Shown piece after piece: positions 1 to 64,000 of a stretch of 64,000 nucleotides of DNA. The notes beneath the pieces were generated by a model. It worked only from the letters and a program-made list of their open reading frames with translations. It ran no database searches and was not told where the DNA came from. How positions within the stretch are numbered: the first letter of the stretch is position 1; the number at the start of each line of letters is the position of its first letter. Origin of the DNA: Raja brachyura (Eukaryota); assembly GCA_963514005.1 (NCBI GenBank), contig OY740810.1, positions 15,562,001-15,626,000 on the forward strand, written 5' to 3'. The position numbers were made by a program, and so were the translations under genes.

Positions 1-2424
1 TGAAGTCGGAGCATGAGATGCTGTAGTTAGACTCATCAGGTTCCCAACAAAAATGATGCCTACCGTGTTTAAATAGGGACTTTTTCTGGTTGACTCTTTT
101 CCCTGTCCTTACTTTTTTTCTTAATTTGGTTGCTTTTGACTCCACTCCTCACTTTTCAAAGCAGGTCAACTGGTGCTTCCATTGTTATGCTGCTCAGACA
201 AAAATTGGCATTACTGTAGTGCTTTCAACATGGTAAATCATACATACAGGTAATCAAACAAAATCTGTTAATGTGCCACTTAACGAGGATTTAGTGTAAA
301 ATTGGTCAAAGATGTGGATTTTAATGTGAAACTTTGAGGGTGAGTTTATGGAGGGTACCAGAGCCTCAGCAGCTGAAAGCATGGCCACTAATTAAGGAAT
401 AATTAAAATCAGTTGGACTGAAGAGGCCACAATAAGAAGGTTGCCACAATTTCAACACTGCAACAGGAGAGTTGTGACTGAGCAGCAGCTAAGGCATTTG
501 AAACAAAAAAACAAGAATCACATTTTTAAAATTATATTTCATCAGAAATGAACAAAATTTTCCTGGAACGTATGTTTTTTTGCTCCCCATATATTGTTCT
601 GACTACATTTTCTGTTTTTTACCATAATATTGCCGTTGAGAAGTGGCTTGTTCAAAAATATTATAGCAGAAGATAGATATTGCTGGAATTTCATCTGAAC
701 GTGATTTAAGTTTTTAAAAAAAGACACATAATCTATTGCATTTTCTTTATTAATATTACATTTTGAGTGAAAGTGAGAATTGTGCTTTTATAATGCACTA
801 TTCTGTAGCGTTGAGACGTTATATTTAAGGGAGGTTTCAGTAACTTGAATTAAAAACAAAAAAAATTTGCAATGCACAACAGGTCAGGCAGCATCAATGG
901 AAAGAGAAGTTGTTTCTCCTTCCACAGATGCTGCTCGATTTGTTGGATGTTTCCACTATCTTCTGATTTTATTTCAGATTTACAGCAACTGCATATTTAC
1001 AGTAAATATTGATCTTGCTACAAACTTTTTATTGTTCTTCGGGTGTGGATCATATCAACAAGGCCATATTTGTTGACAATCACAAAACTGTAGAAGCTGG
1101 AAATCTAAAACAAAAACCAGGCTGGATTCTTTCAGCAGGCCAAGGAACATCTGTGGAAAGACAGCCCTATTTAATGTTTCAATCAAAAACCATGATCAGA
1201 ATTGAAAAAGAAGAAAAATTAATTTGGTTTCAAGTTGAAGAGAATGAGGGATGGATAGGACAGAGGCAAGGACATGATTGTCATGGGGATAAGTTATAGA
1301 TTGTCTGATCAATAAGTTAATGGGAACTGTTATAGAGAAAGTAAAAAAGATGAACAAAAACTGAGTTGAGGGCAGTTTAAGAGAGAGAACACAATAAAAG
1401 AAAGTGAGATTCTCTCTACCTGTGATTTTAATTCTCCACCGCACTCCCATTCCAACCTATTTGTGCCCTCTTGCATTATTATAACAATGCCCATTAAGCC
1501 TGAAATACAGCACCTCATCTGTCTGGAAACATTCCTGTTTTTTTTTGGGAATTTATAACTTCAGACCTGTATCAGAACTGGTCATTTCTGCAATATATCA
1601 CCCAACCATGTTTTTTGCTCAGTTATTCTCATCCCATTAGCACACCCTAAAATGCTGGGCCTGTCCTATATCATTGCATGTTGCACCTTTTCTTGATTAG
1701 TGAGGGTGTCGGGGGTAATGGGCAGAAGGCAGGAGAATGGGGTTGAAAGGGAAAGATTGATCAGCTGTGATTGAATGGTGGAGTAAACTTGTTAGGCCAA
1801 ATGGCCCAACTCTGCTCCTAAAACTTATGAACCTTTTCACATTCCTCATTATGTAACTGTCCTTAACTCATAGTTTTAGTTCTCTACCCAACTACTCCCA
1901 TTAACCCAACAACCTGATTACCTCTGCAATTTATCGCCATGGCACCCTTACTGAAAGAATATTGATGAAAACATTGTGTGAAATTATACTGAATGTAAGA
2001 TCCCAAATGAGGAGACCTGTTGCAGTCACATTCATGAATGAGTGTTCTTTTTTATCAGCTAATCTATTGTTCAGAGTAATAAGAGCTCACAATGTCCTGA
2101 ACGACGGACATTCTGAGAACTGGTAATTTGGATTATGTGGGGGAAGAGGTGAATCAAGTCATCGAGCCAGTACATTGATGTTTTAAACAGAAACCTTTCC
2201 TTCTGATAATGTAGTAACAACCATACTTCTACTGTGGGTTCCATTGTGTACTATATTCCGTTATAGGCTGCCAGTAAAAAGTAGTTGCAGTATAGAAGCA
2301 GCCATTCAGCCTAATGTAGCTGAGTCTGTATTTACTTCATTGTGCTGGTTGAGTAAATTGACTCTCCCACAGAGTTCATATGCCTTACTTTGTTTTACTC
2401 CGTCCATCCACAGATATTTCTGCC

Positions 2425-2711
2425 ATGACTGACGAGGTGTACAGGACACGAAGCCAGAAGAGAGCAATGGAACGAGATGGTCTACCTAATGATGTTGACA
2501 TGAAGAAACCAAAGATGGAATGTTCTCAGGGAACTGATATGGACAGTGAACTGGAAGAATTGAAAGGAGAGATAAGAATTAAAACAGAGCCTGTTGACCG
2601 GGGTGGTGGAAGGACTGCAGGGTTACTAAAGGGGCCAGGCGAAGTAAAAGCAACTATCAAAGTAGAAGTACCAACTGGGGATGAACCTGTTGACATGAGT
2701 ACGTCAAAGAT
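2425..2711 (+). CDS. GATAD2A: GATAD2A (p66-alpha) coding exon 1: start codon, N-terminus
   Basis: Acceptor cag at 2411-2413 and gccATG at 2425. Translates MTDEVYRTRSQKRAMERD...EVKATIKVEVPTGDEPVDMSTSK, matching the p66 N-terminus (RTRSQKRALE, EPVDM). Donor gtaagt at 2712, phase 2. Confidence 0.93.
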
Positions 2712-3150
2712 GTAAGTATGCGACAGGGAACTAGCACATTGTTTTAAACAAAATGCTTGATTATCTGTAGCACCTATTGGCTGGTGTAGGCAATCCCATG
2801 TCATGCAAGGGTCACGTTACGAAGAACCACAATGTGTAAGCTGATTTCTCAACGTCATAAATGTCTGTTTTCTACAGTATTGCTCTGTTATGCTTTGGAG
2901 AATCAAAGAACTGCAGATGCTGTAACCTTGAGCAAAACTCAAAGTGCTGGAGGACCTCAGCGGGTCAGGCAACATCTGTGGATGGAATGAACAGATTATC
3001 TTTTGGGTCAGGACCCTTCCTCAGAGTGACCCGCTGAGTCCGTCCAACATTTGTGTTTTGTTGTTATTCTTAAATTTATTGAATAACCACCCATATTTGC
3101 AGTTATTAAAACTAACTGATTCAGTCATTCATGAATAACATGAAACATTT

Positions 3151-3459
3151 CGGTGGCACGGAGGTGCAGCGGTAGAGTTGCTGCGTTACAGCGAATGCAA
3201 AGCCAGAGACCAGGTTCGATCCTGACTATGGGTGTTGTCTATATGGAGTTTGTACGTTCTCCCCGTGACCTGCGTGGATTTTCGTCAAGATCTTTGATTT
3301 CCTCCCACACTCCAACGGCATACAGGTATGTAGGTTAATTGGCTTGGTAACTGTAAAAATTGTCCCTAGTGTGTGTAGGATTGTGTTGATATGTGGGAAT
3401 CGCTGGTCAGCGTGGGCCAAAGGGCCTGTTTCTGCGCTGTATCTCTAAACTAAAACTAA
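3151..3459 (+). mobile_element. tRNA-derived SINE (HE1/V-SINE-like)
   Basis: A-box-like ggtgcagcggtagag, B-box ggttcgatcc, central gtttgtacgttctccccgtgacctgcgtgg, LINE-like tail gggcctgtttctgcgctgtatctctaaactaaa. Confidence 0.85.
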
Positions 3460-6400
3460 CATTTTATTATTCTCATTACTCGCTTGAAAAGTGCTTTAAA
3501 AATGTAGGGGGGAATTTGCATAAAGTCGTATTTCCATAAATGAAGACATGCATAACCTGGGCAGCCACTGTACTTGTGAAGTGTAATATTGGAAATGCAG
3601 ATCTCAGGGTTTCGTATATCGTAATAACCAGGTAGGGTTTTTTATTTGTTAGCTGACGGTACCAAACAACCAGTATCTGCTCCAGCTCTGTCTCTTGTGT
3701 CTGCTGCTTGAAACAATGGATGTGGCTTTGGAGAGTATTGGGGTGAAGGATATGAGAGCTGAGTGAGGCTCTGAGCTCTTCATAAACTCTTAGAAATTTA
3801 CAGCATAGAAAAGTTGCATTTCAGCTTTTAATAGCATGCCATCAATAATGTTATGGAGATTATGAGCCAAGTATATTTTTGTATAGAAATGCAAATTTCC
3901 TAGTAGAACTGCTGTAAGACACTGAATAAAACCATCCAATGTTTTGGAATATATCAGAGCAACTTATGCAATATCGACTACATCTTCAGTGCTGCGTTTA
4001 GGCCTGATTGCCGAAAGTTGTTAAAGTAACAAAATAGGCTTTTAACAGCAGGTTATTATGCAGGATGGAAATGGGAAAAGGACGTTGGAAAATGTCACTG
4101 TATTGCATAGTATGTACAGTACAAGCCAAAGCTAATTAGCAAATGTAAATTGAAAAGTAGCGGGATGCTTCATGCAAGGATAAATTGGTGCATGGGTCAA
4201 ACTTCAACTGTAAAAGTAAAAATGTGAAATGATTTAAGAAATAGCCTTAGGAAGTTATTTGAGAACGATGCTGGAATATAACCCCTCTGTAAAGGGAAAT
4301 AGATCTCTTCTATTTGACCGAATTCAATTTAAACATCTGAATTAAAATGTCTATTCTAAATAAAAACCTTAGTTTATTCGATCTTTTTCATCTTCCAGCA
4401 TCATCCCTGTAAATCAGGTATCAACTCACTTCAGTGCTGTGCAAGTGCATCTCGCTTTAATGTGATATAAAATGATATACAGTCATCTGTGCTCCACCAG
4501 TGTGTGTGGTTCTGCCATATACTTTTGTTCCTTACTGCTGCTTGTAAACGCAAGCACCCTATATGCCATTGACCTGTCCTGGTGCCTTTAAGGACCTGTA
4601 ACACTCCGCCCTCTCCCCCTCTGCCTCCCTCCCTCCCTCCTTGGCTTCTTTCCCCTCCCCTCCACCCCTCCATTCGATTTCCCCTCACCCCTCCCTCGCA
4701 TCCCCTCCCTCTGCTCCCCACCAGTCTCCTCCCGCCTGGGCTCCCCTCGCCCTCGGCTCCATTCCTTCCTTCCCCCTCCTGCTCCTCTCCCCCTCCATTG
4801 ACTCTTTCCCCTTCCCCTCCCTTCCGGTCTCCTCGGCCCGCCTTCACTTCCCTGCCCCACTCAGCCCCTGTCTCCTCTCACTCGGCTGCCCTCCCCTCCC
4901 TCGCACTCAGCACCTCTCTCCTCCCCTCCCATCCCCCTCTGCTTCCCTCCCCGGTCCTTGCTCCGACCCTCCTGCTCTTCCTTCAAACGCGGCTGTTCTT
5001 GCTGGAAATAGGATAATTACGGGTCCCATAAATTGGATATTTCAGTGAGGCTAAATATTTATATCAAATATAATCAAAGCTGTATTTTATCATATTGAGA
5101 TGGAGTTGATAAAGTTTTTCTTAGAGTCTTAGAGGGGTGAACATCTGGATGAAGATTTATTTTAAGCAAAATGATGCTAAGTATTCTCTGAGCATTTACC
5201 CAAGATTGAATAAAAATCATAGAATCCATTTTGCCCCCTTCACGAATGGTATGTTTCCAACATCAATTATAAAACTTGCTATACCATGAGTGAATTCTCC
5301 CATCCCCCAGCCCCTATATTTCAGGTCTCAGTTCCCCGGGTTGCTCTATTGTTTAATGACAGCAATGAGCTGTCAATCTGCATTAATTTCAACATGATGT
5401 GAACATTTATCTGTAGATTCTCTGAATGCTGAAGTTCGGTTATTGTGAGGGAATTTGTAAGTGAGGCTCATGATCCCAGCTAGGAAAATATTTCAAATAT
5501 AAGTATTTGTGGGTGAGTTGCATTAAATGTGCTCGGATGGATTTCCCGAGCACATTGTGGATCTCACTTAAAATGAATGAAACTTGATGGATCTGTAGGT
5601 CTGTATTGTATTGTACCCGCCTCCTCACATTGTGCTTCTCCCCCTCCCCCAGAAGCCTGAGAGAGACTTTCTTTGAATAGTTCACAATGCAAGCATATTT
5701 TAATACCATTAGAGTAGATTTTCTATCTGAAATGAAGTACTTGACAAGATATTGGTGCAAGAGAGAGATCTGTATATGCTTAGATTCCACCCCCATTACA
5801 TTGATTTAACAACTTTGACTGCCAACGTGGCAATGACACAAAGGCTTGGAATGGCCAGTGGGATCCAACAGCTCTCACACTGAGTCACCAAACAAAGCAG
5901 CGCTGGTGGGGCTGGCTCCCTCTTTATCCAGGCTTGAATCCCGGGTACAGCCCATGAATGACCAGACATATCACTGATCCTAATTCCAGTTCTGCAACTG
6001 AGTTGCTTGTGCACAGAGCGGCTGCAGAAAAGGTCCTCGGCACCAAGCTGTTTTTAAAAAAAGTTTGAATCTCTGTCCAGCTCCATGTTCTGTGTGTTTT
6101 GTTGTGGGCACTAGTTGTTGCCATGTAAACTGTGCACAACCCTGGGTGTGATTGCAGCTTGGCCCTAACCTCTCTGGAATAGGTGCATGTTAGAGCATCA
6201 ATATTGGCGCAACATTTAAATGGTGGCAACATTAAGAGACCAAACTCCTTGTTATCTGGGGTCATGTTGTGCTAATTTAATTAAGTTTTATTATGTATTA
6301 ATATGCAGATGTCATTCCCCCATTTCCCAAAAAGCGATTATACTTTTAATTAAATAATTTTAAATTAGATAATACCTTTAAGTAATGCTGGAAATCTGAA

Positions 6401-8865
6401 ATAAAATCCGAAAATGCTGGAAACACTCAGTAGGTCAGGCAACTTTTCTGAAAAGAGAAATGCCTCGGGTTCAGAAACTTTCACCAGGCAAAGTGTCGCC
6501 TGACAAGCTGAGTGTTTCCAGCATTTTCTGCATTTGGCATTTTATCAATTAAACAGATGACAAAAAAAACTTTCCACAAGGAAACCATGGAAGGACTTTT
6601 CTCATCACATGTTTTGGGGAGTGCCAACCATCAGCTCATTTATTGGGTTACCTGAAGACTATAGGAAGCCAGCTGCAAGGTTTCTGCACAAATAAGTAGC
6701 AGAGAGCTGCTGTCATCCAAGTGGGGATATTGTCAACTCCTGAGAGTTTATTTGTTGTTGGTATGTGGCAATTTTGCCAACTTGACAGTCGGTTGTGGCA
6801 GCAAGGCTGCGCAAATACATGGCCATGGGATGGAGTCAAGGGCACTCGCATCAAGGACAGAGTCACGACTGAGGAAGTTGTCTTTCCAGTAGACAAAAGT
6901 CCTCTTCCAACCTGCTCAAACTGCACCCCATTGCTGCAACAATGATGCTTTATGATGAGATCTTGAAAATGTGTCACTTTGGCAAAGGCAGACATTGATG
7001 ATGAAATTCACCACTGCCTTTGATGCACCAACCTATCCTTTGGTCAACTGAAGAAATGGGTTTATGAAGGTTCAACTCTAGCGAAATAATCTGTGGTCTC
7101 CTGTACTTGTTGGAGAGCTGGACTGCCTTTAGTGGGTAACTCAAGGAACTGGAAAGGTACCACTGTGCCAAAATCATCCAGAGGATAAGCAAATAAGATC
7201 AGCATCCACTCCAAGGCCAGCACTGGCAACAGTGTTCTCTGTTAAACTCAGTCAGTATGAGTCACGAGGCCATGTAATTTGCCTAACACATTGAAATTGA
7301 TGCTCTACTCCAAGCTTCTTCACAGGAAGGGAATATAGATACTGAGGAAAATATTCAAAGGTGTACGCGACCTCCTCGAAGAAATGTAACATCTCCAAAG
7401 ATTAATAGGAATCTTTGGTCTACAATTGGTTAAAATGGGGAAGGAACATTCAGCGTCATAAGCAGTGAAGGATCACAATACCTTGCCAATTAACCACCTG
7501 CTTGCCCCATCGGGCACAAACCTTTCCTATCCCCATGGAAGACCCAGTAACTCCCACATTTACCTAATCATTTACCTCAGAACCCACAAAACTAGCGGGA
7601 GCAAGTCATCGTCAACGTTGAGGATTACCTCAATCCAGGTGAAGGGAACTGTGTGCCGAATCAGAACTAGAATGATCACATTAGGAACAACATTTCACCG
7701 GCATTGAATGAAACGAGAAGAGAAACTTTTCCTTCTGATTTTTTTTTGTTGCTTTGATTACCACACATTTTACAACCAGTGAAGTATGTTTGAGGCATAG
7801 TCTTTGGTGTAATGTAGGAAATGTTACAGACAATTTGCAGGCAGCAAACATAGTAATGACAAATTAATCTTTTTTTCTGAAGACATAAGAAACTGCAGAT
7901 GCAGGAATTTTGAGCAAAAAACAAACAAACTGAGGAACTCTGCAGGGTCGGCAGAGAAAGGTCTCCACCAAAACTTAGTCTGTCTGTTTCCTACTACAGA
8001 TGCTGTCTGACCTGATAAATTTCCCCAGCAATTTATTTTTAGGCACTGTTTAGTGATGTTGACTAAAGGATCTAAGATTTAATTCCACTGCTGCTCTTCT
8101 GAATAATTATTTTTTTACATCTACCGAAGTGAGCAGTCATTGTTTCAATTTAATGTCTAGTTTAAAAGTTGGCAACTGCAACAGTGCAGCTGTTCCGTCA
8201 GGTCAGTTTGATTAGTAATGGTGTCGGGCGTTACGGAGAGAAGGCTGGACAATGGGGTTAAGAGGGGAAGATAGGTCAGCTGTGATTAAATGGCGGAATG
8301 GATTTGATGGGCCAAATGGTCAAGTACTGCTCCTATCACTTTTGAAATGTCTGTGCAACTCTTTAAGCTAAGTTCTCCAGCTGATGCATAAACAACTTTG
8401 TGGCCCAGGTGAGAATGTTGTTGCCTCTGTCAATACTGACATTCAAGCCGTTTATGTGCATTAATGGCTATCCATTCCACTTAAAAAGCAGCAGCAACAG
8501 GCAGCTTATGCAGTGCAAGAGTTATTCCAGACTCATTCAGAACAGCAATTTGCTACTCAGGGTAAAAGGGAAATATTCTTGTAGAACTAAAAGTGAGCAG
8601 GTAGTTGGAGGGGAGATCCTGTGAAATCCCCCTGTGAATTGATGTTCTGAACATTTCACGTTTCCCACTCTTCTCCCTAATCACCTCTCTTCCCCTGCAT
8701 TCCACTGACCAAGATCCAGAGAAAGATATTTATGCAGTGACTGTTTATCCTTCTGCTATCGATGGAAAATTTCATATTATATCCAAGAAAGAGAAACTTA
8801 TTAACATGCCTGAAAATAGTAATTTGAACACACAAGAGGCAGAACATGCTGAAATCTTGAGTTAA

Positions 8866-9337
8866 GGGCCTGTCCCACTAGCGCGCGATTAGACGCGACA
8901 AGCGTGACAAATTCGGACGCGGGGGTCGCGTGGGAGTCAGGCGATCCCGGTGCGAGTGAACGGCCTGTCCCACTAGCGTGCGATTACACGCGCGACGTCC
9001 GAAGGAAGGACGTTATTTTTCATCACGTGACGATGCGCATGAGCATGCGCGTTGCACGACGTCGGGCAGTGACGTCATCACGCAACGCCACGCTGAAGAC
9101 GCACAACGTCAAAACGTCATCACGTTAATCACGTTCTGCGCGACAGGATTTTGCCGCGCGTAATTTTTTGAGCAGTGTCGGTTTTTGGACACTACGCGCG
9201 ATGTCGACACCAGCTACACACAACTCGACGAGACTCCGGCGATCGCAGTGGGACAGGGTCACGCGAGGCCGGGCGACTAAAGCGACCACGGTAGGTCGCG
9301 CTTGTCGCGTCTAATCGCGCGCTAGTGGGACAGGCCC
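8866..9337. mobile_element. Non-autonomous DNA transposon (MITE) with 39-bp perfect TIRs and TTAA flanks
   Basis: gggcctgtcccactagcgcgcgattagacgcgacaagcg at 8866 and its exact reverse complement ending at 9337; TTAA at 8862-8865 and 9338-9341; interrupts an older repeat; CpG-rich. Confidence 0.9.
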
Positions 9338-11282
9338 TTAAAGCAAAAAGTGCTGGAAGGACTCGACAGGTTCGGTATCATCTGGAGGGTAATGGGCAAC
9401 AAGGTTTTGGGTCAGGACCCTTCACTCTGCAGAAGGGTCCCAACCTAATACATTGTCTGTCCACTTACCTCCACAGAAGTCTGACCCACTGACTTCTTCC
9501 AGTAGTTAATTTTTTAACTAATTAATTTATTGGATTTTGGCGTTACTAGCTAGGTTACTCCCTGGGTACTGAGAACTGTTGGGTAAAGATATTTTTTAAT
9601 TGTTGGTGCTTCAACAATGTTGGTGAGTAGACTGGCAATAAATTTCCCCATCATGTGAAGCTTGGAGGGCAGCTTGAAAATGTAGGACTTCCCATGCACG
9701 TACTGCCTTTGCCCCGTCAGGTGGGAGAGAATATGGATTTGGCTAGTGTTGTACTTTCCCGCTCTGATTTATTAGGTATACTTCAGCCACAGTGTTTTAG
9801 AAGTTGACAGAATAAGTATTCACAGTAGCAGGAGTTGACTAAGCACATGTAGATTGGTTGGTTCTGGGATACCGCCCTGGGGGACTCGTACAAAAATGTC
9901 CCGGGCATGAGGTAGACATCCAGTGACCACAAATATCTTCTTATACGGGGTGCAGCACTAACCAGTCGTGCCATCTGTGATTTCATTTGACTTCAGTATT
10001 GTGGCTTCTTACTGCAACACTTGGTTAAAGCAATCACTCTTGAATTGCATCTGCAACTTGGTTGTTTTGTTCCTGTTTGGATCTGCAGACAGACCCTTAG
10101 GCAAGGTGAGCATGCAAAGCAGCAACTTAACACTGATGAGCAGGTTCATGCTGAGTGCTGCTTGCATTGACTGGATGCATTAAAATCTGCACCAGGGTGA
10201 ACTCATTGGAAGCTCTGAGAATTGGCACATAAATAGCAGGATGATTGAGCTCTAAAAGAACAGTTTGGTGCTAGTGATAGTTTAATAAGTAAAATTGACA
10301 AACTGTAAGCCCATGGATTGTCTTTCTGCTGACTGGATAGCATGTAACAAAAGCTTTTCACTGTACCTCGGTACTAATGACAATAAACTAAACAGCACAC
10401 TGTACATTTGCAATAGTGTTTGATAATTCCTTGTAAAAACGTGTTCTCAGCATAGTTCCTAAATGTATGATGATTACGTGAAATCATATAGAACGGGAGA
10501 AGACACTCCGACCTGCAGTAGTCCCACTTACTCCTTTCCTGCACAATGTTTCTCCTCCATATTTATAGATTCTCTTAAAAGCCCCAAATATGTGATTTAA
10601 ACATTCTCCTCCCTTCTCCCACCCCCAGTTTGTTTTTACCGAAGATGTATCTTTTAATCTCCCTCTTTAAAAACGTCATTCCCCTTTTATAATATTCATT
10701 TTAAGGTAAGAAAGTACATTCACAAATGAGTTAATTGTCTGGCTCACCTTGCACAATTGAGTTTCCAAGTGTCTGGATTCACTAATTTTGGCATCATATG
10801 CTGATAAACTTATTTCAGCACAAACACTTCCAAGGCTATTTGGATTTGAATAATTGTCCAGTTCCAAAGTGAGTAATCTCTCACGTTATCTGTACAAATC
10901 CCATAGGCTCTTTGCCTTTGAATTGCGTAACCTGATTACTCCATTCAAATAAACAGTCCACCAACCCTGGCAGCATTGTTATTGGGCTTTGCTAGAACAT
11001 AAAGCCCACTTACACCCCCTGTGAATTGCTGTGACATTGAAGAAAATTACACCAGGGTTCATACATAAACAGTGTAAGGCACTTGTGAGAAAGGGAAGAT
11101 GGAGCGACATGAAACTGTATAAGAGGAAAGTCCTGCAAAGGTGAGAAACATTTTGTGCAGGGTAATCAATGGTTTGGATTTTATTTATTTATTCCTCCTG
11201 TACTGTATCCATGCTGCCGTGTAGGAACATGTGGGAAGCCACAAATAACATCAGAGATTTATTTCCATTATTTCCATTATTA

Positions 11283-13503
11283 CAGGGCTGTCACGTAACT
11301 TTTTTCTCTGTTTCCAGCCGGGCAACGTACGCAGTTTTTTAGGTTACCAAATGACAGTTTAGGTGGTGATTTAAGACGGCTTGCGATAATGTGCTCGGAC
11401 GAAGTGCGTAATTACCAGTCGGAATTATGTTCAATGAAGCATTCACATATTATTTCTGCTTCAAATAAAGTCACAAACTAAACATTCACCAATCAAGACA
11501 TGATATATACCACAATGACATGCAGCAAAATTATAATACAGTACATCTTTTTACAAATTGTAATGAATGCAATTTCTATTATTTCTTCCACTTCCAAACA
11601 AAAATGTGGTTGGCCTATGATCAACCTTGTTGAGACCAAGCGCAGGCTTGGCTTCGCATAACACCTCCACTCAGTTTGCAATAACCAACCGGATCTCCCG
11701 GTGGCTCAGCACTTCAACTCCCCCTCCCATTCCGAATCCGACCTTTCTGTCCTGGGCCAACCCCATGGCCAGAGTGAGGCCCACCACAAATTGGAGGAGC
11801 AGCACCTCATATTTCGCTTGGTTAGTTTACACCCCAGCAGTATGAACATTGGCTTCTCCAATTTCAGGTAGTTCTTGCTTTCTCCCTCCTTCCCCTCCCA
11901 TTCCCAGCTCTCCCACAGCCTCCTGTCTCTGCCTCTTCCTTTCTTTACCCCCCCACCCCCCACTGACATCAGTCTGAAGAAGGGTGTCGACCCGAAACGT
12001 CGCCTATTCCTTCTCTCCATAGATGCTGCCTCACCCGCTGATTTTCTCCAGCTTTTTTGTCTACCACCCATTCGCACAAGTTCTGTTATCCCACTTTCCT
12101 CACCGACGCCTTACACATTAGGGGCAATTTTACAGCGACAAGTTAACCTACAAAGCCAATGCGTTTGATTGTGGAAGGAAACCCACACGCTTGCAGGGAG
12201 ATTGTGCAAATTCTATCTTCAGTTTAAACCAGCATCTGCAGTTCCTTCCTGCACACACAATACTATACAATGGAACTTTATTAATCCCAGGAGGGAAATT
12301 GTGTGTGTGTGGGGGTATATATAATATTTATATATATATATCTCACACACGCACACACTTATATATTCATATATAAATATACTTGTTTATAACATTGTTT
12401 ACAGAGTACTATGTTTACATATTCTATTGTGGAAGTAAAGATTTCATTGTTCTAACTTGGAGTGAGAGAATAAAACACTCTTGACTTATGTCGCTATTGT
12501 GTGGGATAGAACTAGTGTACGGGTGATCGGTGGACTTAGTGGGCCGAAGGGCCTGTTTCCACGCTGTATCTTTAAATTAAACTAAAAACATAAAACCAGA
12601 GGGAGTCTAAAGAAGGGTCTCTACCCGAAACGTCACCCAATTTATTCTATCCAGAGATGCTGACTGCTCCATGGAGTTCCCCCTGCACAATTAAAGCATT
12701 GAGTAGTCTTCACCCTACCATAGTTACCCAACCAGACGCAACTAAATTTAAGGTAGTTCTTTTTTCCCCAATAACCCTGTTTTTCGTAAGCCCAAGCCAA
12801 GAGAGTTTTATTGTCATGTGTCCCAGATAGGACAATGAAATTCTTACTTGCTGCAACACAACAGAATATGTAAACATAATACAGAACAGGAGATAAAGGT
12901 TCAGTGTGTCTATACACCATAGACCATATATATACACAATAAATAAACAGATAAAGTGCAAAAGGCTGTTATTGTTCAGAGTTTGGAGTGTGGTGGTGGA
13001 TCCTCCACCAGTTTAAATTCCATTTTGAATATTTTTGTAGGGCCAGGGAACAAAGAAGCAAGAGTTACTCCAAGGAGTTACTCCAGCTCCAGGGAGCGAT
13101 TCTACGTTGGGTTTCAGCGGACAGCAATGGCGGCCAGATCTCCCACAATGCAAAGGGAGGGAGAACGTGCCCGGCGCCGACCAGTTGCCGTGGTTGCGCG
13201 CATGTGCAGGGCGGCCAATTATGTGCTGGCCGTGGTTGCGCGCATGTGCAGGGGGAGGATGTGCAAGGCGGTCGGCCGTGCTGTCGGATGAGGAGCGTCC
13301 AGACAGCGGAGACCCGGACACGGATGGCAGGCGAAGACGGAGAGTGACAGAGAGAGAGAGATAGAGAAGGGGGGCCTGCTCAGAGCTGAACGGCAGGTGT
13401 CCCGGGTGCTTGCCAAGCCGGGCAAAATGGCACGGCTTTTAGGTTGCCCGGCAGGACTTTAGATGGCCATTGGCACCCACGCAACCATTAATTTCGAGTC
13501 CTG
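11283..13503. mobile_element. Probable non-autonomous hAT-like element carrying nested retroelement insertions
   Basis: Ends CAGGGCT... and ...AGTCCTG; imperfect 8-bp flanks cattatta/tattataa; subterminal motifs gccgggcaa and ttttaggtt at both ends. Confidence 0.45.
11630..12062 (+). mobile_element. Penelope-like element 3' end (GIY-YIG tail plus pLTR with hammerhead-like motif)
   Basis: gagaccaagcgcaggcttgg...ggtggctcagcacttcaactccccctcccattcc resembles 40057-40170, and is followed by ctgaagaagggtgtcgacccgaaacgtc at 11974-12001. Confidence 0.8.
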
Positions 13504-16500
13504 TATTATAACAATCATGACAGACACTGGTTTTCAGTAAAGTGGCCGGTCCCACTCACACAAAGTGAATGAATTGCCAAGGCTAAAACGTTTATGTCCA
13601 GATGTGACTTGCGTACCATTAATGGGGGAAAATTATATTTTGCATTAAATGTGGCCTCGCTCCCCATGTCAATTACAATAAAATTGTTCTTGTCATCTAT
13701 ATATCCACATCAGACTCTCTGACAGATAAGGTGTTTGTGGCACAGGTTTGGTCCAACAATGAACCAGAGATCCAGTGATAAAAGACACGTCTAAAGTCAT
13801 GAAGCTAATTGTTTTACAAAGTGTAGTGAAGACTGCCAGTATTTACCTCGTCTCCCCTCCACCTCCATATAAAGTGTACTGATGCAAGAGGTCAATTAAC
13901 ATTTACCTGAATAAGATAGGTGATTGTTCAATAATGATTTGAGGGAAATGGAGTGGAGGTGGGTGCATGATTGAGATTAGACCAGTTCTGATAGAACGGT
14001 TGACCAGGACAAGTGATTGATTGGTCCCTGTACCTTTCTTCCCATTTCTATTGACATTTGCTGTTTTATTATATTTGAACCTACTCAATACATTTGACAT
14101 GAACTGATGTTTACAAATGAAAACAGTAGTATTATGTTTATATTTGTAGTTCTGCTGCAGGTAAGAATTTAATTGTTCTGATTCGGGGCATATGACAATT
14201 AAACACTCTTACCTCTTGATTGAATTACTAAACTGAGAAGTAGGCAACTTATGAAAAATGTATATTAAAGCCATGGAATTGTACAGTGCGGAATCCCTTT
14301 GGCCCACTGAGTCCATGCTAACTATCAATCACCTATTTACACTAATCCTATATTCTCATTTTCTTTAGTCTTCCCACCTTTTTAGCAATTCCGAGGTTCT
14401 ACCACTCATCTGCAGGCTAAGTTCAATTTACAGCCAATTAACCTTCCTTCCAACCCGCACATCTTTGGGATATGGGAAGAAACCAGAGCACGCAGGCTAT
14501 CCAATTGGTAACAGGGAGAACGCGCAGACTCCACATCAACAGCACCCGAAGTCAGCATTTGATCATGCTCTCTGGCACTGAGAGCTGGTGGCTTCTCCAG
14601 TTGAACTGCTTTGCATTGATGTTATTTTCTTATTTTCTTTTATCATGACATTGCTATTCGGCCCCTCCAGTCAAAGCTGGCTCAATCCAATCCAATTTCC
14701 CCCAATCGTTTCAACAGCTCATGCCCATCAACATCCCATCCCATTCTGATTCTCCGACTGCCCACCTACACTTAGATTAATTGGTTAACTGGTAGTGAAT
14801 AGTGTAGGCATTCACTGAGAGCAGGCTGACTGGGAGCAATGGAAAAATATGAGCAGAAAAGGTGGAGCTGGGCAGAGGTTGCTGCAGTCAAAGGTAACAC
14901 GAGATTGATAGCCAGACGAAGAGGAGCAAAGTGAGGCAAAGAACGAAGGTGCAAAATTGTTCTGTGCTGGAGACATTCTCACCGTCTTCAAAAATACCAT
15001 ACAATCCTGTCGAATCATTTGTCTTGGCCAGGATCTGTGTATTGATATCTATCCAAAATACAGTTATCCTGTGATGTGTCTGCCTTGGTGCATGTATCAC
15101 TGCAGTTCTCATGAAGTTAAAGGAAGCGCTTGTAACGGTAAAGCAGGATGTTTATAGATTACATTGGGAAGAGCAAGCTCGGTGTTTCCTGTATCTGTGT
15201 CGTTGGATGTTTAGATCTAAAGGAGTGGCTCCAAATTTTGGCTGTTTTTTATACGTAGTCATTTATGTCCTACTAGTTATAATTAGCTACAAAGGTGGCA
15301 AGTGATGAACCTGAGAGAAGATTGGGAAACTGAAATTGCCTCACTAAACCACTTTGGTTCACTTTGAGGCTCTGCGTCAAATTCTCTTTCATAATGCTCC
15401 TATACTGGACTATTTTTGCCACAAATTTGCTGTAGTACAGTAATCCCTTTTAACAAACCCCTTTATAGCAGATTTTGGTTATAGTGGATGGACCTGCCGA
15501 CACCAGCCAAGCTCGCATGGCCTTCCCAGCCCCGGCTTCTAACTCGCAAGGTGCACCAGCAAGCTCTCTTCACCAACCCCCCTGGTCCAGTTCACGCGGC
15601 TGTTATTGTGGCTCACATTGGAGCTCTTGGGGACAGCTCTTTCTTCAGGACACTCACCAGCTGTTGCTTCTTCCTGTGGGTCCAGTCGCTTTGTCTGCTC
15701 CCGTTCAACTGCCTCCTGCTACTGTCTGCCTGTCACTTTGTCCGCTCCACTGCTGCATCCTCCTACTCCTTCCCCCATCACTCTGTCCACTTAGCCTCTC
15801 ATTTCCCCCTCCACCACTACCATCTCCTCCTCCTTCTCCAGAGTCGCTGACATACTCTGCCTTGGGAAGACGGAGGGGTTGGGGCAACGGCGGTTGGTGG
15901 GAGGGGCAGGGGCCCTCATAGTGGCCGGATGCATCTTGTAGTTGGTGGCGGACTGAGAGGGGGATGTTGGTGTTTGAGTAACAGAAATTCACTTTTTGGC
16001 AATGCACAAATTGGAATTATCCCAACGTTTAAGAAACAGACTGGTACATGAATAGGACAGGTTTGGAGGGATATGGGCGAAGCGCAGGCAGGTGGGACTA
16101 GTGTAGCGGGGACATGTTGGCCAGTGTGGGCAAGTTGGGCCCAAGGGCCATTTTCCACACTCTCACTTTACGACTCTATGACTAGAAGATTGACAGATTC
16201 TTGATTAGTAAGAGTGTTGGGTTCTGGGGAGAAGGCATGAGAATGGGGTTGAGAGGGAAAGATAGATTGAATGATTCAAGCCATGATTGAATAGTGATGG
16301 CCTAATTCTGCTGGGAGAACTTATGAACTTGTGAATAAAGACCAAATAGCATTTGTCTTCCTCACGGCTTTTTGTAACTACATGCTCACTTGTGAATGAG
16401 CACTTCAAGATCGCTGTGAACATCATTTATTGGAAAAAATACTTTGTGAGTTAAATGCTCATCCAGTTTTCCACTGTGAGAGTGGTGGGTGTCATAAAGC

Positions 16501-19460
16501 TGTCAACCGATGAGAATGGGTGGATGTCCAGTACTTTGATAGTGTGGCAATAAAGAAATAGCTAATATTGGCCCAATTCAAGAAAGTGTGCAACAGGGCA
16601 GAGGGGGTAGAATTCCCATGGAGGGGTTGTGGTATTCCCATTGGACGGGGGGGGGGGGGGGGGGGAGTGGGAGCGAGAGAGGGGTGGTAGCATTCCCATG
16701 GACGGTGATAGCATTCCTCTGTTCCATGGAGGGGCAGTCCAAACACTCTGTGCACTGATTCTGCTAGATATTGGTGTGTTTCCAGGGGAAGCCTTGATGA
16801 CTCGAGTGCATCCTTCAGTACAGCTTGAATGTGCTGCTGGAGGATGTGCTGAACAAGCTATGTACCAGTCTAGCAGACAATTACACCACAGTAAACTACT
16901 TGAACTCAGCAGCTGTCTCCATCCAAGCAGATGAAGACTTTTCCATCAATTGTGCCGTATTGGAATGTGATTATTTATAATCGCATACATTCATTTATAA
17001 GGTGAATTCCCAATGTACCTCATTGCAACCCTTGCATTTTTTAATCTGCACTTTCACTGCAACAGTGCCACTATATTCCACACTCTGTTTATTTTCTTTG
17101 TTGTACTACTTTTTGCACTCGTGTATTTTTTAACTTGCTTGGCCAGGCCAGGTTTTTAAAATCAAAGATAGACGCTAAAAGCTGGAGTAACTCAGTGGGA
17201 CAGGCAGCATATCTGGAGAGAAGGAATGGGTGATGTAATGGTTCGAGACCAGGGTGGCCTGGTTCCTATTGGTATTTTCTTGGTTAGCTTGCATAAATTA
17301 ATATTTAATTGACTTAGTAACACAAATTCTGTGTCACATTAACCAAGGCTACCTCAGCAAACAAAAAGGCACAAAGTGCTGGAGTAACTCAGCAGGAAGC
17401 TGCATGACCCGCATTTAATCCAGCACTTTTTGTAAACAAGTATCTGTGTTTTCTTGTGACTACCTCAGCATAGATATGGAAATGGCCTTTTGGTTTGCCG
17501 GTGCACGTTGGTGTTTTGCGCCATCATCTTAATGATAACCGTTCACTGAGGCAGCCATGGGAATATGGCTGCCTCAGACCATGTCCACAGTGCTGTCGTG
17601 TCCAGTTGAAAAAACTGAGTTATGAAAATGTAGCTTCAGCCACATGCCATCAGGTGTGAAGGTTAGTCTCTTGGGCTCATGACCAAATGCAGAATTCAGC
17701 ATTGTTGAGATAAACAATGTAAAATGTAAGCGATTGTGTCCCCTCCAATGCACTCAGAAACTAACAGGTCGGGAGATCCCCTCAAATTCTTTATCTGCAC
17801 TTTCTTGCGTAGAATATTTAGATCATCTTAAAGGATTTTACTTTAGATTCTGATTCTCAAAGGATATTTTGTGGGGACACATCACGATGCAGTCTTAAAG
17901 TTACGTTGACCTTCACTGGTCTAAAGCCAGCAAGGGAGTGACAGCTGGGCTGGTACGAGGCTGTGTGCCCAACCAGGTTTTTACTGTCTGTTCGATGGGC
18001 TCCATTTTGTTTCAGTACCTGAGCCCTACCTCCCTTCACAAAATGAAGGCAATGTGTCTCAAACCAGTTTCAGCCGGCTGTTGCCATGGGTTCCACTGGG
18101 GCAATCAGGTGACACGGAAGGGAAATGCCTAAGTCACATGACAACCTTATACTCTCTCTTTCTCTCTCTCTGCCAATTAACATACAGGAAGTTTGTTCCC
18201 AGTCACTTAAATGCATGGATGCTGCCTGCTAGTTGATGGGTGGTGACAGCTCTGCCTTATTGATCGTCCTAAGCTGGGTCTATAGCAGTGCAGAGGGAGC
18301 ATCAGAGAGATGCCACAATATTCACCAGTTCTGTGAACACACTTAGCTGCAGATTTATGACTATGATGATTGATGATACTCATGAGTAGTGGAAAAGTGC
18401 CTGGCCCAGAGTTTAACTTCCAACTCAAGTAATTTCTTCTTTTTAAGAAATGAATAAAAGCTCCCCAGTTTGGAGAATGCCATGTACATGGTTTGCAATG
18501 AAGCGTAATGAGAAAGATGAAATGTATAGGAAGGAACTGCAGATGCTGGTTTAAACCGAAGATTAGATGGTCTGAAGAAGGGTCTCGACCCGAAACGTCA
18601 CCCATTCCTTCTTGCCAGAGATGCTGCCTGTCTCGCTGAGTTACTCCAGCTTTTGGGTCTATCAATGAGAAAGACGGGGTGGCAGGCAGTCAGTTCTCTG
18701 TTCCCCAGTGATCTCAGACTGGGCTGCTGCTGCCTCTCTGAGTAAGAAGAGATTTGCACAGTTCTCAAACTGTATATTCAACTGGAAGTGAAACAAAGCA
18801 AGAACAAAAATTATCTGATTTGGTGGCCCCACATTGCTCACCACCTCCTCTCAGCCCCGTCTTCCATATCCACATTCCAACTCGATAAACTTGGCTGTAC
18901 AACCCTTCTCTGGCCCCTTGGCTCGCATCCCTCCTCCCCAGCCCCTCGCCCTCAACCCCAACTCTCCCACTCACACTCCCTCTGGCCCTCACAATCTCCC
19001 TCCTAGCCCTCAAACACCCTCCCTCCAACTCTCCCACTCCCTCCTAGCCCTCAAACCCCCCACCACCTTTATAACTGCCTGGACCTCACCCACCCTTCCT
19101 ATTCCCTTTTGAACCTTCCCCGCACACTCCTGATACCCTCTGTGCACACACCCCAGCCCCCCGTCTATCTCCCCCCCCCCCCCCCCTTGGCCTTCACTCC
19201 CCGTCCCCCTTCCATCCTCACAATACTCAGCCTTGTACCTCCATTATCCCTCTGGATTTTGCCACCACCCACCCCCTCTGGGATCACCTGAGGTGCTGTG
19301 TTATATTTGAGAGGTGTTCTTGTGTGGGTTAAATGGAGTAATTGTCCAAGGATGGGTTTAAATGGATTCTCGCACTCTAGATGGATGAAATTTGTAAACA
19401 TTGCCGGCCTTACCCAAAGCCCTGTGTGCCCTGTTCAACCTGTAGTCCCCTCTCTTTCAG

Positions 19461-19587
19461 TGAAATGAAGAAGGGAAAGCGGCCCCTATCTCCGGACATC
19501 ATTGTCCTCTCCGACAACGAACCCTCAAGTCCCAGGCTGAACGGGCTCTCGAAGGAACTAAGAAGTGCAAACACGGATGATATTATG
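19461..19587 (+). CDS. GATAD2A: GATAD2A coding exon 2
   Basis: Acceptor tctctttcag; EMKKGKRPLSPDIIVLSDNEPSSPRLNGLSKELRSANTDDIM (human [24 protein letters not shown]); donor gtgagg. Phase matches the previous exon. Confidence 0.95.
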
Positions 19588-21206
19588 GTGAGGCAGTGCG
19601 TCACTCGTCAGACCAGCAGCTTCAGAATATTTTTTTATTGATGCAAGTGTAACATTTACCTTCAAAGTACTGATTGCATGCTGGGGAAATGAGATTGCTT
19701 TTTCAAAGGGCAGGCACAAATGATACCCTTCATCAGATTGGTCCATTTGAAAATAGTGTAGGAAGGAAGGAACTGCAGGTGCTGGTTTCAATCGAAGATA
19801 GACATAATTTTTCTCCTTCCTGCTTCCCATTTGGGATTTTATGTAATCTCACTGCCTATCCCTGAACGAATTTGGGGAATTCTGGACAGTTTTCCTTTGG
19901 CACCTATTGGGTTTTGTAGCAAATCTGAACTCAGTGTTTAAGTGTTGATGGACCATTTATTTGCAGGTCTGATCTGATCTAAATCAAGTTGCTGTTATTT
20001 GTGTCAGCTTCCTTCGTTCGAGACGGTGTGAAAACTGTTTCTCCCCTGCTGTTGCTGACTGGACACAGAAAGCATGCACCTGTGTACCCTAATAGCCTGG
20101 AAGGTAGTGGATTTTTCCTCTTGGAAATGACGTAATGGGGTCTGACACCTGTGAAGCTGAACCTTCCTTTGCACCCTCTTCCCTCCCTCCTGCGAATTAA
20201 GAATGTCTGTACTGAGTTTGTACGTTCTCTATGACTGCGTGGGTTTTCTCCGGGTGCTTCCGTTCCCTCCCCACACTCCAAAGATGTACAGATTTGTAGG
20301 TTAATTGGCTTCTATAAATTGTAAATTGTCCCTAGTGTGTAGGATAATGCTCGTGTACGGGATGACCGCGGTAGAAGCTAACTCTGGCCGAAGGGCCTGT
20401 TTCCATGCTGTATCTCTCTAATATGGGCGATGTCCTGTCTCTGTAATGGTTGCTGGAAGGAACTTTTGATCAGAAGCCGGATACAGGTGCAGTCTGAAGA
20501 GAGAGAGAGAGTGATGCAGTGCTGAGCACGCAATTCAATATCCCACATTGTTAATCTTGAGTTAAGAGTTCCAATCTCAACACATTTAATTTAAATTATA
20601 TAAATTAAATATATCTGACATTGTACAAAGTTGATGTCCATGAGTCTGAAAAAGGCTCCCAACCTGAATCGTCACCTATCCGTATTCTCCAGAGATGCTG
20701 CCTGACCAACTGAGTTCCTACAGCACCTTGTGTCCTCTTTTTATGATGTCCATGAGGGTGAGCATGAAGCTCTGCTGATTCTAGACCGCCAACAATGTCA
20801 TTATTGATGAACTATTCCCTGAAAGGCCCTTAAATGGCACTAAATGCTGATCAACACCAACAACTCCCAAACAAAGGCTTTGGATTTTATTCCAGATATC
20901 TATTAAATAAATTGTATTCCACAAAATGGATTTAAGAGATGTAACAGTTCATGCTAGAGTTTCTAACCTGTGTGAAAAATTAAGCAAGATTTCTGCTTCC
21001 TGTTACTGGTGAACCTTGTGGTGTGAGTATTGTGCTCTGTGATGCTCAATCTCAATGTGGAGTGGGAAATGATGTTGAATTTTTTGGCTTGCATTGACGA
21101 ATGGGATTTTTAGCAGACTGGCTAGTTCCTGTGAAACCTTCAGATAAGCAGGGTATTGGAAAATTGGCGCGGATGTATTTCAGTAATATTGGTTCTTTCC
21201 TTTTAG

Positions 21207-21419
<213 letters not shown>

Positions 21420-22029
21420 TAAACCATAACAAAACACAAACACCTAGAAAGACATAAATGCTGAGAGGTGCATTTCCTTAGTAAAGATGTACACAGCATT
21501 CAGGAACATAGAGCTTGCTGCTCAGGCAAGTTGTTCAGATGCTTTCAAAGGAAACAAGGTAAGTAGTACATGACAAAGGACAGTAGAAAGCTAGTGAAAA
21601 TCCATCCATGGCAGATAGATTGGGAGGAAATTCATGGCCTGCAACATCAGCTCAGGCTGATTAGTCTGAAGGGTCTCCTGTACAGAATTCATGTCGGATC
21701 ACGGTGAGACCACCCCCTGCTCCTGTATTTAAGCAGTGGTATTGTCCCTCCATTTTGCATCGTTATTGACAGTTGATTTTGAAATTATTTTCTAGAATCT
21801 AAAATTAGTCGCTTGCTTCGATTCTGATCTGTAATGCCAGCCCTCTTGTTAATAAGCACGTTTTCTAATGTTCTTGAAAAAATTCTGGATGGTTTACAAT
21901 TTAAAGTGATTTCAGACACATTTCTGTGATGCTTACTGCCAGTAAAACCTCTGCTGGATCAAAATTTGGAATTGACTATTGCACGTAAGGATGCGGTCAG
22001 ATCTTGTGAACCTTTATTTTGATGTGATT

Positions 22030-22048
22030 AACTGCCCTCTGGTGGCAC
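22030..22048 (-). promoter_or_regulatory. Candidate CTCF binding site
   Basis: Reverse complement GTGCCACCAGAGGGCAGT closely matches the CTCF core consensus and lies in repeat-poor intronic sequence. Confidence 0.5.
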
Positions 22049-23790
22049 AGTTATGTAGCTCAGCCATTTTGTACCAATCAGGTCAGCACACTATCATTGT
22101 ACTGTGGAATGTGGTCATGTTGGCCCCTTCACTCTGTCCTGCTGTTCAAATCACAACTGCCCCTCAGCTGTATTTGCCTGCCCCGATTCTGTAATCTTTG
22201 CTTAAATAGAGTTAAACCAATCAAAAATCATTTGTTTTAAAAATGGAGAAGGCATACCTTTGTTGCCTCATTCACAGTAAAATGTGGCCATTCACACAGA
22301 TGTGAATGTTAGCTGTTTTTATCTGGGATGATGTTTGAATGGGGGGATATTGCAGTTGGCCTTGGTAATCATAAACTTGGGGAGGGGGAAACGCTTCCCA
22401 AGTTGTCAGCATTGTGCCCTCTTCAATGCAACATACTTCAAAAAACTCAGAAATGTTGGGAAAATTGGAGGGCAGCAATGGCCTTGGTTGTAGCACTGCA
22501 TAGCATGGAAATACTAATTGTGTTACAAAGAATGGCTGCTGCATGTGCCGTCCTCTATTCTTGGTCCCCCAGCAGGAGATATGCAGTGGAGGGAGAAAGT
22601 AATGAGGGGGACCCCTGAAATCTTAGCAGAAGCTTGAATGTTGTCAATTTTATGATGGAGTGCTTGGTGTAAAAGCCCAGAGGTTGGCTGCCTATTTAAA
22701 TGATTTTAAGTTGTCCATTTGTTTTCTTGCACTGCCGGCTACTGCCTTATGAACCTTCCCCAGACTTGCTCAAGCTCCATATGAAACGTTTGAAGAGGTA
22801 TCTGGTTCTAAACACCAGCCTTTTAAATCAATTTAATGGCCTTGTTAATGTGAAAGATGCTTGGCATGAATTATGCAATTAGTACAAAAATTCTAACTTT
22901 TTAGCTAGTTTTTCCATGAATACTGCTTCCCTTTGTAATCTTAAGGCAGAGTGCTCCTTTGTCATGTAAATGTCTAATGTGGAATGAATTCTGCAAGCAA
23001 TTCTGCAAAACAGTTCTCTGTTCAGCTCCAAGGTGAGGAGAATTACAACATATTGATGGAGGTGATCAAGTGAAGGAGGAACAACTTGGTTCATTATTAT
23101 TTTCATGGGAACTTTGTTCGATTGAGAAATCCGCCACTCCGTCCTGATTTTGCTATTTTATTGTCAGATGAATGTAGGATGTAGCGTCTGTAAGTGGCAT
23201 GACCTTTGAAGTCTTTTGTGCCCACCTACACCATGTATGAAGGTGGTGTGGGGGCGTGATAGTAGAATTGTTAATCAGTTCAGTGTATTGGCGATATGGT
23301 CACGAGTTTCTCTTTTTTCCAAAATAAAAGAAAATGATCAAGGGTAAAAATTATTGAAGAAAAGAGAGCACAAAGATGATTTAATGGCAAAGAATTTGTT
23401 CTTGGAGAAAGATCTCAGATTCGGAAAGTAAGTGGATTACCAACTAAGTCGGGCAAAGCAGATGTGTCCTCTCCATTTTGAGTCCTGGTTGAGGTGCTGC
23501 TTAGCAGATCTCTTGTAGTTGTTTGCACAGCCTTGCATGTTCCCCACCTTTCTCTGGTTCAGTATATGGTGGCTGAAAGGAAAATGGGTGAACAAATGTA
23601 ACTCCACGATTTTAAAATCTGTAGATTGTGTGTGGGACAGTGAGCAGGATTGCTGTTCTTTCACCTTGGTGCCTGAGTTTGAATCGGGTCTCTGCATAAA
23701 GAAACTCTCAACAGTTCTCAGATATGGTTCAGACTTGAGACTGTTGGGTGTCAGTGCAAGGAACCATAAAGATGGTATGACGCGGCGAAG

Positions 23791-24850
23791 ATAGAATCAT
23801 AGAAAATAGACGCAGGAGTAGGCCATTCGGCCCTTCGAGCCTGCACCTCCATTCAATATGATCATGGCTGACCATCCAACTCAGTATCCCGTACCTGCCT
23901 TCTCTCCATACCCCCTGATCACTTTAGCCACAAGGGCCACATCTAACTCCCTCTTAAATATAGCCCATGAACTGGCCTCAACTACCTTCTGTGGCAGAGA
24001 ATTCCACAGACTCACCACTCTCTGTGTGAAAAATGATCACCTCATCTCGGTCCTAAAAGACTTCCCCCTTATCCTTAAACTGTGACCCCTTGTTCTGGAG
24101 TTCCCCAACTTCGGGAACAATCTTCCTGCATCTAGCCTGTCTAACCCCTTAAGAATTTCGTAAGTCTCTATAAGATCCCCCCTCAATCTCCTAAATTCCA
24201 GCGAGTACAAGCCGAGTCTATCCAGTCTTTCTTCATATGGAAGTCCTGCCATCCCAGGAATCAGTCTGGTGAACCTTCTCTGTACTCCCTCTATGGCAAG
24301 AATGTCTTTCCTCAGATTAGGAGACCAAAACTGTACGCAATACTCCAGGTGTGGCCTCACCAAGACCCTGTACAACTGCAGTAGAACCTCCCTGCTCTTG
24401 TACTCAAATCCTTTTGCTATGAATGCCAACATACCATTCACCTTCTTCACAGCCTGCTGCACCTGCATGCCTACTTTCAATGACTGGTGTACCATGACAC
24501 CCAGGTCTCGTTGCATCTCCCCTTTTCCTAATCGGCCACCATTCAGATAATAGTCTACCCTCCTGTTTTTGCCGCCAAAGTGGATAACCTCACATTTATC
24601 CACATTATACAGCATCTGCCATGCATTTGCCCACTCACCCAACCTATCCAAGTCACCTTGCAGCCTCCTCACACCTAACACTGCCCCTCAGCTTAGTGTC
24701 ATCCGCAAACTTGGAGATGTTGCATTCAATTCCCTCATCCAGATCATTAATATATATTGTAAATAGCTGGGGTCCCAGCACTGAGCCTTGCGGTACCCCA
24801 CTAGTCACTGCCTGCCATTCTGAAAATGACCCGTTTACTCCTACTCTTTG
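23791..24850 (-). mobile_element. CR1-clade LINE (HER1-like), 5'-truncated, RT C-terminus plus 3' tail
   Basis: [37 protein letters not shown]...KFADDTKL, a frameshift, then LQGDLDRL...VRPHLEYCVQFWSP...RRLRGDLIE...TRGHSL; short-repeat tail near 23791-23810. Confidence 0.93.
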
Positions 24851-25055
24851 CGGGTAGATCCGAGGAGACAGAATAAAGGTTGCTGCGATTGGAAGATGGA
24901 TGCATTGCCTTTTCACAGCTGGCATGGCCTGATTGGCAGTCTTATTGGCTTGTGTGGTTTAAACAGAATATCTCTTCAAACGGGCAGTATTTTGCATTCC
25001 TTGTGTTCCTCAGCTTTCTCATGTGTGTTTGTGCTTTCTAATATTCTCTTCCCAG

Positions 25056-25145
25056 CCTGCTGTCTCGACAGGCACTGCCATGGCCACCCCACCCCCGCTG
25101 GTACGGGGAACGCTGCATGTTCCCACTGGCAAGCCCAACTTCCAG
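25056..25145 (+). CDS. GATAD2A: GATAD2A coding exon 4
   Basis: Acceptor cttcccag; PAVSTGTAMATPPPLVRGTLHVPTGKPNFQ (human TTPPPLVRGTQNIPAGKPSLQ); donor gtcagt; 90 nt. Not shown in this frame in the ORF track. Confidence 0.93.
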
Positions 25146-25406
25146 GTCAGTGTAGAACTCGGGCCTTGCCAGGTTTTGGGTTGAACATTGAAGGTGGCGG
25201 TTGGGTGGGGACGTGCTGTGAGAATACTGGAATCAAGGTAAACCCCTGCTGGCTGAAGGAGGTCAATGAGATAGCTGGGAGACAGGTTGACAGGACTTGG
25301 ATTACAGGGCCAAGCTCACGATGGTCCAAGTTCAGACACTGGCATTACCACAAAACCCCACTGCTGCTAGAGAAATCATGGTGACATTGCAAGGCTGTAA
25401 TTCCTT

Positions 25407-26073
25407 GCTGGAACAATAAAGTGGAAAGATGCATAATCATCAAAATCTGAAAACAGAATGGCAGCAATCATTAACCTTTCCTCCGTGTGTATTGTAACCC
25501 ACAGGCACAGTGTTATCATGGAATTTCATGCAATTCCAGTAAATTTGAGCAGTTTAGTGTATCGTGCAGTATTATGCTGCTCTTTTCTAATCTTGCATTG
25601 TACATTGAGAGTTATTTTAGCAATATCGTGGTGAGCGCAGATGGTAATCTGAAGTAGTGAATGCAGACTGTGGTACTGAATGCAGACTAACTAGGGAGGA
25701 TTATTTCAGGGGTAATATGGAAATTAGCTTTAGTGGCAACCATAGATGTCATTTCTAACTAATATTTGGGATAGAAGTGACTTTCCTCGAGGGTTGATCA
25801 GAGAATATTAGGATTTCTTCGGCCCTGAAAAATGGGGAAATGGAATACATCATGCGAATAAATGCAATGGTGGAACAATGGTAGAAATTACATCTAGGGT
25901 TGCCACTAAAGCTAATCACCCCCGAAAGAATTCACTGATTTTGTGTTCTAATTTCTGCAATTATGACTCACTAATCTAACTTCCGCAGGAGAAAACAGAT
26001 TAAAGTGGTGAAGTGCTGCCATTCTGTTTTCAGATTTTGATGATTATGCATCTTTCCACTTTATTGTTCCAGC
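25407..26073. repeat. Nested inverted repeats: perfect 60-bp outer arms and 35-bp inner arms
   Basis: 25407-25466 equals the reverse complement of 26014-26073. 25723-25757 matches the reverse complement of 25882-25916 with 2 mismatches. Confidence 0.9.
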
Positions 26074-26131
26074 TCGGCTCTGCCTGTCTTGCTGGGTTGG
26101 CTGGCAGCCCTCCACCTCCACCCCCCTCCCC

Positions 26132-26884
26132 TCAGTCCGACACTGTGATCCTGCTGAAGATGTGCAGCCACTGGCCGCTGCTTCTAGAGTTGTCCTGGTC
26201 GGGTAGAGAATCTGTGGACAGGCTCCTGCCGGCCATGGGCAGGCCAGGCGCCCACTGGAGCTGCTGGTGCTGTTGGTGGTGCTGGCAGCAACAGCGACCT
26301 CCTCCCCCTCCATTTCCCAGCCTCAAGCCCAGAGTCCGGGCCAGCTCCAAATCCAGGTCGGGGCTGAAGGCCGCTCGCAGCGCAGCCCAGTCGAGCTCCG
26401 GGCCGGATGAGGCCGAGCCCAGGCTGGCGCTCTGGTGCAAGCGAGGGTGGGGCCCTCGCTCCTTGGGGTTGTGGATAAAGTGGCAGCGGGTACCAAAGGG
26501 GCAGAACGTCTTCTACTTGGCGTGGCAGCTAAGGGAGCACTGCTCGGCCAGGCCTTGGGCAAACTGGCACATGTCGCCGTAGCGGCCCATCGTGGAGCGG
26601 GTTTCTCTGGAGTTGGAGCGGGTTTCGGCTGGAGTTAGCGCTGGCTGTGAGTTCACCGTGCTGACTGTGGGTCTGAGGGTTCTCCGTGCTGACACTGGGC
26701 CTGGTGTCTCGTCAATCCAGACGTCTCCAACTGCCCCCTGACCGGGGATGGAACACTGGGGGGAGTGAGTGTGGGGGGGCGACCAGGGACGATCCAGTGG
26801 CAGTTCGGAAGCGCTTGCAACGCCAGGGACACTGGTTTGATTCTGGCTGCGGATGAGCCGGTCCGCCCTCAGTCTTAATGTCAA
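26132..26884 (-). pseudogene. ZFP36/TIS11 (tristetraprolin)-family tandem CCCH zinc-finger pseudogene, antisense within a GATAD2A intron
   Basis: One continuous frame: ...[56 protein letters not shown]...SLSTDSLPDQDNSRSSGQWLHIFSRITVSD*. Family consensus is CKYGxKCQFAHGxxELRSLxRHPKYKTELC...FCPYGxRCHFIHN with C-terminal RLPIFxRISVS[DE]. In-frame TAG at 26513-26515 and deletions in both fingers. The 5' boundary is uncertain. Confidence 0.85.
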
Positions 26885-27034
26885 ATGTTTTGCAACGGCG
26901 CTTTTATACTTTCACCAAAACAATGATTTGTTTTCATTTTTAGTTTCAGGCTGACTTTTTCCTTGCATTTCCTACATTTTATCTGGTATTGGTGGCAAGC
27001 GATGCTTGTGTCCATTGATGTCCATCAGTTCATA

Positions 27035-28260
27035 CAATGAACTGAGATGCTGGTTTTTACCAAAGATAAAAACAAAATCCTGGAGTAACTCAGCGGGTCA
27101 GGTAGCATCTCTGGAGGAAATGGATAGGGGACATTTCGGGTTGGAGCCCTTCTTCAGACTGATTGTAAGGGGACGAATTGGAAGCAAGAAAAGACTAAGA
27201 CAAATCAGGGCTGGCAACAGATGACATCAGGCAGGATGGTTTTGATAGGTCGAATACTGGCTAGGGACGGAGTGATCCCAAGAGGGATACAGCGTTGCGA
27301 ACTGTGGATTTAGTTAACCAAATTTTAATTGGCGAGGGGAGTGTTTGTTTCAGTTTCCTAAAATTAGAGAATTCAATGTGTATGAAGGAACTGCAGATGC
27401 TTGTTTAAACTGAAGATAGACACAAAATGCTTGAGTGAATCAGCGTGCCAGGTAGCATTTATGGCGAGAAGGAATGGGTGACGTTTCGGGTCGAGACCCA
27501 TCTTGAGAGTTCAATGTTCATACCGGAGAATACCGTATGTTCATAGGGTTGTAAGCTAGCCAAGGAAAATATGAGGAGAGGTTCCTCCAATTTGCGTGTG
27601 GCCTCACTATGGCAATTGAGAGTTTAAATGGTTAGCAATCGGGGGAATCCAGTAGACCTTGGCGGACCAAGCGTAAGCAGCGAAATGGTCGCTGAGTCTA
27701 CGTTTAAACAAAGTACAGGAGCCCAAATTGTGAACACTGGATGGCCAGCCCAGATTGGTCCTGGCCTTTTCTGGCCTCCAGCTCTTCACCCACCCTCACC
27801 ACTTACTTTTAGCCTGAAGAAGGGTTCTGACCTGAAATGTCACCTATCCTTTTTCATCAGATATGCTGCCTGACCCCCCACTGCGTTACTCCAATGCTTT
27901 GTTTCTATTTCATGCAGGAGGTGCATGTTAGAGGAGGTGCATGTGAGCCTTGCCTCACCTGGAAGAACTGCCAGGGTCCCTGGATGGAGTCGAGGGAGGA
28001 GATATAAGGGCAGGTGTTGCATCTCCTGGGGAGGGGGTAGTGTGGGTGGGATGGGCTGAGTGAACCAAGGAGTTGTGGAGGGACCAGTCTGGAAGGCGGA
28101 AAGAGATGGGGATGGGAAGATGTGATTAATGGTAGGATTACGTTGGAGGTGATGGAAATGTCGGAGTATGATGTGTTGGATGCGGATGCTGGTGGGGTGA
28201 AACTCTGGTCCTGTGTCTGGGGGGAGAAGGAGCGAGAGCAGAACTATGGGACACAGAGGA
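27035..28260 (-). mobile_element. Cluster of nested Penelope-like fragments
   Basis: Reverse-strand matches to the 39380-40235 element (RVPL, IQHIILRHFHHLQR, HIFPSPSLSAF) and several pLTR-type repeats; boundaries approximate. Confidence 0.7.
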
Positions 28261-29954
28261 ACGCGTGTCATGTTCCTATCTATGACAGAAAAGGGGAAAT
28301 AAATAGGCTGGTGATGGATGGAGGTTCTTTAATGGTTAAGTCTGATAAATAGTGAAAGTATAAACACCAAGGGCAACATCCGAGCACTGATTTGATAGTA
28401 ATTGAGTGGCAGAGATACAAAATAATGGTGATAAAGGTAGAAAGTAACCCATGTTAAAGCGTAAAGATCCGCCACTGTCGTCGCTAACATCAGTGCAACA
28501 TTTTGGAAACGAGTGGATGAATGAAGGGATGTCATGATGTGGCTGGATCATTTACTGGGGTTCGTCAATCTGAGCTAAGGAACTGAGACCATCTCAGTCT
28601 GATCTCTGCTGAGTTCCTAATCTCAGTTCCACTGCTGTAACTGATCTGTGTCAGTAGATATGAGATAAGAAAAAGGTATGTTTCAATTTTGCCATCAGGA
28701 GCTTCCTGGATGAGTGAGGGTTTAGTGTGGCTGCTTGTGTCTGCCTTTACATTATTGGATCAGAAATAGGTCATGGCCATGTCAGTGCTTGAGAGTCCTG
28801 AGATGCTTGGCCCTAACATTGTCTGTCTAGGCATAATGCACCAAAAGTTGTTGAATTATAACTTAATGAAATCCCCCTCTCAGCTGAGCTGGAAATTGGG
28901 GGGTGTTTTGCACAGAGAGTGGAGGGTGGCTGGAACAGGCTGCTAGGTGGTGGGGGGTAAAGGTGGTGGAGGCAGACACAATAGTGAAATGGAAAATGCT
29001 TTTAGATAGGTACATTGGTATGTTAGGAATGGAGGGGTATGGTTCGCGTGCAGGTAGAGAAAGATCGTTTAATCTGTCACAATTGTTGGCATGGGCATTG
29101 TGGTCCGCAGGGCCTATTCATGTGCTGTAAAGTGGATGATTCACGTCTCAACCTCGAAAGTTAGCACATAATATACTGTTCATTCTAACGTAATATTGTG
29201 CTGTCTGTGGTAAATTTAAACAGGCAGCCACCCAGGGGCAGAAATCGCTATCAAAACATGGGGGGGGGGTCCCAATTTCTTGGTGGCCACGCGCATATGC
29301 GTGCGCGAGGCTTTGGGGGCTTCAGCCGTGGGGCCCTGTGGACGGTAACATCGGGAGCTGACCGACTCCGAACTCCATCAACAGCAGCTTTGTCCGCCCC
29401 AAATCATGGGGCTTGAAATGGCCTGTTTGCGGGGCTTTTCATCGGCTGGCAGGGGCTTCAACATCGGGAACCTTGTAGCAGTTTGATTTTAAGCCGCGCT
29501 GGGCGATGAAAGGCCCCACGAACGGGCCATATCAGCCCTTAAAAAACGTCTTGATACCTGCTTGAATCTTTCAAAAATTACAATGTGATAAATAACACTT
29601 AAACAAATAAAACTGAAGCAAATAAAGGCAAACAGAAGAACCAACCTTGGAGGGGGGAGAGAGATAGAGATGGGGGGAAAATACTAAATAACGTAAGTGA
29701 CCTGAATGAGGGACTTGCCTGCAAGCCAGCCAGGAAACCAGTCGACCGGAGCCCTTAATGACCTGACCCATTTAAATCCGATACCTATTTAAATCTTTCC
29801 CATCCACCAATACACCCATTAGTTCAAATGGTAATTGTACCCGCATCAGACAGCTATAAGAAATTCTCCGTGAATACCTTCAGTAATACTTGAAGGTCAA
29901 AACACAAATGGTGACACATCGTGTTAATACGATGTTAATAGAGACATTTAACAA

Positions 29955-30307
29955 ATCCAATTTTATATATAGCACAATTGGAATTTGGAAACAAATAAAA
30001 TACAACTTAAAATTAAGAAATATATCTCTCTTATCTCCTATTGTTAAAAACCCTTCGTTTAAACCCTCAATTATAGATAAAGCATTTATACAATGGGAAA
30101 GAGCAGGAATTAAAACGTTGGGAGATTTGTATGAAACAGGAAAATTACTATAATTTAAACAATTACAACTAAAGTACAATTTGGGAAACAATCAGTATTT
30201 TAAATATTTTCAAATATGTGACTATCTGGAAAAATATGCACAAGAATATTACAATATGCCATCAGATCTACTGGATGAAGCAATGAATACAAAGGCTGAA
30301 TCAGCAA

Positions 30308-30359
<52 letters not shown>

Positions 30360-30420
30360 TTCTAAATGCAGAAATACCAACAACTGAAGGCATTAGAAGA
30401 GACTGGGAACAAGAATTGTG
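29955..30420 (+). mobile_element. L1-clade LINE ORF2 C-terminal fragment with internal (TA)n
   Basis: STIGIWKQIK...LLSPIVKNPSFKPSIIDKAFIQWERAGIKTLGDLY...L*FKQLQLKYNLGNNQYFKYFQI...IRRDWEQEL, typical of fish/amphibian L1 ORF2; A-rich; (TA)n at about 30312-30352. Confidence 0.75.
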
Positions 30421-31560
30421 ATTTAGATTTTACTTAAATACAAGATTACAGAGAGTGCGGACAGTGACATGGGCCCATTACTGTGCTTTACCCTTCTATG
30501 AATTCTATGAACTTTTCTGCAAGTCTGAGGTAGACAAAAATGCTGGAGAAACTCAGCGGGTGAGGCAGCATCTATGGAATAGGTGACATTTCGGGTCGAA
30601 GCCCACGTCTTTCTGCAAGTTTGTATCCACTATCATACTGACTGCTTGCAAAAGGTTCAGCTAGTTTAATTGGAGTTGCATTCATGGCTTGTACAGTTAC
30701 TTCAATGTTTCCGATTTTAATATCTTCTCTCGAAGTGAAGATGTAGGAAAGCCTGTAGTTCCTGGTTTCTGTCTCCCTCCTTTCATTAATAATTGTGTAA
30801 TATTGTTTTCCATTTTACAGTTCAAGGGCACAACTCCTCATAAGGGCTTTGGAAAATCCTGGCTTAACATGTTTCCTTATTCCTTTTAATGCTCTGCAGT
30901 AGCATCTACTAATTATCAGAAGTTTGTCTGTCTTAAGTTACATTGTTTACTATATTGTATTTGTGCCTCCTACACTTTGAAAACCACTTTGAAAACTGTT
31001 CATCTATCAGTCAATAATTCCCTCATTGTTGAATGGCTGTTTTCACCTTACTGAAGCAGCAAGAACCAGAGGCATACACTCAGATGAAAGCGATAGCTGT
31101 TTTAGTATGCGATGAGAAATGTCTTCACTTATTCTGTCAGCTGTAATGCTGAATTATTGTGTGTATTTAGGACAGCAGTAGTTTATTGGGTACAAAAAAC
31201 ATCAAGATATAATGAAGAATGGGGAGAAAAACAGTTGGGATGGAAGCCCCAATGGAAGTCCCAATATTTTAATGGTGGAGTTATCTGGTGGGGCGTTGTG
31301 GCTATCTCCTGGCATTCCTTGCGTGTAGGTCTTTAGACTGGTACATGAATGTGAGAAAGGTGCAGTAGCAGTTTGCTGGCATTCAATGCAAAGCCTGTCG
31401 TCCAGTAATGACTCCTTGAGGGAAAGGTGCATAAAAGTTCAATCCTGGTCAACGTTGGCACGGTGGAAAATATTGGCAGTAATATTGTGGGGAATGGCAG
31501 CATAATTGTGTGGTTGTTGTAGTTGGAAGGTATTTCTAAATATGTGCTCATATTTTGCAG

Positions 31561-31692
31561 GTAACCACCGCCCGTGCAGTGGGTACAGTAATCCCACCAC
31601 CATTGGTTCGCGGTGTTCAACAAGGGGCCTCAAAGGTTGGATCGCAGCAGAACCCACAGATTGTGATGCCGCCATTAGTGAGAGGAAACCCA
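31561..31692 (+). CDS. GATAD2A: GATAD2A coding exon 5
   Basis: Acceptor ttttgcag; VTTARAVGTVIPPPLVRGVQQGASKVGSQQNPQIVMPPLVRGNP; donor gtaagt; 132 nt. Repeated PPPLVRG/MPPLVRG motifs as in human GATAD2A. Confidence 0.93.
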
Positions 31693-32039
31693 GTAAGTAT
31701 CTGACTACAGATTGAAAATATTGAGTTGTTGAGCTATAGTTGCCACTGAATGCACATTATGTGCAGGTAGATAATTATGTGCAAGTAGATAAGCATCATG
31801 TCCAGCACAGACATTGTGAGCCGAGGAGCCTGTTCTTGCACTGTACTGTTCTACGTTCTTTCACATCTTGCAGGGTCCAATGTAGAAATGGGTCCAGCAG
31901 CGAAGTTGGGAGATGACAAACATGAATTTACATTGCAGTTTGTAATATCCTGACGAAAGTTGCCCCTTATTCAATGGATCACATAATCATACTACACATA
32001 CACCATTCTGCATGCAGCAAATTGATAAGGGCACCAGTG

Positions 32040-32302
32040 AATCAAACCACAGCTTTATTTAATAAATTGTTTGAGAACAACTTCACTTAGGAAATCAAAA
32101 GTGAATTAAAAATTAAAAAAATTTAAAAAAATTTAAAAACTCTGGGAAGACGACATTCATGGCCCATCTCGAAGGTTTTGGCTCAACCACTTATTCTGAG
32201 GGTTATCCGAGTCACAATCTGTTTTTTAATTTTTAATTCACTTTTGATTTCCTAAGTGAAGTTGTTCTCAAACAATTTATTAAATAAAGCTGTGGTTTGA
32301 TT
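32040..32302. repeat. Perfect 81-bp inverted repeat with 101-bp spacer
   Basis: 32040-32120 is the exact reverse complement of 32222-32302. Confidence 0.92.
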
Positions 32303-33146
32303 TATTTATTTATTTACCTATATTATATATAGAGTTATTTAATCCACAAATTAACACTTTTTGAAAAAGTTAATTCAGATCCAGAAAGACCATGCAAGCA
32401 CTACACTGGTGGTGGTGTTTCATAGATTTGTTCTCAATTCACTGTGCATGCACTGATATGTCAATTAAGTCAAATAGCATAGCACCATTTCAAAGTGATC
32501 ATATTGGAATGTCATCCTTTCTAAACCCAATGCTTGTCCATTAATACACTAACCAAGCTAAGTGTTAATTTCCATACTCAACCTCCACTTTAACTGCTTG
32601 GAACAAAATTTCACCTCAATCAATCTTACTTTGTGTAGTGACTGGGAATCAGATGTCTATAAAATGTGTCCAAATTGAGGAATGTGAATCGGGTTTAAAA
32701 TAACATTATAAATTATGAACTTGATGTCATAAACTACGTGATTATGGTTTGTGAAATGATCTCATGTACATGCAGCAGCTATTCTAATATTATACTGTGT
32801 ATAACCATAACGATCTCATGGAAGTTCCTTAACATCAGCTGTGCATGTATATCTAATATTTATGAATGCAATGTGTGGGAGAAAAGTTCACCCTGCCAAG
32901 TACATCTAGCCATCCCTTCTCTGTTTTTTGATTTTTGCATGCATTTGACTATGCATTTGTCAACATTAATGTATAGAATTATGACCTCTCTCACTTTTTG
33001 ACCTAGTTGCCTGTATCTGTCTGGCTGGGCTGTTTGAAATGTACCTTGCATGAATTCTGAATAACCTCTCCGTTTTATTTCCTGCCTTGCTTTCATTTCA
33101 CCCAACCCTGTCACACGTTCTGTCCATCGTTGCCCCATTCTATCAG

Positions 33147-33338
33147 CCGATGTCTGTTTCTCCCCAGCAAATTCACGCCATCAGACCACATGCCAGCACT
33201 GCCCCACCTCCTCTGTTGCTGGCTCCCCGCGCATCAGTGCCCAGTGCGGTACAAATCCAGGGCCAGAGGGTTCTACAGCAGGGACTGATCCGTGTGGCCA
33301 ATGTCCCCAACACCAGCCTGCTCGTCAACATTCCACAG
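33147..33338 (+). CDS. GATAD2A: GATAD2A coding exon 6 (alternative in-frame acceptor at 33168)
   Basis: (PMSVSPQ)[57 protein letters not shown]; donor gtaagc. Two candidate acceptors 21 nt apart. Confidence 0.92.
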
Positions 33339-35467
33339 GTAAGCTGCCAGTAGGGATCAGAATCCTGCAGACACCTATGCTGGAGTATGATGTGGGGTAT
33401 GGGGAGGTGATGCAGAATATGGGCAGGAAGAAGAGGTAGGGGTGGAAGAGTTCATGAGCTTTGAGGAAGAGTGAAATGAAGTGGGAGCTGGACTATACCT
33501 TTTGATTTTAATACAAACTCGTCTTGAGATTACATACAATCACAATAGAAACCTCAGAAATGTGAGAAATGTTACACTGAAGGATGTTGTTTCTGTGACT
33601 ATTACATAGTCAAATGTGACTATATTGTTTTATGGACTATTACCATTGTTTTCACGTGCCATTAGTTCAATGAAAACCAAGTACAGCATACCAATGGTTC
33701 ATAAAGTTCATTGAGTTGTACAGCACAAAAACTGCCCCCTCAGCCCACCATGTCTATTGCCAACCTTTATACTCATTACATTGTATCATTTTGTGCCTAG
33801 TTTATTTAAGTATCTGTCTAACTTGCCTCTCAGAACCACTTCTCCTTCCTATCTCAAAGCAATGTCCTATTGTCTTTGATATCCCTATCATGGGGGAAAA
33901 AGCATTTTGATTATTTACTCTTATCTATGCCTCTCAATCTTTTTTCTACATAGATCACCCCCCCCCCCCCCCCCCCAGCCTCCTTCAAAGAACAAGCCAA
34001 GCCTGTCTTATCTCTGCAATTTTTCCCCATAACAAAAGTCCTCCAATCCAGGCAATATCCTGGTGAAGGACAAAAAGTGCTAGAGTAACTCAGTAGGTCA
34101 GGCAGTATCTCTGAAGAACAAGGATGGTTGACGTTTTGGGTCGAGATCCCCCTTCAGACTCCGAAGAGTCCTTTGTTCTTTTGACTTTGTCCTTTTGTGT
34201 ATTAACTCACATCTGCAGTTCTTTATTTCTAATATCCTGGTGAATCCACTTTGAAACCAGTTCAGAGCCTTCACATCCTTCCTCCATGTGGTAACTGGAC
34301 ACTACACCATACTCTCAAGTGCTGCGTGACCAGTGTTTTGTAAACTTGCAACATTACAACCCATAACTGCAGAATAAAGCACCTTTGGTTCCAAGTACAC
34401 AATAACATGAGCAGGTTATTCACCTGTGCGGTTTAAGCGGTTGGAATTCGACATGGCCTTGGAGGAATGTAAAGAAAGGAGGAAAGATCACGCGGGAATT
34501 AGAATGGCTAAAAGGGGCCTGAAAATGCCTTTGATGAGTCAGATTAAAGGAAATTCCCAGTGTTTGTGTAGAGATACAGCAAATTGATGTTACAGGTGGG
34601 TAACTCGCTGATCAGTACGTGCTCCAAGTGTACACTTGGAATCAAATAATTGAGTTGAGATGATAGAGCCAATAAATTTTCATGGTGATATTTTCATTCA
34701 GGGACAGCCATGGGCACTGAACCATCAATAAATCATGGTCTAATTTTTAACACCTTATTTGCTGTGAGTTGCTTCTCAACTGCAGATGGTTTTATGGTGC
34801 AGTTCTCTTGTTCCCAGGGAAAGATTTGTGATACACACATCCTCTCGATGCACCTTGCAAAGAGAGGACCAAGTGCTGAGATTTAAGTGCAATACTCGAT
34901 CATATGCCTTACCTAATTTCATCAATGACTTTCCATTAAACTTGGAAGACCTCCCTTCAGTGAGTTTCTCATTACACTGTAGCTAAAATGTTCACAAGTG
35001 TCAGTATGAACATCTCAGTTGATTTAGTGCCAGGGACCTGCAGGATCAGGATTTTGATGGTCATGTCCCCACTGCACCAGTTTGCCAGCTGCAACAGTCC
35101 TAATGTTACAGCTGAATTAGATTTACATATCTGTAATTTCCACAATGTGGCAAAGTGCCCCAACTGGGATATATGCTGGACACTCCTTCACGGTCTCAGT
35201 GTCACTATTCTTACCTGACAGTATAATCTGCCCATCTTCATCAAGTGTGCTGCAGCTGTTCAGGAAGGGATCTCATCACCACAGCTAGAAATGGGCAGTT
35301 AAGTTGGTTTGCTGACAATACCTACCTCCCAAGTATTACTACGAGGCTCTTAATTGCCAGCTGAGGGCCATATTTGAACAGCCCCAGTGAGAGGATGCTC
35401 CACAAGAGAAGCGTTATACTTTTGTTAGAATCAGTGGGGAAAAAGCTCTGTTTGATTCTGGTATTAA

Positions 35468-35908
<441 letters not shown>

Positions 35909-37344
35909 TAGCATCTCAGGGAAACATGGATAGGTGACACTTCGGGTTGGGACCCTTTTTCCAACTGATTGTGGTGGAGGAGGGGTGGGACAAAGCCGGC
36001 AAGTGATAGGTGGGTACAGTTGAAAGGGAGTTTTGATTGGCAGATGTTTGGAGATGAAAAGACAAAATATGTGAGAAAAGGATAGAAGAGATGCGAAATG
36101 TGAATCCAGAGGAAGAATTAGAGGTGGAAGAGGAAGAAATTGGTGTGAGTCCGGGTGGGGCACAGAGGGGGGAGAAAGGCGGGATTGTTTGAAGGTCAGT
36201 TATGTAAAATTCATGTCCGTACTGTTAGGTTGTAAGCTACCCAAGCGGAATATAACTTAGAGCAGCCTGTGAAAAAGTTGATGATTTGATGCTGTTCCTC
36301 ATATTTCCAAACCCTTCCCTCTTCCCCCAACCTCATATCCCCCAATCGCATCTCCCCCAACCTTCCATTACTTTCAGTACTTCTCCACACTGCTCATTCT
36401 AAAGTCTCCTGCAAATGAGATTCCCAGAGCAAGCCAAGTATTATATTTAAGTTGAAAATCCGGGAAGATACACAACTAGCAGATTGCAGAACGAGGCCGT
36501 TTGAGCCATCCTTTTGTGTCTGTATTTTCTCTTTGAGGGTGTATTCCATTCTATCAGACATTCCCGTCCAAATCACAGCTTGAGTCAAGACTCCTGGACT
36601 TTCTCATGTGTTAAGTGTGTGTCCTTCAAGTTGGATCAACTGCTGCCCTTCCCAGGGTCAGCAGATTTCAGACACAACTCCATTGGCCCATGCACTTTGA
36701 CCTGGACTTCCCTTTGCACATCAACTACTGACTGGATTTGTTATGGTGATGTCTTAATCCAATTGCATGAAGTTTCAGTAAGTTTATAGAGGTTTGGAGC
36801 GCACTAATTAATACTGTTATACAGACTTGCCTAGACAGAGTAACCGTGTGCAGAGGTGTGCTGTTCAGGTACAAAGATGCACGCTCTAGCCCACACCCTC
36901 TTCCACCCCCTCCCATTCTCCAATTTTCCCCGGACCTCTCCTAACAATTTTGTCTCCTTAAACCCTTCCACTCTTCCCTCTCCTTTAAATCCAGAGTCAG
37001 TGACACATCAAACGGTGAGGATAATTTTGCTGCAGTTCAGATATGGGAAAGGCATTGAGTGACACAAGGATTGGGATCAAAGCCCGGCACAAAGGGCGAA
37101 ATGATGCCACAACAATGGATCAGATGAATTGTCTGCAGTGCTGCATATTCAGTGAAGAGTTAAGTATGGCACTGCCTCGAGTCAAGTCAAGTTCATTGTC
37201 TATGCTTAATGATGGTGAGGGTTAGGTGCCATGAAGAACTTGCATGCAGCAGCATCACAGGCACATAGACTCGGACAACAAGGAGAACATAAATTCTACA
37301 TAAATTCTACAAGATAGTGAAAAGAAAAGACTGCAAAACAAACC

Positions 37345-37630
37345 ATTCAGCAGAACCGTCGAGAAAAAGACATGGCCCGGATGGTGGGGATTCCTTATAA
37401 TTAGATGTTGCTTCCTTGAGCCAGTGTCTCATGGAGATACTTTCAATGGCGTGGATGACTGTACCCTTGACGGACTGAGCAGTGTTTTGGGGCTTGGTGA
37501 AGAGTTTGCAGGGGGTGATAGTGTCGAATTCTGAGCTGTAGTCGATGAACAGCAGTCTACCATATTGGTTCCTGTTAGGCAGGTGGTTCAGAGCAGAGTG
37601 TAGAGGCAGTGAGATAGCATCTGCCATTGA
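37345..37630 (-). mobile_element. Rex1/Babar-like LINE RT fragment
   Basis: ADAISLPLHSALNHL...YGRLLFIDYSSEFDTITPCKL resembles Rex1 RT (RMLFIDYSSAFNTIIP). Confidence 0.65.
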
Positions 37631-38949
37631 CCTGAATTGTGCAGGCAAGTTGAAACAAATCCAGGGCAGAGGTTCCGCACACGAGGATGTCTCATCTGTT
37701 GCACTGTGGTGGTTGCACTTTGAGTCCTCGTAATAAAGAATGTCATGGGTGCATTAGATGTTACCAAGTGTTGTTAACAAAAAGCTTTTCACTGTACCTC
37801 GCTTCAAGTGACAATAATAAACTAAATGATCTGCAGCACATCAATGTCACCATCACAGGACACAAACTATCTATTATAAACCCACTGACTCCCATAGCTA
37901 TCTAGACTACACTTCTTCCCACCCTGGTGGTGGTGGTTTCTGTAGGGAACTACTTAACCCACCAGCCTCGCACTCTAGCACTCCTGTGTGTGTACAATGT
38001 AGTGTGGAGCTCAGAGACCATGGCGTATGTTCAGAGTGGGCGGAGGGGCGTGGATGCACTTCCACTTGGGCTTTACACCAACCGGGTTTGGGTAAGTTTA
38101 CCTAAACTTTTGATTATTATTTCACACCATCAGGATGCAAATAACATCTCTAAGTAATTCTGCTGCGTTTGGATGTACCCCTGAGCACTGTTCACATTAT
38201 TGTGGGTAGAGTACTGCTGTAATAGACCAGACCCGACGCTTTGCTGCAGGAGGGACTTTGCTCTCAGCCTCCCTTCCATGGCCTTGCTGCGAGGTGATGT
38301 GGGTCACATGTGACAGAGTCTGGGGAATTTCCAGCTAAACCTGCACTGGTGAAATGTCTGTCGTATTTGGGGACGTTTCCAAGCAGTTTGTATGGAGCAC
38401 AACAATTCATTAAAAAGTTGTTTAAAGCACCATCCTTCTGTTAATTTTTGGAAAAAGGCGTGCGGGTGTGTGACTGAGGTCCTCGGGGACCTCATCCCCG
38501 GACTTCTTGCTGTGAAACTTTACTAATCATCTTTTGGTATTGAGGCTAATTTACCATAATTACATTACTGGATGTGAGTATTTACTGCGTACAGATTGGC
38601 GGATGTACTAACAACGTTCTAACCCCAGATTAGACTTCAAATGAATTATAATTGACTGCAAAATTCTGAGCTGTTATACAAACACAAGTCTTCGTCTTTC
38701 CTAGTCAGTACATTTCAATTCCATGTTGAGTATTTTACGTTGCAGCTGATCCATTCACCATCAACCACTTGATTTCCATCCGCTTATCACAGCATACGGT
38801 GGGAATGGGAGGGACCTGCTGCAAGTGAGAGTGCACACTTTAAGGGGTATGGGGAGAAAGCAGGAGCTGGGTACATATTGAATGGCAGTACTGGCTCGAA
38901 AAGGCCGAATGGCCTACCCCTGCACCTATTTTCTATGTTTCTATGTTAA

Positions 38950-39365
38950 CCTTTGACTCCATCAACAACTCAGTGCATCAGCAAGGCCAGCAGCATAATC
39001 AAGGACCAGTCATGCCCTGGTCACTCTCTCTCTCTTCTCCCCATCAGGCAAGAAGTACAGAAGTTTGAAAATGCATACCTCCAGATTCAGGGACCGTTTA
39101 TTCTCAGCTGTTATCAGGCAATTGAACCGTCCTATCAACTAGATATTGGTCCTGACCTCCCATCAACCTCACTGGAGACCTTCAAACTATCTTTAATCAA
39201 ACTTTAGTGGACTTTATCTTTTGCACCAAAAGTTATACCCTTTATTCTGTATCTGTAAAGTGTGGATGCCTTAGATTTAATCATGTATAGTCTTTTCGCT
39301 GACTGGATAGCATTAACAAAAAGCTTTTCACTGTACCTCGCTTCAAGTGACAATAATAAACTAAA
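38950..39365 (+). mobile_element. Rex1/Babar-like LINE 3' end
   Basis: KASSIIKDQSCPGHSLSLL... ORF end, then a 3' UTR ending aaagcttttcactgtacctcg...gacaataataaactaaa that recurs elsewhere in the window (e.g. 10350-10392). Confidence 0.6.
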
Positions 39366-39379
39366 TGATCTACAGCACA

Positions 39380-40735
<1,356 letters not shown>

Positions 40736-40906
40736 TAAACTTACTTTGATATCCAAGTCCAGTCTCTAACACTGGTACAATGAGAGACCTGTCCCTACAA
40801 TATTGTGGATATACACTGACAGATTTGTACCAGCCAGTACTACAGTGACTGACCCAAGTGCAGCAGTGCTACATCCAAGGGTTAGTGACACTCACCAGTG
40901 CACTGC

Positions 40907-40915
40907 ATATATATA

Positions 40916-40951
<36 letters not shown>

Positions 40952-40982
40952 TGTATGTATGTATGTGTGTGTGTGCGCGCGC
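40907..40982. repeat. Compound microsatellite (TA)n(TATG)n(TG)n
   Basis: Directly visible. Confidence 0.9.
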
Positions 40983-41205
40983 ACAACAAGGTGTTTTAAT
41001 TATCCAATTTGTCCACATGGTCACCCCAGTTTTACCCTGTAGCGACACACCACCGCCTATCCTTCCTGCAACTTAACAAGCTCATTTTGTCTCCTTCCCA
41101 GATCTGATGTAAGTTTTATAATCGGAATCATTACCCCTGTTTCTCTTCCCACAGGTACCACCTGAGCTGCTTAGTGTTTCTGGCATTTTCTGTGTTTAAC
41201 TTAGA

Positions 41206-42319
41206 CTAGACGAAGTGGGACCCATTGGGTTCCTGTCAGACGTGAGGCCTGGTCCCCCAACGCAACCCGTTCCCCCAATGCAATATTCCACCACTCATGC
41301 ATAGCCCCCAACTGTGCAGGCGTGGCTCATTTCCCCTCTTCCCCAGCACACTCTCCCCCGCCTCTTCACCCTCCACCTTCTTTACCCTCCTCCTCTCCTC
41401 CCCAATCCCTCCCTCACCTCTCCCTCCCTCTCCTTTTTCTGACCCTCGGTCAACTCCCTCCATAACTCATCTCCCCTCCCTACCCCCCTCCTATCCCTCT
41501 ATTCACCCACCTCCCCCACTCACCTCCACCTATCACCCCCACTATTGCTCCTCACTTCCCCCACTGGCCGCTTCTCCCTCTATTTCCCACTCCCTACCTC
41601 CCCCACTCCTCCCCCTCCCCTATCCCCCCTCCTTCCCACTCTCCATCCTCACCTACTCCCTCTTCTTTCCCTTCTCCTACCCTCCCTCTCCTTTCCCCTA
41701 CCCTCAGTCACTCCCTGCCTCCATAACTCCTCTCCCTCTATCCCCTCTTCCTCCCCCACTTTGCCCCCCCCCCCTCCCTACCCCCTCCTCCTTCAATCCC
41801 CCCAGTCTCCCTCACCTCCCACACTTTCTCTACCCCCTCCTCTCCCTCAATTCCCCCACTCTCCCTCCTTATCTCCCCAGGATCTTGAGGTTGATGCTCC
41901 TCTGACCGGAGGTTGCCTTGACCCAAGGCCGCGCCGACCGGAAACTGTGCCTGTCAAGGCCGGGCAGAGACAGGCGCCGCCGGTGACTGGCGGTGGACGC
42001 AGCCAATCAGTGTGGCGATGGTGCAGGAAGGGGCGTTGCCGTCCCGGCGGTGAATGAAGGCAGAGGAGACCAATCTGTGCATGCGCGGTTTTTAAGATTT
42101 TTAAACCTTAATTTTTAAAATATACCACTCACCGGAACAAAACCTGTTGCACTTGCAGCACAGGAGAATGGTGAGTAAGGTGGCAAAAAATCGTAGCGCC
42201 ATCATGTATTCTTTTTGCGCAAATGTAAAAACAACGCAAACCGGAAGATAACAAGATGAGAGTTTTAGTTATGTATGGATAGATATGTAGAGATAGATAG
42301 AGAGAGATGGAGAGATAGA
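41206..42319 (-). mobile_element. Non-autonomous Helitron-like element
   Basis: On the - strand: A|TC...CTAG|T ends, a short GC-rich hairpin (gaacccaatgggtcc) about 10 nt before CTAG, no TSD, and it splits a host repeat at an AT dinucleotide. Confidence 0.6.
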
Positions 42320-42621
42320 TATCCCACATCTGCAATTTTGGGGTTTTTAGCTCTTTGGAAATTTTGGCTGGCGAGTGATTTCTTTTTCTTTGAAAGAAAA
42401 AAATTATGGTGAATTTGCAGGAATTAAGTCAGCTTACCAAGACCTAACATTCCAGTCAAGAAAAATATCTTCAGGAATAGGAAGGGATATTTATTCTGCA
42501 GAAATGTGGAGAGTGGTAGAGGGATTGTTGCCCAAGATTTCAGCCAGACATCTGCCTGAAGTATAGTAGAAATGAATTAGTTATGGTGTAGAAAGGACAG
42601 ACGATGCATTTTACTTTGCAG

Positions 42622-42708
42622 GAAATTGAACAACGGATACTGCAGCAGACAACTTCCACTGTACAGAGTAAGCAAGACTCTGCTGGTCAACACCATACGT
42701 TCAAACAG
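42622..42708 (+). CDS. GATAD2A: GATAD2A coding exon 9
   Basis: Acceptor tactttgcag; EIEQRILQQTTSTVQSKQDSAGQHHTFKQ (human EIEQRLLQQ...HPVLKQ); donor gtatgg; 87 nt. Confidence 0.92.
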
Positions 42709-42785
42709 GTATGGAAGGCAAGTAGCATCTAAATTAATCATTGGATTTTAAAGCGTGTTAATTGGTTTTGCTTTTATTGAATGAA

Positions 42786-43076
42786 AGATAAAGCATGGAA
42801 ACAGGCCATTCAACCCATCGAGCCCATGCTGACCATCGATAATCCATTCACACTGGTTCTATGTTTACCCACGTTCTCATTCACTTCCAATAATTTACAG
42901 AGGCAGTTAATCTAGAAACCTGCACATCTTTGGCATGTTGGAAACCTGAGCACCCGGAGGAAACCCATACGGTCATATAGAACTTGCAAACTCCACACAG
43001 AGAGCATTCGAGTTCAGGATTGAACAGAGGTCTCTGGCGCTGTGAGGCAGCAGCTCTACCATCTGTGCTACTGTGC
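42786..43076 (-). mobile_element. tRNA-derived SINE, same superfamily (further copies near 14275-14610 on - and 20205-20420 on +)
   Basis: Reverse complement has gcacagtagcacagatggtagagctgctgcctcacagcgccagagacc and the same central domain. Confidence 0.75.
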
Positions 43077-43399
43077 AAAGCATTACAATTTTTAAGTAAC
43101 TCTCGAACCACTGGGGAATAATAGCCGAGTTTTAATGTTTCAGGGCTGCATCAGTTTGGTCTTTGCGAAATAGAAGACAGCGTTACTTGCCATGCAACCC
43201 ATTGCGCACTGAGCTGCATATCCTTCCTTCCACTCCTTGTGTTCAGGATGAAAGTTGCTGACTTTCTCCAGAATCCATTTCTTTTTCATTCAGACGAGTA
43301 ATGAAAATGTGTTTGAATGTTGGAATGTGACATGAAGAGCCAGCATTTGAAGGTAAAGGCCCATTCATTTACACTTGATTCTTGAATGTCATGTTGCAG

Positions 43400-43577
43400 A
43401 GCTCCAGCCAGCTGTCTCGAGGACCTCAGTCAACCACAGCCCGGGGAGTGCTGCACACGTTTAGCCAGTCATCCCAGCTGCAGAATGTGTCTCTCGTCAG
43501 CAGGCAGGGCAAGCATGGCGAGAGAGCCGGGGGGAAAGGCAACACCACAGCCTGGAGGAAGCAGATCTCCAACACAG
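43400..43577 (+). CDS. GATAD2A: GATAD2A coding exon 10
   Basis: Acceptor gttgcag; SSSQLSRGPQSTTARGVLHTFSQSSQLQNVSLVSRQGKHGERAGGKGNTTAWRKQISNT; donor gtaggc, phase 1. Confidence 0.93.
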
Positions 43578-44732
43578 GTAGGCTATGTAGTAATCGCCTC
43601 AGGCTGGCCGGCCACTCTACCCTACCACCATACCTACACCCCTTGCTAACTCCCCTCCACCCACTCTTTTCCCCACCCATATCCTCCTTCCGTCCCTTCC
43701 AAAACCCTCCACCCACTCTTCCCTTCCTTCTTGGATAGAGTGGATGTGGAGGCGATGTGCCTCAGAATTAAAAGATATTCCTTTAGGAATGAGATGAGGA
43801 ATTTCTTTAGTCAGAAGGTGATGAATCTGGAATTCTTTGTCACAGAAGACTGTGGAGGTCAAAATGGATATTGTTAAGGCAGAGATAGATTATTGATTAG
43901 TACAGATGTCAGATGTTTTGGGGCAAAGGCAGGAGAATGGGGTTAGGAGGGATTCAGCCGTGATTGAATGGCAGAGTGGACGTGATGGCCTATCACTTAT
44001 GACATAACCTGCTCCTATCACTTATTACATAACCTTCCCTCACTCCTTCTTCCCTTTCCTAAACTGTTCACACTTCACCCACTCTAACCCCTACGATTTC
44101 CACCCTCCATCCACTTTCCCCCTATTTTCTCCACCCCTATCCCCCTCCACCCACTCTCTAATAACATCCTACCAACTATTCCTTCACCAACCCACAACAG
44201 CTCCCACTCTGGCCTGCCCTTCCCTAAATCCCTCCACCACTTTCCCATGAACCCCTCTAGCTCCTCCACCCACCTTTCCTGAGCTGTTGCAAACGCTCTT
44301 CCCACCTGCACTTTCTAAACCCTCCACACATTCTTCTATAACCTTCCCCCAATGCATCTCACCGGTCTTTCCTCAAACCCTCTGCTGCCTCTACCCACTC
44401 TTGCCTCAACAAACTCCCCGCACATCCACCTCCCTGTCCTAAACCCCCTCCACTCATTCTCCCCTTAATCCACTATCCATTCTTCCCTAATCTTTTGCCA
44501 ACACCCACCTATCTGTCTTTGTTAAACACCCTGCCTCCTCTACGCATCCGTCCCTCACTAGCACACGGTGATCCTCTCCACTCTCCTGAATGAGAGTTGC
44601 TGAGGTGGAGTGAGAAGATGAGAAATTCCCACCAGTGTGCCAATTTTTACTTGGGTGTCAATGTTTCGGACTCTAGAGATCCCGGGTGCTTATTGTTACT
44701 GGGGACAGGCTAGAAGCGCAAGATGTTGCTAA

Positions 44733-44882
<150 letters not shown>

Positions 44883-47800
44883 ATGCACGGGTGGGTGGGA
44901 GGGGTAGAGAGAAACTTTGAGAGGTGGCCGCCATCACCCTGTACCCCTCGACAGCCGGGCAGTCCATCGGTCAAAGGTATGAGGCTCGGGTGACCCAGGC
45001 CGTTCCCCGTAGTCCTTTACAATGCAACCAGCATTTCTTGGCATTTTGAGCACAAAGCAAACGGTACAACATGTGACCAGTTAGAAATGGGCATTTATCT
45101 TGCCAGATTACAAGGAAAGCTGTCTGTGGAGAAAAGATCCTTTCTCCTTGCTGTTTCTCTGCGCCTGTGCGTGAGTGTACACCTTTAGTGCACCCATGTC
45201 TTTGTTTTTCACTTCAAGGCACAAATGAAACCATTGAAGATCTCGTGTTCCGCAGTAGCTGTGCTCCTCTGATGGGCAGGGAAGGGATGCCTCCTCTCTG
45301 CCTGAGGGCAAGCGTTATATTCGGTGAGAGGGGTAGGGTCGAGTGCTCATTTGGTTAGTTGGGAGTATCGATTCACAGCAGCAAAGGTACCAGGTGTCTC
45401 GGGGACTGAGTCTTGTTAATCTTGTGTGTCCCCTCGCACGATATATCAGACGTAAGGACATCTCCCATCTTGCACCTCGATGCCATGCTTATATAATTAC
45501 TCTTAGACAAACCATGTAATTCCTTTGGGTATTAACCCCAACCTTCACCCACGTAGAGAGCAGCCTGACTCTTCGGAGTTGGAATTTGAAGGTTTGTCTG
45601 GGGAGGGAAGAGATCGATGTCGGCACCGTGCGCTGGATTCATGCAGGAATGCTGACTATTTCCATCCCTCCTGTCACCTCCCCCCTTGCCTCAGCTACCG
45701 TGAGCAGTAGTCAGATCCCCACACATCCTACACTTCAAAACTGACAAACAGCAGCACCTTTAATATGTGGGAATAAAATGGTTAGCCTCGATGCAGCGTA
45801 CGTTCTGTTGCTTTTGAATGGGGACGATATGTGAACCAGGGGTTTGTCTCTGTTGCGAAATGTCCTGGTGTGAATATCAGTCCAGACCAGGATGTGACTT
45901 AAGCAAATGCTGAGTGCATGTAGAGGCGAGGAACTTTCTCTCAGCCCAACTGTTGTGGCTGAGCTGTTGTTTGGAGTGTCCCTGTGAACCTGTCACTGAC
46001 ACAGGCTTTCACTGGGATAAGAAGGAAGGAGGCTTGTCTTTACACTGAATCTCGCTGGGTTGGAGGGTGACCTGGCCTTGTGCTCCCTGACCCGCTGAGT
46101 AAGTCAAGCTTTCTTGAATGGGACCGTAATTAGATGATGGCTCAGTAATTGATAATCGAGTTGTATTTAATTCTGGACAGCGAGCTGATGACAGAGGTAG
46201 GCAGAATCACTCGATAACTGAGGAGGAGGCGCACTTGTGGTACAGCAGCCACTGTAGAAGCATCAACACCAACACGTGGCTCCTTCCAATCTCTACAGAC
46301 TTGTAAATTGCAGACTTTTTAACTCGCTGCTTTCCTCTAACCTGTGAATAATCTTTTGACATTAAGGCAGATTTTTTTTCCCCCCAATTTTTGATACAAA
46401 TTAGTCATTAGTAAGACTGAAAATATTTTGCCAGCTGTCCTTGTTTGTTAGAGATTTTGTTTGTGTTTAATTGGTTAGCTGGAATGACGTATTTAATTCC
46501 ACCAAAGTATCCTCCTAAGTTAATATTTTTGTGTGCATTTTTGCACTACGGTGATGGAAGTGTAATGGCAGAGTTTGTATGCCCTGACAATTGGATCCAG
46601 TCAGCCTAGTCCCGCTCTTTTGTCACAAGGGGCTGCGTGGCAACGTTTTTATAGCCAATCTCAATCCCAACCGTGTTCCCAGGGTCTACAGTTGTGGTGG
46701 TAATTTAGTGAGTGCACAGCGTACACCAGTCCAAGAGAGAACAGTCCCACCTCCCATCACCACTCTGCAGACATCGGATCCCAGTAGGGGCGGTTAATGT
46801 GTGGGTTGCCCATTGAGCTGGGCAAAACAGTCCTGTTCCTAGTAGCAGTCCACTCTCATCCGATGGGAAATTTGATTGTGTGCATGTGTAAAACAATCCT
46901 ATCCCTTGTTTAAAAGGCACGCATGTGTTCCTCACCCCACCATTCTGAACATCTTTCAGCGTGCTAACTTTTCCTTCTGTTGGATTTGGGGTGTTGAGAA
47001 AGTTGTCTCTCATTGACGTAGAGACTCAGATTCTCTATAATGCAATGTACATAACTAATGTTTACGCTGGTGTACAAGTTTGAGTTTGTCCTGATTTTGA
47101 TTTGGATCTTTAAAGAGTATGACGTTCAGGACTCTAGAAGGATGGTAGATATGGGGGTGAAATGGCACCCACTGCATTCTAGCCAAGGAAGTCCATCTCA
47201 CGCAACAATGTGGTGGTATTCTTCTCTGGTGCTTACTGGGAGATTTGTTTTTTTGCTGCCTGTGCTTACTGCTCACAAGGTAAATAGATGTTCGTTGTCC
47301 GTGAGAGCAGACCAGTTCCAATGCCATCTCTCCCACATCTATTTGTGAATGAAAGATGGTTGTTTTTATTGGAATATTTGAAGACTGATTGGGTTGCTGT
47401 GGGCAGCCATATTCCACGTGTTATAAGTTAATATATTCCCAGGCCAAATGATCGCTCTGTCGAGAATTCACGTCTGCCTTGACTAAATGGGAATCCCACA
47501 CTTTATTACAAATAAAGAGACCTGTAATAACTCCACCATGTTATACCACCATTCCAGCTTCTCTCCTCCCCCTCTCAAAGATGTCACCTGGAGGAGTGCA
47601 GGTCTGTGGGGAGGGGTTTTATGCAACCTTTCAGACAGCTTGCGTCTGTCTTCGTCGTGGGAGCCCTCCCTCGAGGGTTCACACGCAAACCTAGTCATCA
47701 CCTTTTGGGTTTGTATTCAGAGAGTGGTTTTAAAGGAAAGGTCAAGAAAGGACTTCACATAGTAGAGCAATTTATTCATTGAAAGAACCACAGCCTTTGG

Positions 47801-48430
47801 GAGAATGTGCCTCGTTTGGATGTTCAGTGACATGTTGATACCAAATATTGTAGCCAGCTTAACGTTGACAGCAGTCGCTCGGATTGAGGGAACTTCACAA
47901 ATCCTTTGGCCCATGAATCCCTTTTAGATTTGATGCCTTGCCCCCACCCCCACCCCACTGCCCCCACCAAGCTCTCAGAATTATTGCCCGGTGGCCGGGG
48001 TAAGAGGGAGCGACGGAGAGAGGTTTTTTTTCTGATATGAATGCACCAACGCAAAGTACCTCAAGAACACATTGTCAAGAGAGTGAAAGATTGTTTCACC
48101 GATGGAGCCACATTCTGAGCGAGGAGATAACTGCACAAGACAAACTCTCACACAAAATAATTTTTATCTTCATTTTTTTTGTCACAAACAAATTTATATT
48201 GGGGTGACTGGAACTGCAAGAGCCATTACAGATCTGTCGATACCTTTTGGACCTTCTATTTACTGTGACTATAATCTCTAATAGAACAAACTTACAGAGA
48301 AATTGCTGCAAGAAGCCTATTCCCACTGGAGAATTTCAATCCATGCTTGAAATGGATGATGTATATTGTATTGAGGGATTTTTAGAATTTGAATGACAAA
48401 TAAACAGGACAAACAGCATGCTGGCATGGT
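44883..48430 (+). other. Probable GATAD2A 3' UTR (~3.5 kb)
   Basis: Largely repeat-free stretch after the stop codon, ending at AATAAA 48399-48404 followed by a GU-rich tract (ttggtgtttggtgttgctttct). End point is inferred. Confidence 0.6.
48399..48404 (+). terminator. Candidate polyadenylation signal of GATAD2A
   Basis: AATAAA with a downstream GU/U-rich element about 40 nt later; a second ATTAAA lies near 48478. Confidence 0.55.
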
Positions 48431-50744
48431 TGTCTGATCCTCTTGGTGTTTGGTGTTGCTTTCTAAACTTGTGCGTATTAAAGTGAAGAGTCAGTGACGG
48501 CAACAACCTCTCCGTTGTCGGCTTCTAATGTGGAGCATTCTCAGGTAAGATGCACACTATGCTGATAAAAACGTAACACACCCACTACTACACTGTCCCA
48601 TCACACACTCCAGGGATCGGAACAGCATGGGACATAGGAACAGTTAGTGTTTAGAACTCCACTTTGCTGACCCATGGCACACAACAAGTTTTAGAACACT
48701 GTGGATTACATAAGTTTAAAGCACCCTCCTCGTGACCAACACACGGAGGATGGGAACATCATGGATTACATACAAATTAAAGCTCTTTCATCACTGACTG
48801 ATCACACACTCTTGAGGATAGAATGGCGTGGATGGCATACAGAAGCAAACTCCCCTCATACTCCTGTCAGACCTGCAGGGAGGTACAGCAGACAGGCCCT
48901 CTCTCCCTACATGGGATCACCAAGCACTCTCACTGAGGAGCAGTGTGTATTAGATGCTGACTAAAATTCCTTTCATACTGTCATCAAACAGTACACAATG
49001 AAGAGTTTACTAAGGTGTGGTGTAGTGAGGACAGTGCAAATCCTTCAGTGAAGCAAGTTGGTGTACAATTGGGTGCCAGAGATGGAGGGACAGTGATGGG
49101 TCGAATGGACAAGCTCAATCCAGGTGTGTGAAGACATCGACAAACGAGGTGACAATATTAACATTCTATTACAAATGGGCTCGGACAACAAGGTCAGTAT
49201 GCAGAGGCAGAAGAGAGTGTTCTCATGAATGCTGAGAGTAGTGGGACTGGGACTAGGGTCAAGATCTCAACTAATAACACTGAAACCTGTGGCAAGTGGC
49301 GATTTAAATTCAAGTAATTGGATTAATCTAGAACCAAAGGCTCTTCAATAGTGACTGCAACTATCATGTGCTTAAAAAAACCCCATTGTGTGGCAGTTGC
49401 TACACGGTGCCGGAGAACCGGGTTCAACACTGATCTCTTGTGCTGTCTGTGGAATTTGCATATTCTTTCTGTGACTGTTGGTTTCCCACGCCAAGTTTCT
49501 TTTACACACAGGGTGGTGGGTGCCTGGAAAGCGCTGCAGATGTGGTGGAGGCAGATACGAGGCTTTTAGAGTGGCACATGGATATGGTGGGATATGAATC
49601 ACATGCCAGCAGAAAGTAGTTCAACTGGGCAACATGGTTGATGCAGACTTCATGTCTTCCTGTGTTCCATGATATGTATCTATGGTGTTCTAAGTTCTGT
49701 GTTGTTGCAACATCGAAGCTTTGGACGATTGGCAGATACAATGACTGGAGTGGTGGTGGCTACCTTTGCCTTGCTGCATCCTACAGCTGTATCTGAGCAT
49801 CAGAGGAGAATGGTGCTGGCCCGACATGGGTGCAGGTGATGATTAGAAATAATGATTTTGGGCACCCTAAGGTGTTGAGGTGAATTAAAAAAATGAGAAC
49901 AATTAGTTCAGATTCCAGGGACAGAGTTGCTCTGATGCCCACCGTACTGAGCCCAGGCTAGAGACATGACACATAAAAAGTGACTTGCACTTCAGGTTTC
50001 CACAGTACAGCACAGGAACAGGCCTGAAGAAGGATTCCGATCTGAAACGTCATCCATTTTCTGCAGGGATGCTGCCTGACCCACTGAGTTAGTCCAGTAT
50101 TTCGTCTCTTAGGCCCAACCATGTCTGTGCTGACCATGATGCCAATCTAAAATAATCTCATCTACCTGCACGTGATCCATATATTCCTCCATTCTTTGAA
50201 TATCCATGTGCCTGTCTAAAAGCTTAAACAGCATCATATCTGCTTCCACCACCACCCCTGGCAGCACCTTCCAGATACCCACCTCCAGTCAGTGTGGGGG
50301 AAAAAACTTGCTGAATTAATTTCATTTAAACTTTGCCCCTCTCATCTTAAAGGTATGCCCTCTAGTCTTTGGCATTTACTTCCTGAGCGAAAGGTTCTAC
50401 TCAATCTTATCAATGCCTCATAATGTTATATGCTTCTCTCAGGTAGGGGGAGGGGGGGGGGGGGAGGAGAGCACATGGTTCCAATGTATGTGCTGTGGAA
50501 CAGAACTTCCCAGTAACAGCGGGATCATTTCTTCAAAGGTGTGGGGAGTGTGCGCAGAACCCCTTGTATGAACAATGCTCCCTCTTCCCCCCCTCAATAG
50601 TCACTCAGAGCAGGGAAGGGACTTGTCAAGGATATTGATGGTGGAATCGCCTAATTATTCATTCTGGAGCAGCTAGTAAAATCCACTCTAACATCACCAG
50701 CCCGGCAACAGGATAACCTTGTTCACGCGGCAAAAGTCCATTGA

Positions 50745-51660
50745 AGCACTGACTGCATGGAAACAGGCTCTTTAGCCAACTAGCCCATACCAAACAAGAT
50801 GCCCCATCTATACTAGTCCTACATGCCTGCGACTGGCCCATATCCCTCTCAACTTTTCCTATCCATGTACCTGTCCAAATGTCTTTAAAATGTTGCCCTT
50901 CAACTCCCTCCTCTGGCAGCTCGTTCCATATACCCACCACCCTCTGTGTTAAAAATGTTCCTATTAAATCTTTCTCCCCTCGCCTTCAACCTATATTCTT
51001 TGATTCTTAATTTCCCTGCTCTGGATAGAAAAACCTTGTGTTCCCCTCATGATTTATACATCACTATAAGATCGACTCGGCCTCTTGCGCGCCAAGGAAT
51101 AAAGTTAAAAATAATAGGAATAAATAATAGACTGCCCAACCTCTAACTGCAGATCAAGTCCTCAAGTCCTGGCAATATGTGTGTAAATCACTGCACTATT
51201 TCCAGCTTAACTATATGCTTCCTATAGCATGGTGATCAAATCTGAACACAATACTCCACCTTGGCCTCACCATTCTCTCATACAACGGTAACTCAAATTT
51301 CACTGTACCTTAGTTGGTTAAGTGACAATAAATGCAAACTTGAACATAAGATACCAACTTCTATTATCGGTACCCAGACTGATGAAGTCCAACGTGCTAA
51401 AAGCTTTCTTGTCACCCTATCTACCAGTGACACCACTTTCAAGGAACTCTGTACCGGTGTAGAGCCCTCTGCTCCACAACATTGCTCAGGGCCCTGCCAT
51501 TCACTGTGAAGGTCCTGACCCCTGGTTTGACTACCAAAAATGCAACACCTTGCATTTATCTGCGTTAAACTTCATTAACCATTCCTTTGCCCACTTGAGC
51601 AAGCTGATCAAGATCCTGCTATATTTTTTGATAACCATCATCACTATCTAGCGTTTGCAA
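50745..51660 (-). mobile_element. Degraded CR1 LINE fragments
   Basis: VGIWNELPEE and other CR1 ORF2 C-terminal remnants; boundaries approximate. Confidence 0.6.
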
Positions 51661-53934
51661 ACATTTACTCATCTACACGTGTATTCCTGCAGCAGGGACT
51701 GAGCTGCCTGCTGTTCTCTTCCTGCCAAGCCACCAGAAATCACCAGCTTTGCCCCCTTCTTGCTGGCTCACAAAATGGCGAAGCCTTAGTCCCTTCACCA
51801 AGCTGGGCCATGCAATGGTAGGGGGTAGGTGGTAGTGCTCAGCCTTGGGCAGAGAGAGCACTCTGCTGGACACCACTAGAGTGGACAAATCACTCAATCA
51901 ACCAGGTTGGATCACAGAGCTGTATGGCACAGGAATAAGCCCTTCAGCCCACCTTGTCCATGCTGCCTAAGTTGCCTGTTCCCAATTGCATGCATTTAGC
52001 CCATATCCCTTTAAATGCATTCCAATTATATATGTCCAAAAGTATTTAAAAAGCTAATTTTATCTACTTCTATAGCTTACCCTGGCAGTTTGTTGCAGAT
52101 ACTGAGTACCCTCTGGGTGTTCAAGAGAGAGGGGAGTAGGTCACATAAGGGATCATCATGGATGCAACCACATGGTGGGGAACACTCACACTGGGCTCAA
52201 GCATTCAATGGCACAAAGCAACCCACGATGGAGCTGCCCTCAAAGTGGACTAGTGTCGGGGTAACACAGTATGTCTGGCAGCATCTCTGGAGAACATCAA
52301 GAGGTTATGGTTCAATCGGGACGCTTTTATCTGCAACGTGGTCTAATCATGCTCTCCAGTACTCCAGCACCTTGTGTCTTATTTTGTAAACCAGCATCCG
52401 CAATTCCCTGTGTCTCAATTTTCCAAATGAGTCTGTCTACAGAGAGGTTCCTCTGGGATGCCCCATCAAACATGCCTGGGCCACAAGTTAGACACAAAGA
52501 GCAACTCACCCATCACCCAGGGACACAACAAAGGTCTGCTTACACAGTCCCATTGCACATTGGCACAGCATAGGTCAGATACAGAATAAACAAGGGTGGT
52601 TTTAGGAATGTAGCCAGTGGGGGGGGGGGGGGGGGGGGAATGGAACACCTTCACCTTTGAGCTCTGGCACCTGGCTGACTGAGTTTTGGACCAACAGCAA
52701 TGCAATCAGAAGGCAAGTAGGGTTTGGCCTGATTTGCTGAGTTACTACTGCACTTTGTATCTTTTTAACCTCGGCAAGCACCAGGACCCATTACAATTGG
52801 CATTTTGCCACAATAGATCAACAGGGGAGCCTCACCCATTGCTCTGTCTGTCTTATTTCCATTCTCCCTCCCCCTCATTGCCACTCTGCCCCGCCCACTG
52901 CCCTTCTGCTGCCTCCTACATCTCTTGACCAAGTGATTGCAATGTTTCTTGCCCTCACTCTGTCCACCACCTCCTAACAATATACGGCTTGGGAGCCAAG
53001 TGATTGGAATTGGATGGAGTCCACATCCTGCTCCCTCCCCAAGATGCAGGCAGTGACCATTTAGTGGTAGCAGTGGCTCAGCGAATTGGTGAGCTCCCAT
53101 ATTTGTGTCTGATAGTTGTGGGCTAAAATCCCGCTCCAGTGACAACATCCACACCTCCACTTCAGGGGCAGTTCGGAGGAGGCAACATGAATCTGGCTGA
53201 AATTTGAACCAAACTCTTCCACCCCCCACCCCTCTCAGGAAGGATCCAGTTACAAGTGCAGGGAGTTCTCTGTACTGGAGAATCAACCAGCACATCACTG
53301 CTCATTGAGACTTGCTGGCCTTTAATTGACTCGCAGATTTCCTTGAGTTACATTTATGAACACTCTATAAAATGCATTGCATTGATGATAGGCCACAATT
53401 AAATGTTATCTTTCTTCTATCTATAATTGGACAGATGTGTAGATAGGGAGGGTTTAGAGGGATGTGGTTCAAATGCAGGCAAATGGGACTAGCCCAGAAT
53501 GCCCATTTAGACAGCATGGACAAAGTGGGATTAAGGGCCTGTTTCCATGCTGTTGAAATCTATGACTGTTATCTTTAAATTCTATTTTCTTTAATCTGTA
53601 ATCCCCCTTTCTAATTCCTTAATCCCCTTTTCCAATCTCTCCTTAATCTCTCTAATTTATTTTGTTAATCTCTCTCACTTTCTAATCTTCCTCATTTTCT
53701 AATCTCTCTCTGCCACTTTGATCTCCCTCTTACTAATCTTTCTCTCTCTCTCTTTCGTTGCTGTGAAATCTAATAATTTGGAAAGGTGGTGTAACTGACC
53801 CAGTTTTAACCTGATGGATAACTGCAGCCAAGACACCAATCTTTGAAACTAGTTTACCAGCTGCAGATCTAGACAATGCCCAGGGCAATAATGCAACAAG
53901 GATCCTGAATTGAGCCACTTTAGAGCATATTCCT

Positions 53935-54870
<936 letters not shown>

Positions 54871-57139
54871 CATGTGACTGGAAATGCCTTTGCAAAAATA
54901 TTGGCTGCACTGACTTTGCAGTTAAATATAAGTTGAAGCGTCACTCCCCTCAGCTATCTTTTCCAAAGTCCAACAAAGGACCTGTGCCTCCTGCCGGGAG
55001 ACCAAGAACTCCGGTGTGGAATCCAGCTCCATGCATTCCAAGATGCAATGAAGCTAGCGTTTGCTTCAAGAAAGAACAATAAGGAATGCATCTCCAACCC
55101 CCCACACTAAACGTAGAATGCCTGGTTGGGACGTGTGAAGTATCTGTCTTGCCTTTCACTGGTGGGATGACTTCTGACCCTTGACCTTGACACTCAATAC
55201 TTATGAGGTCACCCCCATCAATGAAGTGAAGGGTCGAGGGAGCTGCTAGTAGGAGGCTGACTGCTCAGTGGACAGGATTTTCTACCGCAACTTCTTTCCT
55301 AGTTGGGTGAATCTTGTGGATTCTAACTGTGGTCTCGACAAACATTGGCTTCCTTCCCTCTGCTCTTTTCACCTGTTGCCCTGGATCTCCTGGAAACACT
55401 CCTCTGATGCCGCAACTGATGCCGTGAATGGACGTTTCTGGAAGGATGTGACAATTGTCTTGCCTTCAGTTACAAGGAATCAGGGTGGAAGATTTATGCC
55501 AAACTTTCAGCAACAGGGAAAGTTATTTTGAAGCAAGGAGTTGATCTGATTTGAGTCACATTTAGTTCTCTGTGCTGTGCGACCTTTTTCATTCCATGTT
55601 CATTTCAAACAGGGGATTATAACTTTGGGGTGTCCTGTTAAAGTGAAGAAAGTTCACCATGAAGAAACTTTAAATGAAACGATCTGAAGAGGTTCACTTA
55701 ACCTTTTGAGGTGCTTCAAACAAGACCTCAATAATGGGTCCTGTTGTTCTAAGTTGCTGTTATTACCATTTGGCCATTTTAACTCCTTGTTAACAGTCCC
55801 TCTGTCTGTGGAGAAGGACATCAGCAACCACCTCATGGAATCATAGACATATACAGCACAGGAATGGACCCCTTGGTCCGCCTTGACCATGGCTGATGGT
55901 CCAGAGGAACCACTGGTGTCACTGAAGGTTTGGCAATGGATGTTCCTCCAGCATGTGAGGAAGGTCAAGAGGAGACCAGGGCCACGTTCTGGAGAACAAG
56001 TTGGAGCAGAGTGCAGTTTTGTGACAGACCTTGGTTTGAACACTATGGAAACCAGAAGAAGCAGAGTGTGTCTGAAGATCAGCGACACCTGATGTCAGCA
56101 TGAAAAGAGATGCACCAAATACACTGCACTGGAGAGAAGAGGTGAGAGAATAGCCATCTGCCAGATCCTACCCTTCCTGTAATGATGAAAGGAGAGCTTT
56201 TTGAGGTGTGAGTGTGGAAGGGAGTTGGAGAGGAGGGGAGCTGAGGCCTGGGTCAGACTAGCCATGACCACATTGAATGGCGGGGCAGGTTTGAGGGGCC
56301 ACCTTTGTTTCTTGAGTCTGGGTGGTGGGACTTCCTCCTGGGAGATGTGAGAGAAGATCTGACCCTCAGCTGTCGACTCCTTGCTTGTGTTGGACGGTTA
56401 GAGAGGATCAGACTCGCTGTCAGACCCAAGCACAGCATTCCCACGATCAGTCAAATAGTGTTTTAGTTCCTCCAATGCTAGGGGCTTTGAACATGTCTCC
56501 CCTCAATGGATGACCTCAGGTCCAGTACGACAAGCCCATCTTAATGGGAAGCCACACTCCAAGGGACAGAGCAGAGCTGGTGACACCAATGTGGTTCCGG
56601 ACCAACAATGATCCTTCCACCACCATTGGTGACACAGATAATCCAGTCAATATTGTGTTGGAGTTTGCAGTGTATAAATTACCAGTATAGCAAAGGCAAC
56701 CCTGCCAAACTGAACTATATCCTGTACTCTGTATCGCTTTGCTCTATCTATTGTGCTTGCATTTGACTTGATTGTAGTGATCTATAATATTATCTGTTTT
56801 GTTTGGATAGCATGAAAAATAAAACTTGTCACTGTACCACGTGACAACAATAAAATTGAACCTATCTGGCAATGGAATGCCTGAGGTTGTGAAAAGTGCT
56901 ATAAGAATGCAGTTTAATATCTGCACCAGTTTTCCAAATTGGCTGGTGGGTTGCATCTCCAGTGCCATCCCTGGGAACATTGCACAAGACTCCGATGGTG
57001 AATATCTATGGCAGAGGAATTTAATATCGTTTCATTTAATATCTATGGCAGAGGCCATCTCGATGTCCCTCCACTGGCTAGTGTGGACACCCCTGGCTGC
57101 GAGGTTTTCCTCAGCATCTCTAGGACTGGCTCTCGGTCA

Positions 57140-57410
57140 CACCGGCTGGAGTCGGATGAGAAGGAATTTTTTCACACAGAGAGTGGTGGGTCTCTGGAAC
57201 TCTCTGCCACAGAAGGTAGTTGAGGCCAGTTCATTGGCTATAATTAAGATGGAGTTAGATGTGGCCCTTGTGGCTAAGGGGATCAGAGGGTATGGAGAGA
57301 AGGCAGGTACGGGATACTGAGTTGGATGATCAGCCATGATCATATTGAATGGCGGTGCAGGCTCGAAGGGCTGAATGGCCTACTCCTGCACCTAATTTCT
57401 ATGTTTCTAT
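57140..57410 (+). mobile_element. CR1 LINE 3' fragment, same family as 23791-24850
   Basis: MRRNFFTQRVVGLWNSLP..., near-identical 3' UTR and tttctatg tail. Confidence 0.88.
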
Positions 57411-58139
57411 GAGTCCCCCAGAGATCTCAGGATTGGGTCACTCAGCTCCTTGTGTCTATGTAAACTAGAGATTGACTGCGTAGACATCTCCTACTTCCCT
57501 GCTCCTAGCCATGCATTTCATGGCTGCTCTGAGCTTACAATTACTTTCTGGATTTCTATTTCTATAAGCGTACTGGTAATGGAGGAAGATACACGATAAC
57601 AATGTTTAAGATGCTTTTAGACAGGGACATGGATATGCAGGCAATGGAGAGATATGCAGGCAGAAAGTTTAACTTGCTATCATGTTCAACATGGGCATTG
57701 TGGACTGAAGTGCCTGCTTGGCTCCCGAGGTCCAAAGTACAGTAAACACCAATAAACTCCATCGGGAACACTGACGTCAAATTGATCCGGTCAGTGAGTG
57801 GGGCGAGTGTGAGATTCATCCCAAAGTGAGTGTCTAGAGAGAACAACAGAGTGTAGAGCAGGATGTAAGAACAAACATATGGAAGAGAGAGAAACAGAAG
57901 GAAGATAGACACAAAAAGCTGGAGTAACTCAGCGGGACAGGCAGCATCTCCAGAGAGAAGGAAAGGGTGACGTTTCATGTCAAGACAGTCTGAAGAAGGG
58001 TCTTGACCCGAAACATCACCCTTCTCTCAAGAGATGTTGCCTGTCTCGCTGAGTTACTCCAGCTTTTTGTATCTACTGTTTAAACCAGCAACTGCAGTTC
58101 CTTCTTACACGAAGGATAGAAGGAGATGGTTTAGAGATT

Positions 58140-58432
58140 AGTTCAGAGAAATGGATTGGAAACAGGCCCATACGGCCCATAGAATCTACACTGACCATCT
58201 GTTCACATTAGTTTTATGTCATCCCACCACTCCCTGAACACAGGAACAATTTCCAGAGGCTAACTAACGTACAAACCTGCACATCTTTGGGATGTGGGAG
58301 GAAACCAGAGCACCTGGAGGATACCCACACCGTCACAGGGAGAATGTACAAACAGCATCCACTAGTCAGGATCGAACCTGGGTCTCTGGCGCTGTGAGGC
58401 AGCAGCTCTACCAGCTGCACCACCATACTGCC
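58140..58432 (-). mobile_element. tRNA-derived SINE between the TSSK6 copies
   Basis: Reverse complement ggtgcagctggtagagctgctgcctcacagcgccagagacccaggttcgatcctgact with conserved body. Confidence 0.8.
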
Positions 58433-58631
58433 ACGGCAATGGGAATCTGTGGGAAGAAAGCCCGGAGTCCGCTCCACCGTTTCTTGGGAAGTGGTGTACG
58501 CGATCAAAGTTTAATTACAACTTACAAAATAAGTTTGTTCACTTTCAAAGGTTTAATTGAGAATGGTTTAGATAGGTCGTTATGGTAACGCTACGCAGAA
58601 ATTAACAGTGGCTGCCCTCGGGGCTGTGCTC

Positions 58632-59576
<945 letters not shown>

Positions 59577-61449
59577 GTGGCCATGGGAAACACGTTTTGA
59601 AATCTGGAGAGAAGTCACATCTTTTCAGTTCTGAGAATCTCTGCAAGAATTGTCGTGATTGACGGGGAACTGGACCGATAAGAATTGAACGATAAAGGAG
59701 CAACGTCTAGAAGCTTTGCATTATTTTGCAGGCACACCAAGCTCAGGCTGAATAAATAATCTGAGTTTAGTTCTTTAATTCTTTCTCCTGTTATCTATCT
59801 GCATGATCTGCTCCACAGGTTAGTGGTTTTGTTCCAGTGCTAATGATGTTTGATAACCAAATCTCAACTCTCTGTAGATGACACCAGGTGACCTTGGTTT
59901 TAATGCTGGGGGTCAGACAGATCTGGTCACTGTGACATCACGGTTTGACAGGCAGGGGAGGGGAAGGTTACCTCATCAGCTGTGGGAAATCTGACAGTAA
60001 CTTCACTGAAAGAAAAGCACAGTTTGTTGAGGAGGCACCGGAGAAGTATGGGTCTGACCATGGGCCTCCTGTTCCCCAGGTGTGCACTTACAGCACAGGT
60101 ATCCACGCTTGGAATCAAGCTTGGAGAATATTTTGCAGAACACAAAGTTCTGGAGGAACTCAGCGACTCAAGTAGCAGAAATGGACAGATAAGGTGTCAG
60201 GTTGGGACCTTTTTTCTGACTGATTGTACTGGGGCAGCAGTTGGGGGGGGGGGGGGGGGGGAGAGAGAGCTGGAAGAGGTGGGAACAGGACAAAGCACGG
60301 CAAGTGATAGGTGGATACAGGCGAGGGGGCTAATTGGCAGATGGGTGGAATAAGTGACGAAGGCCAAAGATGAAAAGGAGACAAAAAGGTGTCAAATATG
60401 GAAATAACCGATCCTAATTGGGCCTAAACTGGGAGGCCTGGAAGGTATTTGGAATTTATGTGGTCCCTCGAACCTACTCTGTTACCCAAAACAATCATGG
60501 CTGACCTCAGTAACCTTCTGCTGTCTCCCCATAAACCGCAATGCCTTTTGTATCTGGAAATTCATCTATCTCCATCTTAAATATTGGAATTGTTTTATTA
60601 GTGTCACATGTATCAAGATCATGTGAAAAGTTTGTTTGCATGCTATCCAGTCGTCATATTATACACAAGTACGATCAAGCTATACACAGGCACAACAGGT
60701 AGTGAAACAAGAAAATTACCAGGTTGCAGGATATAAAGTTATGGCGTTAGTTATAGAGAAAAAGTGCAGATGCTGCATGGAAATAGGTTGGAAGATCGGG
60801 ACTACACCCTAGCTTAAGGAAGGACCATTCAGTATTGATAATAGCGGGGGAAGATGTTCCTCAGTCTTGTGGCGTGCACTTTGAAGCATTTGTATCTTCT
60901 ATTCTACGGGATAGGGGAGAAGATGGAATGACCAGGGTGTTAGTGGCCCTTGATTATATTCCTGCTTTTATGAGGCAACATGAAGTGTAGATGGAATTAA
61001 TGGTGGGAATTCTAATCTGTGCAATGTACTGGACTACATCCACAACTCTATTCAATTTCTCATGGTCTTGGGCAGAGCTCTTTGCTTCGCTTTGTATCCT
61101 CATCCCAGTTACTTTACTGCACTCCCACCTGATTGTTGCCAGGTCCAGTTTAGAAGATAACAGCATAGCGTGTACAAGGAATAGAGGCATTTGCTTCCAT
61201 CAGTTATATTGTAAATGTTTCCATGTTTTAATGACACAGGAGTTACATTGCTAATCAATCTAGTTTTAATCTTGCAAACGGGTGGGGGGGGGGGGGGCAC
61301 ATGAGTGGAAAGGGTGTTTCTTTAAAGTTAGGTGAGACTACTTAATAGTTCAATATTATTCAATACTATCAATATTCACTGAGAATACCTATGACTAGTG
61401 TTTGCATAATTTTGTTTGCAATATTTTTTTATTCTAAGACAAAAAAATT

Positions 61450-62000
61450 ACCGGAAGTGGGTGCGCAGGAAAAGGATTCCGTCTCGGTTATGAATGAATC
61501 GGCGGCGTTGTCCTGGTAACGGAACCTCTGCGCTCGGGGGAAGGTGCGGCGGCGGCGGCGGCGTCGAGGTGGGTGAAGCGGGGAGAGTGGGGAGAGTGGG
61601 GAGGGGGCGGCGGGGTGATGGCGGAGGGGGAGGTGCGGCAGGGTCTCCCCCCCCCCCCTGCGGCCGGGTGAGGGAAGCCGCGGGGCGTTTTATCCGAACT
61701 GAAGCTGCTCTGCTCCCCGGGGCCCAGGGTCCGGCCCTCAGTCCCATCCACATCCCGCAGCGTAAAACAATCGGCACAGGGATTGTCTTTCAATCCCATG
61801 GCAGAAAACGATCGGTCGATGGGGCCCAGGGACCATCCAACAATCCCGTCCGCATCCCGCAGCGTAAAACTATCGGCCAAATGGGACCCCAAGGGCCTCC
61901 GTCCATCGCATTCGCATCTCTCTGCTGCAACCCGGTCAAGCCAATCTACTCACGATTTAAATGCTCCCTCCCCGGCGCCAACCTGAACCTCCTCTGGTGC
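61450..62000 (+). promoter_or_regulatory. CpG-island promoter, probably of ARMC6
   Basis: Sharp switch from AT-rich to GC/CpG-rich sequence, an ETS/GABP motif CCGGAAGTG at 61451-61459 and GC boxes (ggggcgg), about 1 kb upstream of the ARMC6 ATG. Confidence 0.75.
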
Positions 62001-62447
62001 AGATATCCAGTGCAATCATATCCTTCCTATGGTGTGACGACCAGTACTGACAATGGCAGTGTCCACAACTCCATTTATAGGTTTTTGTTTATTATGTCAT
62101 GTGTAATGAGATACAGTGAGAAGCATGCATACTATCCAGTCAATTCATGCCTTACGCTTGTGCCACAGGGATGGATCGGAGTACAGAATATAGCGTTATA
62201 AACTTACTGGGAAAGAGTAGGTTTTAAAAAGTGTAAATTCTACATTGAGATAGATTGGGAGACTTGTACTACACCCTTAGATTATGAGAAGGTCCCATCA
62301 TTAGTCTGATAACAGCAAGGAAGGAGCTGATCCTGAATCTATGGTACGTGCTTTCAAGCTTTTGTATCTTCTACATGACAGGAGAGTTTCCTTCATATAC
62401 ATCTAACGTTACACTTCTGTCACTGCTGTTAATGAGGTAGTGGAAAA

Positions 62448-62568
62448 ATGGCGACCAGACGGATTACTCAAGAGACCTTTGATAATGTTGTGCGAGAGAA
62501 CATAATCGAGTTTGAGATGGAGCCAGAAGAGGCTTTGAAAGAAGCAATAGAACAGTTTGAATCACAAG
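62448..62568 (+). CDS. ARMC6: ARMC6 (armadillo repeat-containing 6) first coding exon; gene continues beyond the window
   Basis: aaaATGG; [41 protein letters not shown] matches the ARMC6 N-terminus ([38 protein letters not shown]); donor gtatgt. Too short for the ORF track. Confidence 0.9.
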
Positions 62569-64000
62569 GTATGTAGATCTATTAATCCCTGCTCTCCATC
62601 ATTTTCATCCCTGCCCTGCTTTGAATAAATAAACGCACACATTGGGTGTTCTGTTTGTAGACACTGAACTCAATGCAACAGAGCAACTCTCAGCCTCTGC
62701 TTTAATTCTTCATCCCATTGTAACCTCGCCTGTCAGTGGCCTCCTGCGCTCTTACACTGAAACAGCACATCTTCCAGACAGGAAAGGTTGTAGCCCTTGC
62801 AACTTTATATTGAATTCAACGAGTTTCAGAATTGTTCAGTTCTGCTAAGTTATCCATCTATATTATTGATTTACTAAAATGGCCTCCTTTACATCAATGA
62901 CACCAAGTGTAGACTGGTCAACCATTTTACTGAACACTTGCGCTCTAAATGCCAAGGTGTGTTGGATCTCCTATTTGCTAACCATATCCTATACCCCTAT
63001 CCTCCCTCTAGCTTTACATTTCACTCCTCTCTTTATCTGATGCCATTTGTCTCTTTTTCACCTCCAGCCTTTGTCACTGACCACCCATGTGCCAATCAAA
63101 TAGCCCCTTACCTGTCTCCACCTATAACTTGCCAGGCTTTGCCACACCCCCATTTTTTTTCTCTAGCATCGCTCCCACTATTCTATCCGTCTGAAGAAGG
63201 GTCCCGATCCAAAAGTTCACCTATCCATGCTCACCTGAGATGCTGCCTGACCTGCTGAGTTATTCTATCTGAAGAAGGGTCTCGACCCGAAACGTCGCCT
63301 ATTTCCTTCGCTCCATAGATGCTGCCTCACCCGCTAAGTTTCTCCAGCATTTTTGTCTACCTTCGATTTTCCGGCATCTGCAGTTCCTTTTTAAACTGCT
63401 GAGTTATTCTAGTACTTTGTGTCCTCTTGTGTAAATCAACATCTGCAGTTCTTTGTTTCTACACTTTGTTCAACTATCCACTGGGTGTTTTCTTCAGCAG
63501 CTTTTCACCCTGCCCTCGCCTTATCCGAGGCGCTCCAGTAATCCCACATCTGATTGTTTAAATATCCAAATGGTGGGTTAGCTCTCACTCAGTGCGATCA
63601 GCCATGGAATGAGTTGTCCAGTCAAGTGAATTGTTTTCTGCTTATCAACATGCAAAGTACATTGCCAAATGGTGTTTATTTTACACCATATCTGTAATTT
63701 CTCCTCTCACAAACTCAAGAGCCCTGATTTCTGTGCTCCCACTCCACCTACTACCTTCTATTTTATACTCCATTTAAACTCACCTTTCTGTTTAATGGTG
63801 AGGTTCTATTATTGGTTATAGGTTTCTGTTTCCTGCTCCCTTTAAACTCATGGACTCCATTTCCCGCTCCCTTTAAACTAACCCAGTTCCTTATTTTCAC
63901 CAGGTCCCATAAACATTTGCTGGTCCCATAAACTTGAGTCATGTCAAGTTGAGTTTATTATCCTATTCATAATTATGTTAAACAATGTTGCTTGCAGCAG

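Follow-up and report, generated by a model that had tools for sequence, protein, structure and literature searches.

Part of a gene for an mRNA-decay factor appears to lie antisense within an intron of GATAD2A in the skate Raja brachyura, and its presence there raises the question of where it came from, how it reached the intron, and whether it is the only such piece in the genome. A first-pass annotation of the window (the whole 64-kb stretch of DNA analyzed here) had assigned 26074-26884 to a ZFP36-family relic.

Results

The Relic Is a Broken Fragment of a ZFP36-Type Gene

The two minus-strand open reading frames first read as one frame split by a single TAG do belong together: the stop-to-stop frames 26513-26911 and 26132-26512 (-) form a single frame interrupted by TAG at 26515-26513, where, as proposed, the stop replaces the Tyr of the finger-2 lead-in. 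Read through with X, this frame matches the solved finger domains of TTP (1m9o, E 2e-7) and ZFP36L2 (1rgo, E 5.6e-7), and among 3595 candidates it matched three batoid proteins, with a skate ZFP36-like protein best (E 1.9e-56). Because of the structure matches and the similarity to skate proteins, chance likeness to ZFP36 is excluded, and the suggested family origin stands. When intact skate proteins were compared with the window by tblastn, the sole matching stretch was 26596-26135, and their first ~115 residues matched nowhere in the 64 kb; since the match is limited to this stretch, the ZFP36 part starts midway through finger 1, at RYGD (~26584), and what precedes it is foreign. The coding fragment corresponds to the last ~170 residues encoded by the skate ZFP36-type gene; gapped alignments to three named skate proteins are 64-68% identical. 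The extent first assigned to the relic therefore has to be divided: 26584-26135 is ZFP36-derived, 26585-26884 is not, and the part shared with other copies of the repeat is 26068-26857 (Table 1). We found no second copy and no N-terminal ZFP36 piece within the window.

Table 1. Features of the element copy and of its host intron
Feature	Position	Strand	Basis or remark
Internal fragment of multi-copy element (leader, ZFP36 piece, 3' segment)	26068..26857	-	Depth step and shared loose ends; both true ends lost here
Non-ZFP36 GC-rich leader, internally repetitive, varying between copies	26585..26857	-	No tblastn homology to parents; shared with L. erinacea P0067
Tandem pair in leader, 21-22-bp period	26593..26636	+	Followed by 28-bp pair at 26645-26700
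ZFP36-derived coding fragment	26135..26584	-	Mid finger 1 (RYGD) to C terminus; stop TGA 26134-26132; tblastn and tree
Premature TAG in place of Tyr, finger-2 lead-in	26513..26515	-	Other aligned contigs have a Tyr codon
30-bp in-frame (10-codon) deletion site, finger-2 Cys1 gone	26506..26507	-	At least 12 X8 contigs with extra sequence there
Decayed CNOT1-interacting motif	26135..26173	-	4/13 residues changed; 27-bp (9-codon) deletion just before
Post-stop sequence common to other copies	26068..26131	-	Deepest coverage; same residues in P0087
60-bp perfect inverted duplicate of intron 25407-25466	26014..26073	.	Overlaps element end by 6 bp
Other arm of 60-bp inverted duplication	25407..25466	.	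Single-copy depth between arms
Second inverted pair, 35 bp, 94%	25723-25757 / 25882-25916	.	Nested, single-copy intron DNA
GATAD2A exon upstream of host intron	25072..25145	+	Bounds inferred from AG/GT, approximate
Next GATAD2A exon found, downstream of host intron	31570..31690	+	Approximate

A functional ZFP36/TTP protein requires two intact fingers, and the relic has neither. Finger 1 lacks Cys1, Cys2, and its His, the last through the His-to-Gln change reported earlier (codon at 26557), and finger 2 lacks Cys1; the zf-CCCH Pfam score is 15.9 bits, under the 20.5 cut-off. The first (R/K)YKTEL lead-in is missing, and the second carries both the TAG and a deletion. Loss of the first Cys segment had been counted as damage in both fingers, which is right for finger 2, where a 10-codon deletion removed Cys1, whereas the loss of two Cys and the lead-in from finger 1 is the junction common to the repeat family and not damage to this copy. 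Breaking either ZFP36 finger abolishes RNA binding, as described in PMC12710939, so the window copy cannot bind RNA. Toward the C terminus, the distal in-frame deletion described earlier is present (9 codons), and the CNOT1-like tail said to be intact is altered (RRLPIFSRISVSD to QWLHIFSRITVSD, with R-R-P becoming Q-W-H); 9 of its 13 residues are kept, including the Phe, and it lies behind the premature stop.

The relic is changed at 14 of 63 invariant sites (positions unchanged across 13 other elasmobranch orthologues) and at 13 of 78 other sites (Fisher p 0.52), and three intact skate proteins show 0/73 changes at invariant sites. This copy decays neutrally, without purifying selection, and with its significant homology and disabling lesions it is a ZFP36-derived pseudogene fragment. 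A finger-less product from this copy, earlier thought conceivable, finds no support in this neutral decay or in the reading frame itself: besides the K>M codon at 26572, the only in-frame ATG upstream of the break is at 26590, and the TAG follows 25 codons later. As for the GC and CpG richness first attributed to the relic, its GC content (0.64) is indeed above that of all 632 sliding windows of the stretch, but its CpG o/e of 0.53 is unremarkable, being equalled or exceeded in 78 of the 632.

The Source Is a Skate Gene Located Elsewhere

Indels found in the skate proteins recur in the relic, and those of the sawfish protein are absent from it. In a quick tree that took in 47 of 128 proteins and fragments, the relic groups with Rhinoraja, Amblyraja, and Leucoraja sequences (SH-aLRT 100) within an elasmobranch clade that stands apart from L1 and L2 yet is not joined to reptile ZFP36. 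The parent-type proteins (P0001 from Rhinoraja, P0004 from Amblyraja, and P0005 from Leucoraja) are annotated inconsistently as ZFP36-, L1-, or L2-like.

The scaffold with the intact ZFP36-type gene measures 16.7 Mb in Amblyraja, 12.4 Mb in Leucoraja, and 19.6 Mb in Pristis, and the one with TSSK6 measures 34.7, 31.1, and 35.7 Mb, respectively; the gene and TSSK6 are thus on scaffolds of different length in all three named batoids where both are comparable. Because the intact gene and TSSK6 are on different scaffolds, we take the relic to be a copy from another chromosome. A unitary pseudogene (i.e., a dead orthologue) is ruled out, since in these three batoids the intact gene is not at the TSSK6/GATAD2A locus. 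Compared with the elasmobranch ZFP36-type gene, which the skate-specific indels and the grouping with skate sequences mark as its source, the relic lacks the N-terminal ~115-118 residues, has both fingers broken, a premature stop, and an altered tail, and differs in being on another chromosome and multi-copy.

The Relic Belongs to a Dispersed Repeat Family

Parts of the stretch are contained in 20 of 21 runs, under eight organism labels; we used one run each (X1, X4, X8, and X12) of four related organisms, A-D. Contigs were aligned at 80% likeness, a setting that admits short spurious pieces and likely inflates low-complexity bins. The four runs gave 728, 840, 905, and 1046 aligned contigs, piled on the element, over a flat flank depth of 7-8, 6-7, 91-148, and 27-31. 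This flat intronic cover, together with contigs of 25-41 kb, indicates that X1, X4, and X8, not on record as DNA, are probably DNA runs. Relative to the flanks, depth is 198-505x at 26080-26149, 55-242x in five bins of 26150-26499, 162-258x at 26570-26639, and 40-75x at 26780-26849 in the leader. It remains at 0-2x in the internal bin 26710-26779 (GC 0.66) and in flank bins of GC 0.59-0.60, so GC richness alone is not the cause of the depth.

Summed contig depth is no copy number, and we read it as indicating the order of a hundred; the counts of contigs with loose ends are a safer lower bound on copies. At least 31, 41, 30, and 30 contigs in X1, X4, X8, and X12 run past 26068 at the 3' end, and at least 18, 19, 17, and 17 run past 26857 at the 5' end, in each case with common sequence next to the junction. 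Among the pieces listed for X1, the five longest that do not stem from the window copy have single-locus depth (3.9-9.4) and differ from it by 11.6-18.3%. The element is an interspersed repeat with many diverged, dispersed copies, probably on the order of a hundred, and the flanks of the window copy are single-copy.

Short low-stringency alignments to a few ZFP36 paralogues could in principle mimic such a signal; 355 of the 728 X1 records are <90% alike, and some loose ends resemble other paralogues. We regard this artefact as extremely improbable, given that the GC-rich internal control stays at 0-2x, that the non-coding leader is deep as well, that sharp boundaries are common to at least 17-41 contigs in all four runs, and that two copies have been annotated independently (P0067 and P0087).

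Annotated Copies Share One Chimeric Junction

Those two Leucoraja entries, found among the 120 listed of 202 protein matches, are truncated copies annotated as genes, under the names "ZFP36-like" and "ZFP36L3-like". P0087 is on an 88.0-Mb scaffold and P0067 on a 139.7-Mb scaffold, and the parent P0005 is on that of 12.4 Mb. The leader in the window closes with an ATG (26590-26588) whose frame is that of the ZFP36 piece, and P0087 begins MGRYSDKCQFAHG (MGRY), as the window does from this ATG; after a later frame shift it continues with the window's stop and post-stop sequence. P0067 (L. erinacea) has the leader in common with the window (16/21 residues, E 2e-7), and the break in the middle of finger 1 (RYGD) is common to the window, P0067, and P0087. 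Translated by hand, the loose-end consensus at 26068 agrees with P0087 at 6-7 of the 10 residues that come next there, and an X8 loose end at 26636 gives the repeated PQPARRRS of P0067. A further protein, P0007 (Logan), has an MG-x-Y start and an open frame of 180 residues, with 97% identity to the parent-type P0002. It could represent a young copy, a converted copy, or a chimeric contig. Finger 2 is kept in P0007, P0067, and P0087 (Pfam 38-43 bits). No truncated entries from sharks or other rays were noticed among the 120 listed of 202 matches, which weakly suggests that the family may be confined to skates.

The earlier description of a dead duplicate or retrocopy is therefore correct as to "dead" and wrong as to a single event, since the relic is one of many copies in a family that has its chimeric junction in common. 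A single duplicate is excluded by the contig pile-up. Repeated, independent formation of processed pseudogenes from a ZFP36 mRNA expressed in the germline would account for a piece that starts within the coding region, resembling 5' truncation, but such copies would not be expected to share one RYGD break and the same leader in the window, P0067, P0087, and P0007; this explanation is already largely refuted and we rate it as very improbable.

The leader contains the ~22-bp tandem repeat reported at first, and the leader as a whole could have come from the parent gene, either out of its intron or from upstream of it. A search with the leader frame returned one match among 123 candidates, and a search with the frameshifted tail over 1.84 billion representatives likewise one, in each case the query itself. 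The leader 19-mer had no occurrence in viral contigs, and a metagenome scan (80 of 92 loci kept) found 25 alignments, finger-region DNA matches only, with no skate copy. At 26103-26111 we observed further classes of loose ends, comprising at least 9-18 contigs in X1, X4, and X12 and at least 7 in X12 on the other side. They show that, right behind the stop region, the sequence of other copies is different or has additions, and they possibly represent a version of the element without the ZFP36 piece.

The Insertion Is Shared with Relatives and Both of Its Ends Are Lost

The host gene is GATAD2A on the plus strand, with exons encoding P66_CC (E 3.5e-21) and GATA (E 7.5e-10), a coiled coil that matches p66-alpha 2L2L, and TSSK6 downstream; the antisense intronic position first described is thus correct. 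Two tandem intronless frames of 270 residues downstream of GATAD2A, 53935-54747 (-) and 58632-59444 (-), encode kinases, the former clustering with shark and ray TSSK6; for several of these species, too, there are two entries. A CpG-island-like segment (o/e ~1.3) lies at 8400-9300 within a GATAD2A intron. Sequences at 39369-40200 (+) and 27840-28350, with ~130-bp repeats (e.g., 27032-27166 and 27385-27508), are presumably Penelope-type retroelement debris and short terminal repeats, and had no Pfam or Rfam match; the frame 24037-24687 (-), which we take to resemble the C-terminal end of a CR1-type LINE ORF2, had no Pfam match. Rfam (gathering threshold) and ARAGORN searches of the 64-kb window found nothing.

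The right junction of the relic is bridged by an X1 contig (26466-27030, no differences) and an X4 contig (26795-27030), and the left junction by an X12 contig (24962-26108, 3.4% different). Misassembly is therefore unlikely, although no listed contig spans the whole stretch, and the insertion, bridged in X1, X4, and X12, is older than the separation of A, B, and D. In X8 (organism C) the left contig ends at 26046 and cover is zero at 26920-27030. The earlier view of the copy as "young" is not supported: it is shared with an organism 3.4% different in the flanks, long pieces of other copies differ from it by the 11.6-18.3% given above, and 11 of its 27 residue changes are explainable as CpG transitions. 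Next to the right junction, 43 bp (26858-26900) lie between the family-shared end and the flank, and the X12 right-flank contig fits only from 26901, its remaining 86 letters leftwards not matching.

Helitrons have a 5' TC and a 3' hairpin with CTRR, and they insert between A and T with no duplication of the target. The window copy, which has lost both ends, shows no terminal repeat, Helitron end, poly(A), or target-site duplication; the true ends of the element lie farther out than the 30 letters of loose-end sequence covered here. No inverted repeat bounds 26068-26857, the 60-bp pair being single-copy host sequence on one side only, and a search for target-site duplications found only A/T-rich matches of 6-8 bp away from the junctions. 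We infer that the 60-bp inverted duplicate is likely a template-switch repair scar where the 3' end of the element was lost. The two arms are predicted to pair into a long hairpin within GATAD2A pre-mRNA (z -13.9 versus 20 shuffles), which has no known consequence. The interval 25407-26073 was also considered as a MITE and rejected, as depth between the arms is single-copy.

Discussion

We consider it likely that a single event fused a piece of ZFP36 to a foreign GC-rich leader and that a non-autonomous mobile element then multiplied the fusion as its cargo; the window holds a dead copy. A single junction shared by dispersed copies argues that all descend from one chimera, which was later amplified. 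Within the skate lineage, the ZFP36-type gene would have contributed its 3' part, from mid finger 1 through the stop and beyond, to a fusion with the repetitive leader, maybe as a 5'-truncated retrocopy or by template-switch capture; the single intron of the ZFP36 family is in the N-terminal region, to which the relic fragment does not extend. The chimera would then have been copied about a hundred times to many chromosomes inside the element, and one copy would have inserted antisense in the GATAD2A intron before A, B, and D split. Loss of both ends would have followed, with microhomology repair probably removing the 3' end and leaving the 60-bp inverted duplicate, and that copy would then have decayed neutrally with many CpG-type changes, doing nothing as protein.

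Amplification of a rearranged ZFP36 locus with no transposon at all, through segmental duplication, satellite-like arrays, or repeated break repair, would fit the lack of element ends here and the adjoining inverted duplication with 6-bp microhomology, which suggests a repair-type insertion. Against it stand the single-copy flanks on both sides of this copy, the location of known copies on different scaffolds, and ~100 copies with common outer sequence on both sides, and we judge it improbable.

If a mobile element was the carrier, there is about an even chance that it was of DNA type (Helitron or TIR), with an RNA-type carrier (LINE, Penelope, or LTR driven) somewhat behind and a small share left to any other kind. 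A DNA-type carrier is favored by the shared extensions on both sides and the heterogeneous internal deletions among copies, as well as by the GC-rich cargo described for multicopy Pack-TIRs (PMC8277862) and the expansion of Tc1/mariner reported in skates (PMC12361510). The RNA branch could take the form of a composite retroposon (SVA/LAVA-like), in which a transcribed master locus of GC-rich leader and ZFP36 body is reverse-transcribed in trans by LINE/Penelope-type machinery; we hold this form to be possible yet unlikely, its weight being partly included in that of the preferred reading. The depth is weighted to the 3' end (198-505x versus 40-75x at the leader), as under 5' truncation, the leader has short tandem units, and LINEs are given as the most abundant repeat class of the little skate in PMC9605692. 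However, at least 17-19 contigs per run pass the same 5' point, the 3' peak bin is partly low-complexity, and no poly(A) or LINE tail is seen, though the 3' end is missing in this copy. Copies also differ by internal deletions and replacements, which suit gap-repair derivatives of DNA elements.

Whichever carrier served the captured piece, known systems offer parallels. SVA/LAVA-type composite retroposons join a GC-rich repetitive segment to host sequence and are copied in trans; the skate copy differs in having no visible poly(A), SINE-R/LINE tail, or target duplication and in having a body of protein-coding sequence. An SVA-transduced gene, AMAC, is mentioned in PMC8277862. Bat Helitrons (Helibat) likewise amplify host gene fragments: protogenes occur in 110 of 645 exemplars (12,382 copies in total), and four 5'-truncated retroposed mRNAs inserted into the element were propagated to 118 copies, according to PMC4224331, a precise precedent for a truncated retrocopy multiplied together with its carrier. 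The skate relic shows no Helitron ends and belongs to another lineage, and whereas bats favor 5' and promoter pieces (PMC4224331), the skate piece is the final coding exon and has an in-frame ATG by chance. As interchromosomal GC-rich captured sequence amplified by transposition, multicopy Pack-TIRs and Ssk-FB4 resemble it (PMC8277862). The survey in that source gives only four multicopy cases in 100 animal genomes, with three copies in the frog example, compared with ~100 in the skate family, and no TIRs are visible at the skate copy, whose ends are lost.

We found no description of a ZFP36-fragment repeat in skates or cartilaginous fish in the openly accessible literature searched, and "zfp36" has no occurrence in the main text of the skate genome papers PMC9605692 and PMC12361510. 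The family may already sit in de novo repeat libraries as "unknown". The repeat is apparently undescribed; amplified captured gene fragments as such are already known, and it is the copy number and the cargo that stand out.

TTP mutants that do not bind RNA act as dominant negatives. Because the leader ATG is in frame, intact copies of the skate element would make a one-finger protein that keeps the CNOT1 motif and does not bind AU-rich RNA. Such a product with an intact tail is conceivable from other copies, since finger 2 is kept and, as reported in PMC9476947, the tethered TTP motif is able to promote decay by itself. It is a long shot that the element is skate-specific with live copies whose one-finger CNOT1-motif protein (e.g., from the P0007 frame) could blunt ZFP36 activity, or whose many intronic antisense copies would feed small RNAs against the parent. 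The small-RNA variant, if true, would be the vertebrate counterpart of a conflict over captured sequence known from maize, where spill-over of small RNAs onto donor genes is reported (bioRxiv 10.1101/777037).

The window copy itself is ordinary dead DNA. Multicopy captured gene fragments are rare in the animal genomes surveyed in PMC8277862 outside bat Helitrons, and a ~100-copy family whose cargo is the effector half of an mRNA-decay gene related to inflammation would count as a strong example from vertebrates and, within the literature searched, as the first on record for cartilaginous fish. In practice, copies annotated as genes will confound read mapping and gene counts, and shared insertions could be used as phylogenetic markers in skates. 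The family also offers a direct test of whether the silencing of a repeat spills over to its donor gene in a vertebrate.
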